A DNA stretch of 64,000 nucleotides from a virus: positions 1 through 64,000 of the IMG/VR virus record IMGVR_UViG_3300036800_000175; one strand, 5' to 3'. The position numbers and the translations under genes are program-made. This document shows, one piece after another, positions 1 to 64,000 of this stretch. Within the stretch, counting starts at the first letter, position 1. Every line of letters starts with the position of its first letter. Below the pieces are notes generated by a model. The model made no database searches, was not told where the DNA came from, and saw nothing but the letters and a program-made list of their open reading frames with translations.

Positions 1-834
1 AAACTGATCTTCCTGTGGTTGCAATACCTTGAGTCGCAGTCGCTGCCCAAGGTGTTCGTGTATGGGCAGGATCAGCGGCAGGCGACCGCGATGGCCGACG
101 ACATCGCCTCAATGCGCGCGTCCGGTATTGCGGCGTTCAAACGGCCGCCGCAGGGTGAGAAAACGTTTGAACTGCTCGAATCGTCCGGGAAGGGCGCCGA
201 CCAGTTCAATGAGGCCCTGTCGTTCCTTGAAACATGGCAGACCAGCAGTGTGCTGGCCGGGTTCATTGGCTTGTCCAGCCTGGCCAGCCTCGGCCGCGGT
301 TCCCTCGCCCTGTCCCAGGATCAGTCGTCGTTCTATTTGAAAAGCCGCCAGGCGGTCAGCGCGGAAATGTGTGAGTCGTTCACCCACCAGGTCATCGCAC
401 CCCTGGTCACCCTGAATTTCGGGCCGGATGCTGCGTATCCGCGGCTGACGTCGGGGCCGCTGACCGACGACAGTGAAGCGTCACTCGTCACCCTGTTCCA
501 GGCTTTGGCGGTCGCGCCGAGCCTGCGGATCCCCGACGGGATCCTTGACCTGATCACCGAACGCCTCGCGTCGGTGCTGAACCTGGACCAGGACCTGGTC
601 ACGCAGATCATCCAGCAGGGCGCGAAGGACCGCGAAACCCAGGCCGTCGCCGCCGCCCCACCGGGCATGCCGAAACAGGCTGCGGCGGGGATCGGGCAGC
701 TCGCGGGTGCGACCGCGGCGGCGACGAAACTGGCCCGGTCCGCAGTGAAGGCGGCTGGTGGTGAGCCGTTGCCGGAGGATCTGAACGCGCCGTACACCCC
801 GCCGCCGCAGTCGGGCACCGGCCCGCCGAAGTGA
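1..834 (+). CDS. Portal protein, Mu gp29/DUF935-like, 5'-truncated by window edge
   Basis: Frame open from base 1; GSLALSQDQ..F and VIAPLVTLNFGPDAAYPRL resemble DUF935 portals; followed by a MuF-like gene. Confidence 0.75.
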   Translation, partial: KLIFLWLQYLESQSLPKVFVYGQDQRQATAMADDIASMRASGIAAFKRPPQGEKTFELLESSGKGADQFNEALSFLETWQTSSVLAGFIGLSSLASLGRGSLALSQDQSSFYLKSRQAVSAEMCESFTHQVIAPLVTLNFGPDAAYPRLTSGPLTDDSEASLVTLFQALAVAPSLRIPDGILDLITERLASVLNLDQDLVTQIIQQGAKDRETQAVAAAPPGMPKQAAAGIGQLAGATAAATKLARSAVKAAGGEPLPEDLNAPYTPPPQSGTGPPK

Positions 835-1025
835 CCGGCCCGGCAGCTACCCTGTACAGCCCGTCGCGGGCGTTGTGGATCACGATCCGGGCCCGGTTCG
901 CGGACTGGCGGCGGCGCACAAGGGCACGGGGGTCCGGTCCGCAGGGCAACCGGGGTAACTGGCCGCCGAGCTGACGCCTGAGAGACGGCCAGCCCCCTTC
1001 GCTGCCCACCGGAGGGAGGTGAGGA

Positions 1026-1184
1026 ATGGGCAACATCACGGTTGGCCGCTATGCGGATCCCGCATCAGCCGGCTATCAGGGGTGGCTGGAACCAGACGGC
1101 AAGTCGTGGATCATGTTCGTTGACCGCGACGGCAGGCCGGTCGTCTTCCTGGATCGCGACCCGGCAACGGGCGCAGTCAGGTAG
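1026..1184 (+). CDS. 52-aa hypothetical protein (MGNITVGRYADP...), below ORF-track cutoff
   Basis: Strong RBS GGAGGTGAGG before ATG; protein-like composition. Confidence 0.65.
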   Translation: MGNITVGRYADPASAGYQGWLEPDGKSWIMFVDRDGRPVVFLDRDPATGAVR

Positions 1185-1245
1185 CCAGTAGCGGGCTGCG
1201 GGATGAGCAGCCCCACCCCTAGACCGTGATCATGGGGGGGCAGTT

Positions 1246-1911
1246 GTGACCACCACTGCCACCGCAACCCAGCCGGCGCAACCCGGGCAGGCTCAGCAGC
1301 CCCCCGACGACAGCCACCTGATCGCTGTCATCGTCTCAGCACTGCTGGCGTACTGGACGGTGGCTGAGGTCACCCGGGCGCTCAGGGCGCCGCTCAAAGC
1401 CGCGGGGATCGGCACCATGGCGATCGCGGCCGCGGCCGGGCTCATGCTGGCGTGGCCGGCGGAGTCGATGGAAGGCACCGGGCCCGCCTCGAGGTGGGTG
1501 GTGCGGCAGAACATGCTCCGCCGCGGCTCGTTTTTCCTCAACGCCGCGAGGCGGACCCAGGTCGCGATCAGCCAGGCGCGTGCGCACGGCCAGCCGGTCA
1601 AAGCCGCAGCCGCGCAGGCGATCGCGAACGAGCGCAGATGGTTCGGGCAGCATGTCGCGGCGTCGGCGGCCCGCGCGCAGGTCGGCTCCGCCGTCGACGG
1701 TATCGCCTCGCAGCACGGTGGCCTGGCCGGCTGGCAGGCAGTCAACGACCGCAAGACGACGGCGGGCTGCCGTCGTGCGTCCGGTAAGAACTTCCGGGCG
1801 GACCGGCCGCCGATCGTGGAAGGCCGGCCGTCGTTCCCGGGCGCGGTGCATGGTGCGACGTGCCGGTGTTACCCGGTGCCGCCGTTCAGGGACGCGCCGG
1901 TGATGGACTAG
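1246..1911 (+). CDS. MuF/SPP1 gp7-like minor head morphogenesis protein
   Basis: WQAVNDRKTTAGC and PGAVHGATCRC (HPxCRC-like); follows portal. Confidence 0.75.
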   Translation: MTTTATATQPAQPGQAQQPPDDSHLIAVIVSALLAYWTVAEVTRALRAPLKAAGIGTMAIAAAAGLMLAWPAESMEGTGPASRWVVRQNMLRRGSFFLNAARRTQVAISQARAHGQPVKAAAAQAIANERRWFGQHVAASAARAQVGSAVDGIASQHGGLAGWQAVNDRKTTAGCRRASGKNFRADRPPIVEGRPSFPGAVHGATCRCYPVPPFRDAPVMD

Positions 1912-2207
1912 GGCGCGGCCCATGTCACGATGAGCGCATACCCAGCTGCCCCGTCGCCCGCCTTGACGTGCCCGAACGCTGCGCCCCGGCCGCCCTGCCC
2001 GATGGTGACCTCTACCCGTTCCGGCAGCTGGCCCGGCTCGAATGAGCCTGAGTGCAGGCCGCCGTCTTCCCCGTCGCGGCCTGTTTCCCCGATGCCTACC
2101 GTGCCGCCTCCGCCGCCTGGGCGGATGAGGTAGTCCACGCGGACCGCGCCCGGCGGCTTGATCCACGTACCGGACTGGGCGAAATACTGGATGTCTGGCT
2201 CACTCAT
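1908..2207 (-). CDS. Stand-alone glycine-rich domain protein
   Basis: YFAQSGTWIKPPGA..GGGGG..VTIGQGG..GAAGYALIV; same pattern as the Gly-rich modules of the tail protein at 34428. Confidence 0.65.
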   Translation of the reverse strand: MSEPDIQYFAQSGTWIKPPGAVRVDYLIRPGGGGGTVGIGETGRDGEDGGLHSGSFEPGQLPERVEVTIGQGGRGAAFGHVKAGDGAAGYALIVTWAAP

Positions 2208-2526
2208 GGCCGCCAGTATCCCGGGTCAGTTCGTCGTCTGGCAGATCATTGCCGGCCGCGGCCGCCGCATCGACCGCGGTGAGCATGAGGATGATGACGG
2301 CGGCGTGGCCGCGGATCACCCGCTGGGCCAGGATGTTCATCACGGCCAGGACGATGACGACGGCGAGGTCGGTGATCAGTTCCAGGCGGTCTAGCGGCGG
2401 CCGGAACGCCAGTTGCCAGACGGCGACACCGGCGCTGAGGGCGATGATCGCGGCGCAGCCGCGGATCACCCACCGGCCCAGCTGGATCGCCCCGGTTGTC
2501 AGGTGCCTGCGGGTAGGTGCGGTCAC
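2200..2526 (-). CDS. Small membrane protein
   Basis: Two or three hydrophobic segments; overlaps next leftward gene. Confidence 0.45.
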   Translation of the reverse strand: MTAPTRRHLTTGAIQLGRWVIRGCAAIIALSAGVAVWQLAFRPPLDRLELITDLAVVIVLAVMNILAQRVIRGHAAVIILMLTAVDAAAAAGNDLPDDELTRDTGGHE

Positions 2527-2527
2527 G

Positions 2528-2887
2528 ATGGGCCATCCTCCCACCACTGCACCTAGCGTGCGTGTACCATCACCGACCGTGAGACTAGGAAGAGGCGGCG
2601 GCAGCGGCCGACACCGCCGCGACCCCATCGACACCCCCGGCGGTGAAGCACCCCGCGGTGTCCGCATCCTGCACCCCGACGGGACCGAATCCGCGTGCGA
2701 CGTGATCCGCGCACCCGAAGACACCCCCGACGGGCTCGCCCTCTGGTACGTCGTCCCACCCGACGGCGTCAAGTTCAACCCTGGCAACGGCGACCGGCTG
2801 GCCGTCGCGGTACTGACACCCCACACCGCGATCGCATTCGACGCGATCGCCGCCCTCGTGACGGCACCACCCGCGGACCTGAACTAG
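2528..2887 (+). CDS. Hypothetical protein (start uncertain)
   Basis: Globular C-terminal part of ORF 2249..2887; abuts next gene. Confidence 0.5.
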   Translation: MGHPPTTAPSVRVPSPTVRLGRGGGSGRHRRDPIDTPGGEAPRGVRILHPDGTESACDVIRAPEDTPDGLALWYVVPPDGVKFNPGNGDRLAVAVLTPHTAIAFDAIAALVTAPPADLN

Positions 2888-3070
2888 ATGAACTGGGCGC
2901 TGTACGCCGTCGCCGGCGTGCTCGCGATCTCAACCCTGATCGTCATCGCGCACACAGGTAAGACACCAGCCGACCCGGCGAAACCCGGCGGCGGCCAGGC
3001 CGCCATGATCACCATCGTGAACGCCGCGATGATCGTCGTCGTGGTCATGGCCGCGATCCGGCTCAGCTGA
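2888..3070 (+). CDS. Small two-TM membrane protein
   Basis: Two hydrophobic helices. Confidence 0.6.
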   Translation: MNWALYAVAGVLAISTLIVIAHTGKTPADPAKPGGGQAAMITIVNAAMIVVVVMAAIRLS

Positions 3071-3074
3071 CCAC

Positions 3075-3332
3075 ATGGCCGATAACGAGACCGGCCGGTT
3101 CTGCACCCTGACCGGGACGACCGATAACGAGATCGACCTGACCGGCGCGATGACGCCCGCGCTAGCGGCCGACGACCTGCTCTACGGCGTGCGCCAGGCG
3201 GCCGAGCACGGTGAGGTCACCTGGGTCAGCAAGGACGGCGAGCGGATCGGCGCGATCGTCCCCGCCGGCGTCGCAGAGTTCGCGCAGGCACCGAACGGCT
3301 GGCACAGCACCCATCGCCGCGGCGAGCACTAA
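3075..3332 (+). CDS. Phd/YefM-like antitoxin-domain protein
   Basis: VRQAAEHGEVTWVSKDGERIGAIVP resembles the Phd core (v.r.e.GE.v.it..G.pvAvlvp). Confidence 0.55.
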   Translation: MADNETGRFCTLTGTTDNEIDLTGAMTPALAADDLLYGVRQAAEHGEVTWVSKDGERIGAIVPAGVAEFAQAPNGWHSTHRRGEH

Positions 3333-3664
3333 CTGACTAGCGGTTCCGTCGCCGCGAGGACCATGCCGGTCAGGATCAGCGCCCACGCGGTCGCCTCATC
3401 CGGCAGTTCATCGGTGCCCGGCGGCAACGCCACCTCCGCAGCCGGGCCGTAGCCCGCCGCGGCGAGCTCACCGATCAGGGCCTGCGGGTCGCTTCCGCAG
3501 CCGACACACGTCCGCCCGGACCCGTACTCACCGGCGAGCGCCGTGTTCCCATCCCGGGCGATGCACGGCGTCATGTCCGATTTGGCGTACGGGCACGCCA
3601 CATGAGCATGGTCGTCGTCGTACCGGCCGAACCCGGCTATCCCTCGCACCATCCGGCTGATCAT
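3329..3664 (-). CDS. Hypothetical Cys/His protein
   Basis: HVACP..C..CVGC. Confidence 0.5.
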   Translation of the reverse strand: MISRMVRGIAGFGRYDDDHAHVACPYAKSDMTPCIARDGNTALAGEYGSGRTCVGCGSDPQALIGELAAAGYGPAAEVALPPGTDELPDEATAWALILTGMVLAATEPLVS

Positions 3665-3681
3665 AGGGCAGGTGGGCCACG

Positions 3682-4092
3682 GTGGGTGACCCGGTCGCTA
3701 CAACCACCCCGCCACCCGCCGCATCCATCGCCGCGAAGGTGCGGGCGCAACTCGCCGGTGACTTCCCACCCGGTGCCCTCGCATGGCTGGACGACCTGAC
3801 ATGGCGCGGGCCCGCGCTGGTGCCGCTCCGCTCACTCGACTACACCAACGCGGGCCGCTGGGCGGCGTCGAAGGACCCGGCGAAACTCGCCCGGTTCGTG
3901 TCCCGGATCCGCGCCGGCTGGCGGAAACCCGCCGTCCTCATCCACACCCCCGACGGCCGGCTGACCCCCGTCGACGGGCACACGAGGCTGCTGGCATGCC
4001 GGCAGCTGCATGTGCCGGTCCCAGCGTGGATCGGCTACGCCAGCGTCAATCACGGTCCGTGGGAACGGGCTCACGCCCGGCAGAATCCCTGA
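3682..4092 (+). CDS. ParB/sulfiredoxin-like N-terminal domain protein
   Basis: KPAVLI..DGRLTPVDGHTRLLA. Confidence 0.75.
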   Translation: MGDPVATTTPPPAASIAAKVRAQLAGDFPPGALAWLDDLTWRGPALVPLRSLDYTNAGRWAASKDPAKLARFVSRIRAGWRKPAVLIHTPDGRLTPVDGHTRLLACRQLHVPVPAWIGYASVNHGPWERAHARQNP

Positions 4093-4381
4093 CCGCCCGG
4101 CGCCGCTGGCCCGTGAGCCATCCGGCGAGCGTGAACCCGCATGAGGATGCCGCGAACCCGAACGAGGCAGCACCCGGTGCGTGCCACATGGCGATCAGGC
4201 CGGCGATGAGCGGCACCACGGCGATCACGGCGCATCGCCACCAGGCGCGGCCGATCACGTACAGCCGTTCCGCCGCTGTGAAGTAGGCGGGCAGAGGCAG
4301 CCACAGGCGGATCACCAGCAGCGCGGCCAGGAACCCGGCGGCCACGGCGGCGAGCTCAACAGCAAACCATCCTCCGGTCAT
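4046..4381 (-). CDS. Membrane protein
   Basis: Three hydrophobic segments. Confidence 0.5.
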   Translation of the reverse strand: MTGGWFAVELAAVAAGFLAALLVIRLWLPLPAYFTAAERLYVIGRAWWRCAVIAVVPLIAGLIAMWHAPGAASFGFAASSCGFTLAGWLTGQRRRAVRDSAGREPVPTDRD

Positions 4382-4411
4382 GATCCGATCTTGCCATTGC
4401 GGAGGGTGATC

Positions 4412-4849
4412 GTGGGTGAACAAGCAGTGCTGTACCAGGCCGCGCCGTTCCCCCACGGCCTCATGCGCCTGACCGAAGCGCTCCGGTACAAAGACGGCTG
4501 GCGGTTCGCCCTGGCCGACATTGACCGCGGCCAAGGCTCCGAGGGGCTGACGCTGGTCATCACGATCACCTGCCCCGACTCCTACCACCCCGACCAGATG
4601 ACGTCGGTCGTGCATTACATGCCGGTCCCGCCCGCCGCGTTCGATGACCGCTCATGGCGCCGCTGGCTGTTCGACCAGATCAGCGACGTTGAGACCCATG
4701 AGCGGTGCGAGTTCTTCCAGATCGACGGTGAGCGTCCCTTTGCTCCGAGCCACGGACACGGCCAAAATCCTTACCTGGTCAGGGAACTGGGCACTGAGGA
4801 AGATCGGCGCATGTCGTTCCGCGGCGAACTGAACCCGGCGCCGGGATGA
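4412..4849 (+). CDS. Hypothetical protein, paralog of 26497..26928
   Basis: RBS GGAGGG; WRRWL..QI..VETHE.CEFFQ.DG.RPF.P.HG shared with the paralog. Confidence 0.75.
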   Translation: MGEQAVLYQAAPFPHGLMRLTEALRYKDGWRFALADIDRGQGSEGLTLVITITCPDSYHPDQMTSVVHYMPVPPAAFDDRSWRRWLFDQISDVETHERCEFFQIDGERPFAPSHGHGQNPYLVRELGTEEDRRMSFRGELNPAPG

Positions 4850-5160
4850 TCGGCCGCCGCGTCCCCACCATCGGCGGGATCGAACAGCCAGGCGACTACT
4901 GCGGCCCCATCACCGGCTACACCGGCGACCTCGAGGCGTGTTTCTTCCTCAAACCCAACGCCCGCGACACCGACGCCACCGCCGGGGCGCGCAGCATCCA
5001 GCATGTCTGTTTCCCCCCGCACACCTACCGGGAATGCGCCGACGGGTCGCTTGAGATACGCCCGTCGATCAGCAACCTGACCGCCGGTGACATGGACGGA
5101 TCCAGCGACGACGGCTGGCACGGCTGGCTGGATGAGGGGCACATCTGGCGGCTCGCGTGA
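4846..5160 (+). CDS. DUF6527-like hypothetical protein
   Basis: DGSLEIRPSI ... WHGWLDEG.W; overlapping start/stop on both sides. Confidence 0.55.
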   Translation: MIGRRVPTIGGIEQPGDYCGPITGYTGDLEACFFLKPNARDTDATAGARSIQHVCFPPHTYRECADGSLEIRPSISNLTAGDMDGSSDDGWHGWLDEGHIWRLA

Positions 5161-7886
5161 GCGCAGTCGCGGGCTGGGAGCATGAGGCGCGCGGGCCGGG
5201 CGGCAAGTGGATAGAGCTGTACCACGGGACGACGTCAGCGAAGGCCGTCAGCATCAAGGCGAGCGGCATGACGGCCAGCAGGTACAGCCACTACAACAGC
5301 ACGCTCACGGTCAGGAAAGACGAAGCGGGCTACTTCGCCGGCGCTCACGGGGCGGTGGTCACCGTGCGGATTCCGGCGGATCAGATGGACGAGTACACCG
5401 AGGGCAACTCACAGGGCCTGGTGTCGCTGCGGAAACCGTTGCCGCCCAGCATGATCCACAAGGTGGACCACATGGATCCGCGCGATGCCAGACTGGCCCG
5501 GCCGGCCTCTCGCCGGATGATTGACCTGGTCGGCCCGCGCGGCTACGTGCATGGCTGGATCAAGGTCGGGGCCGGCGGCGAGCTCCCCCAAGGCCAGCCG
5601 GACGTCCGCGCCGCGAACGCCGCCCTCGCCAAAACCGGGGTACTCAAGAGGGCCACGCGGCAAAACATGAGCGTCGGCGGTGGCCTGGCCGTCGCGGGCG
5701 GCTCGAGCGACACGGAGCGGCCGGTCGCGGACGCCCTGACCGGCGCCACCCAGACCGGCAAGGACCACTACGTCATCCCGACCGCGATGGGCCTGGCCGC
5801 GACCCGGTCCAAGAGCGACACGACGTCAATGTCCGGGTACATCCAGGTCACCCCCGCCGGTGACGTGACGAAGATGGAACGCCCTAGCTTCGGCAAGCCT
5901 GCTGTGCCGGTCGCCCGCCTCTCAGACCACACCGTCGCCAGCGTCCTTGACCGGCAGCTGTCGAAGACGGTGAAAGCGCAGCCGCGCACCACCGCACCCA
6001 AGGCTGCGGTGAAGGATCCGGACGTGGTCCCGCGCAGCGCAGTCGCCCGCCTGGTCAAGGACATGAAGGCCAACCCGGCCCTGCTGACCCCGGAGTACAA
6101 GGCGCGGGCCAAGACGGTCGCGGGGAAGTCCGGCGCATCGGACCTGATTCCGTCGGACTGGGCCGGCGATCAGCCCGCGCTCGAGTTGTCCGCTCAGACC
6201 GCACGGCTGGCCAGCACCCCCGCGCCAGCAGGGAAACCCGGCGGGCCGGGCCTGTACCGCGTCAAAGGCATGGAACTCCCGCCGTACTTCCAGAACGTCC
6301 GGAACGCGCTGATCCGGTCCGGGCATCCGCCCGCGGAGGCGTACCAGATCACTTGGGGTGCGATCCGCCGCTGGGCACGCGGCGGCGGCAAGGCACACCC
6401 CGAAGTCGTCGCGGCCGCGAGGGCTGCGCTCGCCGCGCTGGCCGCTGATTCGGCTCGTGCCCACGCTCACTCCAACCCCGCGCGGGAGGCGATCACGTTG
6501 GCTAAAGTCGCCACCGGCGCGCAGGTGAACATTGCGACGGGCGCGACGGGGCCGCTGTCCCGCCCGCCCTCGAGCGGCGGCAAGGGCGCCGGTGGTGGCG
6601 GGTCGGGGTTCGATTCGCTGCATCCGCGGGTCGGCGCCGGGAACACGGGCGGTGGCCGGTTCGCCAAGAAAGGCTCCGGCACCACCGCAGCGTCCGGGTC
6701 GTCTGCGAAGACAGCCAAGGCCAAGACGGCTGCGAAGCCGAAGGCTGCCGGGAAGACGGCCGCCAAGACTGCGGCAGCACCGGCGGCGGGCAAGGCGACG
6801 ACGCCGAAGATGAACGCCACCCCGGCCAAACCGAAAACCCCGGCGAAGGCGAAGGCTGCACCGAAGCCAGCGCCGAAGCCGACGGGCCGCGCGGCGAAGC
6901 TACAGCAGAAAACCCAACTCCAAACCCAGGCCAGGAACGACCGGGCCAAAGCGAAAGCGATCAACGTCCAGATCGCGCAGCTGACCGCCGCGATCCACAC
7001 CGCCGTCAAAGCCGCCGCCGCATCCACAGCGTCCACCGCAGCCACGAAAACCGCTGCCACCGCCGCGAAAACAGCAGCCGCGACCACCACCGCGGCCGCT
7101 AAAACCGCTGCGACCGCGGCGACGACCACGGCGACGACGACCGCGTCCACGACCGCGAAGACAACATCGTCGGTGCCGGCGATGCGCGCCAAACGCGCCG
7201 GCCTGCGAGTCCAGGCACACACCCTGGTCGTCCGGGCGAACACGCTGGACAAGCAGGCCGCCGCGATCCACCTCACCGCCGCCGGGCCCGCCGCAGCGCT
7301 CGAGCTCGCGGGCGCGGCGCCGTTCCGTGAGGAACTCGCCCGCCGGGTGCCGGCCGGGAAACCGGGTGGTGGCCGGTTCGCTGAGCCGGCTGACCGGCTG
7401 ACCCGGCATGCGACCCCGGATCAGACCGCCGTGGCGGTCAACCGGCTCGCCCCGGATCAGCGTGCGGTGTGCCGGGCGACGGTACTGCCACCACCGGGTT
7501 ATGAGTGGGGCGGCACGGACCGGCTCATCCCCACGTCCGGCGCTGATCTGGCCGGCTCAGCGCGGGCGATCGAGCTGGTCGGCCCAAAAGGCTATATCCA
7601 CGGCTGGATCCGCCCCGGCGGGCCAGCACCGCCGACACCGGCGGCGAAGAAACCCGCGACGGTCGGGCATGTCGTCAAGGCGCACAGCCAGTCCACCGCG
7701 TACACCGACGCGAAGTTCGCTGAGCTGGAAACGCAGATCGGCGCCCTGCACAAGCAGATGGCGGACATGCAAGACAGCAAGGAAACCCACGACGCGAAAC
7801 TGAAAATCGCGTCGCACATCGGGGTGGCCGCTGCTGGCGGGATCCTGTCCTGTCCGTCGGGACTCAGGAAGCCATCGACTTCGTGA
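5157..7886 (+). CDS. 909-aa modular head-associated protein: N-terminal H-type ADP-ribosyltransferase-like domain, GPxGYxHGW motifs, Ala/Lys/Thr-rich linkers
   Basis: ELYHGT..SIKASGM; IDLVGPRGYVHGW and IELVGPKGYIHGW; HPR..GGRF motifs; C-terminus probably frameshifted near 7845. Confidence 0.7.
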   Translation: MSAVAGWEHEARGPGGKWIELYHGTTSAKAVSIKASGMTASRYSHYNSTLTVRKDEAGYFAGAHGAVVTVRIPADQMDEYTEGNSQGLVSLRKPLPPSMIHKVDHMDPRDARLARPASRRMIDLVGPRGYVHGWIKVGAGGELPQGQPDVRAANAALAKTGVLKRATRQNMSVGGGLAVAGGSSDTERPVADALTGATQTGKDHYVIPTAMGLAATRSKSDTTSMSGYIQVTPAGDVTKMERPSFGKPAVPVARLSDHTVASVLDRQLSKTVKAQPRTTAPKAAVKDPDVVPRSAVARLVKDMKANPALLTPEYKARAKTVAGKSGASDLIPSDWAGDQPALELSAQTARLASTPAPAGKPGGPGLYRVKGMELPPYFQNVRNALIRSGHPPAEAYQITWGAIRRWARGGGKAHPEVVAAARAALAALAADSARAHAHSNPAREAITLAKVATGAQVNIATGATGPLSRPPSSGGKGAGGGGSGFDSLHPRVGAGNTGGGRFAKKGSGTTAASGSSAKTAKAKTAAKPKAAGKTAAKTAAAPAAGKATTPKMNATPAKPKTPAKAKAAPKPAPKPTGRAAKLQQKTQLQTQARNDRAKAKAINVQIAQLTAAIHTAVKAAAASTASTAATKTAATAAKTAAATTTAAAKTAATAATTTATTTASTTAKTTSSVPAMRAKRAGLRVQAHTLVVRANTLDKQAAAIHLTAAGPAAALELAGAAPFREELARRVPAGKPGGGRFAEPADRLTRHATPDQTAVAVNRLAPDQRAVCRATVLPPPGYEWGGTDRLIPTSGADLAGSARAIELVGPKGYIHGWIRPGGPAPPTPAAKKPATVGHVVKAHSQSTAYTDAKFAELETQIGALHKQMADMQDSKETHDAKLKIASHIGVAAAGGILSCPSGLRKPSTS

Positions 7887-7896
7887 AGAGGCTGTG

Positions 7897-8094
7897 ATGC
7901 AACCATCTGAGCAGCCGTCTGAGATTTCACCGGACGTGATTAGTGCGGCGGTCGACGCGATGACGCAGGCGTTCATCCAGAACGGCGCTGACCCTGATGA
8001 CGCGAAGGTCGCCGCGGACTATTACGTCCGGGAAGCGATCCGGCAGAACAAGGTCCCCGGTTTCGAGACCGGCACCACCGGCCCGCCCAGCTAG
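7897..8094 (+). CDS. Small acidic protein (possible immunity/partner)
   Basis: TGATG coupling to the alternative C-terminal frame of the upstream gene. Confidence 0.55.
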   Translation: MQPSEQPSEISPDVISAAVDAMTQAFIQNGADPDDAKVAADYYVREAIRQNKVPGFETGTTGPPS

Positions 8095-8111
8095 GGAAGG
8101 CGGGTCGGCCG

Positions 8112-9353
8112 ATGATTGACCTGGTCGGCCCGAAAGGGTATGTCCACAATTGGGTGTTCGTAGGCGTTCCCGGCGCAAAGGCTGCCGCGCCCAAGGCGTC
8201 CGGCCCCGCTGCGGCGAAGGCGTCAGGGTCACTGCTGGACGCGTACAAGGGCTGGCGGGACAGCCTGACACCGGCTGAGTCCAAAGCCATGTCGTTCTAC
8301 CAGTCACCCGGGTTCGCCCTGATGAACGGCCAGTTGCGCGGCGTCGACGGTGGCCATTTGAAGGCCAGTGAGCATGCCACTGATGCGGACCTGGCCCGGG
8401 CGCGGCAGGCAAGCAAAGGCCTCGCCGGGGCCATAGCGAAAGCACCGCCGCTGCCCCGCGACACCACCGTGTACCGGGGGTTCGACGCCGGCCAGTTCGG
8501 TGACCTGACCCCCGGCAAAGTGATCACCGACAAGGGGTTCACGTCGGTGTCGGTGAACAACGACGCCGGCGCGGTCGGCCGCGCCACATCCAAGGCACAA
8601 GCGGTGATCACTCTCCCGGCGGGCACCAGGGCGGCCGCCGGATCGGTGCGTGAGCTCGTGCTGCCACCGGGATCCAGTTTCCGTGTCGTCTCCGCCCAGA
8701 AACGCGGAAAGGTGACGCATGTTCGGCTGGAACTAGTCCCGCGCGGCGGCAAGAAGCTGGCGAACCGCCGCGGCCGCGCGCTCGAGTTGACCGGCCCGAA
8801 AGGCTGGTCACACGGCTGGATCCGCGACGGCGACACGGTCACCTACACCGGCAACCTCGGCGTCGGCCGCGCCGACATGGCCCAACTGTCCGGCACCGTC
8901 GCCGGAAAGTACGTGCCGTCCGCAGCGATGATCCCGAAGTTCATCGCCCACCTGCGTGGCAAAGGCATCACGGTCACCTCGAGGCGCGCGCCGGCCGAGT
9001 CGCTGCGGGCGACGCAGACGACCGGGTCGATGCCGATGATCCGGGGCATCGCGGACGACCTGAAATCCGGCAGGCTGGCCGACACGAAACCGATCGTGAT
9101 CAGCTCTGACAACCGGGTGCTAGACGGGCATCACACCTGGGCTGGGCGGGTCCTGGCCGACTCCGAAGGCGGCCGTCCGGATCTGCCGCCGGGGATGCGG
9201 GTTGTGCAGGTCGGCATGCCGATGGCGGACCTGATCGGTGAGGCACGGCAGTTCGGCCGGGCCAGCGGTATCGCGCAACGCAAACCGGGTGAGATCGGCA
9301 ACCCGGCGTTCATGAAACCGAAGGTAGGACTAGCGGCGCGGGGGGTCGCGTGA
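8112..9353 (+). CDS. VIP2-like (R-S-E) ADP-ribosyltransferase domain fused to a ParB-like domain
   Basis: MNGQLRG, TVYRG, GFTSVS, RELVLPPG; second module PIVISSDNRVLDGHHTW; each module preceded by GPKGxxHxW. Confidence 0.8.
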   Translation: MIDLVGPKGYVHNWVFVGVPGAKAAAPKASGPAAAKASGSLLDAYKGWRDSLTPAESKAMSFYQSPGFALMNGQLRGVDGGHLKASEHATDADLARARQASKGLAGAIAKAPPLPRDTTVYRGFDAGQFGDLTPGKVITDKGFTSVSVNNDAGAVGRATSKAQAVITLPAGTRAAAGSVRELVLPPGSSFRVVSAQKRGKVTHVRLELVPRGGKKLANRRGRALELTGPKGWSHGWIRDGDTVTYTGNLGVGRADMAQLSGTVAGKYVPSAAMIPKFIAHLRGKGITVTSRRAPAESLRATQTTGSMPMIRGIADDLKSGRLADTKPIVISSDNRVLDGHHTWAGRVLADSEGGRPDLPPGMRVVQVGMPMADLIGEARQFGRASGIAQRKPGEIGNPAFMKPKVGLAARGVA

Positions 9354-10159
9354 AGACACCAGGACCGCAGCGTGCGGCCGGCCGCCGCCAACTCGCGGCC
9401 CGGAAGCAGGCCCTGCCGGGCGGGTCGTTCCCGATCCCGGACGTCGCCTATCTCAAGAAAGCGATCCGGTCGGTTGGCCGCGCACCGGCGTCGAAACGCC
9501 CGGCGTTGAAGGCGCTGATCCGCAAACGGGCCCGCGAACTCAAGGCCGCGAACACGCCTGGGGTCAAGGGGACGTGGCCGTTCCAGGCCGCCAACACGCA
9601 CGGGAAGGTGGTTGACCTCGCGATGGCGACGATGACCCGCAAGATGCCGGTGGTCCGCGGTGCCGCGGATGTGCAGCTGACCCGGAGTGGGCCGGGCAAG
9701 GTCACCGTGATGCACAAGTCCACCGGCTTCAAGGTCGGCACCCTCGGCCAGGCGGGGAAGGGCTGGCAGGGTGTCCACGCGTCGGGTGCGAAGACACCGC
9801 CGTCGGGGTCGATGGGCGGTGCGGTCGCCGGCCTGGTCGCGACGCACAACCAGCTCGCCCGGGGGAAGAAACTGCCACCCGCGCAGCAGGACGGTACCGC
9901 CACGTACGCGCATCCGGCGGGTGACGGGATCGACCTGGCTGGTGCGCTGCCCCATTCCACGCCGGCGAGCTCGGCGTCCGACGGGCCGCGCGTCACCACC
10001 GCCGGCGGCAGCGGGCCGGCTGGGCTGACCGGCGAAGCGGCCGCCGTCTACGCGAAGCTGATCAAGAAGGGGCTCAAGCCTGGCCAGGCGGCCGCGCTCG
10101 CCAGACGCGCGGCGGCGATGCACGCGAAGGCGGCAGACCCAAAAGCCTCAGCCGCGTAG
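9350..10159 (+). CDS. Head-associated protein with DUF6582-like N-terminus and a segment resembling the capsid N-terminus
   Basis: ALPGGSFPIPD..LKKAIRSVGRA..LIRKRAREL; TPASSASDGPRVT. Confidence 0.65.
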   Translation: MKTPGPQRAAGRRQLAARKQALPGGSFPIPDVAYLKKAIRSVGRAPASKRPALKALIRKRARELKAANTPGVKGTWPFQAANTHGKVVDLAMATMTRKMPVVRGAADVQLTRSGPGKVTVMHKSTGFKVGTLGQAGKGWQGVHASGAKTPPSGSMGGAVAGLVATHNQLARGKKLPPAQQDGTATYAHPAGDGIDLAGALPHSTPASSASDGPRVTTAGGSGPAGLTGEAAAVYAKLIKKGLKPGQAAALARRAAAMHAKAADPKASAA

Positions 10160-10164
10160 GCGGC
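10138..10164 (+). other. Candidate -1 ribosomal frameshift signal (C CCA AAA plus GCCGC-GTAG-GCGGC hairpin)
   Basis: X XXY YYZ heptamer in the correct phase; hairpin 6 nt downstream; -1 frame continues into the zeta domain with no start codon. Confidence 0.75.
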
Positions 10165-10959
10165 CGGACGGTAGACCTGGTCGGCCCGAAAGGGTATGAG
10201 CATGGCTGGCGGTTCGTCGGGATCCCCGCCGACTCGCTGACCGCGCACACCGACAAGTCCGGGAACCTGACCCCCGCCCGGGCGGCGCTGCATCAGAAAA
10301 TCGTGGCGCGGGCGCTCTCTGGCGCACCGAAGTCGGCTCATCCGGTCGCGACGTTCATGGGTGGCGGTCCCGCGTCCGGGAAATCCGCGATGCTCAAAGC
10401 CTCCGGCAGCCGCGGCCGGCCCGCGGGGGTCACGATCGACGCCGACGCGATCAAAGCGCAGCTACCCGAATACCAGGCGATGACCAGGGCGGGGAACGCC
10501 GGCGCGGCCGCCTATGCGCATGAAGAGTCGTCGGTGATCGCGAAGAAAATCCAGGCCGCCGCCATCAAGGGCGGCCACGACTTCACGTTGGACGGCACCG
10601 GGGATTCCAGCTACGCCAAACTGGCCAGCAAGGTCACCGCGGCGAAAGCGGCCGGGTACAAGGTCCACGGCCAGTACGTGACCGTCGACACCCCCGCCGC
10701 GGTCGAGCGGGCGACCGCCCGGGCGGCGAAAACAGGCCGCATGGTCCCCCCGTCGGTGATCAAGGAAATCCACGCTGGGGTGTCCGGCGCGTTCCGCCAG
10801 GCCGTCGCGAACAACCTGTTCGACACGTCCGAGCTGTGGGACAACAACGGGTCTAGCAGTAATGCGATTAAACTGATAGGGAGCCAGCGTGCAGGCGGCC
10901 AGTTCACGGTCGCTGACCAGGGCGCTTATGCGCGGTTCCTCGCGAAGGAAAACGAATGA
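10144..10959 (+). CDS. Zeta-toxin-like P-loop kinase, probably expressed as a -1 frameshift fusion
   Basis: GGGPASGKS, IDADAIKAQLPEY, HEESS, LDGTG, LWDNN; VDLVGPKGYEHGW lies upstream of the first GTG (10303). Confidence 0.85.
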   Translation, partial: SLSRVGGRTVDLVGPKGYEHGWRFVGIPADSLTAHTDKSGNLTPARAALHQKIVARALSGAPKSAHPVATFMGGGPASGKSAMLKASGSRGRPAGVTIDADAIKAQLPEYQAMTRAGNAGAAAYAHEESSVIAKKIQAAAIKGGHDFTLDGTGDSSYAKLASKVTAAKAAGYKVHGQYVTVDTPAAVERATARAAKTGRMVPPSVIKEIHAGVSGAFRQAVANNLFDTSELWDNNGSSSNAIKLIGSQRAGGQFTVADQGAYARFLAKENE

Positions 10960-11153
10960 TGGCAACGCAGGGCCGGGGTGAGGTCGCGGTCGCGATGGCC
11001 CAGGCCGCCGCGGCCGGTAAAGACTTCGCGGACGCCGGTGTCCCGGACACGGCCGCGAACCGGGCGCTGTACGCCAAGATCGTCTCTGAGGTGGATGCGA
11101 TCGACAAGGCCGGGCAGGTCGCGGAAGTGCCGTTCGACCACGCCCTCATGTGA
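10956..11153 (+). CDS. Small acidic protein, candidate antitoxin/immunity for the zeta-like kinase
   Basis: ATGA overlap with the kinase stop. Confidence 0.55.
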   Translation: MMATQGRGEVAVAMAQAAAAGKDFADAGVPDTAANRALYAKIVSEVDAIDKAGQVAEVPFDHALM

Positions 11154-11208
11154 CAAAAGCCGCTCCCCGCGAGGGGGAGCGGCTCGCGCAGGGCCGCCGG
11201 GCTTGGGT

Positions 11209-11496
11209 TCAGGACAGGAAGCGCAGGCGGATGACGCAACCCTTCGCGGGATGCGGCAGGTCGTACTCAAACGAGTTGGCGTCGATAATGCGGGCATTGC
11301 GGGCCTTCGGCCATGGCTGGCTTAGTTCGGTGCCGTCGTCGTAGCCTTCGGCGTCAGTGGTGAAATACCAGTACGTGGGCGTAGACCTAGTTACGGTCCG
11401 CACGGTGCCGACCAGCACGGGCCGCTTAGTTTGCGCAACCACCTCCAAGCGGGTGCCCTCCGTGGCGCGGCGCTTTATGTCTGCCAGAGTCCTCAT
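11209..11496 (-). CDS. Hypothetical protein
   Basis: RBS GGAAAGGA; globular sequence. Confidence 0.65.
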   Translation of the reverse strand: MRTLADIKRRATEGTRLEVVAQTKRPVLVGTVRTVTRSTPTYWYFTTDAEGYDDGTELSQPWPKARNARIIDANSFEYDLPHPAKGCVIRLRFLS

Positions 11497-11522
11497 GTCG
11501 TAGATCCTTTCCTCAGGCGGGT

Positions 11523-12269
11523 TCAGGTGATCTTGCGGATCGGCACGACCATCGCACGGAACCGGCTGCCGATCTTCACCAGCACGGCCGCTCCGGGCAG
11601 GCCGGCACTGAACTCCACCGACACATGCCGGTCCGACTTCCTCTTCTTGCCGGAGAACACCTCATCGGATTCGACCTTCCCGAACAGGGTCAGCCACTTC
11701 TGGCCGAGGATGAACTCAGCAGGCGGCTCACCCGCCGGGATCTCCGCCATGCTGGGCTGCTTCGCACGCGGCTTGCGGTGGCCGCCGAACAGTGTCTCGC
11801 CCGCCCGCGGGAACTCCCCGGAGGTGAGGACCTCGGCGCGGAGCGTCTGGTCAGGCTCGCATGCCTGCCCGGTGAGGGTGAACGCGGCGTGCCCCTCACC
11901 TTCGACCCACTCGATCACGATCCGGGGCGGCCCGGCGAGCGGTGAGAACTCTTGCAGTGACGCCAGCATTTTCGTGATCTTCACCAGTCCCGTGACGACG
12001 ACCAGGATGTCCAGGTCGGTTTCGGGGACGGGCGGCGGATCGGCGGTGCCCGGCACGGCGATCTGGGCCGGGTCGATCAGGTCCAGGTCCTCGCGGCTGA
12101 TCACGTAACGGTTGGTCGCCTCAAGCAGCAGCCTGCCGGGCTCAGTGCTGGTGAAATGCACGGCGCACAGCGACGGCAGGGTGTCGTCGGTGCAGGCGAA
12201 CAGTGAGGCGTTGAGCACTGCGCGGTAGAACGCGGTGGCGTCCACTGTCGCGGTGTGAGTGTCACTCAT
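11523..12269 (-). CDS. DNA polymerase III beta-clamp-like protein
   Basis: FACTDDTLPSLCAVH, LEATNRY, GEFP, C-terminal FRAMVVPIR match clamp domains 2-3. Confidence 0.7.
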   Translation of the reverse strand: MSDTHTATVDATAFYRAVLNASLFACTDDTLPSLCAVHFTSTEPGRLLLEATNRYVISREDLDLIDPAQIAVPGTADPPPVPETDLDILVVVTGLVKITKMLASLQEFSPLAGPPRIVIEWVEGEGHAAFTLTGQACEPDQTLRAEVLTSGEFPRAGETLFGGHRKPRAKQPSMAEIPAGEPPAEFILGQKWLTLFGKVESDEVFSGKKRKSDRHVSVEFSAGLPGAAVLVKIGSRFRAMVVPIRKIT

Positions 12270-12287
12270 GATCTTCCTTCCTGTAGG

Positions 12288-12530
12288 TCAGGCGGCCAGC
12301 GCCAGCGCGGGCCGGGTCGTGGGGCGGATGACGGTCACTTCGCGCATTGGCACGCCGGCGGCGGCCAGAGCCTCAGGTGTCCGGGCGAACGCCATGACCT
12401 TGCCGTCCAGCCGGGCGCAGATCTGCGGGCCGTCTCCGACGGGATCCAGTGGCGTGCCGGCCGGGTTGAACCGGCGTGGCGGCCGGGTGAATTCCAGATC
12501 CATCACCTCAGCCGTCCACCCGGAAGTCAT
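12288..12530 (-). CDS. Hypothetical protein
   Basis: Coupled within leftward operon. Confidence 0.55.
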   Translation of the reverse strand: MTSGWTAEVMDLEFTRPPRRFNPAGTPLDPVGDGPQICARLDGKVMAFARTPEALAAAGVPMREVTVIRPTTRPALALAA

Positions 12531-12814
12531 GACTGCGCCTCAGCGGCCAGCCGGCCGTTCAGCAGCCCGGCGGGACGCGGGCCGGTCGCGACACGGCTCG
12601 TGCCGTACGCGTACCAGAACGCCCGGTCGTTCGCGGCCTTGGCCAGCCTGCGGCCATCCTCAACACGGGCCAGCGCCTCACCGTGGGAGTCGTAGGGGCC
12701 CAGCAGCCGGCCGGTCCGGCCGCCGTCCTTGACGGTGACGTAGAACCCGCCGGGGTCGCCGTTGTCATGCGAGCCGGCTGGGCAGCCGCACGGCTCAGCC
12801 GTGGTGGTGGTCAT
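12527..12814 (-). CDS. Hypothetical protein
   Basis: RBS GAAGGAG; FYVTVKDGGRTGRLLGPY. Confidence 0.65.
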   Translation of the reverse strand: MTTTTAEPCGCPAGSHDNGDPGGFYVTVKDGGRTGRLLGPYDSHGEALARVEDGRRLAKAANDRAFWYAYGTSRVATGPRPAGLLNGRLAAEAQS

Positions 12815-12834
12815 CGTTGCTCCTTCGGTGGCCA

Positions 12835-13203
12835 TCAGGCGGCCAGGCACATTGCGCGGCGGTTGGAAGCGATTTGCGTGGTGGCCGTGGCCATGCCCGA
12901 CGCGGCCGCCTCAGTCAGTGACCCGGCCTGGTCCTGCCACCGTGAACTGCCGTACACCTCGCCTTTTTCGGGGCTGCCGGTCTGCCAGTTCCGCCGCGAC
13001 GCGCGGCCCACGGCCAGGACCCCGCCGGCCAGGACCTCGCCGGGCTCCGGCTCATCGGGGTGCACCCACCATGCGTTGGACAGGCCGTTGCCGGTGGGGG
13101 CGCCGGACCAGACGGTGCCTATCCGGTCGTACGGCTCGCGATCGGCGCTGTAGTGGCGCCAGACCATCACGTCGCCGGCCTGGACAGGCTTGGCGGTCGT
13201 CAT
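12835..13203 (-). CDS. Hypothetical protein
   Basis: First gene after promoter 13247-13275; RBS GGAAGGA. Confidence 0.65.
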   Translation of the reverse strand: MTTAKPVQAGDVMVWRHYSADREPYDRIGTVWSGAPTGNGLSNAWWVHPDEPEPGEVLAGGVLAVGRASRRNWQTGSPEKGEVYGSSRWQDQAGSLTEAAASGMATATTQIASNRRAMCLAA

Positions 13204-13246
13204 CGGGGTTCCTTCCCGCGGGGGGATCCGTTCCCCTCACAACTAC

Positions 13247-13275
13247 ATTTTACCCGGTCAAGTAGACCACGTCAA
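13247..13275 (-). promoter_or_regulatory. Repeated promoter/operator copy 1 (TTGACG-17-TAAAAT)
   Basis: Sigma70-type boxes; spacer contains the GTCWA-N-TTGAC palindrome. Confidence 0.85.
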
Positions 13276-13306
13276 ATAAAACGAGCCGCCCCGGACGGGA
13301 CGGCTC
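13276..13306 (-). terminator. Intrinsic terminator
   Basis: GAGCCG..CGGCTC hairpin followed by a T-tract on the minus strand. Confidence 0.6.
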
Positions 13307-13443
13307 AGAGGTTTCCGCAGGTCAACGGCGGCGCCTCGCCCTGCTGCGGGCCGCCCGCCAGACCGCGACGACAGCCACCGGGCAGGTGACAGCAGCAGCC
13401 GCCTCGAGCGGGTGGGAGCCGGTCAGCCAGCCGGCGACGGCGG

Positions 13444-13704
13444 TCACGCCTGCACCTCCGCCTGCGGCTTCGGCGCCGGGTAGGTGCTGTGAGCCAGGAT
13501 GACGTGATCCCGGTACTCCGGACCCGGTCCCTGCTTGACCCACTCCTGCTCATAGGTGCGGCCGGCGTAGATGCTGCCGTCCTGCGGCCAGGTGGCTTGC
13601 TCATAGATGGTGACGCCGTAGTCGGTGCCAGCCGGGGTGGATCCGTTCGGTGCGGGCGGCCGCAGGGTTTCCCACTCCACTCGCCGCACTTCCTGCCAGT
13701 CCAC
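13444..13704 (-). CDS. Hypothetical protein
   Basis: Downstream of promoter copy 2; RBS GGAG. Confidence 0.6.
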   Translation of the reverse strand: MDWQEVRRVEWETLRPPAPNGSTPAGTDYGVTIYEQATWPQDGSIYAGRTYEQEWVKQGPGPEYRDHVILAHSTYPAPKPQAEVQA

Positions 13705-13748
13705 AGGGGTTCTCCGTCCCGTGAGGGGAACCTCCCCTCACACTCCCT

Positions 13749-13777
13749 ATTTTACCCGGTCAAGTAGACACGGTCAA
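13749..13777 (-). promoter_or_regulatory. Repeated promoter/operator copy 2 (TTGACC-17-TAAAAT)
   Basis: Same 29-bp architecture. Confidence 0.85.
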
Positions 13778-13821
13778 ATAGCAGAACGCCCCCGCGTACC
13801 CCCGCGCCACGAGCACGTCGG

Positions 13822-14037
13822 TCACAGCCGCACCTCACGCTTGAGGACCTCCCGGGCGTACTTGACCACCTCAGGCAGGAGCCACACCTGCATCCGGGCC
13901 AGCTTCTTAGACTTCGGCGCCTCCGGGTGGATGCGCCGGTCCATCAGCTGCCCGGCGCGCTGCTTGGACACGCCGAGCATCTGCCCGATCTCACCCACGC
14001 CCACCACGTCGTCAATGGTCACCTTGCGTGCTGTCAC
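13822..14037 (-). CDS. AlpA/excisionase-like HTH DNA-binding protein
   Basis: VVGVGEIGQMLGVSKQRAGQL..P.P...VW..EV. Confidence 0.8.
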   Translation of the reverse strand: MTARKVTIDDVVGVGEIGQMLGVSKQRAGQLMDRRIHPEAPKSKKLARMQVWLLPEVVKYAREVLKREVRL

Positions 14038-14113
14038 CGGCTCGCTCCAATTCGGCTCACGCCCCCGGCCGTTTGACCGGGGGCAGTTGACGGGGTCAGG
14101 TGGCCCCAGTAAA

Positions 14114-14509
14114 TCAGCCGGCCGCCGTGGCGTCCGTCTCGATGTCCACCTCAGCGGCGAACCGGCCTTCCCAGTAGTCCCGCTGGCCGTCGGAGTTGTC
14201 GTAGTTGTACGCCCACAGGATCGCCTTGAGCGTGTCCTCGATCAGCTGCGCACCCGGGGTGAGCACGGACCGGCCGTAGTCATCGGTGGTGAAATGCTCC
14301 GCGTCGGCCAGGCCGGTCACCGTCACGGTGACCGACTTGCCCCCCGAATACCGTGCGATCCGCACCCCGTAGCCCAGCCCAGGGGGCAGGCCGGGCAGGC
14401 CCAGGGCGGCGGCCAGCCGGGCGGCCTTGATGTCAGCCCGGACCAGCTTCGCCACCTCCGCGATATCCAGGGACTGTGTGTCGTGGTACTTGCTGCCGTA
14501 GGTGCTCAT
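14114..14509 (-). CDS. Large-polyvalent-protein-associated domain (LPD29/LPD25-like) protein
   Basis: AKLVRADIK..VRIARYSGGKSVTV..YNYDNSD..DYW..F. Confidence 0.55.
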   Translation of the reverse strand: MSTYGSKYHDTQSLDIAEVAKLVRADIKAARLAAALGLPGLPPGLGYGVRIARYSGGKSVTVTVTGLADAEHFTTDDYGRSVLTPGAQLIEDTLKAILWAYNYDNSDGQRDYWEGRFAAEVDIETDATAAG

Positions 14510-14859
14510 TCCTTCCTCTCTTCCGGGCCAAGACGGCGCGTTCCGGGCCGCGGGCCCCAGACGCGCTCGATCTCCCGGTTGCAGTCCCAGCGCGGGTTAC
14601 TCGGCGGGTCGCCCTCATGGCAGGGGCATTCGCAGTGGGTGACCTCACAGCCGGGGTTGACCCAGCCGTGGCAATCGGCGTGAGTGCCCGTCCCGGTGCC
14701 GAGGCAGTTGATCGTCGTCTTGCCCTTGCGCAGCCCACGCCGCGACGCGGGCGCGGGCTGCGGGTCGGGCTCGCACATCCGGCAGACGCCGGATGTGCTG
14801 TCGCAGCCGCTGGACCGGCACCAGGTGCCGGACGGCGTGTTGTGCTGGGGGATCTTCAC
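14506..14859 (-). CDS. Cys-rich metal-binding hypothetical protein
   Basis: Multiple Cys/His clusters including CECPCH. Confidence 0.55.
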   Translation of the reverse strand: MKIPQHNTPSGTWCRSSGCDSTSGVCRMCEPDPQPAPASRRGLRKGKTTINCLGTGTGTHADCHGWVNPGCEVTHCECPCHEGDPPSNPRWDCNREIERVWGPRPGTRRLGPEERKE

Positions 14860-16496
14860 GCGGTCTCCTCACCGGCCGCCGCCATGGCGGTCGTCTCATC
14901 GGTGCTGGCCGGGGCCGGGATCACGGCCAGCACCGTGCTGACACTGGTCCCCGACACGGCGAACGACTCATCCGGCAGCCGCTCAATCCACCCGCCGCAA
15001 TCCGCGACCAGCTTGCGGAACCCCTCCGCCGTCTTGTTCTCCCGGGACTGCGCCCCGGCGGACATGACCGCCACCAGCCGGCCACCCGGCTTGACGAACC
15101 CCAGCGCGTGGGTGACATGCGCGATGTCGGCCTGACCGGCGAACGGCGGGTTCATCAGGACCCGGTCGTAATACTCCGCGCCAGCCGGATTGTCCCGGGG
15201 ACCGTATTCCAGGAAATCGGTGCAGACGACCATCCGCGCGAACGGCTCGCCGCGCAGCCGGCCGGCCATCTGGCCGTTCAGCTCCACGCAGTCCACCACC
15301 GCGCCTGCCGCAGCGGCCACCGACGCGATCGCGCCCAGCCCGGCTGAGGGTTCCAGCACCGTCATCCCGGGAGTCAGACCCGCTTCGCTGATCATCTGGT
15401 CAACGACCGCGGCCGGGGTGGGGAAGTAGCCGGTACGGGCGTCCACCCGGATCGGCTCGGGCCGCTCGGCCTGGGCCAGTTCGGGCACGGCGGGTGCCTC
15501 GCGGCGGGTCACCGTCCGCTTGGCCCGCACCACGACCGTCTTATCCTCATGCGGGCAGGTCACCGACTGGATCTGCTCATACGGCAGGACCCGGGGCCAG
15601 GACCGGCGGTCCAGCGAAACACTCTTCGGGTTGACCCGGACCACCGTCGCATCGCTGCCCGGCCGCGTCGACCAGGCCACCGTGTCGCCCTTGTGGACGG
15701 TCTCACGGTTCAGCCGGACGTACCCATTGGCCTCATGTTCGGCCAGCGCGGCCCGGTCCGCGGCCAGGTTGTGTTCCAGCCACGTCCTGCGGGCTTCCAG
15801 GGATTCCCTGTACGTCCCGCCCGCTGGCTGCCGGTCGTACCCGTAGGCGCCGCGCCAGTCGTTCGCCGGCCGCGTCCCGTTCAGGTAGTGGCCGATCTGC
15901 CGCAGTTCCGCCTCCGTCTTGTCGATCCGGCGGATGATCACCGCCGGGCGGTCGCGGTACGCGTCGGCCAGGCCGACCACCGCCGCAGCGGCAGATGCCC
16001 GTTCGGCTTCCCGCTGCGCCTCGCCTGCGGCGCGGTCGTTCTGCTCCATGCGCTCATGATCGCGGCGTGCACGCCGTTCGGAGTGATGGCCGACCAGGAT
16101 CGGCTGACCGCCGGCGAACCGCTCACTGATCGCGTCCGCGGCGGCGTGGCGGGACTGGGCTTCGGCTCCGGCCCGCTGCGCCTTCGCGGTCAGCCGGTCG
16201 TAACGGTCGTCCAGCCGGCCGGCCCGGTCCGCCCTGACCTCGGTCACGGCGCGGGGGGCGTCGTCAATCTCAACCGTCACCTCGTGGCCGGCCGCGCGGA
16301 GCACCTGTTCGGCTGCCTGGATCTGGTGGCGCTTGGCTGGGCGGTCGCGGGACTGGGCGATGCCGATCATCTTGATCGACGGGAAGTACCGGAACCGGGG
16401 CCCGGTCCGGGGGCCGATCAGCTCATACACGCCGTCGCCTTTGCTGGTCCCGTAGACCAGGGTGCCGTCTTCGTGTGTGTGCCGGATGGTGATCAT
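14856..16496 (-). CDS. DUF3560 domain fused to an amino-(N6A/N4C) DNA methyltransferase
   Basis: GQPILVGHHSERRARRD; YFPTP, LEPSAGLG, MNPPF; start reassigned to MITIRH with RBS AAGGA. Confidence 0.85.
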   Translation of the reverse strand: MITIRHTHEDGTLVYGTSKGDGVYELIGPRTGPRFRYFPSIKMIGIAQSRDRPAKRHQIQAAEQVLRAAGHEVTVEIDDAPRAVTEVRADRAGRLDDRYDRLTAKAQRAGAEAQSRHAAADAISERFAGGQPILVGHHSERRARRDHERMEQNDRAAGEAQREAERASAAAAVVGLADAYRDRPAVIIRRIDKTEAELRQIGHYLNGTRPANDWRGAYGYDRQPAGGTYRESLEARRTWLEHNLAADRAALAEHEANGYVRLNRETVHKGDTVAWSTRPGSDATVVRVNPKSVSLDRRSWPRVLPYEQIQSVTCPHEDKTVVVRAKRTVTRREAPAVPELAQAERPEPIRVDARTGYFPTPAAVVDQMISEAGLTPGMTVLEPSAGLGAIASVAAAAGAVVDCVELNGQMAGRLRGEPFARMVVCTDFLEYGPRDNPAGAEYYDRVLMNPPFAGQADIAHVTHALGFVKPGGRLVAVMSAGAQSRENKTAEGFRKLVADCGGWIERLPDESFAVSGTSVSTVLAVIPAPASTDETTAMAAAGEETA

Positions 16497-16654
16497 CGGG
16501 TGTTCCTTACTGCGGGGCGGCCGCGCCGCACCTTGCGGCGGCGGGCTGGGATGACCTTGACGGCCGGCGGGGCCGGGCGCCTGCGCGCCATGATCACGGC
16601 GGCGGCTGCGGCTCCTGCCAGCATCGGTTCCTCCCTCTCTCACCCTGCAATACC

Positions 16655-16699
16655 ATTGTACCCGGTCAACTTGACTAGGTCAAATTGACCGGGTACGTT
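16655..16699. promoter_or_regulatory. Promoter/operator copy 3, bidirectional (minus TTGACC-17-TACAAT; plus TTGACT-17-TACGTT)
   Basis: Extended palindrome GTACCCGGTCAA...TTGACCGGGTAC. Confidence 0.8.
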
Positions 16700-16707
16700 C
16701 CCGCAGG

Positions 16708-16971
16708 TCAGGTAGCGAAACGCGCCGTGATCCTGTACCGGTGGGCCCGGGTGACATGCGGTGCCATCTCCTGCACGTCCACCACCTCGGGCGTCACGCC
16801 GGTCGCGGCACGCAGCAGCGAGGCAATCCACCGCCGGTCGCCGTAGTAGCAGGTCGTGCCGGGCATCGCGATCACCACCGCGCCACGGTGCGCGGGGGAC
16901 GCGGTGGTCGTGATGTTCACGCCCGGGTGCAGGCGGCGCAGTCCGCGGGTCACCTCAGCAGGGGTCAGCAT
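16708..16971 (-). CDS. Hypothetical protein
   Basis: Leftward operon member. Confidence 0.55.
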   Translation of the reverse strand: MLTPAEVTRGLRRLHPGVNITTTASPAHRGAVVIAMPGTTCYYGDRRWIASLLRAATGVTPEVVDVQEMAPHVTRAHRYRITARFAT

Positions 16972-17146
16972 TGGGGGGGCCTTTCTGGTCGTAGTTCACG
17001 GGCGCGTCGGTTTCGATCACGTATGACACGCCGTCGCCGTCGGTGGCGTTCGCCGCCTCTTCATCGGCCTGGTGCCGGTCGCCGTACACGAAACCGGGCA
17101 TATCCGCGAGTCTGTGACTCCCGTAGATGACCTGATAGTTGGGCAT
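16955..17146 (-). CDS. Small acidic hypothetical protein (MPNYQVIYG...)
   Basis: RBS GAAGGGGG; downstream of promoter copy 4. Confidence 0.6.
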   Translation of the reverse strand: MPNYQVIYGSHRLADMPGFVYGDRHQADEEAANATDGDGVSYVIETDAPVNYDQKGPPNADPC

Positions 17147-17188
17147 CGGATGTCCCCCTTCCGTAGGGCCTCGCGGGCTTACAACCTG

Positions 17189-17217
17189 ATTGTACGCGGT
17201 CAAGTTGACCCGGTCAA
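17189..17217 (-). promoter_or_regulatory. Promoter/operator copy 4 (TTGACC-17-TACAAT)
   Basis: Contains perfect GGTCAA-G-TTGACC palindrome. Confidence 0.85.
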
Positions 17218-17443
17218 ACCTCACGGAGCACGGCGAGGTAATCCTCACCGTCGACGGTGAGGCACAGGCAGTCGCTGTATTCCGGGTCGGTGGCCAGGTG
17301 GCCACGCCGCACGGCACGGCACGCTGCCGCGCGGGCCGCCCGGCCTGCTGGTCGATCCTGGTGGCCGTGCACGGGCGTACCTGCTCAGCCAGACTCAGCG
17401 CGACCCGGTCTCTCATCTCAGCCGCCGTCAGACTGCGGGCCAT
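17214..17443 (-). pseudogene. Apparently frameshifted small gene (MARSLTAAEM... / ...LCLTVDGEDYLAVLREV)
   Basis: N- and C-terminal protein-like halves are in different frames; RBS GGAGGT. Confidence 0.4.
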
Positions 17444-17484
17444 CGCTAGCGGTCACCTCCGCGATCTGCTCCACCCTGCACTTC

Positions 17485-17513
17485 ATTGTACCTGGTCAAC
17501 TTGACGCGGTCAA
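17485..17513 (-). promoter_or_regulatory. Promoter/operator copy 5 (TTGACC-17-TACAAT)
   Basis: Same architecture. Confidence 0.85.
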
Positions 17514-17533
17514 AGGTGCGGGGGTGTTACGCA

Positions 17534-18181
17534 GTGCCGGACGCGTGGCGCCACACCCTCGGCCTGGACACCGCCGGCCTCCGCGCCTACGGGCGGTTGC
17601 GCGCCCGTGGCGTCGGTCACGGCCACGCTGTAAAAACGGCCCGCCGCACCGTCACCCTCGGCCATACGTGGGCCGCCATTGAGCTGGTCGGCCCGCACGG
17701 CTATGAGCACAACTGGATCTTCGTCGGCGTCCCAGCGGACAAGGTCGGTCATGTCACAACCCTGAAAGGTGATCAGCAGTTCTACCATGTGACCAGGAGA
17801 GATCCTGAGCAGGCGATCAGGAACGGCCTGCCCCCATCGCAGGCTGGTGAGAGCGGCCCCGGCGTCTATCTAGCGGCTGACCGGCAGTACGCCTCAAGCA
17901 TGACGCGCTGGGACAACTCAATGAAGACGCTGGGCGTGACAGTTCACGCCGGCAACGGACTGCACCTACTCGACAGGACTAAGCCCGGCGGGGAAGCCGA
18001 ATACCGCCGCATCCAGATGTATGAGAACGGCAACAAAAACGTCGGCATGGACAAGGCGCTAGCCGCCAACGGCTACCACGGCGTGCGGTACCTCTCACCG
18101 GGCAACAAATACGCAGAGACGGTCATCCACGACCCGGGCAAGCTGACAGTGCATGGCGTTGTCAGTCCCGGGGCGGCGTAG
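17534..18181 (+). CDS. GPxGYxHxW-tagged H-Y-E type ADP-ribosyltransferase-fold protein
   Basis: IELVGPHGYEHNWIFVGVP, then FYHVT, GPGVYLA, GYHGVRY, ETVIHDP; visibly lower GC. Confidence 0.75.
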   Translation: MPDAWRHTLGLDTAGLRAYGRLRARGVGHGHAVKTARRTVTLGHTWAAIELVGPHGYEHNWIFVGVPADKVGHVTTLKGDQQFYHVTRRDPEQAIRNGLPPSQAGESGPGVYLAADRQYASSMTRWDNSMKTLGVTVHAGNGLHLLDRTKPGGEAEYRRIQMYENGNKNVGMDKALAANGYHGVRYLSPGNKYAETVIHDPGKLTVHGVVSPGAA

Positions 18182-18464
18182 CGGCCTCCGCCAAAGCGTC
18201 CCAGTGGTCAAGCTGATCGGCGGGGACATCAGGGTCATCCCAATGACACAGGATGAGTTTGCAAAGATCCCGCAACGGCTGCGGTAGGCGACCTTCGCTG
18301 ATCATCCCCGCATGGGATCGGGGAACCATTGAGGGGGCTTTGCGGCAACGGGCGCACTGATCCGGGTCAAGCTGATCGGGGTGTCCCCATGCTGCCGGCA
18401 GCGCGTGCAGCTCACTCGCGGGCGATCTCAGCGGCCAGATCGTGACCATCGCCGGCTCAGCCAT
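18162..18464 (-). CDS. Hypothetical protein
   Basis: Last gene of leftward operon, convergent on the ART gene. Confidence 0.4.
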   Translation of the reverse strand: MAEPAMVTIWPLRSPASELHALPAAWGHPDQLDPDQCARCRKAPSMVPRSHAGMISEGRLPQPLRDLCKLILCHWDDPDVPADQLDHWDALAEAATPPRD

Positions 18465-18678
18465 CGCGCAGCACCTCCGCGATCTGCTTATCGGTGGCAC
18501 CAGTGGCCTTCGCCAGCCGGATGGCCAGCGGTCGCGGCAGATCATCACGCCAGACCGCGACGTCGGGTTGCGGGTACGTGCCCGCTTCCAGCTCCGCGAT
18601 GACGCTGAGCAGCTGCGGGCACTTATCGAGGATGAGCACCGGGTGCGGTAGGGAACGGGCCCAAGGCTGCGGTTTCAT
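18457..18678 (-). CDS. Hypothetical protein
   Basis: ATGA coupling; RBS GGAAGGA. Confidence 0.55.
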   Translation of the reverse strand: MKPQPWARSLPHPVLILDKCPQLLSVIAELEAGTYPQPDVAVWRDDLPRPLAIRLAKATGATDKQIAEVLRDG

Positions 18679-18929
18679 GCGGATCGTCCTTCCGGGTTGA
18701 GGTGGGTGCGGCCAGCGAGCATGTCGCGGACGGCCTCGGCCCGGCTGGGCCGGAACTCGGTCCACGCGTTCGCACCGTCGCCCAGGGCGGCCCAGCCGCC
18801 GGGGCCCGGCCCGAACCCTGAGACCCAGCCGGCGACCTTCCAGCGGCCGCGTGGCTTGGCTTGGGTCAGGACCGTGTAGTCCCGGGGCGTCATGTGCTCG
18901 CCCTTGCGCTTCCGGAAACGGGTGCGCAT
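18675..18929 (-). CDS. Hypothetical protein
   Basis: Coupled in operon. Confidence 0.5.
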   Translation of the reverse strand: MRTRFRKRKGEHMTPRDYTVLTQAKPRGRWKVAGWVSGFGPGPGGWAALGDGANAWTEFRPSRAEAVRDMLAGRTHLNPEGRSA

Positions 18930-19144
18930 CACTTGCCCCCTCCCGCCCATTGGGCGACTTGCAGCCGGAACCCTTCCGGCGCCGAGCCGGCCGGGTAGAC
19001 CGCGCATTTGAAGCCCTCGGCTTCGTATGCGCGGTGCCGGGCGTTGCAGTGGCCGCGCCGGCCGCCGCTCAGCTTGATGGGCAGGCCCAGCGGGCAGTAC
19101 GACGGCTTCCAGCCCCACAGCACGAACTCAGTGGCGGCCATCAC
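18929..19144 (-). CDS. Hypothetical protein
   Basis: Coupled in operon. Confidence 0.55.
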   Translation of the reverse strand: MMAATEFVLWGWKPSYCPLGLPIKLSGGRRGHCNARHRAYEAEGFKCAVYPAGSAPEGFRLQVAQWAGGGK

Positions 19145-19449
19145 GCACCTTCCAATGCGGCGTCCATCGCGGCGTACCAGTCCTCATCGGACTCGAACAC
19201 GCGGTCGCAGCCGCCGGTGCCTTCGGTACACCGGGACTGGCCCGGCTTCAAGCCAGCCTGTTCCGGGTAGCAGGCCGGCACCCGGTAGCCCACCACGGAT
19301 CCGTGCGTGCAGATCCCGCGCTTCTGCGCGCGGTGCATCGCGTTGCCCACGCGGGCCAGTTCGGCCATCTGTATGTCGGCGTCGAAACGCTCGGCTTCCA
19401 GGGCTTCCACGTCGGCCCAGGGGTCCTCATCGAACGCGGCGTAGCTCAT
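19141..19449 (-). CDS. Hypothetical protein
   Basis: Coupled in operon; CTH..C..C. Confidence 0.65.
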   Translation of the reverse strand: MSYAAFDEDPWADVEALEAERFDADIQMAELARVGNAMHRAQKRGICTHGSVVGYRVPACYPEQAGLKPGQSRCTEGTGGCDRVFESDEDWYAAMDAALEGA

Positions 19450-19772
19450 CGGGTGCCTGCTCTCTCATAGTTGATGGGGACGTGGACGCCGGTGAACCGG
19501 GAGGCCAGGGTGCGGCGGGCGCATTCCTGGGGGGTCAGCCGGCCGTCGCGGGCGGTGATCCGCTCGGAGACGGGGTCGGCGGCTGAGATCCAGCCGCCGC
19601 CGGCGGCGCGGATGCCGGGGGTGACGGTGACGTGCAGCCGCCATCCGGTTCCGGTGGTCTCGCACAGGACCAGGATCATCGCCTCACCGGCGTCGATCTC
19701 GGCGCCGGCTTCGGGGTAGGCCCGGTTGTACTCGCGGGCCGCTTCCCTGATCCCTGCCTCTGTCATCTCCAC
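19446..19772 (-). CDS. Hypothetical protein, possibly leaderless
   Basis: Start lies ~7 nt from the -10 box of promoter copy 6. Confidence 0.6.
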   Translation of the reverse strand: MEMTEAGIREAAREYNRAYPEAGAEIDAGEAMILVLCETTGTGWRLHVTVTPGIRAAGGGWISAADPVSERITARDGRLTPQECARRTLASRFTGVHVPINYERAGTR

Positions 19773-19778
19773 AACTAC

Positions 19779-19807
19779 AGTTTACCCGGTCAACTAGACA
19801 GGGTCAA
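19779..19807 (-). promoter_or_regulatory. Promoter/operator copy 6 (TTGACC-17-TAAACT)
   Basis: Same architecture. Confidence 0.85.
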
Positions 19808-20164
19808 ATCTGAGAAGTACCGTTCACCATCACCCGTGCAGGTCACACCCGCATCGACCATGTCGCCCAGCAGACCCGCGAACCGCCACGCAGACAGCCC
19901 GTTGATCTGCTGCGCCAGCGTCCCGGAGATCCGGAACCCCCGGACGTGCTTCTCATAGGACAGCGCCGCACCGAACCCCGGCCGCAGCGCCGCCTCCGTC
20001 CCCTCCGTGAAGTAGCCGGGGTACTGGGCGGCGTTGATCAGGGCTTCGGCCATGTCGGTATGCAGGTCCTGCCGGCCGTCCCGGCCGAGCCGGTAACGGC
20101 GCGTCCGGGTGCCCAGTGAGAAGTACCGGCGCAGCGCAGCGGCCAGATCCTGACCCGCGGTCAC
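19790..20164 (-). CDS. Hypothetical protein
   Basis: GTGA coupling. Confidence 0.6.
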   Translation of the reverse strand: MTAGQDLAAALRRYFSLGTRTRRYRLGRDGRQDLHTDMAEALINAAQYPGYFTEGTEAALRPGFGAALSYEKHVRGFRISGTLAQQINGLSAWRFAGLLGDMVDAGVTCTGDGERYFSDLTLSS

Positions 20165-20661
20165 GGCTCACTCCGGTCGCAGTTGACGACGGTGCCGTCC
20201 TTGCGGACGTCGATCCAGTCGTGGATGTCCAGGTCATCGCCGCAGTGGCCGCAGCTGGGCGGGATGCCGGGCATCTCGGCGCGCATCTTGTCGGTGATGA
20301 TGACCCGGCGCATGGCCACCATGCGGCCGGCCGCGACGTCGGGCACCATGCGCGGCTGCCCATCCGGCCGGTACGGGCTCGCCGCGACCTCCGCAGCGGT
20401 AGCCGGCCGCAGTTTGGTCACGTTGACCTGGAATGAGCACGGGCCGCCTGTGCCGGTCGGGCTCTTGGGCTGCAAGGTCGCCGGCTCAAATTCCACGGAC
20501 GCCCAGGTGACGGGAGTGGCGCGGGGCACCGATTCGCCGGTAGCGGTCAGCCTGTGGGTGTCGAACTCCAGCCGGCGGACCGGGCCGGTGAAGATCCGGT
20601 TGAAGCGGTCGGGGCCGGTCACCATCTCACCGACGCGGTACGTGTGCTTGGCCTTGGCCAT
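20161..20661 (-). CDS. Hypothetical protein with C-terminal CxxC
   Basis: RBS GGAAGGA; start MAKAKH after promoter copy 7. Confidence 0.65.
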   Translation of the reverse strand: MAKAKHTYRVGEMVTGPDRFNRIFTGPVRRLEFDTHRLTATGESVPRATPVTWASVEFEPATLQPKSPTGTGGPCSFQVNVTKLRPATAAEVAASPYRPDGQPRMVPDVAAGRMVAMRRVIITDKMRAEMPGIPPSCGHCGDDLDIHDWIDVRKDGTVVNCDRSEP

Positions 20662-20703
20662 GCCGTGAATCCTTCCCGCGGGGGCACTTCCCCCTACAAC
20701 CCC

Positions 20704-20732
20704 ACTATACGCGGTCAACTTGACCGGGTCAA
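20704..20732 (-). promoter_or_regulatory. Promoter/operator copy 7 (TTGACC-17-TATAGT)
   Basis: Perfect GGTCAA-C-TTGACC palindrome. Confidence 0.85.
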
Positions 20733-20752
20733 AACGAAGCGGAGGGGAGGGC

Positions 20753-21028
20753 GTGGTGACCCACACGCAGACGTACGTGTACCCGCGGACGTTCACCGGC
20801 TGGCGGCCACGCCCACCCGCCGAATACCGGGACAAGGCGATCACCAACGCTGGCCGGGAACCCGACTACGAAGGCGTCATATTCAGTGACGGCACCGTCG
20901 TCATCCGGTGGGCCACCCAGTACAAGTCGCATTCGGTGTGGGCGTGCTGGGACGACTTCCTGCACGTCCACGGCCACCCGGAGTACGGAACCGTCATCGA
21001 GTGGGCCGACGGCGGTGACCCGCCCTAA
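20753..21028 (+). CDS. Phage hypothetical protein (EGVxFSDGTVVIRW..HGH type)
   Basis: Strong RBS GGAGGGGAGG. Confidence 0.7.
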   Translation: MVTHTQTYVYPRTFTGWRPRPPAEYRDKAITNAGREPDYEGVIFSDGTVVIRWATQYKSHSVWACWDDFLHVHGHPEYGTVIEWADGGDPP

Positions 21029-21222
21029 CCGGGCGTGGCCTTACCCCGCCCCATCAGATACGCCTCAGCCTCAGCCTTGGTTATCTGCCCACGCTCAAAC
21101 CGGCAGAGCGCGCAGGCATCCTTACTGCCGGACGGCTGACCGATGAACGCGGCCGTCGCGTCGTGGCCGAGCACCGAATGCAGCGTGCCGATAAACCACC
21201 CGACCGGATCGACAGCCATCAC
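21025..21222 (-). CDS. Hypothetical protein
   Basis: CALC; coupled to upstream leftward ORF 21219..21425. Confidence 0.5.
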   Translation of the reverse strand: MMAVDPVGWFIGTLHSVLGHDATAAFIGQPSGSKDACALCRFERGQITKAEAEAYLMGRGKATPG

Positions 21223-21506
21223 GCCTCACCCGGATGACCGCCATCGTCGTGCGGCTCGATGTAGATCCCGAACAAGGTTTCCGCCACCCCCGGCAGCCGC
21301 ACCACCCGGATCCGCGCGCCATGCGTGCCCGCCCGCTTAGCGGCCCGCAGCCGGCCCGCCCAGAACGCGCGCCGCGCCACCGCCGCCGGATACGACCCGG
21401 CGAGCTCTACCCGCCGCCGGCACATAAGCGTGCCCCCTGACGCAGCCACCCGCACCCCCCCAAACGTAACCGCAGTCACCCAATCGCAGAACGTTACCCG
21501 GGGAGC

Positions 21507-22775
21507 GTGGCCCAGTTGACCGCTTTGCTCACACCCGTCGACGCCGGAACCGCCCGCCGCGCAGGCCGGCACCTGTGGCGGAAGCAACTGCTGCCCAAGG
21601 CGACGATCACGTACAAGGGCCGGCAGATCACGTTCGATGACGCCTACCTGGCCGACCTCGCCGCCGCGTTCAACAACCGCGCCTACGACCAGGTCCCGTT
21701 CCAGCTCGCGGACAAAGACAACGCCCACACCAACGACCCGGAACGGTTCCGCGGCGAAGTTGAAGCGCTCGAGGTGACCGCGGACGGCCTCGACATGGTC
21801 GTCTCGGCCAGCGAGGAAGGCTCCAAGGTCCTCGCCTCCAACCCCGGCCTCGGTGTGTCCGCCCGCATCACCGAGGGCTACGAACGGGCCGACGGGCAGG
21901 CGTTCCCCGTCGCCATCCAGCACGTCCTCGGCACTTTGGATCCGCGGATCACCGGGATGCGCCCGTGGCAGGCCATCAACGCCGCCAACGACACGGACTC
22001 CGGTCAGGTGACCGACCTGACCGGCTGCACCTACGACCTGGCCAGCGACCAGGCACCCCAACCGCCGGCACCAGCACCCAAGGAGACAGGTATGGCCCTG
22101 ACCGCAGAGCAGGAGGCCCGGTTGGGCCAGCTGCTGGATCTGCCCGATGACCAGTTCGCCGCGCTGCTCACCCCCGCCGCCGACGCAGGCGACGGTGCCG
22201 GCGGCGACGGCACCGATGAGCTGTCCGATGAGGAACTGCAAGCGCTCCTCGACTCGCTCCCCGACGACGACGCCGACAACGATGAGGGTGACGGTGACGG
22301 CGATGAGGGCGACACCGGCGACGCCGGCCAGGCGGCGGATGACAAGGTCCCGGCCGGTGCCGGGGCGGAACTGTCCGCCGACGCGCAGGCCGCGATCGAC
22401 CTGGCCAACGCCCGCGCGGAGGAACTCGAAGCCGGGTACACGCGGATGCGCCGCGAACTGGACGCCGCGACGTATGAGCGCGAGCGGGACACGTTCGCCC
22501 GCCAGCACGGCATCCCCCCCAGGATTTTCGACCTGGCCCGCCCCGTCCTCGAGGGTGAGGGCCGGGTCGTGGACCTGGCCAACGGGAAGCAGGCCGACGC
22601 CGGGCAGATCGTCCGCCGGGTCCTGACCGAGATCGGGAAGACGGTCAAGATGCTTGACCTGTCCGCCGAGCTCGGCAACCCCGACGGCGCCGACCAGGCC
22701 GCCACGGCCGCGCAGCAGGCCGCGGATGAGCGCGGCGAGATCGTCAAGGGCTTCCGCGCCCTGACCGGCGTCTGA
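21507..22775 (+). CDS. Mu I-like prohead protease fused to scaffold
   Basis: VPFQLAD..HT..GEV, GVSARI, HVLGTLDPRITGM; acidic coiled-coil C-terminus with internal RBS/ATG (22092); precedes decoration and capsid genes. Confidence 0.8.
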   Translation: MAQLTALLTPVDAGTARRAGRHLWRKQLLPKATITYKGRQITFDDAYLADLAAAFNNRAYDQVPFQLADKDNAHTNDPERFRGEVEALEVTADGLDMVVSASEEGSKVLASNPGLGVSARITEGYERADGQAFPVAIQHVLGTLDPRITGMRPWQAINAANDTDSGQVTDLTGCTYDLASDQAPQPPAPAPKETGMALTAEQEARLGQLLDLPDDQFAALLTPAADAGDGAGGDGTDELSDEELQALLDSLPDDDADNDEGDGDGDEGDTGDAGQAADDKVPAGAGAELSADAQAAIDLANARAEELEAGYTRMRRELDAATYERERDTFARQHGIPPRIFDLARPVLEGEGRVVDLANGKQADAGQIVRRVLTEIGKTVKMLDLSAELGNPDGADQAATAAQQAADERGEIVKGFRALTGV

Positions 22776-22777
22776 CC

Positions 22778-22948
22778 GTGGCCCGCCACGTCGTCACCGC
22801 CACCGTGGCGGCCACGGCCAGCACCCCGGCGATCGTCAAGGGCACCACGGTCGAACTGACCGCCGCCCAGGAAACCGCCCTGTCCGCGTCCCTGCGTGCC
22901 ATCACGCAGCGCGACGTCGCAGGCGAGTCCGTCGGCGTGTCCAACTAG
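22778..22948 (+). CDS. 56-aa hypothetical virion protein
   Basis: Fills the gap after the scaffold. Confidence 0.55.
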   Translation: MARHVVTATVAATASTPAIVKGTTVELTAAQETALSASLRAITQRDVAGESVGVSN

Positions 22949-23042
22949 CCCCACTCCCGGGCCCGGCACGCGCAACCCCCCCTTTCACACCCGCATCTGC
23001 CCCGGTGGCGGGTGCTTTCACCAACCCCGAAAGGAACCCGCC

Positions 23043-23495
23043 ATGCCGGGAGCACTTCCGCACCTCAAGCACGGCCCGGACAGCTACCAGGTATCCGCGC
23101 AGGTCCTCGGCGGGCAGCTGGTCGTCGCTGACGGCTCATCCGCCACCACCGTGTCCGTCGCCGGCGCAGGCGCGGCCAACGTCCTCGGCGTCGCCGGTGC
23201 GGACGCCGCCCCGGTCGTCTCCCAGGCCGGCAACGTCACCGGCTACGGGCAGCCCGTCGTGGACATCTCCGTCCTGCCCGACTACGTCCCCGTCTACCAC
23301 GGCGCGGACATGCACGTCACTTACGCCGCGACCGCCACATTCGGGGCGCTGCTCAAGTCCGCGGCCACCGGCCAGGTCACGCCCTGGGTGTCCGGCACCG
23401 ACGCGGCCGGCCTGATCGTCGGCCGCTGCACCCAGCCCGGCGGTGTCGCCGTCTCTGCCGGCGGCGTCGTCGGCCGAGCCCGGATATTCGGCTGA
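23043..23495 (+). CDS. Head decoration/cement protein
   Basis: Position, size, G/A/V-rich beta composition; RBS AAGGA. Confidence 0.7.
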   Translation: MPGALPHLKHGPDSYQVSAQVLGGQLVVADGSSATTVSVAGAGAANVLGVAGADAAPVVSQAGNVTGYGQPVVDISVLPDYVPVYHGADMHVTYAATATFGALLKSAATGQVTPWVSGTDAAGLIVGRCTQPGGVAVSAGGVVGRARIFG

Positions 23496-23533
23496 GCCGG
23501 ATCCCGGTCCACGAGGAATAAGGAGAAAACCCC

Positions 23534-24445
23534 GTGCCTACCCCGGCATACAGCAGCCTTGACGGCCCCCGGATCACAGTCGACGCGCTGCTCAAGGATC
23601 CGCTGGTCATCCCGGCGCTGATCCTGGACATGACCCAGAACGAGTTCATCGTTGACGCGGTCCTCCGCGCCGGCGGGCTCGCCACCAGCGGCGCCGTGCG
23701 TTACGCCGAATCGACGCCGCTGTACGCGGACGACACCCCGGAAATCCGGGCTGAGTTCGCGGAAGTGCCCGTCGTCCCGACGTCGATCGGCACGCCCCGC
23801 GTCGTGTTCACCCACGAACGCGCCATGGCGATCATGGTGTCCGACGAAATGCGGCGCCGGCAGATGATCGACCCGGTCACCCGCCAGTTGCAGCAGGTCC
23901 GCAACACGATGGTCTACTCATGGAACACCGCGTTCTACTCGGCGGTGGTCGCCAACGCGGGTATCCAGACCCTCGCCGTGTCCAACCCGTGGGCCAGCTC
24001 CAATGCCACGATCCGCGGTGACATCGCCAACGCCGTGTACCTGATCGAAAACGCGCAGATCACGTCCAGCCTGGGGTTCAACCAGTTCCTCGGGTTCGAG
24101 GCGGACACGATGCTGATCAACCATGCGACGAAGAACACGCTGCTGCAATCCAGCAGTTTCGCCGCACCGTACATCGGTGACATCGCGTCGGAAAACTTGC
24201 AGTACACCGGCGTCCTCCCGAACCGGATCTTCAACCTGGACGTCATGGTGTCCCGGCAGGTCCCCACCGGCAACGCGATCATCATGCAGCGCAACCGCGC
24301 CGGGTTCATCGCAGACGAACTCCCCTTCCAGGCCTCACCCCTTTACCGGGACGAACCCAGGAAGGTGAGCAGGTCAGATGTGCAGCGGTCGTCCGCGATC
24401 GGCCTGGACCAGCCGCTCGCGCTCGTGCTGGTGTCCGGCATCTGA
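23534..24445 (+). CDS. Major capsid protein (HK97 fold)
   Basis: 303 aa, strong RBS AAGGAG, synteny, terminator downstream. Confidence 0.85.
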   Translation: MPTPAYSSLDGPRITVDALLKDPLVIPALILDMTQNEFIVDAVLRAGGLATSGAVRYAESTPLYADDTPEIRAEFAEVPVVPTSIGTPRVVFTHERAMAIMVSDEMRRRQMIDPVTRQLQQVRNTMVYSWNTAFYSAVVANAGIQTLAVSNPWASSNATIRGDIANAVYLIENAQITSSLGFNQFLGFEADTMLINHATKNTLLQSSSFAAPYIGDIASENLQYTGVLPNRIFNLDVMVSRQVPTGNAIIMQRNRAGFIADELPFQASPLYRDEPRKVSRSDVQRSSAIGLDQPLALVLVSGI

Positions 24446-24469
24446 CCCACCCGCAACCCCGCATGTCCG

Positions 24470-24499
24470 CCCGCCCTGGTGGCGGGTTTTTTCATGCCC
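24470..24499 (+). terminator. Terminator CCCGCC-loop-GGCGGG-T6-CATGCCC
   Basis: Hairpin plus T tract; near-identical copies at 28716 and 29553. Confidence 0.75.
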
Positions 24500-24520
24500 G
24501 CCACACAGGAAGGACCCATC

Positions 24521-24970
24521 ATGGCCGCACCGACCAGGCCGGCGACGTCGCCGGCTGCCCAGCCCGACCCCGCTGACGCCAAATCCAAGACGTCCCGGTG
24601 GGAGGCTCTGACGAACCTGTCCATCGGCCGGCGGGACGACAAGGAAAAGCTGGCTGACATCGTCCACAAGGGCGAGATCGTCACCCTGACCGAGGAAGTC
24701 GCACAGGGGTTCCTGCGCCGGCACCGCCGGCCGGTGATCCGCCCGGCCGCCGACCAGAACACCCCCGCCCCGGCGATCCACGCGAAGGACCTGTTCGGCC
24801 CGCAGCCCGCCGCGGAACAGTTCGGCGCCCGCCCCGACCCGCCCGGCGCGAGCACGGTCACCGTCACCCCGGATCCCGGGGCGCATCCAGCGGACCCGCG
24901 GAACGCCCCGGAGGCGCACGACCCGCAGACCGACCTGTCCGTCGACCCGGACGCGGGCAAGGACAAGTAG
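24521..24970 (+). CDS. Hypothetical head-module protein
   Basis: RBS GGAAGGA. Confidence 0.65.
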   Translation: MAAPTRPATSPAAQPDPADAKSKTSRWEALTNLSIGRRDDKEKLADIVHKGEIVTLTEEVAQGFLRRHRRPVIRPAADQNTPAPAIHAKDLFGPQPAAEQFGARPDPPGASTVTVTPDPGAHPADPRNAPEAHDPQTDLSVDPDAGKDK

Positions 24971-24972
24971 CG

Positions 24973-25155
24973 GTGGCGGCCGTGGCCACGGCCGGCCTGA
25001 TGTGCATGGTGTGCGGCGGCGGGCCGGTGAAGGCCCGCCGCCGGTGCCGGACCTGCTACGACGCGTGGCGGACCGCGACGAACCCGTACAAGAAACGCGG
25101 CCGCCCCGACCCGGTCCGGGCGATCCGCGCCGTGCTCGCGCAGCAGAAAAACTGA
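24973..25155 (+). CDS. Small zinc-finger protein
   Basis: CMVC...CRTCY. Confidence 0.55.
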   Translation: MAAVATAGLMCMVCGGGPVKARRRCRTCYDAWRTATNPYKKRGRPDPVRAIRAVLAQQKN

Positions 25156-25169
25156 AAGGCGGGACGGTC

Positions 25170-25682
25170 GTGGCGGTCACCTGGTGTGTCCCGGATGACA
25201 TCCGGCAGAACGTCGCCGGCACCGACCAGGGCACCGGCACCTGCGCAACCCTCACCGACGACCAGCTCACCGCCGCGATCACCCAGGCGGCGAGCAAGGT
25301 GGCCGCCTACACCGGGACGGACTGGGAACCCGACGCGACTGACCCGGTGATCACCCCGCCGGGGATCGTGAAAACATGCACAGTGCAGCTGGCCACGTTC
25401 TACGCCACCCTGGTCTACAGGAAAGGCAAGGATCTGTCGCAGTTCGACCCTGTCTACCTCGGTTACCAGGATGCGATGCGGACGCTGACGGACATCATCT
25501 CCGGGAAGATCGAGGTCGCGCCGTCCACACCTGGTGAGCCAGCCGACGATCGCGGCTATGTGCGGAACACTGTGCCGGCGACGTTCGACCACCTCGACAC
25601 CGGGACGCGGATCAACCCGCTGACCCGCCGCGTCGAACCCGACTTCGGGCCCGGGCAAGGCTGGGGACGGGGCAGCTGGTGA
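25170..25682 (+). CDS. Head-to-tail adaptor, Mu gp36/DUF1320-like
   Basis: AITQAASKV..Y, VKTCTVQLA.FY, YQDAMRTL.DI.SG. Confidence 0.75.
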   Translation: MAVTWCVPDDIRQNVAGTDQGTGTCATLTDDQLTAAITQAASKVAAYTGTDWEPDATDPVITPPGIVKTCTVQLATFYATLVYRKGKDLSQFDPVYLGYQDAMRTLTDIISGKIEVAPSTPGEPADDRGYVRNTVPATFDHLDTGTRINPLTRRVEPDFGPGQGWGRGSW

Positions 25683-26011
25683 TGCGTCCCCCCGGGCCGT
25701 TCCCGCGACTTGCGCCGCACCGGCCGCCTGATCCGGGCGGCTCGTGCCCCGCGCAGTATCGAAGTCCCTAGCCAGTCCGCCGGGCCCGGCTCGCTGACCC
25801 GCTTGCGCGCCCGGGGGGCGTCCCAGAGTCTACGCACGCCGCGCACGGCCCGCACATCGCCAGAGTGGGCGTGGCCAGCACAGTAGGCCACCCGCTGCAC
25901 CGGCCGTGCTCCGTGCCCGCGTGACGCTGGGGGCACCCGCACAGCGCGGTCGTGGCACCGGACAGCGCGACAGCGAGCGCAGCGGAAGCCCGGGCGGAGG
26001 GGTCGGTACTC

Positions 26012-26497
26012 ATGGCATCCACCTTCGGGGACCGGATCGACATCCTCAAGGAACTGGCCGGCTCCGGTGACCTGGACGGTGCCGTCGTGGTCGACCAAAT
26101 CTATGCACGGGCGCAGCACGAGGGTTTGGATTTCCGGCATCCGCGCGGCGGGCAGGCGCTGTACCTGCAAGAGCCGATGATGGACCATTTCCGCGATTAC
26201 CTCGGCCGGTACGCCAGCACGGTGCTGGACGACGGTGGTGTCCCCGCGATGATCGACGCGATGGAAGCCCTGGCCGAGGAAGACGGCGTCGCCCTGCACG
26301 CCCCGGTGCTGTACGCGAACCTGCGGGCGTCGGGGCATCCGATCGTCACCGACGACGGGCATGTTGTCTACGACAGGGCCCCGCGGCAGCACCGCCTGTC
26401 TGAGGAGGAACTCAAGGCGATCTACCGGGAACACAACCCGGTCCCGTCGATCTACAGCCTCCGCGAGTTGCGGTTCCTCTGGTCCCGCGGCATCTGA
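26012..26497 (+). CDS. Neck/tail-completion protein (HK97 gp10-like, tentative)
   Basis: YARAQHE..F.HPRGGQALYL..P; synteny. Confidence 0.6.
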   Translation: MASTFGDRIDILKELAGSGDLDGAVVVDQIYARAQHEGLDFRHPRGGQALYLQEPMMDHFRDYLGRYASTVLDDGGVPAMIDAMEALAEEDGVALHAPVLYANLRASGHPIVTDDGHVVYDRAPRQHRLSEEELKAIYREHNPVPSIYSLRELRFLWSRGI

Positions 26498-26928
26498 TGA
26501 GCCACGCCGAGTTGCAGCAGCTGGTCGCCGGCGTGGCCTACAAACCGGGGTGGGCGTTCGCGGTCGTCGGTGGCTGGACGTTCTCCGCTGGCCCGGTCAT
26601 GCAGACCACCGTGCTGCCCGGCCAGCCGGTCAACACCGGCAGCGCTGCGGGCGGCACGTATGCGTGGCCGGATGGTGAGTTGCTGACCCTGGTCATTGAG
26701 ATCGTCACCCCGGACAGTGGCGACCCGTCCCGCACGGTCCTGGTGCAGCACAGGTTCCCCGCCCCACCCGCCCCGCCAGCCGGCGGGTGGCGGCGGTGGC
26801 TACTCGCCCAGATCCTGGCCGTCGAAACCCATGAGGCGTGCGAGTTCTTCCAGCTAGACGGCGGCCGGCCGTTCTACCCGCAGCACGGTCCCGACGCCGA
26901 CCTGTACGCGATCCGCGAGCGGGCCTAA
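26497..26928 (+). CDS. Hypothetical protein, paralog of 4412..4849
   Basis: Shared VETHExCEFF motif. Confidence 0.7.
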   Translation: MSHAELQQLVAGVAYKPGWAFAVVGGWTFSAGPVMQTTVLPGQPVNTGSAAGGTYAWPDGELLTLVIEIVTPDSGDPSRTVLVQHRFPAPPAPPAGGWRRWLLAQILAVETHEACEFFQLDGGRPFYPQHGPDADLYAIRERA

Positions 26929-26961
26929 CCAGCTATCTAGTCCGGGTGGGCGGGTGAGCCG

Positions 26962-27375
26962 GTGGGTCTGACCACGACGGATCTCATCGACTGGCTTACC
27001 GGGCTCGGCTGGGACACCCAGCAGGAAGCCGGCGCGCCGATCCTGATGGGCCCCTACATCCCGCCGACCCCGGACCGGATCGTCGTGATCACCCCCACCG
27101 CGGGCCCGGGGATCGTCCTCGAGGGCGCCGCGGACGCGGGCGCGTTCCAGGCGCGGGTGCGTGGCGGGCAGAACAACCAGGCCGACGCTGAGCAGCTCGC
27201 TGGCCTGCTGGACACCCTGATCCTCAACGCCCCGTTCCCCGTGGTCGTCCCGTCGGGGACGGTGCTGATCCACGCCCACCGGCTCGGGTCCGGGCCGTCA
27301 CCACTGTCCGCGGATCCCGACGACGCCGAGCGGTTCGACTACGTCACCCAATACCTGGCCGTCGCCAGCATCTGA
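26962..27375 (+). CDS. Tail terminator-like protein
   Basis: P.TPDRIVVIT..G, FQARVRG; synteny. Confidence 0.7.
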   Translation: MGLTTTDLIDWLTGLGWDTQQEAGAPILMGPYIPPTPDRIVVITPTAGPGIVLEGAADAGAFQARVRGGQNNQADAEQLAGLLDTLILNAPFPVVVPSGTVLIHAHRLGSGPSPLSADPDDAERFDYVTQYLAVASI

Positions 27376-27432
27376 CCCACCCCGCCGCCCGCTGGCGTGC
27401 CGGGACTTTTTTCCGAATCGGAAGGCAGATCA

Positions 27433-27891
27433 ATGGGCTACGAAACCGACACGCTGAACCTGGCCACCGCGCTCGCCTGCACCGGCACCACCACGCCGGG
27501 CATCTTCACGCCCGGGACAGCCTCGTTCGGGGGCAGCGATTTCGTCCGCGGGGTGATGCGGGTCAAGTTCGCCGCAGTGACCACCGCGCCGACGGCGCTG
27601 TGGCTGCTGCTACAGCACACCGACGGGACCGACTGGTACCCGAACCCGGCCGCCGCGCAGCTGGCCGCGTTCGTGACGGCGCTGTCCGCGAAGGACCCGA
27701 ACAACCCGCCGATCGTCGGCGGTCAGGTGCTGCTGACGGCCGCGCCGGCGACGACCGACCGTTACTCCGTGCCGTTCACCGGGTTCCCGGGCAGCAACTT
27801 CCGGCTGGGTGTCCTCGCGATCGGCGCATCGGCGGCTTTCACGCTGACCGTCCAGGCCGACCTGCAAAAGTACGTCCCCGACAACACCTGA
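27433..27891 (+). CDS. Hypothetical virion protein
   Basis: RBS GGAAGG; beta-rich. Confidence 0.6.
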   Translation: MGYETDTLNLATALACTGTTTPGIFTPGTASFGGSDFVRGVMRVKFAAVTTAPTALWLLLQHTDGTDWYPNPAAAQLAAFVTALSAKDPNNPPIVGGQVLLTAAPATTDRYSVPFTGFPGSNFRLGVLAIGASAAFTLTVQADLQKYVPDNT

Positions 27892-27931
27892 GCCTGCCTG
27901 CCCCTCACCCTGAGAGAAAGGCGGCCCTGCC

Positions 27932-28303
27932 GTGTCCCGTCTTGCCCTGACCGGCCCGATCGTGCTGCCCGGCCCGCAAGGCATCATCCTGCCCGCCGCC
28001 GGGGTGCAGACCGTCGGCGCGAACACTGGTATCAGCTGGGCCGGTAACAACGGCCTCATGTACATCGCCCTGTATATCCCGGCCTCATACACCGGGAACC
28101 TCGTGCAGAACCTCGGCCGGAAAGTCGGCGGGCAGCTGCCCGTCCCGATCACCGTCGCGCTGACCGCGTCCACGAACTACCTGTTCGGGCCGTGGGACGC
28201 CAACGACTACACGCAGCAGGACGGCACCGGGCTCACCAACTTCGACCTGTCCGGCACCAACACCAGCGTCACGGTCACCCTGTATGAGCTCATCCCGGCC
28301 TAG
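27932..28303 (+). CDS. Hypothetical virion protein
   Basis: Beta-rich, in structural operon. Confidence 0.6.
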   Translation: MSRLALTGPIVLPGPQGIILPAAGVQTVGANTGISWAGNNGLMYIALYIPASYTGNLVQNLGRKVGGQLPVPITVALTASTNYLFGPWDANDYTQQDGTGLTNFDLSGTNTSVTVTLYELIPA

Positions 28304-28315
28304 GAGGACCCCGGC

Positions 28316-28675
28316 ATGACCAGTTACAGCATGGCATCGGATCCCGCCTCTGAGGGTGAGGATCAGTCGCAGGCACCGCTGTCCACCCCGGCACCCGCCG
28401 CCGGGGTTGTGCAGCCTGAGCCGGCGACCGGCCCGGCCGCGGCCGCGCCGGCGGCCCCCGCGCCGAAGCCGCCGCCCCACCCGGCGCACGACCCGGGCGA
28501 CCAGGTCACCCTGTACGCCGTCCCGCCGATGGGCACCATGACCGTCCCGCCCCTCGAGGACGACGACAGTGACCCGGTGGTGATCACCCGGTACGGCACC
28601 CAGGTCGACGGTGCCACCGCCGACCGCGCCCACGAGGCGGCGGCGCTCGCCGGGTTCACCCTCCGCGAGGAATAA
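28316..28675 (+). CDS. Hypothetical protein
   Basis: RBS AGGAGG. Confidence 0.6.
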   Translation: MTSYSMASDPASEGEDQSQAPLSTPAPAAGVVQPEPATGPAAAAPAAPAPKPPPHPAHDPGDQVTLYAVPPMGTMTVPPLEDDDSDPVVITRYGTQVDGATADRAHEAAALAGFTLREE

Positions 28676-28715
28676 CCGCCCCCGCACCCCCCTGACCGTC
28701 TGTCTGCCCCTCTCG

Positions 28716-28745
28716 GCCCGCCACCGGCGGGCTTTTTTCATGCCC
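28716..28745 (+). terminator. Terminator-like repeat copy 2
   Basis: GCCCGCC-ACC-GGCGGGC-T6-CATGCCC. Confidence 0.7.
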
Positions 28746-28764
28746 CGGCGAAGGAGACCCACCG

Positions 28765-29373
28765 ATGACAGGCGCACCGCTGCTCTACACCCCGCCGGCG
28801 TACACCGCCGGGAACGTCCTGTACGGCATCGGGGTCCTGTTCACCGCCCCCGTCGGCACCGCCCTCCCGTCGGATCAGAACCTGGGTGTCGGAGCGTCGT
28901 GGATTTCCGGCGGCTGGTCCTACGTCGGCGCCACTGAGCAGGGCGTCAGCCTCAACTACAACCCCAGCACCACCGACATCAAGGTAGAGGAACAGCAGAC
29001 CCCGGTGGCCGCGATCGTGGATGCGGTCACCCTGCAAATCACCACATCGCTGTCTGAGGAAACCCTCGCCAACATCAACCTCAGCTACGGCAACAGCGGC
29101 ACGGTCGCCGTGACCGCCCCCGGCGCGTCGCAGCCCGGCAAGAGCGTGCTGACCCTGTCAACCAACTTCACCAGCCTCGCCGCGGCGATCGTCGGGAAAA
29201 ACCAGCTCGGCTTCGCCCGGGTGCTGTCCGTCCCGATCATCATGTCCGCCGGGGCGGTCAAGACGGACTACCGCAGGGCTGCGAACGCGAGGCTGTATCC
29301 GCTGACGCTGAACGCGATCTGCCCCCTGAGCAGCATCGCTTTCACCGACCTGACCGCGATCGCGACCAGCTGA
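28765..29373 (+). CDS. Major tail tube protein
   Basis: APVGTALP, W.YVGATEQGV, LSEETLANI; precedes chaperone and tape measure. Confidence 0.8.
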   Translation: MTGAPLLYTPPAYTAGNVLYGIGVLFTAPVGTALPSDQNLGVGASWISGGWSYVGATEQGVSLNYNPSTTDIKVEEQQTPVAAIVDAVTLQITTSLSEETLANINLSYGNSGTVAVTAPGASQPGKSVLTLSTNFTSLAAAIVGKNQLGFARVLSVPIIMSAGAVKTDYRRAANARLYPLTLNAICPLSSIAFTDLTAIATS

Positions 29374-29552
29374 CCTCGAGGGAGCCCGCATGTCCAGTCC
29401 GGCTGTGCCCGGCGACACCACACCCAACCCGGCTGCGTCCGTGCCCAAGGTCACGGTCATGGGCCGGTGCCCGCGGTGCGAACGGTGGCCGTGGGAGATC
29501 CCGTGCTCCGGCGTCGCCGGCGGCACCTACTGACCCGGTCCTGACCATCCTG

Positions 29553-29581
29553 GCCCGCCACGGCGGGCTTTTCTCATGCCC
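29553..29581 (+). terminator. Terminator-like repeat copy 3
   Basis: GCCCGCC-AC-GGCGGGC-TTTTCTCATGCCC. Confidence 0.65.
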
Positions 29582-29598
29582 TGACCGAGGGGAATGTC

Positions 29599-30296
29599 AT
29601 GCCTGAGTTCAACGCGCTCGCGGTCGTTGAGCCGCTCAAGTTCGATTTCAACCCGTACTACGACCTGGAAGGCACCATCCCCGAACCGACCGAGGAACAG
29701 CTCGGCCAGTTTTTCACCGACATCATGGCGGTGCAGCAGGCCTCCGCGAAGTCGATGAAGGGGATCGACCCGGCGGCGTCGCCGGAGAAGATGATGGCGG
29801 CGCTGGCGAAACTGCCCGACGGGTCGCTGGCCGCGATGCTGAAACGGATGAACAAACCGTATGCCGCGCTGTGCAGCGGGTTCCCGTCGGAGGAAGACAT
29901 CGGGAAGCTGCCGCCGCGGGTGCGGCTGGCGTTCTTCACCTGGCTCGGCGGTGAGCTCAACCCGGAACACTCCGGCGCCGGTTTGATTCCGGCGCCGACG
30001 ACCGTCAGCTAGCCAACAACCGGCTCATCCTGTACCTGGCCCGCAGCCGCCTGTTCTACGGGCCGGATGAGTGGGGGAGGCTGTCGTGGGCGATGCAACG
30101 CACCTACGTTGAAGGGTTCTACACCGAGGGGCTGCTCGAGCGGCCCGAACCGGAACCCTTCACCGGCGGGGACATGAGCGTCCCCGACGATATCCGCGGG
30201 CTGGCTGGTGAGGGTGGCGGGGAGTACCGCACGGTGACCGCGCCTGAGGTGATCGACATCGACGCGCTGGTCGCGGAACTGGAAGGCCGCCGCTGA
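29599..30296 (+). CDS. Tail assembly chaperone G (29599..30012) with probable -1 frameshift GT extension to 30296
   Basis: -1 frame open from 29955 and protein-like (RLILYLARSRLFYGPDEW) before its first ATG; candidate slip site C CCG GAA at 29961-29967. Confidence 0.7.
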
Positions 30297-30306
30297 AACC
30301 GGCGGC

Positions 30307-30341
30307 CCGGCCCGTCCCTCTTTCCCACAGGGACGGGCCGG
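30307..30341. terminator. Strong hairpin between convergent genes
   Basis: CCGGCCCGTCCCT / AGGGACGGGCCGG 13-bp stem. Confidence 0.6.
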
Positions 30342-30389
30342 GCCGGGACCGGCCGGTGCAACCCGGGTGCCTGGGAGCGTAGCAAAAAA

Positions 30390-30728
30390 TCAGCGGGCGA
30401 GTTCCGCGAGGCCTTGCGCGACGGCGCACGGGGCGCACAACGGCACGTCGACGGGCCCGGTCGCGGGTGAGGTGAACCGGCGGGTCGTGACCGCCTCAAA
30501 CGCCTCGCAGATACCCCGGTCGGCCGGGTGCATCTTCCCGCACCAGCAGTTGCACGGGCGGACGTCCCGCTGCGCCGCAAGCGCGGCGCGCACTGCCGGG
30601 TCGGCCACCGCCCGGGACAGCGCCTCAAACGCCGGGCGCATCCGCTCCGCCCAGTCGGTCATCGCCTGCCCGAACGCGGCCATCAACTGCCGCAGCCCGT
30701 CGGTGGCCGGGCCGTCCGCCTCGCTCAT
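30390..30728 (-). CDS. Cys-rich moron-like protein
   Basis: CNCWC..H..C..CAPC; reverse orientation between chaperone and tape measure. Confidence 0.6.
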   Translation of the reverse strand: MSEADGPATDGLRQLMAAFGQAMTDWAERMRPAFEALSRAVADPAVRAALAAQRDVRPCNCWCGKMHPADRGICEAFEAVTTRRFTSPATGPVDVPLCAPCAVAQGLAELAR

Positions 30729-30769
30729 GCCCTGATCATCCCACGTCAGCGTGAAGGCGGTGAGCCGCT

Positions 30770-33700
30770 GTGGCGTTCGACGCGGGCAGTATCGAAGCTC
30801 ATCTCACCGTCAACCGGGACGACTTCGACCGCACCCTAACCCAGGCGAAAGCCGACGCGGACAGGTGGGCACGCGACCCGGTCACCGTCAAGATCGACGC
30901 GGACGACGACCCGGCCAAAGCCGTTTTCGACGCGGTGGACAAGCGGAAAGCCACCACCGGCAAAGATGTCGCGTTCAAGATCGGCGCTGACGGCGGGCAG
31001 GCCACCACCGAAGCGGACAGGATCCAGGCGAGGAAAGACAAACTCGCCGCGGACGTCAACTTCAAAGTCAGGGCAGACACCGCTGAGGCGACCGGCGACC
31101 TGGTGAAGTTGCAGGCCGAGAAAGACAAGGCTGGCACCGACACCAGTTTCAAGGTCAAAGCCGACGTGGACACGTCCGGGCTGGACGACATCCGCAAAAA
31201 GGTCACGGAACTGTCAGCCGGGCCGTTTGGCCTGCTGAAAACCGCGATCGTCGGGCTCGGCCCCGCCGCAGTTCCGGTCGCGGGGGCGGTCATAGCCGCG
31301 TTCGCGCCGCTGGCACCCGCGATCGGGTCAGCTGCGGTGGGGCTTGAGGCGTTCGGGCAGATCGCCAAACTGGCGCTCACCCCCGCCGCGACCGCCGCGA
31401 CCGCCGTGTATAAGGCGCAGAACACCTACAACACGGCCGTCGCGTCCGGCACGAAACAGGCCACCGCGTACGCGACTGAGCAGAAAGCCATCGCCACCGC
31501 CTACGCCGGCATGTCGGCGCAGCAGATCACCCTGTCCAAGCAGGTCGGTGTTCTGGAAGCCGGGTGGCGGAGCACCCTGAAAGCTGTCACGCCGCTGGTG
31601 TCGTCCGCGCTGACGCCGTGGCTGAAAGACGTGCAGGGGCTGCTTGGCTATATCAAGCCGCTGATCGCCCCCATCGCCACCGATTTCCAGGCGTGGGGTG
31701 TGCAACTCGGCCGGGCGCTGGACGGCAACCAGGCCAAGATCAAGTCGTTTATTGACCTGTTCGCGGCCCGGTCCGCCGGCAACATCGCCTCCTTTGGTGA
31801 CGCCCTGATCTCGTTCGCGAAGGGCGCCGGGGCGCTGATCCACGACATTGCCCCGGAGCTGGGCGGGGCGGCGAACGGGATAGCCGGCCTGGCGGCGTCG
31901 TTCGACGGGTGGGCGTCCAGCCAGAAAGCCGCCGACGACATCAAAGGGTTTTTCACCTGGGCCCGGGCTGAAACACCTCTCGTCAGGCAGTTCCTCGACG
32001 CCCTCACCGGGTCGGTCGGGAACCTGCTCAAGGCACTGGCTTTCTCTGGTGGCGGGGATCTGCGGGTCCTGACAACCGCGTTGCAGGCCATCTCAGCCCT
32101 GCCACCCGGCGCGATCGTCGCGATCGCGGACGCCTACCTGGCCATCAGCGTCGGCCTCCGCGCCGCGACCCTGGCCATGGGCGCGTGGAACATCGCGTCC
32201 ACCATCGCCAAAGGCATCCAGGCGGCCCTGTCCGATGAGATCAAGGTAACCGGCGCGGCGCTGGTCATCCAGAAGATCGCGACCCTGGCCATAGCCGCCG
32301 CTGACGCCGTGGTGGACGCCGCGGAAACCATTTACATCGCCCTCATGCTCGTCGCGGACGCCGTGTCCCTGCCCCTGATCGCGGTCATCGGCGCGATCGT
32401 CCTGGCCGCCGCCGCCCTGGCGTTCGGGATCTATGAGCTGGTCACCCACTGGACCACCGTGTGGCACGCCATCCTCGCCGTGACCCAGGTCGTGTGGAAC
32501 TGGATCAAGGGGAACTGGCCGCTGCTGGTCGGGATCCTGCTGGGGCCGGTCGCCACGGCCGCTGTCCTGATTTACCAGCACTGGAACACGATCAAAAACG
32601 ACGCGATCGACGTGTGGGATGCGATCAAGTCGTTCTTCACCGGCTGGTGGTCCGGTGAGGTCGCGTCCTGGAAATCCACCCTCAACACGGTCACCGGGAT
32701 TTTCCGGAGCGCCTGGAACACGGTCTCCTCGGATGCCAGGTCGGTTTGGAATGCCATCAAATCGTTCTTCACCGGCTGGTGGTCGGCGGAGGTCTCCGGG
32801 TGGAAGACGATCATCTCCCAGTTCACCGGGTTCTTCCGGGCGGCATGGAACACGGTGAAGTCCGACGCCCAGTCCATCTGGAACGCCATCAAAAGCTTTT
32901 TCTCCGGCTGGTGGACCACTGAGGTCGCGGGCTGGCGGGCCACGATCGCGACGGTAACCGGCATTTTCCGCAACGCGTGGAACGCCATTTACAGCGACAT
33001 CAAATCGTCGTGGGGCCAGATCAAATCGTGGTTCGGGTCGTTCTGGTCAAGCCTCGAATCCGGGTTCAACACCGTCGTCGGCCGGATCAAAACCATCTGG
33101 AAAGGTTTTCAGACCGACATTTCCGCGCCCGTCAACTGGGTGATCAGCAACGTGTACGACAAGTACATTGTCCGGTTCTGGAACGACGTCGCCGGGGCGG
33201 TCGGCCTGCCGAAGTTGAAGGGCCTCGCGGAAGGCGGCATCGTTCCCGGCGGGTACAGCCGGTCCGACAACCAGCTCATGTGGATGCGGTCCGGGGAAGG
33301 CGTGTTGCAGCCCGGTGCGGTCGACGCGCTCGGCGGCCCGGGGTTCATCCACTGGGCCAACGCCAAATACGGGGACCTGGGTGCCGGGCAGAACGCCCCC
33401 GGGCATTTCCAGTTCGGCGGGATCTTCCACGACATCGGCAGTCTCCTGTCCAGCCCCATCCGCGAAGTGCTGTCCATCGGGAAAACCCTTGAGCACGCGG
33501 TCGATGACGGGGTCCTCGCCCCGTTTAAGGCCATCACCAGGATCATGGTCAACGACCTGGCGAAAATTCCTGGGCCCAAGGGTGACGGCATGGTCGGCAT
33601 CATGCAGAAGATGCCGCTGAAAATGTGGGACGGGTTCGTCAGCTGGGTCGGGAACCATCTCCCGTTCGCCAGTAGCGGCAGTGGTGGCGCGTCCGGGCCC

Positions 33701-34345
33701 GGGTCGGCTAAAGGCAACGCCATCACCGATTTCGCGGAACGATACCTCGGCACGCCGTATGTGTGGGGCGGGACGAGTCCCAGCGGCTGGGACTGCTCGG
33801 GGTTCACAGAGTTCGTGTATGACCATTTCGGGTGGACCCCGCCGCGGACATCAGAGGAACAGTTCGGCTGGGTGAAACGCATCGCCGCGCCGGTGCCTGG
33901 TGCTTTGGCGTTTTTCGCCGGGTCACCCATCGACCCGCCGCCCGGGCATGTGGGGATTGTCACCAGCCCCAACACGATGATCGACGCCTATGGCACGGGT
34001 TACGGCACGATCTACAACACGATCAACGGCAGTTCCGGCACGGTGATGGGGTTCGGCATCCCGCCGTCCGGATTCAAGTTCGATGACGGCGGGTGGCTGC
34101 AACCCGGCGCGAGCCTGGTGGTCAACACCACGGGCCGGCCAGAGCCGGTACTGACGGGTGAGCAGTGGGGCGCGGTCATCGGCGGCGGCCCGGCGACTGA
34201 GCGGCTGGACGCGATCATCGCCCACCTGGGGGCCCTGGTCAACGCGACCGCAGCAGGGCCGTCCGCGACCGCGGGCGGCCTGGGCCAGGTGCTGAACAGC
34301 ACCGCCCGCAACGCAGCGTTCCGCAACCGCTACCGCACCCGCTAG
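30770..34345 (+). CDS. Tape measure protein with C-terminal NlpC/P60 peptidase
   Basis: 1191 aa, Trp-periodic repeats; YLGTPYVWGG..DCSGF..GHVGI. Confidence 0.9.
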   Translation: MAFDAGSIEAHLTVNRDDFDRTLTQAKADADRWARDPVTVKIDADDDPAKAVFDAVDKRKATTGKDVAFKIGADGGQATTEADRIQARKDKLAADVNFKVRADTAEATGDLVKLQAEKDKAGTDTSFKVKADVDTSGLDDIRKKVTELSAGPFGLLKTAIVGLGPAAVPVAGAVIAAFAPLAPAIGSAAVGLEAFGQIAKLALTPAATAATAVYKAQNTYNTAVASGTKQATAYATEQKAIATAYAGMSAQQITLSKQVGVLEAGWRSTLKAVTPLVSSALTPWLKDVQGLLGYIKPLIAPIATDFQAWGVQLGRALDGNQAKIKSFIDLFAARSAGNIASFGDALISFAKGAGALIHDIAPELGGAANGIAGLAASFDGWASSQKAADDIKGFFTWARAETPLVRQFLDALTGSVGNLLKALAFSGGGDLRVLTTALQAISALPPGAIVAIADAYLAISVGLRAATLAMGAWNIASTIAKGIQAALSDEIKVTGAALVIQKIATLAIAAADAVVDAAETIYIALMLVADAVSLPLIAVIGAIVLAAAALAFGIYELVTHWTTVWHAILAVTQVVWNWIKGNWPLLVGILLGPVATAAVLIYQHWNTIKNDAIDVWDAIKSFFTGWWSGEVASWKSTLNTVTGIFRSAWNTVSSDARSVWNAIKSFFTGWWSAEVSGWKTIISQFTGFFRAAWNTVKSDAQSIWNAIKSFFSGWWTTEVAGWRATIATVTGIFRNAWNAIYSDIKSSWGQIKSWFGSFWSSLESGFNTVVGRIKTIWKGFQTDISAPVNWVISNVYDKYIVRFWNDVAGAVGLPKLKGLAEGGIVPGGYSRSDNQLMWMRSGEGVLQPGAVDALGGPGFIHWANAKYGDLGAGQNAPGHFQFGGIFHDIGSLLSSPIREVLSIGKTLEHAVDDGVLAPFKAITRIMVNDLAKIPGPKGDGMVGIMQKMPLKMWDGFVSWVGNHLPFASSGSGGASGPGSAKGNAITDFAERYLGTPYVWGGTSPSGWDCSGFTEFVYDHFGWTPPRTSEEQFGWVKRIAAPVPGALAFFAGSPIDPPPGHVGIVTSPNTMIDAYGTGYGTIYNTINGSSGTVMGFGIPPSGFKFDDGGWLQPGASLVVNTTGRPEPVLTGEQWGAVIGGGPATERLDAIIAHLGALVNATAAGPSATAGGLGQVLNSTARNAAFRNRYRTR
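32582..32977 (+). repeat. Three 132-bp (44-aa) tandem repeats in tape measure
   Basis: WNT...WxAIKSFFxGWW units starting at 32582, 32714, 32846. Confidence 0.85.
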
Positions 34346-34427
34346 CCCTCAGCCGGGCCGGGCAACCGCCTGCCAGCTCGCCAGCCATCCGCTCTCCCTT
34401 CCCTAGACCCAAAACCCGGGGGGGCGT

Positions 34428-37400
34428 GTGGCCGACAGCCTGGTGATCGCCAACGCGATCGAACTGCTCGGCCACCAGGCCGTGTCGGCCAACCCGCGGT
34501 GCGCCGGTGCGCAATTCATGCTGCAACCCGGGTTCTCGCTGGGGGCGCCGCAGCCCACCACAGATTTCGTGGCGTCGCTGATCCTCGATGGGGAACGGCC
34601 CTACGGGCAGCGGTCATCCAACCGCACCATCTCCCTGCCCATCTGGATCAAGGCACCCAACAGGTACATCCTCGCCGCGGCCCGCGAGGTCCTCGAAGAG
34701 GCGATCAACCAGCAGACGTGGACGCTGGCTTGGACACGCGACCCCGGGGCGGGCGGGACGCCGCTGACATTGCTGCTGGACTGTTTCCGCGCCCAGCCGT
34801 CCGTCCCGACGTACAACACGTCGGCGGAAAAACAAGGCGGGGTCCTCGGCTCCCAGATCACGATCCAGTTTGAGGCGCTGCCGTTCGGCCGGTCCGACAC
34901 CCAAACCCAGGTCGCGTTCGCCGCGCCCGTCCCCACCGCGCCGCCGCCACCGCCGGCGCCGGTGGTGCTGGACAACTACTCCACGATCAGCACCCCCACC
35001 TTTTCCCAGTCCACGCAGTGCATCGTCGGCCCGAACTCCGGCTGCTGGGATCCGGACTCGTTCGGTGACCCGGGCGGGCAGGTCAGCCCCCTGGCGTACA
35101 GCGCCATGTTCGGCACCCCGCTGAACCTCACCGGGATGACGTCGGTGCAGGGATATGTGGGGCTCGGTTCCCGGTACTGGTGGGCGCTCGAGCACAGCGG
35201 GAAGACGCGGATCCGCGTCGATATGACGCTGACCGACACCAACGGGCAGACGCTGTCGTTTTCGAGGTCGAACCTGCTCATCCCGGTGTCGCCGGTCTAC
35301 TCAGTCCCGGTGTTCTCCCGGGTCACCCTGTTCATCCCCCAGGGCAGCACGACGTTCCTGTACGGCTCGGTCGCCTCATACTCCCTCAAGATCACGAACC
35401 GGGCGTATCCGGCTGACCGTTTCGCGTGGACCACCGCCTACCTCGATGCGCTGACCGCCTACCCGGCGTCCCAGACCGCCGCGCCGGTGACCCGCGGGAA
35501 CGTTTACACCCTGTACGGGGTCGTCGGCACCGCGCGGGCCCCCGCGTCGCTGTCTTTCCAGCAGGCACCCACCCCGGGGACGCCGACCACGATCACCACG
35601 GCCGGTGCCGGGACGTACACCGTCCCCGCGGGCACCGTCTACCTCAAAGTTGAGGCCATCGGTGGTGGTGGTGCCGGGGCGAGCCAGGCCGTCGCTGGTG
35701 TCGGCGGCGGTGGTGGCGGTGGTGAGGACGCCCAGGAACCCGTGTTCGCCGCGGTCCCCGCCCAGGTCATCCCCTACCTAGTCGGCGCCGGTGGCACATC
35801 GGGTGCGACCCCGGTCAACGGGCAGCCCACCGTGTTCGGGCCCGGGCCGTCCAGCTCCCTCGCGGTGGTCGCCAACGGTGGCCAGTCCGCTGCGCAGAAC
35901 TCGATCACGGCCGGGCCCGGCGGATCCGGGTCCGGAAACCTGACCCACTTCCCCGGCGGCCCCGGCCGCACCGCCTCCGGTTCCGTCGGTGGTGGTGGCG
36001 GGAGCTCGGCGGGGAGCCTGCTGCCCGGTAACACGCCGACCGGGACCGCGAACGTCACCCTGACCGGCTCAGGGAACTGGACGGTCCCGCTCGGTGTCAC
36101 CCAGGTCACCGTGACCGCGATCGGCGCGGGCGGCGGGGCGGGGACCGGCGGGGCAGGCAACGGCGCGGGGGGTGGTGGCGGGGAATCCGCCATCGAGACG
36201 TTCACCGTCACCCCCGGGGCCAGCATCCCCTACTCCTGCGGGGCCGGTGGCACCCCCGGTGCGACGTCGGGGGACCTGCCGGGCAGCGCGGGCGGGAACA
36301 CCACCTTCGGGCCGGTCAGCTCGGTCACCCTCACCGCGCATGGTGGCAGCGGCGGCCCGTCGTCCACGCATTCGGTGTCCGGCGGGCCCGGTGGCACCGG
36401 GTCGGCCGCGCCCGTGCACTTCAACGGCGGGCAGGGCGGCACGAACAACCCCTACACCGGGGGTGGCGGATCGTCAGCCGGGCCGGCGTCTGCGGGGAAC
36501 GCAGGCAACGGGTACGCCGGCGCGGGGGTCGCGCCCTCCGGTGGCGGCGCGGGCGGCGCGGGGTCGGGAAGCCGCTCCGGCACAGGTGCGTCCGGGTCGC
36601 TGCCCGGTGGTGGTGGTGGTGGTACCTGGTCGTCGGGGTTCACCGCCGGGACGGGCGGCGCCGGGCAGATCGTCATCGCCTACCCGGGTGGCGCACCCAC
36701 GAACAACGGTGCTGCCGCGCCAGCTGGCGGCGGCGCTGGTGGTGCGGGCGGCGCGAGCGCCAACACTGCGGGGACGGCCGGGACGGCACCCGGTGGTGGT
36801 GGCGGCGGCGCCGATTCGACCGGCACCAGTGAGGCGGGCGGCGCGGGCGCGGCCGGGAAACTGATCATCACCCCGTACACCAACCCGGCGTTCAAAACGC
36901 TGATCGTGCACCGGCCGCCGCTCGGCACCCCCAAAACCTTCCAGCCCCTCGTCAGTGTGGGTGGCGGGACAGGTGTGCCGAACGGCGGGACGCAGTACAC
37001 CATGCCGCAGCCCATCACCGGGGTCTCCGCCGATTTTTCCGGCACCTACACCCTGTACCTGGTCAACGCGTCATGGAACGGCAGCACCTCGCGGACGATC
37101 ACGGTCACGGTCACCCAATGGGACGTGACCGGCGGCACCTCCAACGCAGTGTCCACCACCCCGATCACGATCACGCCCGCGCAGATCACCAACGGGATCG
37201 TGACCGCCGGGGTCCTCACATTGCCGCAACGAAGGGTCGCCGCCGACAACACCGGCGGTTTCTACACCGTGTCGGTGACCGACACCAACACCAGCGACCG
37301 TTTCTATGACCTGATTTTCCTCGACACGATGGGCCAGACCGCCGTCATCAACGAGCCGACAACGGGCTATTCCACCTACTGGATTGATGAGCCGGACGCG

Positions 37401-37607
37401 CTCACTGATCTGGGCCTGCACCTGGGTTCCAACTCCGGGCGGCCCAACGCGATTTCGGTGATGGACGCGTGCCCGTCGCTGTCCGGCGGGCCGATCACCC
37501 TGGAACCCGCCGACGGGGATAACCAGCTGTTCGCGTACTGCCTTGAGGGCGCCCCGTCCATCGGCCTCACGTACTACGCCAGATGGTTCTTCGACCGCCT
37601 GTTCTGA
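34428..37607 (+). CDS. Minor tail protein (Dit-like position) with nested glycine-rich domains
   Basis: Follows tape measure; two G.yTVP.G..GGGG modules. Confidence 0.75.
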   Translation: MADSLVIANAIELLGHQAVSANPRCAGAQFMLQPGFSLGAPQPTTDFVASLILDGERPYGQRSSNRTISLPIWIKAPNRYILAAAREVLEEAINQQTWTLAWTRDPGAGGTPLTLLLDCFRAQPSVPTYNTSAEKQGGVLGSQITIQFEALPFGRSDTQTQVAFAAPVPTAPPPPPAPVVLDNYSTISTPTFSQSTQCIVGPNSGCWDPDSFGDPGGQVSPLAYSAMFGTPLNLTGMTSVQGYVGLGSRYWWALEHSGKTRIRVDMTLTDTNGQTLSFSRSNLLIPVSPVYSVPVFSRVTLFIPQGSTTFLYGSVASYSLKITNRAYPADRFAWTTAYLDALTAYPASQTAAPVTRGNVYTLYGVVGTARAPASLSFQQAPTPGTPTTITTAGAGTYTVPAGTVYLKVEAIGGGGAGASQAVAGVGGGGGGGEDAQEPVFAAVPAQVIPYLVGAGGTSGATPVNGQPTVFGPGPSSSLAVVANGGQSAAQNSITAGPGGSGSGNLTHFPGGPGRTASGSVGGGGGSSAGSLLPGNTPTGTANVTLTGSGNWTVPLGVTQVTVTAIGAGGGAGTGGAGNGAGGGGGESAIETFTVTPGASIPYSCGAGGTPGATSGDLPGSAGGNTTFGPVSSVTLTAHGGSGGPSSTHSVSGGPGGTGSAAPVHFNGGQGGTNNPYTGGGGSSAGPASAGNAGNGYAGAGVAPSGGGAGGAGSGSRSGTGASGSLPGGGGGGTWSSGFTAGTGGAGQIVIAYPGGAPTNNGAAAPAGGGAGGAGGASANTAGTAGTAPGGGGGGADSTGTSEAGGAGAAGKLIITPYTNPAFKTLIVHRPPLGTPKTFQPLVSVGGGTGVPNGGTQYTMPQPITGVSADFSGTYTLYLVNASWNGSTSRTITVTVTQWDVTGGTSNAVSTTPITITPAQITNGIVTAGVLTLPQRRVAADNTGGFYTVSVTDTNTSDRFYDLIFLDTMGQTAVINEPTTGYSTYWIDEPDALTDLGLHLGSNSGRPNAISVMDACPSLSGGPITLEPADGDNQLFAYCLEGAPSIGLTYYARWFFDRLF

Positions 37608-37630
37608 CCATTCAACGGAGGGGGACTGCC

Positions 37631-38353
37631 GTGTTCCTGCTGTCGCGCCGTCAGGCGCACGCCGCGCTCGCCGGCGCGGGGACTGCGCTGGCGTATCTCG
37701 CCGCCGCTGAGGTCGGCTCTAAAAAGCCGGTCCGGGCCGGCAGCCTGTTCGTGCTGTCCAGCATGGCTCTCGCTGGCCTGATGACCGCCAAGTCATCGGT
37801 GAAAGCCCGCGGCACCGAAGCCCGGCTCAACCATTTCTTCAACAACGGCGGGTCGGTCGGCGGCGACTTCGTCGTGAACGGGAACCACACTGTCACCGGG
37901 GATATCAGTGGCGGCGGCCACATGCAGGTCCCGGGGAACATTTCTAACGCCATCGCCGGCGGAACCGGGAACATCAACACCAACGGCGACATCAACGGCA
38001 CAGGGAGCATCGGCGGCAGTGGGGCGCAGTTCACCGGAGGCGGCGTCACCACGACCGGGGGGGCGACGATCGGCGGGGCTGTATCGGCAGGCGGCAACCT
38101 GAACATGAACGGCAACAACGTCAACTCGGCGGGAACGCTCAACGCTGGCGGCCTTAACACTTCGGGTGGTGCGACTGTTGGCGGGGCGCTATCCGCAGGC
38201 GGCAACGTGAACATGAACGGCAACAACATTAATGACATCGGCAGCCTGGGCGGGAACGGCGGGAACATCGGCACGACCAACGGCATCGCCGTAGGCGGAA
38301 ACATTAGCATGGGCGGCAATATCAATATGAACGGGCACACGGTTAACCCGTAA
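37631..38353 (+). CDS. Gly/Asn-rich beta-helix-like tail protein
   Basis: RBS GGAGGGGG; repeated GGNxNMNGNN; 108-bp internal repeat (38072/38180). Confidence 0.65.
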   Translation: MFLLSRRQAHAALAGAGTALAYLAAAEVGSKKPVRAGSLFVLSSMALAGLMTAKSSVKARGTEARLNHFFNNGGSVGGDFVVNGNHTVTGDISGGGHMQVPGNISNAIAGGTGNINTNGDINGTGSIGGSGAQFTGGGVTTTGGATIGGAVSAGGNLNMNGNNVNSAGTLNAGGLNTSGGATVGGALSAGGNVNMNGNNINDIGSLGGNGGNIGTTNGIAVGGNISMGGNINMNGHTVNP

Positions 38354-38354
38354 A

Positions 38355-39494
38355 ATGACGACGTACAGCGTCCCGAATGCCAGCCAGGTATCGGTCACCG
38401 CCCCCGGGTCGTCATCGCCGCAGTGGTTCGGTGCGTTCGGGCACGTCACCGGCCTGTCCTACGCCTACGCGTGCCCCGGCGGGTGCGACAAAGCGTCATG
38501 GACGTTGCAGGTGCCCCCCGGGTACCGCAACCAGGCGATGAACCCCGGCGGGAACGTGTCGATCCACCGCGGCGGCCACGTCGTGTGGAACGGGAAACTT
38601 GATGAGCCGGTAGCCACCCCCACCGGGTGGACGATGACCGCGATCGGCACCGGGAACCTCGGCACCGACTACCTCGCCCTGTACACGGGGACCTGGCCCA
38701 CCGGGCTGCCCGACAGCGCGGTCAACGCGGCGATCACCCGGGGGCTGCCGTGGGCCAACCCGGGCATCGGCACCCCGACGGGGATATGGCTGGGCCAGGA
38801 AATCGACTCCGGCGCGCAGACCGTCACCGACCTGCTCACCCTCGTGACCAGCCGCGGCGGCCTGACCTGGTATGTGAACAGCCAGCCCGGCGGGCTGCCC
38901 GGCAACGACCTGAGCGTCTTTGCCCTGCCGACCGTGCCGAACCGGCTGCTGGTGTGCAACACGCCCGTCCCGCGGACCCTGGGCGGGGATATCAACACGA
39001 TCTATCTGCGCTACATGGTGACCGCCGACAACGCCACCACCGGCGCGGCCGCGGCATATGCGACGACCAGCGTGGCCAACGCCGCATCGGTCACCGCTCA
39101 CGGCGTGATCGAAACGTACATCGACCTGTCCGACGTCGGCGTGCAGACCGCCACCGCCGCGCAGGCCGTCGGGAACTATGTTCTGTCGATCTACCAGCGG
39201 GCCAGTTTCGCCGGCCCGTTCACCGTCTCCCCGGGGCAGCTGCTGACCACCGGGGGGCAGCCCGTCGATCTGGGCACCGACCAGGCGGGCACCGTCTGCC
39301 GGCTCATATTGACCGACTACGGCTACGGCGGCGAGGTCACACCGGGCCCGGTCACGTTCATCACCGGCGCGTACGTGTACGACGACCAGGCGCAGACCGC
39401 GCAGATCACCCCGTACCAGTCGCTGGATGAGTCCCTGACGGGGCTGCTGAGCATGGAAAACACGATTCTCACCCCCATCGCCGCAGCGTCCTGA
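38355..39494 (+). CDS. Minor tail (hub/Tal-like) protein
   Basis: PGGC..ASW.L, VWNGKL; synteny. Confidence 0.65.
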   Translation: MTTYSVPNASQVSVTAPGSSSPQWFGAFGHVTGLSYAYACPGGCDKASWTLQVPPGYRNQAMNPGGNVSIHRGGHVVWNGKLDEPVATPTGWTMTAIGTGNLGTDYLALYTGTWPTGLPDSAVNAAITRGLPWANPGIGTPTGIWLGQEIDSGAQTVTDLLTLVTSRGGLTWYVNSQPGGLPGNDLSVFALPTVPNRLLVCNTPVPRTLGGDINTIYLRYMVTADNATTGAAAAYATTSVANAASVTAHGVIETYIDLSDVGVQTATAAQAVGNYVLSIYQRASFAGPFTVSPGQLLTTGGQPVDLGTDQAGTVCRLILTDYGYGGEVTPGPVTFITGAYVYDDQAQTAQITPYQSLDESLTGLLSMENTILTPIAAAS

Positions 39495-39527
39495 CCCGCC
39501 ATCCCCACCGCCGCGAGAGAGGCACCC

Positions 39528-39872
39528 ATGCCAGACACGTACGTCTATGAGCATCCGGAAAGGCTGGGCCTCGGCCAGCATCACACCAGCGAGGACCTGG
39601 CTGGCCGGCCGGCGCAGCCACCGGAAGCTGCCGCGGCGCTGCGGGCCGCCATGGAAGCCATCGAGCCGACCCCTGAGCAGCGGGCGAAGATGGACGCCCT
39701 GCTGGGCCAGACCATGGCCGACCTCGACATGCCCCACGGCACCCAGGCCGGGTTCGTGGCCACCGACGAAGCCACCGGCCATCACATCGTCAGCTGGACG
39801 GACAAGGCGGGGACGGCGCGGTACACGTCGGTCAGCCCGGAACTGTTCGCCCAGTTTTTCCGGGAGGCGTGA
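39528..39872 (+). CDS. Hypothetical protein
   Basis: RBS GAGG. Confidence 0.6.
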   Translation: MPDTYVYEHPERLGLGQHHTSEDLAGRPAQPPEAAAALRAAMEAIEPTPEQRAKMDALLGQTMADLDMPHGTQAGFVATDEATGHHIVSWTDKAGTARYTSVSPELFAQFFREA

Positions 39873-39875
39873 CCC

Positions 39876-40328
39876 ATGGCCACCATCAGTGCCGGGCAGT
39901 TCATGGAATCCGGTGAGATCGCCGCCGTCTACGCCGCGGTCGGCAAGGGCGGCACGGCGACCCCGTACACCACGACCTATATGGCGCTGGCGCAGAACGC
40001 GGCGTCGGGCAGCATTGACGACACCTGGGTCCTGATGTCGTCGGGGGTCACTGAGCAGTCCGGTGACGGGTACGCCCGGCAGCCGATCACCACCTCATCA
40101 GGCTGGTCGACACCCACGTCGGCGTCACCGTCGGTGATTTCCAACGCGGCGGTGCTCTCATGGGGGCCGGTGGTCACCGCCAACTGGACTCAGGTCAACT
40201 GGGGGATGCTGGCCAGCGCCCTGACCGCCGGGATCCCGCTCATCGCCTACCTGCTGACCACACCCCGGACCGCGCTGATCGGTGACACCGTCGCCGGCGC
40301 GATCGGGGCGTTCACCGCGCAGGTCTGA
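39876..40328 (+). CDS. Minor tail/fibre-base protein
   Basis: YMAL, E.SG.GYARQ, NAA..WG, resembling actinophage tail proteins. Confidence 0.7.
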   Translation: MATISAGQFMESGEIAAVYAAVGKGGTATPYTTTYMALAQNAASGSIDDTWVLMSSGVTEQSGDGYARQPITTSSGWSTPTSASPSVISNAAVLSWGPVVTANWTQVNWGMLASALTAGIPLIAYLLTTPRTALIGDTVAGAIGAFTAQV

Positions 40329-40332
40329 CCCG

Positions 40333-40647
40333 GTGGCCGTCCATCTGGTCACGCCGGTCCGGCATGTGGTGCCCGACCTCAAGGTGCCCCGCATGTGGCC
40401 GTGTGAGGCGTCCGGGACCGGGCTGGCCGCCCGCAAATGCGGGGCGACCCCGGCCAGCCTGTGGCGGCGGTCCTGCCGCAACGGCCATTCGCGGGACGTG
40501 CGGCTATGCCCGTCGCACGCCCAGCTGATCACCTCAGGGCTGGGTGCCTGCGCGGAGTGCGCTGACCGGGGCGCTGCTGCTGCCGCGTTCCTGGCCCCGG
40601 TGGACCTGGTGTTCGTCCCGGGCACACGGGCAGGCGACCGGAGGTAA
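40333..40647 (+). CDS. Cys-rich zinc-binding protein
   Basis: CRNGHSR..LC..H..CAEC. Confidence 0.6.
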   Translation: MAVHLVTPVRHVVPDLKVPRMWPCEASGTGLAARKCGATPASLWRRSCRNGHSRDVRLCPSHAQLITSGLGACAECADRGAAAAAFLAPVDLVFVPGTRAGDRR

Positions 40648-40650
40648 ATC

Positions 40651-43233
40651 GTGGCCGGCGCACGAGTCCAGTCCTGCGTCGCGTCCGCCGCCGGGGTCAC
40701 GACGATAACGGCGACGTTCACCGTGCAGAACGTGGTGACGGGTAACAAGTATGTCGTCTGCGTCGGCTGCAACTCCGCGACGCTGACCAGTGTCAAAAAC
40801 GGTGCCGGGACCTCACTGACCGCTCTCGCGAGCAAGCTGAACAGCACTAACGGTGTCTACACCTACCTGTACGGCCTGGACATCCCGTCCGGTGACGGCG
40901 GTACGAAGTCGCACATCACGGTTGTCTTCCCGGGATCGACGTTCGGCGGGATGGTCGTCCAGGAAGTTTCCGGGCTGCTGGCCGGTAACACGACCGCGAT
41001 GATCGACGGCGCGGCGGGCAACTCGAGCGGCAGCGCCGCGACCACGGCCAACCCGGCGTACACCGCGGCTGTGGCGGGCGAGTATCTCGTCACGCTGCTC
41101 GGCGCGAACGGTGGCACCCCGACGACCCCGTCCGGGTTCACCGCCGACGCGAACAACACGACCGCCGAAGGTCCGTCCGAGATCTTCTATAAGGCGTCTA
41201 CCGGCAGCGCTGAGTCCGCCGCGATCACCCTCGGCGCAACCGCCGGCTATGCGCAGCTGATGGTTGCGTTCAAGCTGTCATCGACCGCGTGGGCTGCTGC
41301 CGGGACCGCCCCGGGCACCTCTGCCGCGTCGGGGGCTTTCACCCCGGCCGGCGTCGCCGGGACTGCTGACTCCACCGCGGCGGACCAGGCCAGCGGCACG
41401 ATCACCCTCACCCCCGCCGCCGTCGCCGGGACCGCCGCAGGCACCTCAGCCGCGTCGGCTGGTTTCACCCCGGCCGGTGTCACCGGGACAGCCGCAGCCA
41501 CCAGCCATGCGGCGGGGGCGTTCCTCCCGGCCGCGGCAGCCGGGATCGCGGCGGGCAGCAGCGCCGCATCCGGCACCCTGGCACCCGCCGTCATTGCCGG
41601 GACAGCCACCGCCGCGAGCTCGGCGGCCGGGGCGTTCACGCCAGCCGGCGTCGCGGGTTCCGCGGCGGCGGGCAGCCTCACGTCAGCGGCCCTGACGCTC
41701 ACCGCCGGCGTCGCCGGGACGGCCGCAGCCGCCAGCCATGCGGCCGGGGTGTTCCTCCCGGCCGCGGTCGCGGGCACCGCGGCGGCCCGCAGCGGCGGCG
41801 CAGGTGCGTTCACCGCCGCACCACTGGCCGGGGCGTCGGCCGCCTCGAGTTCCGCGGCGGGTGCGTTCACCCCGGCCGCGGCCACCGGCACCTCCGCAGC
41901 GTTCAGCGCTGCGGCCGGGACGGTCACGCTTACCCCGGCCGCTGCGGCCGGGACAGCGGCCGGGCTGAGCGCCGCTGCGGGCGTGTTCCGGCCCGCGCCG
42001 CTCACCGGGACCGCGGCGTCTCACCCTGCCGCGGCCGGGGCGTTCCTGGGTGCCGCCCTGGCTGGCACCTCGCAGACCTCGAGCGCCGCGGCGGGCGTCA
42101 CTACCCTCACCCCCGCCGCGGTCACAGGGGCAGCAGCCGGCCACAGCGCAGCAGCCGCCGCGCTACTCCCCGCAGCGGCCGCGGGGACCGCATCATCGGC
42201 CAGTTCCGCGGCCGGGGCGTTCCAGGCGGCACCCGTCGCGGGCACCGTAGCCCAGGCTTCCAGCGCGGCCGGGACGCTCACCTTCGCCCCCGCGGTCATC
42301 GCGGGCACCGCCGCGACGCTCAGCGGAGCCGGCGGGGCGTTCGCGACCACATGGACCGGCGCCGGGACCGCGGTGGCAGGCTCCGCCGCCGCGGGCGCCT
42401 TCCAGGCCGCGCCGCTCACCGGGACCGCATCATCGGCCAGTTCCGCGGCCGGGGCGTTCCGGCCCGCGACGATGGCCGGGGCAGCAGCCGGTCACAGCGC
42501 GGCGTCCGGCGCGTTCACCCCGGCGGCGCTCACCGGGACAGCGGCGGCAGCCACTGCCGCATCCGCAGTGTTCCTCCCGGCCCCGCTCGCCGGGACCGCG
42601 GTCACCCACGCTGCGGCCAGTGGCACGTTCACGCCTGCGGCCCTGGCTGGCGCCGCGCAGGCCCACAGTGCGGCGGCCGGTGCTTTCACCCCGGCACCCG
42701 CCGCGGGGACGGCGGCCGCGGCCAGTTCCGCGGCCGGGGCGTTCACCCCCGCGCCGATCGCGGGCACCGCGTTCACGCACACCACGACGGCCGCCCTGCT
42801 GGCCCTCGCCCAGGCTGAGGCCGGGACCGCGCTGGCCCGCAGCCTCGCATCGGGTTCGCTCACCCCGGCCGCGGCCGCGGGCACGGCGGCAGGTGCCAGC
42901 GGTGCGTCCGGCGGGTTCCTGGCCGCACCCATGGCCGGGGCCGCCGCCACCGCCGCCGGGGCGGCCGGGACGCTCACGGCCGCGATGGTTCTCAGCGGGC
43001 ACGCCGTCACCGTGGCGGCGGCCACGGGAATACTGCTGGACATCCCCGCGGTGCAGCTGGCCACGGTCACCTTGTCCGGCACCGTGCTGATCCCCGGCCT
43101 GGCCGGTCTCCCGTCTGTGCCCGGCGCCGGGGGAGCCGCCGGCCGGCCGCAGCTCGCCGGGACGGCCAGCAGCAGCAGCATGGGCGGGATGGTGACGCAA
43201 ACCCCCGCTGGCGGGACCGCGGCAGGCACTTAG
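40651..43233 (+). CDS. Ala/Gly/Thr-rich repetitive tail fibre-like protein
   Basis: N-terminal beta domain, then ~20-aa repeats (AGTAAxxSxAAGAFxPA) over ~41290-43040. Confidence 0.75.
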   Translation: MAGARVQSCVASAAGVTTITATFTVQNVVTGNKYVVCVGCNSATLTSVKNGAGTSLTALASKLNSTNGVYTYLYGLDIPSGDGGTKSHITVVFPGSTFGGMVVQEVSGLLAGNTTAMIDGAAGNSSGSAATTANPAYTAAVAGEYLVTLLGANGGTPTTPSGFTADANNTTAEGPSEIFYKASTGSAESAAITLGATAGYAQLMVAFKLSSTAWAAAGTAPGTSAASGAFTPAGVAGTADSTAADQASGTITLTPAAVAGTAAGTSAASAGFTPAGVTGTAAATSHAAGAFLPAAAAGIAAGSSAASGTLAPAVIAGTATAASSAAGAFTPAGVAGSAAAGSLTSAALTLTAGVAGTAAAASHAAGVFLPAAVAGTAAARSGGAGAFTAAPLAGASAASSSAAGAFTPAAATGTSAAFSAAAGTVTLTPAAAAGTAAGLSAAAGVFRPAPLTGTAASHPAAAGAFLGAALAGTSQTSSAAAGVTTLTPAAVTGAAAGHSAAAAALLPAAAAGTASSASSAAGAFQAAPVAGTVAQASSAAGTLTFAPAVIAGTAATLSGAGGAFATTWTGAGTAVAGSAAAGAFQAAPLTGTASSASSAAGAFRPATMAGAAAGHSAASGAFTPAALTGTAAAATAASAVFLPAPLAGTAVTHAAASGTFTPAALAGAAQAHSAAAGAFTPAPAAGTAAAASSAAGAFTPAPIAGTAFTHTTTAALLALAQAEAGTALARSLASGSLTPAAAAGTAAGASGASGGFLAAPMAGAAATAAGAAGTLTAAMVLSGHAVTVAAATGILLDIPAVQLATVTLSGTVLIPGLAGLPSVPGAGGAAGRPQLAGTASSSSMGGMVTQTPAGGTAAGT

Positions 43234-43478
43234 CCGGGTAGCGGCACTTCGGTGACAGGCCCCAGCGGGCAGTCATGGCCGTCCGTGTCGTGGCATTTCT
43301 TGCAGAACCGGCCTTTCATGACCGGCGCGGTGGCGCAGACCGGGCACAGTAACCCCAGGCGCGTATGCCCGCACCCGCATTCCGCCTCATACAGGCCCTC
43401 CGCCGGCTGCGGGCACGGCACGAGGGGTGCGCTCTCCGCCGCCTGCCAGTAGCCCGTGCACGGTACACCGAACCCCAT
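43230..43478 (-). CDS. Cys-rich zinc-binding protein similar to 40333..40647
   Basis: CGCGHTR..LCPVC..CKKC. Confidence 0.55.
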   Translation of the reverse strand: MGFGVPCTGYWQAAESAPLVPCPQPAEGLYEAECGCGHTRLGLLCPVCATAPVMKGRFCKKCHDTDGHDCPLGPVTEVPLPG

Positions 43479-43510
43479 GCCCGTGATCTTCCCAGACCGG
43501 AGGCACGCGC

Positions 43511-43852
43511 GTGTTGCAGTCCAACATTGTCCTCGGCCAGAACAACGATGAGGCGATCAACCTCGCGATCACCTCCGCCGGGGCGGCGCAGGATCTGACC
43601 GGCGCGACCGTTGAGGTGGTCGTCAAACCGCGGGCATCTGCCGCTGACACCGACCCGGCGGCGATCAGCGCCAGCGTCACCATCACCGACCCGCTGAACG
43701 GGCTGGCCACCGCCACGATCACCGCGGCGCAGCTCGCCACGGCGGGCCGCTGGTACTGGCATTGCGACGTCATCGCACGCGACGGGGAACGGAAAACCGC
43801 CCTGTACGGGGATGTGCTGATCATCCCGGTCGCGGCCGCGCTGGGGGGATGA
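43511..43852 (+). CDS. BppU-N-like virion protein
   Basis: DLTGATV..K, ITDPLNG.A, G.WYW. Confidence 0.65.
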   Translation: MLQSNIVLGQNNDEAINLAITSAGAAQDLTGATVEVVVKPRASAADTDPAAISASVTITDPLNGLATATITAAQLATAGRWYWHCDVIARDGERKTALYGDVLIIPVAAALGG

Positions 43853-44272
43853 GTGGTACGGACCCGCAGGGCGGTGGACTGGCTGACCCGGGCGGGCCGG
43901 CTGGACCTGTCCGTGATGGCCACCGCGTTCGTGATTTTCGGTGTGTCCCTGGCCGCCCAGCCGCACCGCTGGGCATCCACACCCGCGTACCACATTCTGC
44001 TGCTGATCTTCTCCGCGCGGGCGTGGGGCGGCCTGTTCCTGCTGGGCGGCGCGGTGATGGGGGCAGCGGCGTGGCAGTTTGAGCGGCGCCGCTGGGTGTT
44101 GGTCACGGCGCTGACACTGGCGTTCACCCTGACGACCGGGTGGATGCTGGCGTTCGTCGTCCGCTATGTGTCCTCCCCGAACACCACCCCGGAAACGTGG
44201 GTCAGCTGGATGGTGTTCGATTACCTGCTGCTGAAAGTGTCGGCCAGCCTTGACCGTTCCCCGCCGCCATGA
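43853..44272 (+). CDS. Four-TM membrane protein
   Basis: Hydrophobic helices; lysis region. Confidence 0.65.
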   Translation: MVRTRRAVDWLTRAGRLDLSVMATAFVIFGVSLAAQPHRWASTPAYHILLLIFSARAWGGLFLLGGAVMGAAAWQFERRRWVLVTALTLAFTLTTGWMLAFVVRYVSSPNTTPETWVSWMVFDYLLLKVSASLDRSPPP

Positions 44273-44619
44273 CCGGCCTGGCCGACGCCGCCGGCGGGGG
44301 TGGCGTGAACACGGTCACCCTGATCACCGGGATCCTGCTGGCCCTCGCCGCGGTCGTGTCGTCGCTCACGCCGATCGTGATAGCCCGCCGGCGGTCACGC
44401 AAGGAAGCGGCCGCTGCGACCGCCGCCGCGGCGGTGGCTGGCAGTGACCTGACCCTGGCCGGGTGGACCCAGCTGAACGCCGCGCTGCAACAGGAAATCG
44501 CGCGGCTGCAAAAGGTCACTGAGCGGATGCAGTCCCGCATTGATGATCTCGAAGGGGAGATCGCGGAGCTGCAAAAACTGGCCATCAGGTTGCAGCAGAA
44601 AGGCAGCGGCGGTGCCTGA
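44269..44619 (+). CDS. One-TM plus coiled-coil membrane protein
   Basis: N-terminal TM, heptad C-terminus. Confidence 0.65.
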   Translation: MTGLADAAGGGGVNTVTLITGILLALAAVVSSLTPIVIARRRSRKEAAAATAAAAVAGSDLTLAGWTQLNAALQQEIARLQKVTERMQSRIDDLEGEIAELQKLAIRLQQKGSGGA

Positions 44620-44938
44620 CCTGGTGGTCATGTTCCTCATCGTGTCGTGCGTGTCGTGGATGTTCCAGCTGCTCGCGTTCATCCGCATCGCCGCACGGCG
44701 GGCCACGACACCCACGGAGGAACTGGTCGGCGGGGGGTACCTGCGGACCGTCGCGTGCCGGGTGCTGGCCGCCACCATCTATGTCGTCGTCGCCGCGACC
44801 CAGCTAGCCGGGTCGGGAACCCTGACCGCTGAGGCGCTGGTTGTTTTCGGTGCCGTGCAGCTGATCTGGCAGGTGAACTCCGTGATGGATGTCCGGATCA
44901 GGCGCAGCCTCAGCCAGCGCCCGGGGGATCCGCCCTGA
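44612..44938 (+). CDS. Three-TM membrane protein
   Basis: Hydrophobic segments; overlapping start. Confidence 0.6.
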   Translation: MPDLVVMFLIVSCVSWMFQLLAFIRIAARRATTPTEELVGGGYLRTVACRVLAATIYVVVAATQLAGSGTLTAEALVVFGAVQLIWQVNSVMDVRIRRSLSQRPGDPP

Positions 44939-45117
44939 TGCCGCAGCCGCCGGATGACGTCCCCCATGAGGAGGCGCAGCAGCTGGCCCGCATCGCCGCG
45001 GTGACCGATGACCTGGACAGAACCCTGGACGAACTGTTCGTGATCGCGGCTGAGCTGAAAACCATCCTGGCCCGCACAGAGCCTGGCCCTCCCGGCCCAC
45101 TCAAGGAGGCGCCGTGA
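44938..45117 (+). CDS. 59-aa helical hypothetical protein
   Basis: TGATG and GTGA coupling. Confidence 0.55.
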   Translation: MPQPPDDVPHEEAQQLARIAAVTDDLDRTLDELFVIAAELKTILARTEPGPPGPLKEAP

Positions 45118-45587
45118 GCGAGCCAGACCATGACGCGGTCACGGCCGCTGAGGGGCTCACCGTCGCACTCCGGGGGATCCGGGAGGATCTGGCGGGGCTG
45201 CGCGGCGACCTGGAAGCCGCGCGGGTGGCCAGCGAGAAACGGGACGCCCGGCTGGCGAAGGACGCGCGGCGCAGCAGGAACGTCGTCACCGGCCTGATCG
45301 CCTCGTTCTGCGTGGACCTGGCTGTCACCGGCCTGGTCGGCTGGAACACGATCCGGGTCAACGACAGCCAGGACGCAAGCCACGCCAGCGAAATATCGGT
45401 GTGCCGGCAGGCCAACGTGAACCGGCGGGAGGACATCGCGATCTGGAATCGGTTTCTCGATGACATCGCGCCGCCGGACGCGAAGACGACACCGAAGGTG
45501 CGGGTGGAACTGGCGGGGCTCAACCGCCTCATCCGGCTCAAAGACACGCCACGCAACTGTGTGGCCCTGTACAGCAACGGCCCCTGA
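45114..45587 (+). CDS. Single-TM protein
   Basis: RBS AAGGAGG; central TM; two extracytoplasmic Cys. Confidence 0.65.
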   Translation: MSEPDHDAVTAAEGLTVALRGIREDLAGLRGDLEAARVASEKRDARLAKDARRSRNVVTGLIASFCVDLAVTGLVGWNTIRVNDSQDASHASEISVCRQANVNRREDIAIWNRFLDDIAPPDAKTTPKVRVELAGLNRLIRLKDTPRNCVALYSNGP

Positions 45588-45670
45588 CGGTGGCCGGGGA
45601 CTACATGAGCCGGCGGCCTGACTGGCGTGACCGGCTCGACAGTCAACTCACAACGGGGGGAATCGCCGTC

Positions 45671-46039
45671 ATGAACATCATCCGCCGGGAACCGGCTCTG
45701 GTGTGGTCCGGGATGCTGTCCGCCGCCGCGGCGCTGGCCGTGTACTTCACGACCGGGCTGACCCAGGCGCAGCACGCGTCGATCGTCACCGTCGCGGTCG
45801 CGCTCGGCGCCGCGATCGTCGCGATCGACTCCCGGCCGGTGCAGGTACCCATCCTGACCGGGATCATCGGCACGATCCTGGCTGCGCTCGGCGCGTTCGG
45901 GTTGCACATGGACGCCCACATGCAGGCGGAGTTCCTCACCGGCATCGGGATCGTGCTCGGCCTGGTCCTGCGGCTGCACCAGACCCCCGTCACCCCACCG
46001 GCCGTCACCCCACCGGCGGCGGCGCACGCGGCCGGGTGA
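45671..46039 (+). CDS. Holin candidate
   Basis: REPALV..; four short TMs; C-terminal TPV; upstream of endolysin. Confidence 0.7.
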   Translation: MNIIRREPALVWSGMLSAAAALAVYFTTGLTQAQHASIVTVAVALGAAIVAIDSRPVQVPILTGIIGTILAALGAFGLHMDAHMQAEFLTGIGIVLGLVLRLHQTPVTPPAVTPPAAAHAAG

Positions 46040-46344
46040 CCGGCTGGCTGGGGCACTGGCTCGGCCTCGACAACGTCGCGGGCCAAATCTACGCCTGGTG
46101 GTCCGGCAGCGGGTCGGTGATCCTCCCGTGGATCCTGAACTCCCTCACGGTCGCGGCCCTGTTCTGGTGGCACCACCAGTGCCACGTCTCCGGGTGCTGG
46201 TGGTATGCCCGCCGCACCACGGCGGCCGGTGAACGCGCCTGCTGGCGCCACCATCCCCATCCGCGGCGGACCGCCGCGGATCTGCTCACCGCGCATCACG
46301 CCGCTATCCGCGCCGGCACCAACACGAACGGAGGCGCACCGTGA
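46036..46344 (+). CDS. Membrane protein with Cys/His cluster
   Basis: YAWWSG.GS, HQCHVSGCW, CWRHHP. Confidence 0.65.
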   Translation: MTGWLGHWLGLDNVAGQIYAWWSGSGSVILPWILNSLTVAALFWWHHQCHVSGCWWYARRTTAAGERACWRHHPHPRRTAADLLTAHHAAIRAGTNTNGGAP

Positions 46345-47189
46345 CCCTTGCAGGTGTTGACGTGGCGGTCTACCAGGGGACACCCGGCAGCTGGCGGGCG
46401 GAGGCAGGCGCGATCGCGTGGGCCGGGGTGAAGATCAGCGAACTGTCATCCGCCGGGCCCTACATTTCCCCGGACGCCGCGGCGGACTGGGCGTATCTCA
46501 AGGCCCACGGCAAAGGCCGGGTCGGCTACCTGTTCGGTCACCCCGCCACCGGCCCGGCGGCGACGGTCAGCCTGTTCGCGGATGAGCTCGCCCGCCTCGG
46601 CCTGGACGACGGCGACGGCATCGCGCTGGACCTCGAGCAATCCGACGGGCTGCCGCCCGGCCATGTGGCCACCTGGGCGGGGCAGGTCATGGCACAGCTT
46701 GAGCATGTGCTGCACCGGACCCCGCTGCTGTACACCTTCCTCAGCTTCGCCCAGGGCGGGAACTGTGCCGGGCTCGGCCGGTACCCGCTGTGGATCGCGG
46801 ACCCGTCCAGCCCGGCCGGCCACCCGCGGGTACCGGGCCCGTGGTCGGGGTGGGCGATCCACCAGCATTCGATCACCGGCAGCATCGACCGGGACGTCGC
46901 CGCCTGGGCCACGATGGCCGCGATGCGCGGCGAGCTCGGGAAGAAAGGAACCGCCGTGGCAGGGCAGACGATCGACTGGAAGGCTGCGGGCAGCAGCAAG
47001 ACGCTCGCGGAGCTGGCCGCGGACCGGAAGGTGGGGCCGTCCACGATCCTGCGGCTGACAGCGCAGCACGGGGCGGGGGGGAAGTTCCCCGGCCCGGTCG
47101 CGGCGTGGCTGGACGCGGTATTCACTGGGACGACGGCACCGTCGGCGCCGATCCCCGCGGATGTGGTGCTGCGGGTGCCTGCCAGCTGA
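46341..47189 (+). CDS. Endolysin, GH25 muramidase
   Basis: GVDVAVYQG, GYLF, ALDLE, PLWIA, W.IHQ, IDRD. Confidence 0.9.
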   Translation: MTLAGVDVAVYQGTPGSWRAEAGAIAWAGVKISELSSAGPYISPDAAADWAYLKAHGKGRVGYLFGHPATGPAATVSLFADELARLGLDDGDGIALDLEQSDGLPPGHVATWAGQVMAQLEHVLHRTPLLYTFLSFAQGGNCAGLGRYPLWIADPSSPAGHPRVPGPWSGWAIHQHSITGSIDRDVAAWATMAAMRGELGKKGTAVAGQTIDWKAAGSSKTLAELAADRKVGPSTILRLTAQHGAGGKFPGPVAAWLDAVFTGTTAPSAPIPADVVLRVPAS

Positions 47190-47328
47190 AACGCGCGGTG
47201 GGCGGCGTGCGGGGCCTTGCGCGACGGAACTCGGCAGCCGGCTTCACCAGGCTCCGACGAACAACCCTTGCTCCCCGCACGCCGCTTCGGGACAGTCTGG
47301 CCCGTCTCGTCCGCATTGTCTACCTGGT

Positions 47329-47345
47329 CTGTGACTAACGGTCAC
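47329..47345. promoter_or_regulatory. Palindrome TGTGAC-N5-GTCACA upstream of the GntR gene (candidate operator)
   Basis: Perfect inverted repeat in AT-richer intergenic DNA. Confidence 0.45.
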
Positions 47346-47416
47346 AATGGTATGTGTGGCTGATACGGGTGATACCCGGGGTACAGGTGTGACGGGCCCG
47401 GTCGTAACGTTGGGTC

Positions 47417-47668
47417 ATGTCCGGGGAGATCGACCGTTGGAGCGAGACGCCCTACAAGGAGCAGCTCGCCGGGTTCATCCGCGCCCAGATCCAGGCCGGT
47501 GACCTGCAACCGGGCCAGCAACTCCCCAGCGAACAGCACCTCATGGCCACCTACCAGCTATCCCGGTCCACCGTCCGCGGTGCCCTTGAGCTACTCCGCG
47601 GCGGCGGATGGATCGAAACCCACCGTCGGCGCGGGTCACGCGTCAGCCAGAACCCGCCGCCCCGCTAG
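47417..47668 (+). CDS. GntR-family winged-HTH regulator, DNA-binding domain only
   Basis: PYKEQLA..IR..I..G.L.PG..LPSE..L...SRSTVR.AL; TAACGT 5 nt before ATG suggests a leaderless mRNA. Confidence 0.9.
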   Translation: MSGEIDRWSETPYKEQLAGFIRAQIQAGDLQPGQQLPSEQHLMATYQLSRSTVRGALELLRGGGWIETHRRRGSRVSQNPPPR

Positions 47669-47675
47669 CGGCCGC

Positions 47676-47727
47676 AAAAGCAAAGAGCCCCCGGCAGCGT
47701 TCGCGCTGCCGGGGGCTCCCCTTTTTG
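47676..47727. terminator. Bidirectional intrinsic terminator
   Basis: 15-bp stem GAGCCCCCGGCAGCG-TTCG-CGCTGCCGGGGGCTC flanked by A and T tracts. Confidence 0.85.
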
Positions 47728-47739
47728 CATGTGCTGGGG

Positions 47740-47919
47740 TCAGCCGTGGAACATGTCCGGGGACGCCCCGTGGTACATGTCCGGGGACGCCGCCGCCACG
47801 ACCGGGGCGGAGTTCGCGGTGGCGACGATCGACGGGACCGCCACGGCGGCACCGGAACTGATGGTGCCGGCCACGATCATTGTGGCGGCGAACTTTCTCG
47901 GGATGCGGGTGATTCTCAT
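47740..47919 (-). CDS. 59-aa secreted peptide precursor with tandem C-terminal cores ASPDMYHG-ASPDMFHG
   Basis: Manual translation MRITRIPRKFAATMIVAGTISSGAAVAVPSIVATANSAPVVAAASPDMYHGASPDMFHG*; RBS GGAAGGA; terminator follows. Confidence 0.8.
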   Translation of the reverse strand: MRITRIPRKFAATMIVAGTISSGAAVAVPSIVATANSAPVVAAASPDMYHGASPDMFHG

Positions 47920-47962
47920 CGGGCGGGTTTCCTTCCATCGGGGGGGCCTTCAACGTCGGGGA

Positions 47963-48343
47963 TCATGAGACGGGCCACTGCGGTTCCACCAGCGCAGCCA
48001 GCTGGGTGAGCCTGCTGCGGCCCATGAGCGACGGCAGCCCGGTGCCCTCAGCGCGGCATGAGTTGGTGGTGATCTGCCAGGTGCTGCCGAGGTACTCACC
48101 GTCGGCTTTGCTCACCGCGGCAACCCCCGCCTCAGGGGCCAGTTCCCGGGCGATGCTCAGCAGGTCAAGGCCCTTGTCGCGGTCACCGAAAATCAGGGTG
48201 AGGATGTCACCCTTGCCGTCGTTGAAATTGATCGCGGCCACATCAATAGGCCGCTCAGCGGTCTCCGACCACCACAGCGGGCAGACACGCGCCAGACGCG
48301 TAAGGGTGCGGTAGACGCTTGCGTCAGCGTCCTGAAAAAGCAT
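47963..48343 (-). CDS. Hypothetical cytoplasmic protein upstream of the peptide gene
   Basis: RBS GGGGAG; promoter-like TAGACG-18-TAGGGT at ~48380-48409. Confidence 0.7.
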   Translation of the reverse strand: MLFQDADASVYRTLTRLARVCPLWWSETAERPIDVAAINFNDGKGDILTLIFGDRDKGLDLLSIARELAPEAGVAAVSKADGEYLGSTWQITTNSCRAEGTGLPSLMGRSRLTQLAALVEPQWPVS

Positions 48344-48557
48344 CGGCTTCTCCCCGTTGCTCCTGTGTGTCTGGCTGGTACCCTACGTCTGCTTAGTACG
48401 ATCCGTCTAGGTCCCCGGCGGGTACCGCAGGCTGGCTTCCGGAACGTGACCGCGGAGGTGGGGGGGGGCCAGCTGAATCCGGTTACCCGCCGGGTTGCTT
48501 AGCGGGTTAGCGTGAAGCAACGGCTTGACCTGAGTCGTTGTTCAAGGGATTGCGCAG

Positions 48558-48600
48558 GAACGCCGCCCGGCCCCCGCAGCGGGGGGCCGGGCGGCGTTCT
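48558..48600. terminator. Long GC hairpin ending a leftward operon
   Basis: GAACGCCGCCCGGCCCCC / GGGGGCCGGGCGGCGTTC. Confidence 0.7.
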
Positions 48601-48604
48601 TCTG

Positions 48605-48832
48605 CTATGCGCGGGGTACGGCGCCGGGGAGGGCGAGCGCGGCGCGGATCAGCGCCCACGGGCCGTCGCCGTAGCGGTGCCACACGGTGCCGACATCGGT
48701 CGTGTCCCGGGTGACCAGGTACGTGCTGACCGTGCCGGGCGGCAGGCCACTGGTTTCGGTGTTGCTGGTCCGGCGGATCACCAGCGTGCCGATCCGCTCA
48801 TCGTTGACCATGAGCGGGAACCACAGGCTCAC
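48605..48832 (-). CDS. Hypothetical protein
   Basis: Coupled in operon. Confidence 0.6.
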   Translation of the reverse strand: MSLWFPLMVNDERIGTLVIRRTSNTETSGLPPGTVSTYLVTRDTTDVGTVWHRYGDGPWALIRAALALPGAVPRA

Positions 48833-49293
48833 GGGGAGTCCTGGTCGCTGGTTTCCGGCGTGGCCCCCGATTCCGCGCCGGAAACCAGCTGATCCCAGTC
48901 CACCACCACCGCTGGATCCAGGTCCGGCACCTCACCGGCGATGACGTCGCGGGCCGCGCCGGGGCCGAGCCGCTCGAGCACGGCGGCGAGCGCCCGGTCA
49001 TGCCCGGCGTTCGCAGCCGCTACGGTGGCGTACCGCTCCTGATAGTCGTCCAGGTCGTCATCGCCGCCGATGTGGACGTCACCGGGCGCGAAGATCATCG
49101 TCTCAAAGATGATCGGCACGGTGGATCCCCAGCCGTGGTCGATGCCGAGCCACACGGTAGAGATCGTCCAGCCGCGCACATGATGGACCGCGACCCGCAG
49201 ATACTCAAGATCCCCATGCTTGACCGCCCATTCCTCGGGCTCAATGGGCTGCCCATCGCGGTCGTAGAACAGGTGGTACCGGCCGTAGAACAC
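48829..49293 (-). CDS. Phage hypothetical protein (STVWLGIDH..FETMIF type)
   Basis: Motif recognisable from other phages. Confidence 0.7.
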   Translation of the reverse strand: MFYGRYHLFYDRDGQPIEPEEWAVKHGDLEYLRVAVHHVRGWTISTVWLGIDHGWGSTVPIIFETMIFAPGDVHIGGDDDLDDYQERYATVAAANAGHDRALAAVLERLGPGAARDVIAGEVPDLDPAVVVDWDQLVSGAESGATPETSDQDSP

Positions 49294-49299
49294 GGGAGG

Positions 49300-49797
49300 T
49301 CAGCCGACCGTGGCCACGGCCGCCGCGAGCGTGGCGAGCGTGGCGCAGGTGCTCTTGACGTAGCCGGCGTCCCGGTACGCCTCGCCGCCCATCCGGATCG
49401 GCTCCCAGCCGTACTCGGCTGCGTCGTGGGCATCCTGGCCGGGCATGACGTCCCAGGTGCCGGCGCAATGGAATCCCAGCCACCACACCCGGTCGGGCTC
49501 GCCCGGGCCGGGGACGTGGCAGATGGTGCGGTCCTCCGGGCCCGGCTCGCACAACCCGGAATAGGTCAGTTCCCGGTCGCCGGCCCACAGGGGAATTGAG
49601 TCGCAGGGCGCCTCAAACCAGGGGTGGCCTTCGGGGACGCCGACGTAGCCGCACAGCGCACCGGACCGGGGGTTGCGTTTCAGCAGGCACGGCAGGCCGG
49701 TGGACTCATCGGCCCACTGTTCCTTGTCGGGCTCACCCATCCACGGGCCGGGTGCCCAGCTGGTTTTGTCGATCGTGGTCCACGTCCGGTTATCCAC
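49300..49797 (-). CDS. Phage hypothetical protein (CGYVGVPxGHP..LTY..WWLGFxC type)
   Basis: Motif recognisable from other phages. Confidence 0.75.
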   Translation of the reverse strand: MDNRTWTTIDKTSWAPGPWMGEPDKEQWADESTGLPCLLKRNPRSGALCGYVGVPEGHPWFEAPCDSIPLWAGDRELTYSGLCEPGPEDRTICHVPGPGEPDRVWWLGFHCAGTWDVMPGQDAHDAAEYGWEPIRMGGEAYRDAGYVKSTCATLATLAAAVATVG

Positions 49798-49934
49798 CGC
49801 CGGAGCCTCCCCCCGTCTGCGGCGTCTGGCGGAGCCTGCCTACGGGAAAGTCAGCGATGAAGTTACCCGCAGGCAGGTCCGGTTAACTCAATGTAGCGGG
49901 AGGGTGGGGGGCGTGCCCAGCGGAAACGCCAACG

Positions 49935-50153
49935 TCAGCGACGGCGGGCGCGGCGGCGGCGATCCGTCTCAGCGTGCGCGGCCAGCAGGCCGTACACGGC
50001 CAGGAAGACGATCAGCGCGGCCAGGACGGTGATGAGGACGCCCAGCCACAGGGCGGCGATCCACGCCCAGGTGACGCCACCGGCGGCGAAGATGATCAGG
50101 TACAGCCAGCCCGCGCCGGCGACGCGGCGGCGGCGGCGGATGCATGCTCTCAC
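49935..50153 (-). CDS. Small two-TM protein, possibly leaderless
   Basis: Hydrophobic; GTG ~8 nt from the -10 of promoter copy 8. Confidence 0.55.
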   Translation of the reverse strand: MRACIRRRRRVAGAGWLYLIIFAAGGVTWAWIAALWLGVLITVLAALIVFLAVYGLLAAHAETDRRRRARRR

Positions 50154-50160
50154 AGCCCCC

Positions 50161-50189
50161 ACTATACCCGGTCAAGTTGACCACGTCTA
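50161..50189 (-). promoter_or_regulatory. Promoter/operator copy 8 (TAGACG-17-TATAGT)
   Basis: Perfect GGTCAA-G-TTGACC palindrome. Confidence 0.8.
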
Positions 50190-50390
50190 AAACGGCCAAC
50201 ACGGCAACCGGGCGGGCGGACATATCCGAAAATACAGGAGGGGCCAGGGCGGCGGATGCGCATATCCGTCTTCGCCCGCCCTGGCCCCGCCTGCCCCCCC
50301 CGATCAGGACGCACCACCCCGTGCCCGGGTAATGCGACGCCCAGCGTACGGCAAACGATTACATCCCGCGCCCCTGAGATTACGGATCCT

Positions 50391-51011
50391 TTAACGTGAC
50401 GGCCTGCCGCGCACCCCGGCCGTATCGCGGCGGCCACCACCGCCGAACCCGGCGGGCAGCGGCGCGCTGCGGGACACCACCGCCCGGAACATCGTCATCA
50501 GGGCATCCGGGACGTCACCTTCCAGGCCTTCGACGCGCTGCGTGTCGATCCTGTCCTGGCCGCGGGTCTGGAACGCGGTGAACATGCCCATGCGGGTCAT
50601 CGCCCACACGGTCCGCTGCTCAACCCGGCCCGGGTGAGCGTACAACCTGCGGCGGTGGGCGGCGCGCTGCGCCCGCCGGACCGCGGCCTCATCGCTGACC
50701 GGGGTGGCGACCGTCCATGTTTCGCAGCGGAACACCACGCCGTGGAACGATTCCGGGGCGAGGGCGACCAGCGCCTCACGGTACGGCGGTTCAGTCATGT
50801 TCCGGGCCAGGCCGGCCAGCACCTGCGCCGGCGGCCCTGACGCCCACACGCACTCCGGGACCAGCGACCGCCCGGAAATCCGGATCCGGCTGCCGTCGTC
50901 GTTGTACATGAAATGCAGGGCGGGTGGCTCATCCCACGCGCGGCGGGCCCGCAGCAGGTCCGCGAGCGCCATGCTGGTCAGGTCGGCCAGCGCCTGGCGG
51001 GACAGTTCCAT
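50391..51011 (-). CDS. Hypothetical protein, distant paralog of 55879..56415
   Basis: WDxP, E.W/H.V, R.L/F...P...E..W pattern. Confidence 0.65.
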   Translation of the reverse strand: MELSRQALADLTSMALADLLRARRAWDEPPALHFMYNDDGSRIRISGRSLVPECVWASGPPAQVLAGLARNMTEPPYREALVALAPESFHGVVFRCETWTVATPVSDEAAVRRAQRAAHRRRLYAHPGRVEQRTVWAMTRMGMFTAFQTRGQDRIDTQRVEGLEGDVPDALMTMFRAVVSRSAPLPAGFGGGGRRDTAGVRGRPSR

Positions 51012-51012
51012 G

Positions 51013-51276
51013 TCAGCCGATGCTCCCCGTGCACGGCTGGGCGGCGAGCTGCTCACTGTAGGCCTGCTCACATTTGAAACAGCCGGTCCCGCCGAAACCG
51101 ATCATGTTTTCCACGTCCAGCAGCATCGACGTGTCGTCCCGGGTGCGCGGGTCGGGGATCCGCCACACGGCGGTCACGCACCACAGATGCTCAGCAGGCC
51201 CGTCCGCGACGGCCAGCCGGGCCAGCAGCGTGCCCCCGTCGGGCGGGTTGTAGGTGCTGTCCAGCCCCCTGATCAT
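51013..51276 (-). CDS. Hypothetical protein
   Basis: HLW..CFKCE..C. Confidence 0.6.
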   Translation of the reverse strand: MIRGLDSTYNPPDGGTLLARLAVADGPAEHLWCVTAVWRIPDPRTRDDTSMLLDVENMIGFGGTGCFKCEQAYSEQLAAQPCTGSIG

Positions 51277-51592
51277 GTGGCGTCGTCCCACGCCTGCATG
51301 GCGTCTTTCAGGCTGTCCGCGATGCGCCGGCCGCCGCTCGAGCGGAGCCGCAACGCGAACACCGGGCACAGTTGCGCGGCGAGATCCTTCCCCGCGTACG
51401 TCATCGCGGTCACCAGCGTCGCGACCGGCATGGCGTCGTCTGAGCGCTGGATCCCGAACGCCGGCACGCTGGACTCGCGGAGCCGGGCGGGGACACGCAC
51501 ATCCGGTCCCAAGGGCAGGTCGTGCAGAGCATGGCCGGGTCGGAGCCTTCGGCCAGTGCCTTCGACGCCGCCTCATAGTTACCCACACACAC
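51273..51592 (-). pseudogene. Apparently frameshifted gene
   Basis: N-half (..LCTTCPWDRMCVSPP) and C-half (..MPVATLVTAMTYAGKD..LCPVFALRL) are in different frames near 51485. Confidence 0.5.
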
Positions 51593-51614
51593 CCCCAGTT
51601 ACGTTAAGCGAGGG

Positions 51615-51893
51615 CTATGTTACCGCGCGTCCCTCCCCGGCCGCGGGATCTCCGGTCAGCGACTTGAGCAGCACCCGGAACCCGTCGCTCTTGGCCTGGC
51701 ACGCCAGATGCCAGCCGCAGCGGCCCCGGGTCGCAGCCCGGCACGCGTCGCAGGTCAGGGCTTCCTGCGTGGTGTCCCACGTTGCGATGGATTCCTCAAG
51801 GGATTCCAGGACCTGCGGGAGGGCGTCCCCGGCGACGATGATCGGCACGTTGCGGCCGCGGACGATGACCGTCTGCTCGATGACTGCGGTCAC
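51615..51893 (-). CDS. Hypothetical protein
   Basis: RBS GGGAG; CDAC..CGWH. Confidence 0.6.
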   Translation of the reverse strand: MTAVIEQTVIVRGRNVPIIVAGDALPQVLESLEESIATWDTTQEALTCDACRAATRGRCGWHLACQAKSDGFRVLLKSLTGDPAAGEGRAVT

Positions 51894-52258
51894 GGCGTTT
51901 CTCCCTACGGCGGGGGGGACTGCGTTTCCAACGATGCCGTAAATGGGCGAAACCGGCCAGCGACACGCTCTGAACAGGGACGGTGCCGGCGTGTCATGCA
52001 GGTATCCGCAGGCACCTTAGGCTAGGCGACACGCCGCAACGGCGGACACACTGCACGCAACGGTGCCGGCGATGGCAGGATGACCGGTCAAACCCGGCTG
52101 CCAACCTGGCGAACGAACACCGGAGGTTACCCAGGAAAAAAACAAGGCCCGCACGAGGCGGGCCCACACACAACTCCACACAGATCCGGGATCCAGCTAG
52201 CTAGTTAGCTTGGCGGCGACGACCTAGCAGGAACCCATCCGAGCAACCGAGGGCTACT

Positions 52259-53179
52259 ATACGCGAAGCCGACTCGGCTGGTAGCCCTGCGCCCGATTTT
52301 CAGCGTGTCGGTTCCCGGCCGGGCACCCCTGTTCCTGCAACCTCCCAGGCCAGATGGCTGCGCCTGGCGGAGGCCTTCGCCGGCGACGCCCGCGCCGAGC
52401 TCCGCGCCGACGCAGCCGCGAACCTGCTGCGCGTCGCCCGGGCGGTCGGGTGGGCCGCCGACTGGCAGACCCTCCGGACCCGGCCGACGCTCGCCGCGCT
52501 GACCGGACGCACGGGGCTCGCCCGGCGCACCGTGCAACGGTGGCTCCGCGTCCTCGAGGACGCCGGGCTGCTCGAGGTCCTCGAACCCGGCACCACTCCC
52601 CGATTCCGGCCCGCGATCCTGCACCGCGGCGAACCAAACCTCGCGCGGGAGTGGGTTCTCACCGACCCGGATGCTGAGCCTGTGGACGGATCTGGCACCC
52701 CCTCGGGTCCTGTTACCTGTAACAGGACCCAGGGAATCGCCCCTACGCAGGCGCGCGAGGCCGGGGACACTGCGAAACCCGGAAAATCGCGCCAGCGGCG
52801 CGGGTGGCTGACGATCTGCCAGACGCTGCGGGCTCAGAATCCGAACCTGCGGCGCATCCCCGTGCTGCTGCTGCGGCACATCCTGCGGCCGTGGCTCACC
52901 GCCGGGTACACCGCGGGCGATGTGGTGCACGCCCTGGACTGGCGGGCCGACGGCGGCGAGCATTTCTGCACCGACCGGGTCCGGTTCCCGGCCGGGTGGC
53001 TCCGGTCCCGGATGGCCTGCTGGGCTGGCCCCGACGGGGCACCGCTCCCCCCGTGGTCGGCTGTGCTGGCCAGCCGGCACGCCACTGAGCGGGCGCAGGT
53101 GTACCGGGCTCCGGCCGGGCGTGGCAGCGAGCCTCCGGCCGCCTGGCACGCCGCCCGTGCAGCCATGGGTGCCCGGTGA
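52259..53179 (+). CDS. Plasmid-type replication initiator (wHTH RepA-like), probable non-canonical ATA start
   Basis: ADWQTLRTRPTLAALTGRTGLARRTVQRWLRVLEDAGLL HTH extends upstream of the first GTG (52532); PW..AG.T..DV.HALD, VRFPAGWL..R. Confidence 0.7.
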   Translation: MREADSAGSPAPDFQRVGSRPGTPVPATSQARWLRLAEAFAGDARAELRADAAANLLRVARAVGWAADWQTLRTRPTLAALTGRTGLARRTVQRWLRVLEDAGLLEVLEPGTTPRFRPAILHRGEPNLAREWVLTDPDAEPVDGSGTPSGPVTCNRTQGIAPTQAREAGDTAKPGKSRQRRGWLTICQTLRAQNPNLRRIPVLLLRHILRPWLTAGYTAGDVVHALDWRADGGEHFCTDRVRFPAGWLRSRMACWAGPDGAPLPPWSAVLASRHATERAQVYRAPAGRGSEPPAAWHAARAAMGAR

Positions 53180-53334
53180 CCCGCCCGGCCAGGCCCGGAA
53201 GGGAGCGTGCCCGGGCGGGCGCGCGGGCACGCGCCCGCGCGTATACATCCCCGCGCACCCAGGCGCAAGGGCGCGGGGCATGTCGCGGACGGGCCCCCGC
53301 ACGCACAGGAATGCGGGGGCCCGTGCTGGCGCGC

Positions 53335-53760
53335 TCATCCCCCAGCGGGATCGCGCGGCGGGACGTCCACGTCCGCGTCAGCGGCCGCGGCCGTCAGCAG
53401 GCGCTCACCTGCGCCCGCTGCCCGTGCGTCCGCGCATAGGCGCACCCATTCGGCGGTGGCCGCTTCCGCGCGGTCCCGTGCGGCGGCGGCGGCCCGCGCT
53501 GTCGTGCCGAGCTCCCGGCGCCAGCGCCGCTCTAGGCGCTCATCCATGCGGGCGGGGGCCGGTGGGGGAGTGGGCGCGGGAACGGCCGCGAGCGGCGGCG
53601 CTGTAGCGGCTGCGGGCGCTGCGGGCTGATCTGGTGCGGTAGCAGGGGGGTGGCTGCCCGGCGCGGCAGGGGCCGCCTCAGCGCCGTCGCCCAGCTTGGC
53701 GGTGCCGATCTTCCCGAACGCTGCCTCTGCGGCCGCACCGGCGCGCTGGCGGGCCATCAC
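53335..53760 (-). CDS. Putative partition adaptor (ParA partner)
   Basis: Coupled directly downstream of parA; flexible N-terminus, helical C-terminus. Confidence 0.5.
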   Translation of the reverse strand: MMARQRAGAAAEAAFGKIGTAKLGDGAEAAPAAPGSHPPATAPDQPAAPAAATAPPLAAVPAPTPPPAPARMDERLERRWRRELGTTARAAAAARDRAEAATAEWVRLCADARAAGAGERLLTAAAADADVDVPPRDPAGG

Positions 53761-54365
53761 GCGGCCGCCGCGTCGCTGGCCAGTTCCTCGAGCACGCCTG
53801 CGTACTCGCCCAGGTCGGCGGGCACCGTGCCGTAACCGAGGGGGTACCGCTCGAGGTTGTGCACCTCAGCGGCCATGACCTTGAGGTTGTGGTCGGTCAG
53901 CCACGCGCGGGCTAGCCGGCTGCTGCGGGTGCCGGCGCGGATCTTGACCAGCAGCACCTGGGGGTACACCGGGGACACGGCGTCGATCTCGGCGGCCAGG
54001 GCGAACGTGTCGGGCAGCTGCTCAAGTTCCATGGGGCTCGGGGCGACCGGGATGAGCAGCTCGTCGGTGATCATCAGTGCTTTGCGCAGCAACAGGTCGT
54101 CGTGGGGGCTGGTGTCGATGAGGATGTCATCGAAGTCGCCGGCGATGGCCTGGATGCTGCGGACCAGGTCGTCCCCGAACGCGAGCACGGTGACTGACCC
54201 GGGCCAGTCTGGGGCCAGGGCTTTCCATTTCAGGCAGGTTTTGTTGGTGGTGTCCTCATCCACGATGAGGACCCTCCGCCCTTGCCGGGCGAGGGCGAGC
54301 GCGAGGTACACGGTGGTCGTGGATTTCGCCACGCCACCTTTCAGATTGCCTATGGTTGCCTTCAT
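53757..54365 (-). CDS. parA: ParA-family partition ATPase (short, type Ib-like)
   Basis: NLKGGVAKST, LIVDED, ILIDTSP, LIPVAPS. Confidence 0.9.
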   Translation of the reverse strand: MKATIGNLKGGVAKSTTTVYLALALARQGRRVLIVDEDTTNKTCLKWKALAPDWPGSVTVLAFGDDLVRSIQAIAGDFDDILIDTSPHDDLLLRKALMITDELLIPVAPSPMELEQLPDTFALAAEIDAVSPVYPQVLLVKIRAGTRSSRLARAWLTDHNLKVMAAEVHNLERYPLGYGTVPADLGEYAGVLEELASDAAAA

Positions 54366-54458
54366 GTGGGGTAAAGTACCGCGCCCAATCCTGCGGAGCG
54401 CGGACACGCCGGGCGACACACACGAAAAACGACCTAGCCCCATCGTAGAGTTCTGACT

Positions 54459-54764
54459 ATGGCCCCCCAGGCGCGCATGACGCTGCCGACCGCGCTGGTG
54501 CTCGCCCGGCTCGCGACGGCCGCGCCCGGCGAGCTGTACGGGCGGCAGATCATGACCATGACCGGGCTCCGCGGCGGCACCATTTACCCGCTGCTGGCCC
54601 GCCTCGAAAGCAGGGGCCTGGTCGAATCGCGGCGCGAGACAATCAACCCGGCGAGGGAAGGGCGGCCGCCGCGCCTGTTCTACCGGCTCACCGACGCCGG
54701 GAAGGCTGAGGCGCAGGCCCACGCCACCCGGTACAGCGCCACCTTCACCCCTGGGGAGGGATGA
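54459..54764 (+). CDS. PadR-family regulator
   Basis: YG..I...GL..GTIYPLLARLE..GLV, RPPRLFYRLT..G. Confidence 0.9.
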   Translation: MAPQARMTLPTALVLARLATAAPGELYGRQIMTMTGLRGGTIYPLLARLESRGLVESRRETINPAREGRPPRLFYRLTDAGKAEAQAHATRYSATFTPGEG

Positions 54765-54767
54765 GTC

Positions 54768-55244
54768 TTGGATGCAGCAGCGATCGGTGAGGCAGCCGAC
54801 CAGGCGTTCCGGGCCGCGTTCAACGGCGACCGGGAAACAGTCGCGGACCGGCTGGGCGACATTGCGGAGCGCTGGGGACCGCCCGGGATCCACGCCGCGG
54901 TCATGGGCTGGTCCGCGATCACCCTCAAAGCCATGACCGGCGACGGGTTCAATGACCGGGCCGAGTTCTACGCCCTTGAGGTGACCGAGAACGCCACAGG
55001 CAAGACGACCAGCGTCGACCAGATGTACTCCGGGCCCGAACAGCAGGCGATCCAGATGGTCACCCTGTACGGCAACCGCGACGACGCCACCTCGATCGCG
55101 ATGATCAAAACGGCATGCGCGGGCCCGGACTATGGCGCGGGCCTGATGGTCGCATCGGTCACCCTCGCTGCGGAATCTGCCCGCAGCCACCTTGAGCAGC
55201 ACGCCGCGACCTGCCGCGGATGCAATAAGGATCACCCCGCATGA
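54768..55244 (+). CDS. Hypothetical protein
   Basis: Operon with the PadR gene. Confidence 0.6.
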   Translation: MDAAAIGEAADQAFRAAFNGDRETVADRLGDIAERWGPPGIHAAVMGWSAITLKAMTGDGFNDRAEFYALEVTENATGKTTSVDQMYSGPEQQAIQMVTLYGNRDDATSIAMIKTACAGPDYGAGLMVASVTLAAESARSHLEQHAATCRGCNKDHPA

Positions 55245-55492
55245 CTGACCGCGATCCGGTTCCGTACCAGGTGACCCGCGTGTGGACGGTCCTGGCCACC
55301 GACGGGCAAGACGCGTTGGACAAGGCCCGGCCGGGGGAGCATCACGACGTGGTCGTCCGACCGATGCCATGCGGTGACTGGCCGTTGCCGTGCACCCACA
55401 ACCCGCAGCACGTCCGCCCCGCCGGTGAGCGCGAGGCGCGGCGCGAGCAAATCCGGCGGGACTTCGCCCCACCGCGCGAGTCTCCGTCATGA
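55241..55492 (+). CDS. Hypothetical protein
   Basis: ATGA coupling. Confidence 0.55.
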   Translation: MTDRDPVPYQVTRVWTVLATDGQDALDKARPGEHHDVVVRPMPCGDWPLPCTHNPQHVRPAGEREARREQIRRDFAPPRESPS

Positions 55493-55656
55493 TCCACGTC
55501 ACCTACGACGGCGACACCTACTGGCTGCAATGCTTCGCGGACGACCCGGACGCTGAGCACGGCGAGATCATTCACCCGATAGACGCGGGTGACAGCTGGG
55601 ATGAGATGGCGGCGAAGGTGGCCGGGCACCGGGCCGAGCACGGGTGCCAATTGTGA
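55489..55656 (+). CDS. 55-aa hypothetical protein
   Basis: ATGA coupling; MIHVTYDGDTYWLQC.. Confidence 0.55.
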   Translation: MIHVTYDGDTYWLQCFADDPDAEHGEIIHPIDAGDSWDEMAAKVAGHRAEHGCQL

Positions 55657-55898
55657 CGGCCGGCACCGGCTGGGCGGATCTGTGCCCGGCGACCCGCGGC
55701 ACCGGCCCCTGCATCTGCGCGCCGGGGCCGCCGCTGACCCACTACTGGCACTGCTGGCGTAACCCCGGCCATCACGCGTGCGCCGTGGCACTGATCGAAC
55801 GGCAGGCCGCTGAGAATCAGCAACTGACCGGCCAGGTGGCCGCGCTTGAGCGCGCGGCCCGCGACGACAAGGAGACTCATGCTGACGCCGCCGAATGA
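55644..55898 (+). CDS. Cys/His-rich plus coiled-coil protein
   Basis: TH..HCW...HHACA. Confidence 0.55.
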   Translation: MPIVTAGTGWADLCPATRGTGPCICAPGPPLTHYWHCWRNPGHHACAVALIERQAAENQQLTGQVAALERAARDDKETHADAAE

Positions 55899-56415
55899 GG
55901 TGCTCGCCCGCGAGACACGCCGCCTGGTCACGGACATGCACGTTGAGTGGGACGCCCCGCACCAGTTCGTCACCCTCCACTGGGACGGGAACAAGATCAG
56001 TTACGGCGTGGTGGCGTGCATCATGACCGACATCCACCCCACCCAGTACCCGCAGCTCATGGCCGGTTTCGTACGTGAGCAGTCCCGCCGCCGCGACCTG
56101 CCGCCGATGTGCGCCTGCGCCGTCCAGGTCGAATCCCACGGCGTCACAGAGCCCGGCCCGGACGCCAGCGTCGCTGAGCGTCTCGCGTATGACCGTGACC
56201 GGGTCGGCCGGACGTTTCACCAGCGACCCGACGCCATCGAATCAGCCGACGCCTGGTGCGCCGACTCATACGGGTTCCTGTGGGCCGCCGCCAAACGCCG
56301 CGACGATCCGCGCACCATCGTTGAACGGTTCTACAAACCCGGCACTGCGCCAGGTGGCCATCTGATCGCCGCGGTGCTCGCGGCTGCCCGCCTGCCCGTC
56401 GTGGCAGGCAACTAA
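55879..56415 (+). CDS. Hypothetical protein
   Basis: RBS AAGGAG. Confidence 0.7.
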   Translation: MLTPPNEVLARETRRLVTDMHVEWDAPHQFVTLHWDGNKISYGVVACIMTDIHPTQYPQLMAGFVREQSRRRDLPPMCACAVQVESHGVTEPGPDASVAERLAYDRDRVGRTFHQRPDAIESADAWCADSYGFLWAAAKRRDDPRTIVERFYKPGTAPGGHLIAAVLAAARLPVVAGN

Positions 56416-56653
56416 CCCCCCCACGGAAGGAAGGACCCCCGATGCTCCGTGTCGTGTCCGCAGTCTTCGTTGCAGGCTTCATGATCGCCGCGATTGTGTG
56501 CGTGATCGCGGGCCGCTGGCCGGAGGGCTTCCTGTTCGCGGCGGTGGGGCTACTCCCGGCAGCCCTGTTCGTTGTCCAGACGCGTCAATGACCGCCCGCC
56601 TGCCCGTCGTGGCAGGCAACTAACCCCCCCACGGAAGGAAGGACCCCCGATGC
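56386..56653 (+). repeat. Perfect 60-bp direct repeat (56386-56445 and 56594-56653) flanking a 49-aa membrane ORF (56442..56591)
   Basis: Identical copies, each with hairpin, stop, RBS GGAAGGAAGGA and ATG. Confidence 0.9.
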
Positions 56654-57144
56654 CCCGGTTCCGAAGGACCGCCCCGATGGCCCAGTTCCGCCGCCGCCCG
56701 GTTCCCCCAGCCCGGCTAGGCCCCCCGGTGCTGTACGCGGTGCCGATCGACCAGTCTGAGGCGCACCTATTAGTGATCGCGCTACGCACCCACGACCGGA
56801 TGCAGCGCGAACTGTACTGGACACCCGGCAGCGGTCCCTCACACTCCGCCGGGATGGCGGACCGGATCCTGAAAACTGCGGGGACAGCGGCCTGCTACGG
56901 CCAGCAGGCCATCCCGCTCGAGGTGGCCGACCTCGACTCGCTCCGGTACACGCTGGCCTACTTGCAGGAACAGCAGCCGACCCAGCCGACCCACGCGCTG
57001 GCGCAGCTGCTGAACATGCTGCACGCCCGGTCCGGCATGGCCAGACTCCGCCAGTGGCGGGTCACCTGGTCCGATGAGGCCGGGACCATGTGGTGGGAAG
57101 GCACCCCGCCGCAGCCCGCGCCAGCAGATGGGATCAGCGGATGA
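56650..57144 (+). CDS. Hypothetical protein
   Basis: Starts at ATG of repeat copy 2. Confidence 0.6.
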   Translation: MPRFRRTAPMAQFRRRPVPPARLGPPVLYAVPIDQSEAHLLVIALRTHDRMQRELYWTPGSGPSHSAGMADRILKTAGTAACYGQQAIPLEVADLDSLRYTLAYLQEQQPTQPTHALAQLLNMLHARSGMARLRQWRVTWSDEAGTMWWEGTPPQPAPADGISG

Positions 57145-57890
57145 CCCAGACCACATGGCCGTACAGGGTCGTGGATGCCGACAATCAGGGCTGGTACCTC
57201 ACCCACGACGCCGGCCCGGGCCGGCGCGAAATCTACAGCGCCGGGTACCGGCGCCAGGACCTGCCCGCCCGGAGCGGGGATGAGCTCGCCGCGACCCGCG
57301 GGCCGCTCCGCCCGGTCCTGCCGATCACCGATGAGGATGAGCAGCGGATGCGGGAACTGTTCGCTGAGGCTGGCCGTAAGGCGGTCGCGACGCTCGCGGC
57401 CGCGCTGGACACCGTGTTTGAGCAGCTCCGCGACTCCCGCGGTGGCCTGGGTCACGCCGGCGACTCCTACGCGTACGCGATGCGGACGATGAAAGCCGGG
57501 CGGGAAGGATCCTGGGAAGCTGAGGCGCTGGACAACGTCATCTACTTCGGCAACGAACTGAACCTCACCCCGGCCAGCGGCAAACGCGGGCGTGGTTTCC
57601 GGGACGCTGCCACCCTCCGCGCGGCCGGCCCGTCGAAACGCGTCAACATGGCCGTCCACCATGAGTTGACCGCGATGCTGACCCGGTGGGTCACCGGCCC
57701 GGACAGGTACACCGAAGTCGCGGAAACCCTCGCCGCGGTGGTGTCCAGCTACGCCGACGACGCACCGGCTGGCTGGTACGACGTGGCGGATCAGTGGCTG
57801 CAACCCGGCGGGCTGGCCCGTGACTCGTTCGTCAACTGCTACCGGCTGCTGTACTCCCGCAGCCCGCTCCTGGACACGAGCCTGCTATGA
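57141..57890 (+). CDS. Hypothetical protein
   Basis: ATGA coupling; globular. Confidence 0.7.
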   Translation: MTQTTWPYRVVDADNQGWYLTHDAGPGRREIYSAGYRRQDLPARSGDELAATRGPLRPVLPITDEDEQRMRELFAEAGRKAVATLAAALDTVFEQLRDSRGGLGHAGDSYAYAMRTMKAGREGSWEAEALDNVIYFGNELNLTPASGKRGRGFRDAATLRAAGPSKRVNMAVHHELTAMLTRWVTGPDRYTEVAETLAAVVSSYADDAPAGWYDVADQWLQPGGLARDSFVNCYRLLYSRSPLLDTSLL

Positions 57891-58147
57891 GCGGCTGGGA
57901 TTGTGAGGCCTACGGCCCGGAAATCGCCCACACCGGCGCCGTGTGTTTCATCGCCGGGGAGCTCGGCAAGCGGGTCTGCGCCAGCCAGGACGCGTGCCAC
58001 GAGGTGATAACTGCTGAACGGCAGCGCGTTTACAGCCGGATCAGCGAGCTGGCCGCCCACGGCGACCCGGTGATGGAAGACGTGGCGGGCGCCATTGGCA
58101 GCCCCGGCCAGATTCTCGGTGGCGGGGACGATGGGGATGAGCGGTGA
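57887..58147 (+). CDS. Hypothetical protein
   Basis: Coupled. Confidence 0.6.
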   Translation: MSGWDCEAYGPEIAHTGAVCFIAGELGKRVCASQDACHEVITAERQRVYSRISELAAHGDPVMEDVAGAIGSPGQILGGGDDGDER

Positions 58148-58530
58148 TGGCCAGATTCAAGCGGCTCACCGACGCGGAAGCACGCACGCTTACCCGGTCC
58201 GAGATTCTGGACCGCGTCGAAGCTGAACAGCAGTATTGGATCCGCAAGCACAGGCGCGGCATGACCGAAGAGGACGTGACGGCCGAGCGGGAGTTCAACC
58301 GGATCATGTACGCCTACCTGGATCCGATGGCGGGACTAGATGCGCTCCGGGACACGCTGGAAGGCCGCCGGTCGGACTACTGGGAGTCGAGACCGGGGGA
58401 GGAATCAGCGCCGCCACGCGGCGATATCACCCTCGAAGGCGGCCTCGTCATGGATGAGGGACAGCAGGCCGCCCTGCGTTACGGGTTGCGTGAAGCGGCG
58501 AAGATGGACGCCCGGGAGCGGGACTCCTGA
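58144..58530 (+). CDS. Hypothetical protein
   Basis: Coupled. Confidence 0.6.
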   Translation: MMARFKRLTDAEARTLTRSEILDRVEAEQQYWIRKHRRGMTEEDVTAEREFNRIMYAYLDPMAGLDALRDTLEGRRSDYWESRPGEESAPPRGDITLEGGLVMDEGQQAALRYGLREAAKMDARERDS

Positions 58531-58643
58531 TGGCATACAGCGTCGTGGTAGCCGACCTGATGCGCCGCGCCGGCCGGGCCCTTGACGCCGCGATACGCGC
58601 TGCAAGCTGAGGCGGCGCGCTATGAGGCGTATCTGAGGCAGTC

Positions 58644-59084
58644 ATGAGAACCGACCCGGCGCTCGCCCCGGCCGTCACCGCTGACCCGCCCCTCGCGGCG
58701 CGGCGGGACGCGTCCTGGTGGAACAGCCCGGGTACCGCGTACGTCTACCACGTCGCCACGACGGACATGGCAGCGTGCTGTTTCCGGGATCAGCCGCTGG
58801 CCGAGTTCACCAGCCAGGACGCCGCCAAAGTTCCCGCCGCCCAGCGCTGCCGCCGGCGAGGCTGCGCCACCCGGTGGCCGGCGGACCCGGGTCCGCTCAA
58901 GACGTTCCCGATCCAGATCGCCGTGTTCTGCGACGTGTGCGGCACCGAGGTTGTGCATGACTACGTGGTCCACGATCTTATGACCCGTGACCAGAGGCTC
59001 GGTGTGGCTCGCACGCACCTGACCCGCAATGAAGGCTGGTCATGCACTCTGGCCGGTGACCTTTGCCCGGGGTGCGCAACATGA
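58644..59084 (+). CDS. Cys-rich hypothetical protein
   Basis: CRRRGC, CDVC, CPGC. Confidence 0.6.
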   Translation: MRTDPALAPAVTADPPLAARRDASWWNSPGTAYVYHVATTDMAACCFRDQPLAEFTSQDAAKVPAAQRCRRRGCATRWPADPGPLKTFPIQIAVFCDVCGTEVVHDYVVHDLMTRDQRLGVARTHLTRNEGWSCTLAGDLCPGCAT

Positions 59085-59110
59085 GCAGGTCAGCGGTGGT
59101 GGGGGAGTGG

Positions 59111-59374
59111 TCAGTCGGCAGGAGCCAGGTCGCGGGCCGGGCGGATGAACACCGCGAGATAGGCGCCGTCGTCGTCGGACAGGAAGTCATCGAACTCGCC
59201 GGCCTTGGCGCCGTCGATGAATGCGGCCAGTTCAGCGCGGGTGTATCGCAGCTGCGGGCCGTCCGGGTCGCGGCTGTTGCGCATCGCGATGTTCCCGTCA
59301 GGCAGTTCGGCCACCTCAACGCAGTTGCCGTTGTGGGCGCTCCAGCTGGACTTGCGCCAGGAAAGATCATCCAC
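59111..59374 (-). CDS. DUF397 (BldB/AbaA-like) protein
   Basis: WRKSSWS..NGNCVEVA..RNSRDPDGP.L..T..E..AF..G.K.GEFD. Confidence 0.9.
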   Translation of the reverse strand: MDDLSWRKSSWSAHNGNCVEVAELPDGNIAMRNSRDPDGPQLRYTRAELAAFIDGAKAGEFDDFLSDDDGAYLAVFIRPARDLAPAD

Positions 59375-59752
59375 GGGTTGGTGTCTCCGTCCGTACGCCC
59401 GGCGGGTGGCCACCCCGGAGTCCCCAGTGTCCCGTTCAGCCGCCTGCGGGGTGGCCCCCCAGGGTGCCGTAGCGGGATCAACCTACCGGCTCTGCGGGGC
59501 GGGTTGCAGGCGGTTGGCTGCATGTACGGGAAGGTACCTTACGCGCTACGCCCGGCGGGGGACAACCCCTCCCGGACCAGGGCAAAAACCGCTAGCTTTA
59601 CATAATCAACGTTATCGGCGTAAGACAAAGGGGGGCAAACCGGGCACGTCTCGTCTCACCGAACATGTCGTTTGCCAGCCATCATGTCGCTGTCAGCGCC
59701 GTCCCATAGGCTCGCAGGCACCACGTTTGGCCTACGTTTCGGAGACCCCCCC

Positions 59753-60148
59753 ATGGCCACCCTGATGCTCCCCCTCGAGGTACACGAGCACACCGTCAAA
59801 TGCGGCACCTGCGGCGGTACCGGCGTCACCGGCGACCGCTACGACATGGAAGCGGGCGAGCACACCCTCACGCTCGAGGTGATCTGCCCGCAGTGCGGCG
59901 GGTGCGGCAACGGCGACCCCGGCCACCGTGACTGCATCGCGGACTGGCACGCCTACCCCGAAGACGTCCTCGGCATCGACGGACTGGAACCCCTGATGGA
60001 CGTCGATGAGATGCCCTGCCCGTCGTGCCAGTCCGGCCGCGGCTGGTACCCGGTGCAGGGTTTCACCGGCGAGGGTGACGACGCGGAAATACACATCCTG
60101 CGGACGCTGTGCGGATGCTCCACGGACCGCCTGGTGCCCGCTGAGTGA
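59753..60148 (+). CDS. CxxCxGxG zinc-finger protein
   Basis: CGTCGGTG, CPQCGGCG, CPSC. Confidence 0.65.
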   Translation: MATLMLPLEVHEHTVKCGTCGGTGVTGDRYDMEAGEHTLTLEVICPQCGGCGNGDPGHRDCIADWHAYPEDVLGIDGLEPLMDVDEMPCPSCQSGRGWYPVQGFTGEGDDAEIHILRTLCGCSTDRLVPAE

Positions 60149-60405
60149 ACCTGGCCCTCCCCCGCGCCGACCCGGCCACCGCGGCCAAAGGCAGCACCAG
60201 GCGGCCGCGTGTGCGGCCCGCGCTGGTCACGGTCGCCCTGGACGACGGCACCTGGGCTGAGGGTGAGGTGATCGCCGTCGCGAAGGACCTGGCCAGCCGC
60301 CGTTGGCGGCTCCTGATCCGCTGGTATGACCCCGGCCCGCCCAGGTCGATGCGGGACGACTGGGTCATGCACGACCCGCCGCTGATCCGCGACCTGGCCG
60401 TGTAG
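60145..60405 (+). CDS. Hypothetical protein
   Basis: GTGA coupling. Confidence 0.55.
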   Translation: MNLALPRADPATAAKGSTRRPRVRPALVTVALDDGTWAEGEVIAVAKDLASRRWRLLIRWYDPGPPRSMRDDWVMHDPPLIRDLAV

Positions 60406-60613
60406 CGGATCACTACACGCTTACTTCCGCAGGTCAGCGAGTCGTCGAATAGGTCGGCTACCGATCTATCCCGGGTGGCGCGCGTCGTCAGCGCGTTTGC
60501 CTGTGGCAGCCGCGGCGTTGTGCGCCGCCATGACGTCGTCCCACGCGACATCCTCCCCGCGCATGAACGCATCCCACAGATGGTCAGCGATGAGCCATGC
60601 CGCGGCTTCCTCG

Positions 60614-60874
60614 CTAGCCTCCGGAGACATTCCCGCCCGCCTGGTCACGGGCCGGCTGGACGTCGACGCCGTGGGCGGCGAACTCATCCAGGATGTCCCG
60701 CTCAGTGTCGCCGTAATGGATGACGATCATGACTTCCGGGCAACCCAGCTGCGCCAGCTCCCGCGGGGAGATCGCGACCGGCTGCCCCGCGGTCAGCCGG
60801 TCGATGTTCTCCCGGGTAAGGCCGAGGATCACGATCGGCTCACCGAGCCCCGTCCGGCCCGCCAGTTTGATCAT
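60614..60874 (-). CDS. Hypothetical protein (ILGLTRENIDRL..GQP type)
   Basis: RBS AGGGGAG. Confidence 0.65.
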   Translation of the reverse strand: MIKLAGRTGLGEPIVILGLTRENIDRLTAGQPVAISPRELAQLGCPEVMIVIHYGDTERDILDEFAAHGVDVQPARDQAGGNVSGG

Positions 60875-61085
60875 CGCTGCAACTCCCCTGGGATAAGCCG
60901 GTAGTCCGGGCGGTGCGGCGGCAGACCCGGCCGTTGCGTCCGGTACCACCGTTCGTAGACCGCGCGCCTGCCGTCGCTGACACCAACCTCGCGGGCCGCG
61001 TCGACGGGGAGCGCACCCCCGTCGCGGAGCGCCGCATAGGCGGCCAGGCGCAGATCCCGGGCGGCGGGAGCTGGTGAGAGGCGGG

Positions 61086-61712
61086 TCACTGCGGCGCCCG
61101 GATCCGGGCACCGCAGTTCCCGCACACCCCGCCGGCTGGCAGGCCGGCCGCAGGCTTGGCCAGCAGGAACCCGCACGACGGGCACGGGAACTCATCCAGC
61201 TTGGGCCGGAACCCCGGCGGGAGGTTGTGGCGGGCCCGCAGGCCCACACCACCCCGGCCGGCGGCCATGACCCGCTGCATGTGCGCGCGGGCCGCCGGTG
61301 GCAGGCTCGCGATGTCACGCTCCCGGGCCACGCCGTGGCCACCGGCCCGGTCCGCTTCGGCCAGCAGGTGCCAGCCCTGCTCATCGGTGAGGAACCCGCC
61401 CTGAGGGACACAGCCGCGGGGGCATTTCATGCCTTCCACGGCGCCCCACACGCGGCAGATCATCGGGCGGAGCTCATAGACGGCGCATCTGTGGCCCTCG
61501 GTCAGCGCCTCACACCAGTACGTGTCGGCCTGCATCCGCGCCCGCTCGCTGGGCGTGATCTTGTAGCCGGCGTCGCGGAGCCGCTGCCGTTCCCGGTCAG
61601 CCATCTCAACCGGGCCGCAGGAAATCCAGCACGACCCGTCGCAGTCGGGGATCTCAGGGACCTGGTCATACAGGTCCTGTAGTTCGGCGTCGATCTGGCT
61701 GCGGCGGCCCAT
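61086..61712 (-). CDS. YkgJ-like CxxCxxCC Fe-S/Zn cluster protein
   Basis: CDGSCWISCG, C.AL...RCAVYELRPMICR. Confidence 0.8.
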   Translation of the reverse strand: MGRRSQIDAELQDLYDQVPEIPDCDGSCWISCGPVEMADRERQRLRDAGYKITPSERARMQADTYWCEALTEGHRCAVYELRPMICRVWGAVEGMKCPRGCVPQGGFLTDEQGWHLLAEADRAGGHGVARERDIASLPPAARAHMQRVMAAGRGGVGLRARHNLPPGFRPKLDEFPCPSCGFLLAKPAAGLPAGGVCGNCGARIRAPQ

Positions 61713-61999
61713 CAGTTCGGGCCCGCGCCGAGACTGTCCCCGCTCAGGAACGTCACCGTCTTGCCGTGCGCCGCGAACAAGCCTTGCAGGTGCTGGGCCA
61801 GGTCCACGAGTGCGTCGGGGCCGTCTTCCTCGTCGTAGCCGAAGACGGCGATGCCGCTGCGGGTGCCCGCGACCAGCATGATGATGCCCCGGACGTCGTC
61901 ACCGTTCTCCGGGTGTCCGTTGATGCCGTCGACCGCGGCATCGGCCAGCCGGGTGAGCCGTTCCTGCGGCGTCTCCGTCCGCTCAACGTCGCCGGTCAT
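61712..61999 (-). CDS. Hypothetical protein
   Basis: Coupled. Confidence 0.55.
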   Translation of the reverse strand: MTGDVERTETPQERLTRLADAAVDGINGHPENGDDVRGIIMLVAGTRSGIAVFGYDEEDGPDALVDLAQHLQGLFAAHGKTVTFLSGDSLGAGPN

Positions 62000-62526
62000 G
62001 CGTCGTCCCGTAGTTGCCGCAGCCGGGTGAACAGCCGTTCGGTGAGCGCCGGGTCGGCGGACGGGAACTCTTCGAGCGCCCGCACGACCAGCCGGTCCGA
62101 TTCGGTGGCCTCCGCCGCGGCGAACCACGCCCCCGCCATCTCCCTCGCCGCAGCCGGGGACACGACCCCTTCCCACTCCGCCATGGGGCCGCGGCGCAGC
62201 AGGACGACCGCCTCACCGCGTTTGGTGGATCCGGCGGGCAGCAGATCCAGAGTGGCCGGGGTGCCGAACCGGGTCCGGCCGGACGTGGCCAGCAGGTCGG
62301 TGGTGAACCCGGCGGCCGTCTGCGCGGGCAGTTTCAGCTTGACGGCGAGCTGCATCATCATTTCCGCGTAGGCGGCGCAGGTGACCAGGTCGATCGCGGT
62401 GCTGCGGATATCGGCCACCGGCGCGTGCCAGCGCTGTGTGCCCCATGTGAGCTCACATGCCGGGTCCGGGCCGCCGCGGGTGGATGTCACCCAGATCGTG
62501 CCGTCATCGTCGTTGTCGCTGGCCAA
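61996..62526 (-). CDS. Hypothetical protein
   Basis: RBS GGAGGG. Confidence 0.65.
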   Translation of the reverse strand: MASDNDDDGTIWVTSTRGGPDPACELTWGTQRWHAPVADIRSTAIDLVTCAAYAEMMMQLAVKLKLPAQTAAGFTTDLLATSGRTRFGTPATLDLLPAGSTKRGEAVVLLRRGPMAEWEGVVSPAAAREMAGAWFAAAEATESDRLVVRALEEFPSADPALTERLFTRLRQLRDDA

Positions 62527-62700
62527 CGCGTGGCCCTCCCCCCAAGGCTGGCTGAATCGCGACAGCAGGTTAGCACCATGTAACTGCGGGTACCTTGCCT
62601 TCTGCGGTCAGCCGCGTACCGTCAGGAATCAAGTAGGCACCTCCCGGACGGCTGACCGCCGCGCGCTGAGGTGCCTCCCGGGCCGTGCCAGGCGGTTTCC

Positions 62701-62991
62701 CTACAGCGCCCCGCCGGCACGGCCCGGCTCTGCGCGGGCTCCCGGTTCCGGGGACAAGGCCTCCGTCGCCTCCCCGTCGGGGAACGTCAGCCGGATGATT
62801 ACCTGCTGCGCGTCGTTCACCTCATCCGCTCCCGGCATCCGGCACACCCCCGGGCCTGTGATCTCCGCCGACCAGCATTCGCGGCGCGTCGCGGCGTCCA
62901 GCATCTGGATCCGGAGGGGGAAGTCGTCCGGACCCAGGTCGTGGAACACCATCTGCTCAGGCCGGGCCGCGTGCGGCTGCGGCTGCACCAT
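62701..62991 (-). CDS. Hypothetical protein
   Basis: Operon member. Confidence 0.55.
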   Translation of the reverse strand: MVQPQPHAARPEQMVFHDLGPDDFPLRIQMLDAATRRECWSAEITGPGVCRMPGADEVNDAQQVIIRLTFPDGEATEALSPEPGARAEPGRAGGAL

Positions 62992-63391
62992 GGGTTCTCA
63001 CCCACTCCCAAACGCGGATCGCTTCCTCCCGCGCCGTCAGGCCCGGCGTCTCGTTACTGCCGCCGTAGCAGTGGCAGCGGCCCTCGAGGTGGGCCAGGGA
63101 GCCGATGACACTGCGGAGCGAGCATTCCCGGTGGGCGTGGCGGATCTCCGACCGGCCGGCCGCCAGGATGCACGGCATGGCCTGCCCGGAATCCCCCGCA
63201 GCCTGGTCGAACACCTCGCCGCAGTGCAGGCACGACTCCCCCACCGGGAACGCCTTGCGCATGTCGGTGAGCAGCTGGCCGTCTTCGCCGTAACAGATGA
63301 ACGACCACCACGGTTCCCCGAACCATCCCCAGTTTTCCCGCCGCACCTCGATCGGCAGTTCGTCGTACGGCGTGCTGATCATCATGGGCAC
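62957..63391 (-). CDS. Hypothetical Cys/His protein
   Basis: CLHC, HREC, HL...C.C. Confidence 0.65.
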   Translation of the reverse strand: MPMMISTPYDELPIEVRRENWGWFGEPWWSFICYGEDGQLLTDMRKAFPVGESCLHCGEVFDQAAGDSGQAMPCILAAGRSEIRHAHRECSLRSVIGSLAHLEGRCHCYGGSNETPGLTAREEAIRVWEWVRTHGAAAAARGPA

Positions 63392-63560
63392 CGGACCCCT
63401 CTCCCCCGTCGGTGCTGGTCAGGCCGCACCAGCCTAGGGCAGGCACGGCGGGTACCCGCAGTAGAGTTAGGTTACGTGCCGGTATGCCTGATTCGCGGCC
63501 CCGGTCCGTGATAGCCAAGAGGGCGTAGGCCCTCAGGTTCGGACTGGTAAAGGGACCAGC

Positions 63561-64000: not shown

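Follow-up and report, generated by a model that had tools for sequence, protein, structure and literature searches.

In the genome of a soil actinomycete phage-plasmid (110 kb, with a ParA-like gene and no integrase), a 59-codon gene, pep59, was found to have the layout of a pre-pro-peptide that ends in two short, similar units. The reading that we prefer, and hold tentatively, is that pep59 encodes an exported short peptide factor, which may act as a signal in the manner of Phr and AimP. Together with the gene upstream of it, orf126, pep59 would form a self-contained accessory cassette with a presumed promoter region of its own and a hairpin on each side, which appears to have the lysis genes of the phage on one side and its plasmid-maintenance arm on the other. 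The case for signalling by pep59 is made from one metagenomic genome and from gene anatomy, and it is not that of a demonstrated system. The features of the locus are collected in Table 1; the window referred to below is the whole stretch of DNA that was analysed (64,000 nucleotides).

The genes for a holin and a GH25 endolysin lie directly to the left of the locus, and the cassette stands among leftward genes near the ParA-type gene, with hairpins on both sides. This agrees with the setting beside lysis genes in a ParA phage that had been claimed from inspection of the letters. Since the phage has no integrase, the position of the cassette fits genes that are expressed from a plasmid prophage, and this position, together with the insulation of the cassette, favours an exported factor as well as the membrane-bound product discussed below as its main rival. 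One sequencing run, of a soil metagenome that is probably the source, contains the locus, and no RNA run was listed. Among the contigs of that run only the source contig covers the locus, with 0 differences and without variants.

Table 1. Features of the orf126-pep59 locus and its surroundings, with positions in the window
Feature	Position	Strand	Basis
Perfect palindrome TGTGAC-N5-GTCACA 5' of the GntR gene	47330..47346	.	Palindrome scan; unique in the 110-kb genome
12-mer CATGTCCGGGGA, third genomic copy, across the GntR start codon	47416..47427	+	Motif count
GntR-type winged helix, stand-alone, 83 residues, convergent on the cassette	47417..47668	+	Pfam GntR
Bidirectional intrinsic terminator common to pep59 (-) and the GntR gene (+)	47685..47718	.	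Hairpin, T-runs on both strands
pep59, 59-codon gene, Sec-type pre-peptide (predicted)	47740..47919	-	ORF and translation, GC3
Tandem repeat, period 24 bp, 2.0 copies, 95% matches	47744..47791	-	Tandem Repeats Finder; a second repeat search agrees
pep59 ribosome-binding site GGAAGG, 11 nt before ATG	47931..47936	-	Read from sequence
orf126, acidic small helical protein, 126 aa	47963..48343	-	GC3 0.79, homologues, AlphaFold2
Non-coding region 5' of orf126, 261 bp, presumed cassette promoter	48344..48604	-	Read from sequence; promoter inferred
orf126 ribosome-binding site GGGGAGAAG	48347-48355	-	Read from sequence
Candidate -10 of orf126, TANNNT-type hexamer TAGGGT	48380-48385	-	Read from sequence
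G9 run within the 261-bp upstream region	48460-48468	-	Read from sequence
Long hairpin, GC-rich, with a stem of 18 bp, where the leftward operon upstream ends	48549..48608	-	Inverted repeat, palindrome scan
Small TM ORF in the adjacent operon, one of several in the phage	49935-50162		ORF scan
ParA-type AAA_31 match	54012-54356	-	Domain search

Coding evidence and peptide anatomy of pep59

The pep59 frame looks coding. The GC content of its three codon positions is 0.55/0.60/0.90, as against a third-position value (GC3) of 0.82 in the antisense frame, and at the border between the two genes the GC3 signal passes sharply out of the frame of orf126 and into that of pep59. A ribosome-binding site precedes the start codon, the terminator begins 22 nt past the stop codon, and an in-frame duplication has been kept with a conservative change. 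All of these features speak against the alternative that pep59 is a non-functional chance ORF in the GC-rich DNA between orf126 and the terminator, an explanation that could draw on the lack of homologues and on a length slightly under the usual gene-calling cut-offs but that we consider improbable. Moreover, no small ORF of the 110-kb genome other than pep59 had a strongly basic N-end together with a hydrophobic segment, a short polar tail and a ribosome-binding site. Both the coding quality and this uniqueness of the export-type N-end argue for an exported factor.

Four basic residues fall within the first nine of the peptide (charge of +4) and are followed by a hydrophobic stretch, rich in Ala, Val, Gly and Ser, that covers residues 10 to about 35 and has few breaks up to residue 44. 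There are small-x-small sites at three places (ATA before N, ANS before A and AAA before S). The C-terminal tail of 15-24 residues is polar and acidic (pI 5.0) and consists of two (A)SPDM[Y/F]HG units. These are encoded by a tandem repeat whose copies specify ASPDMYHG and ASPDMFHG, the second running exactly to the stop codon. Two differences separate the copies, a conservative one (Tyr to Phe) and a synonymous one, and the repeat is therefore not an assembly artefact. The sequence-only reading had described this 59-aa ORF with its ribosome-binding site, basic N-region, hydrophobic stretch, AxA-type sites and two tandem 24-bp repeats ending at the stop, and every one of these elements was recovered. 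Its broader proposal of a secreted signalling pro-peptide held for the layout, which is that of a pre-pro-peptide built for Sec export and bearing short cores at its C-terminus, while the signalling part is a reading of that anatomy.

Sec export of pep59 was judged by heuristics, namely the charge, the hydrophobic stretch and the small-x-small sites. If the peptide is exported by this route, signal peptidase would cut after ATA, ANS or AAA and free an acidic tail of 15-24 residues, (A)SPDMYHG followed by (A)SPDMFHG, which extracellular proteases could trim to peptides of 7-8 residues. We infer export, cleavage and trimming, like signalling and any partner of pep59, from this layout. Against an exported factor, the long hydrophobic stretch (residues 10-44) might just as well be a membrane anchor that is not cleaved. 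The main rival to an exported peptide factor is that pep59 stays uncleaved, as a small type II (N-in, C-out) membrane 'moron' with a surface tail of 15-20 residues. Its role would then lie in superinfection exclusion, in defence, in the timing of lysis or in controlling a membrane protein, and orf126 would be either unrelated or a cytoplasmic partner. We regard this explanation, roles included, as possible though on the whole doubtful. In its favour, the hydrophobic run has few breaks between residues 10 and 44, the phage has several further small TM ORFs (one of them in Table 1), and small membrane proteins are far commoner in phages than secreted signals. On the other hand, Gly, Ser and Pro amid the hydrophobic stretch, an AxA site of canonical form and a spacer rich in Ala are typical of cleaved actinobacterial signal peptides. 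The PADLOC defence models matched neither gene, and we know of no membrane anchor with a polar unit that is duplicated in tandem and runs up to the stop codon. For pro-peptides, in contrast, tandem, similar but non-identical cores within one gene are documented for Phr (PMC5199041), and this precedent, with the short polar acidic tail whose duplicated unit reaches exactly to the stop codon, favours the exported factor.

Several other identities of pep59 were rejected, among them a lipoprotein (no Cys), a Tat substrate (no twin arginine), a bacteriocin (the tail is short and acidic) and a precursor of a biarylitide or another RiPP (for which a Sec signal would be atypical, and there is no modifying enzyme in the vicinity). 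The composition of the tail also raises the idea of an exported factor that binds metal once the peptide is released. Asp, Met, an aromatic residue and His are present in each unit, and from the two units a Met2His2 site for Cu(I) or Cu(II) could arise, of the kind found in periplasmic copper proteins, of which the CusF-type proteins have Met/His/aromatic copper sites. This argument is one of composition only; no copper or metal genes are located nearby, no homology to any metal-binding family was found, and a phage precedent for a metal-binding exported peptide is not known to us. We consider the idea scarcely credible.

Relatives of pep59 were sought in several ways. Pfam, PHROG, NCBIfam and PADLOC gave no match, an index of 5.8 billion proteins no candidate, searches of IMG/VR by protein patterns no relative, and a tandem degenerate DNA pattern for two PDM[YF]HG units no match, and the protein atlas returned only sub-0.9 leads. 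Because pep59 has no relatives in the protein index or in IMG/VR, there is no signal of conservation or co-variation, and this counts against the exported factor. For orf126, searches for related loci in viral, genome and metagenome collections, with the single protein and with the alignments A1, A3 and A4, were empty. The same was true of tblastn against phages with orf126, P0004 and P0024 and of DNA searches with the locus against phages and with the ParA region against plasmids, and queries with the lysin and GntR did not find related viral loci. Five IMG/VR contigs carrying the neighbour gene p165 showed neither synteny with the locus nor an orf126 homologue. No paper on actinophage peptide communication was found in the literature, which is another point against the exported factor.

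The upstream gene orf126 and the borders of the cassette

The peptide gene lies downstream of orf126, as had been claimed; the distance is 43 nt and the reading direction is the same. Since this gap holds no hairpin or terminator-like site, orf126 and pep59 are probably one transcript. The proposed bidirectional terminator between the peptide ORF and the GntR gene was likewise confirmed, with a stem of 15 bp (13 GC pairs), T-runs on both strands and an RNA fold of -46 kcal/mol (z -5.8). Rfam gave only sub-threshold hairpin look-alikes, one of them at this terminator. At the other end, the long hairpin shields the cassette from read-through of the upstream leftward operon. For the promoter of its own that had been claimed for orf126, a scan of the upstream region for the sigma-70 consensus had no match, and the TANNNT-type hexamer TAGGGT was the only candidate element.

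The orf126 product is a cytoplasmic, acidic, small helical protein of a rare uncharacterised family. Its pI is 4.7 (range in the family 4.4-6.7), and in the AlphaFold2 model (pLDDT 78.8, pTM 0.69), whose loops are long, it forms four or five irregular helices. The homologues make up a rare unnamed domain family in soil metagenomes, with the close homologue P0002 and about 25 other members on Logan, ENA and JGI contigs. P0002/P0003 are 66% identical to orf126 and are encoded on 14+1 Logan contigs. More remote matches are hypothetical proteins of Streptomyces giant linear plasmids (WP_331762509.1, hhalign Prob 97.1) and the gp85-like proteins of Beephvirinae, with their N-terminal domain (hhalign Prob 87.1), from the Streptomyces phages WRightOn, JPandJE and others. 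These proteins, all uncharacterised, have a signature in common with orf126, which consists of ID..LD, a helix of the xLxQxFG type, GL..L and then GF/GV. In the Beephvirinae phages the orf126-like domain is joined in one protein with a C-terminal phrog_5368 part, and in the Streptomyces plasmids it bears a Cys-rich extension. Sequence profiles of Pfam, PHROGs, NCBIfam, PADLOC and PDB gave no match to orf126, and matches in the protein atlas were unnamed or weak. A Foldseek search of the model against PDB and BFVD returned nothing below E 1, and the best Z of 3.9 in a wide VIA-align search is not meaningful for a helical model. Neither an HTH nor a TPR signature was found in orf126 with Pfam and NCBIfam.

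The proposal that the 126-aa protein senses or processes the peptide is unsupported by these results. The protein is acidic and showed no known domain or fold in these searches. Its remote relatives, in linear plasmids of Streptomyces and in phages of the Beephvirinae, have no export-type (signal-peptide) mini-ORF beside them, which also weighs against an exported factor. A complex prediction of orf126 (alignment A2) with residues 30-59 of pep59, made without control runs, gave no verdict (score 0.00) and is counted neither for nor against a partnership. Should orf126 have any part in this, its target would be a protein, as for Rap, and not DNA. The most likely role of an exported pep59 would be that of a diffusible peptide factor, and its receptor may be encoded by the host.

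The convergent GntR gene and the 12-mer

The gene convergent on the cassette encodes a GntR-type winged helix (wHTH) without a ligand domain, in line with the initial description. The match to Pfam GntR (PF00392; E 5e-17, 61.8 bits) spans residues 15-76 of 83, and there is therefore no room for an effector domain. The protein stops 7 residues past the wHTH, NCBIfam models of 120-480 positions were matched over their first 60-85 positions only, and a C-terminal effector or oligomerisation domain of the FCD, UTRA, aminotransferase-like or YtrA type is absent. The only perfect palindrome is the one 5' of this gene; no second copy of it with up to 2 mismatches was found in the 110-kb genome, and it is likely to be an operator for GntR autoregulation. 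Apart from the GC-rich stems of the terminator hairpins, no motif was common to the upstream regions of GntR and orf126. The GntR protein had been cast as the output of the locus, a claim not borne out by a unique palindrome that lies upstream of GntR itself and by the lack of a motif in common with the cassette promoter. Most simply, the 83-residue GntR is an independent, self-regulated neighbour.

These observations bear on the full arbitrium-like circuit that the sequence-only reading had put forward, with orf126 as sensor or processor of the peptide and the GntR protein of 83 residues as the output that decides between lysis and lysogeny. The order of partner and pro-peptide genes resembles aimR-aimP, the locus lies beside lysis genes and near maintenance genes, and a 12-mer common to the peptide repeats and the GntR start hints at coupling. 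Against such a circuit stand the acidic orf126 without HTH or TPR signature, its remote homologues without a peptide neighbour, the confinement of the GntR palindrome to its own upstream region, and a wHTH that offers no ligand domain for a signal. Moreover, the phage holds four GntR-like genes, this one included, and with three others present the GntR neighbour is not special. In our estimate the full circuit is decidedly improbable.

The 12-mer CATGTCCGGGGA is present once in each peptide repeat and once over the GntR ATG, 325 nt away. Its 3 matches in the window compare with 0.03 expected, and the 110 kb hold no further copy. Through the copy that lies across the GntR start codon, the pep59 mRNA is complementary in its 3' part to the site where GntR translation begins. 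This part of the orf126-pep59 transcript could double as a regulatory RNA, whose two UCCCCGGACAUG copies would pair with the start-codon region of the GntR mRNA and block translation. The duplex of the pep59 3' region with the GntR start ranked third among 169 gene starts (top 2%, z about -2.8), the top rank being a trivial antisense ORF, and was close to the top among 6656 genome windows. However, the gene start at 59111-59413 scores slightly better, the repeats are mostly paired inside the mRNA in the minimum-free-energy fold, the 12-mer is a single coincidence without comparative support, and the Rfam match at the terminator is just a sub-threshold hairpin. A regulatory RNA appears very improbable to us, although it can coexist with a coding role for pep59. 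A TAACGT hexamer that resembles a -10 element ends 6 nt upstream of the GntR ATG, and the GntR mRNA may therefore be leaderless.

Relation to known systems and possible meaning

An exported peptide factor would find its closest models in the Bacillus systems. Arbitrium (AimR-AimP-AimX) of the SPbeta-like Bacillus phages and the present locus have in common a temperate phage, a short pre-pro-peptide (of putative Sec type here) with the presumed active part at the extreme C-terminus, a peptide gene directly 3' of a co-oriented partner gene and a location near genes deciding the phage life style. The layout of pep59 would also be compatible with the release of a hexapeptide from the C-terminus and its re-import by Opp, as in arbitrium. 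In contrast to that system, orf126 has no detectable similarity to AimR, with 126 aa, an acidic character and no HTH or TPR signature. No AimX-like element lies 3' of pep59, where the terminator (after 22 nt) and then the convergent GntR gene are located, and pep59 has two units of 7-8 residues and not one hexapeptide. The host phylum is Actinomycetota, and nothing is conserved in relatives. An AimR-like protein (a transcription factor with HTH and TPR) was not found. In line with the claimed absence of a TPR (RRNPP) receptor, Pfam gave no TPR match on orf126 or the neighbours and none for TPR_12 and TPR_16 in the whole 110 kb. This lack of a receptor candidate of a known peptide-binding type in the phage is a further point against the exported factor.

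A Sec propeptide of 10-100 aa beside its partner gene is the RRNPP convention (PMC10075063), and pep59, with 59 aa, a putative Sec signal and a candidate partner gene 43 nt away, lies inside this range, in favour of an exported factor. The RRNPP criteria also describe Sec secretion as predicted by SignalP and a receptor of 250-500 aa with peptide-binding TPRs and a directly adjacent propeptide gene (PMC10075063), whereas the adjacent partner has 126 aa here and the other neighbours of the cassette 75, 83 and 154 aa. Another argument against the exported factor is that peptide quorum sensing is not established in Actinomycetota, in which the known signals are small molecules (PMC10075063). Similarly, the Rap-Phr systems with tandem Phr cores in Bacillus (PMC5199041), including phage-borne ones (PMC8027211), have several similar, non-identical putative cores per gene and the order of receptor and then peptide, and orf126, if it is a receptor, would resemble Rap in having no DNA-binding domain. 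On the other hand, Rap is a TPR protein of roughly 380 aa to which orf126 has no sequence or fold relation, and the Phr cores comprise 5-6 residues.

Prophages of actinobacteriophages also encode 'moron' products, which are small membrane or exported proteins, such as those of the mycobacteriophage prophage-mediated defence genes. The cassette is like these in being an insulated accessory unit that is oriented opposite to the late genes and placed at the border of lysis and lysogeny/maintenance genes, in its slightly atypical composition (orf126 has a GC3 of 0.79) and in having no relatives in related phages. It is unlike them in that it has no similarity to a known defence or exclusion protein (PADLOC was empty) and in the tandem polar C-terminal units, which are not seen in those proteins.

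Independent of the role of pep59, the orf126 family gives unannotated genes of Streptomyces plasmids and Beephvirinae phages a first grouping, by remote matches. To our knowledge, phage peptide communication (arbitrium and phage Rap-Phr) is known only in Bacillota and always with TPR receptors. A far-reaching interpretation of the locus, which we consider unlikely, is that of peptide signalling in Actinomycetota phage-plasmids without a TPR/RRNPP receptor, in which two variant heptapeptides, SPDMYHG and SPDMFHG, would be set free from an exported precursor, be sensed by orf126 or a host receptor and tune maintenance versus lytic growth, while the precursor mRNA might silence the mini-GntR via the 12-nt complementarity; this would be a new class of phage communication outside Bacillota. 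If true, the Sec-exported tandem-core mini-peptide of an actinophage-plasmid would carry phage signalling beyond its known phylum and its known type of receptor, and a short synthetic peptide would provide a direct experimental handle on it.

Anatomy and borders of the cassette

All features that the sequence-only reading had listed for a candidate peptide gene (pep59, a minus-strand 59-aa ORF with ribosome-binding site, basic N-region, hydrophobic stretch, AxA-type sites and tandem repeats up to the stop) are present. GGAAGG lies 11 nt upstream of the ATG, four of the first nine residues are basic, and the following hydrophobic segment, rich in Ala, Val, Gly and Ser, gives way to small-x-small sites (ATA↓N, ANS↓A and AAA↓S). 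The C-terminus, ASPDMYHG-ASPDMFHG, is encoded immediately 5' of the stop codon by two repeat copies with one conservative and one synonymous difference. This combination of strongly basic N-end, hydrophobic stretch, ribosome-binding site and short polar tail is found in no other small ORF of the 110-kb genome. pep59 follows a co-oriented 126-codon ORF (orf126) after a gap of 43 nt that contains no hairpin, and the GC3 signal changes from the frame of orf126 to that of pep59 (GC3 0.90) at the border of the two genes; a non-functional pep59 ORF is improbable.

Neither a family in Pfam, PHROGs, NCBIfam or PADLOC nor relatives in any sequence search made were found for pep59, so that conservation and co-variation contribute no evidence, which leaves gene anatomy as the basis of the case. 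The cassette of orf126 and pep59 is confirmed at the level of sequence, and it is a singleton. Signal-peptidase cleavage would leave an acidic product of 15-24 residues (pI 5.0), and few uses are known for a product this short; a metal-binding peptide is the least probable of the readings considered. The long hydrophobic stretch (residues 10-44) would also suit an uncleaved pep59, that is a small membrane-anchored moron protein with a short surface tail, which we regard as a slightly less likely possibility and as the main alternative to a cleaved pro-peptide. Our tentative reading, considered possible, is an insulated cassette of accessory genes, the second of which gives rise to an exported short peptide factor read by a putative receptor.

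The surroundings also proved to be as described earlier, with a bidirectional terminator, a convergent GntR gene lacking a ligand domain and adjoining lysis genes (holin and GH25 endolysin, directly left of the GntR gene and the cassette). Just past the endolysin stop codon, two perfectly matching 13-bp inverted arms enclose a 58-nt loop (47202-47285), a structure that may end the late operon. The promoter of its own that had been ascribed to orf126 is presumed only, with no sigma-70 consensus site found in the scan, as is common in this phylum. Upstream of orf126, nine consecutive G (C on the coding strand; 48460-48468) lie in non-coding DNA, and this tract in the presumed promoter region is possibly slippage-prone.

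Features of the cassette, its neighbours and its remote relatives (G000, whole phage record; L014, L015 and L016, loci of a Streptomyces plasmid and two phages; other positions refer to the window)
Feature	Position	Strand	Remarks
Palindrome	47330-47346		TGTGAC-TAACG-GTCACA (TGTGAC-N5-GTCACA), perfect; upstream of GntR gene
GntR gene	47417-47668	+	convergent; 83-residue winged helix, no room for effector domain
Terminator	47685-47718		15-bp stem, T-runs on both strands; RNA fold -46 kcal/mol, z -5.8
pep59	47740-47919	-	59 residues
Tandem repeat in pep59	47744-47791		period 24, 2.0 copies, 95% matches (Tandem Repeats Finder)
CATGTCCGGGGA	47416-47427		across GntR start codon
CATGTCCGGGGA	47752-47763, 47776-47787		one per peptide repeat
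orf126	47963-48343	-	GC3 0.79
Long hairpin	48549-48608		inverted repeat closing upstream operon
ParA-type ATPase gene	54012-54356	-	ParA-like match
PadR gene	54459-54764	+	
Further GntR-like genes	G000 72352-72465, 88238-88426, 90272-91096		beyond the window
orf126-domain match, Streptomyces sp. NBC_01527 plasmid	L014:4974-5438		unannotated
orf126-domain match, phage WRightOn gp85	L015:2459-3166		unannotated
orf126-domain match, phage JPandJE gp83	L016:2425-3120		unannotated

Relatives of orf126 and known peptide signalling

One close homologue of orf126 (P0002, 66% identity) occurs on short Logan contigs, and about 25 more distant small proteins, all metagenomic, match it (alignment A2); the family is acidic (pI 4.4-6.7). 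Locus scans of viral, genome and metagenome collections turned up no related loci. The AlphaFold2 model built from A2 (pLDDT 78.8, pTM 0.69) has a compact helical domain at residues 1-100, for which Foldseek and VIA-align gave no convincing fold match. Bridging via the family member P0009 led to a 154-residue hypothetical protein on an 898-kb linear Streptomyces plasmid (hhalign against A2: Prob 97.1, E 6e-11) and, via this protein, to the N-terminal ~80 residues of ~235-residue hypothetical proteins in 25 Streptomyces phage records. Both phage records inspected, WRightOn and JPandJE, belong to the Beephvirinae; WRightOn gp85 matched A2 with Prob 87.1 and E 4e-6, and the C-terminal part of the gp85-like proteins of these two phages is phrog_5368. 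The orf126 domain is thereby a remote relative of an unnamed domain that occurs on giant linear plasmids and in phages of Streptomyces. An export-type mini-ORF lay beside the domain gene at none of the three loci (NBC_01527 plasmid, WRightOn and JPandJE), which makes a role of orf126 as a dedicated peptide receptor less likely; judged by these loci, association with a secreted peptide is not a general property of the domain.

Comparison with the criteria listed for RRNPP systems (PMC10075063) showed that pep59 has the length of a propeptide and adjoins orf126, whose receptor role is hypothetical, while its Sec export features were judged by heuristics only. At 126 aa, orf126 differs from the size listed for receptors, TPR signatures were found neither on the neighbours nor genome-wide with two TPR models, and the locus has no AimX-like output, all of which places the locus outside both arbitrium and RRNPP. 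pep59 shares the layout of Phr/AimP-type pro-peptides (a Sec signal, then a spacer rich in Ala, then short polar units in duplicate up to the stop), and single phr genes encoding several similar, non-identical cores are documented (PMC5199041).

The convergent GntR gene

The palindrome upstream of the GntR gene, likely its autoregulatory operator, has no second copy elsewhere in the genome with up to two mismatches allowed, and the upstream regions of the GntR gene and orf126 have no motif in common except the GC-rich stems of terminator hairpins. Both results speak against the GntR protein as the output of a peptide system, and the full circuit proposed in the sequence-only reading, with orf126 as sensor and GntR as output, is very improbable. 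Most simply, the GntR gene encodes a self-regulated small repressor that has its terminator in common with the cassette by chance. Besides this gene, the phage carries three others that are GntR-like, of which one is full length (274 residues). The full-length protein adjoins a 255-residue ORF, and a 94-residue ORF (92049-92333) is WhiB-like by eye, both beyond the window.

Some coupling of pep59 and the GntR gene is suggested, not decisively, by the 12-mer CATGTCCGGGGA, present in exactly three copies in 110 kb against 0.03 expected per window. With copies in the repeats and at the GntR start, it gives the pep59 mRNA a 3' portion that is complementary to the site where GntR translation begins. 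The GntR mRNA may be leaderless, with the start codon region as its 5' end, given that a -10-like hexamer, TAACGT, stops 6 nt short of the ATG. The predicted duplex ranks third among 169 gene starts, surpassed only by the trivial antisense ORF and one further gene. The recurrence could be fortuitous, could serve RNA pairing with a regulatory role or could mark a protein-binding site common to both genes; an antisense function, with pep59 mRNA pairing with the GntR start, is even less probable than the GntR circuit.

Phage life style and implications

The IMG/VR record (109,876 bp, G+C 69.7%), of which the window is the first 64 kb, is rated complete (100%) by CheckV, and, with one cyanophage exception, all matches of its major capsid protein are actinophage capsids (<=40% identity). 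Only one public run, a soil metagenome that is probably the source, holds the locus. With a ParA-type ATPase gene and no tyrosine or serine recombinase in the whole record, the genome is most likely a phage-plasmid, its gene content being consistent with an extrachromosomal (plasmid) prophage. Elsewhere in the window, a 413-residue ORF (8112-9353) weakly matches ADP-ribosyltransferase exoenzyme-type PHROGs (3e-7), and a 595-residue ORF (14856-16643) has its C-terminal part matched by families of large phage DNA methyltransferases (3e-51).

We found no report of peptide communication in actinophages in the literature. The locus may function like arbitrium or RRNPP systems but with a different receptor.
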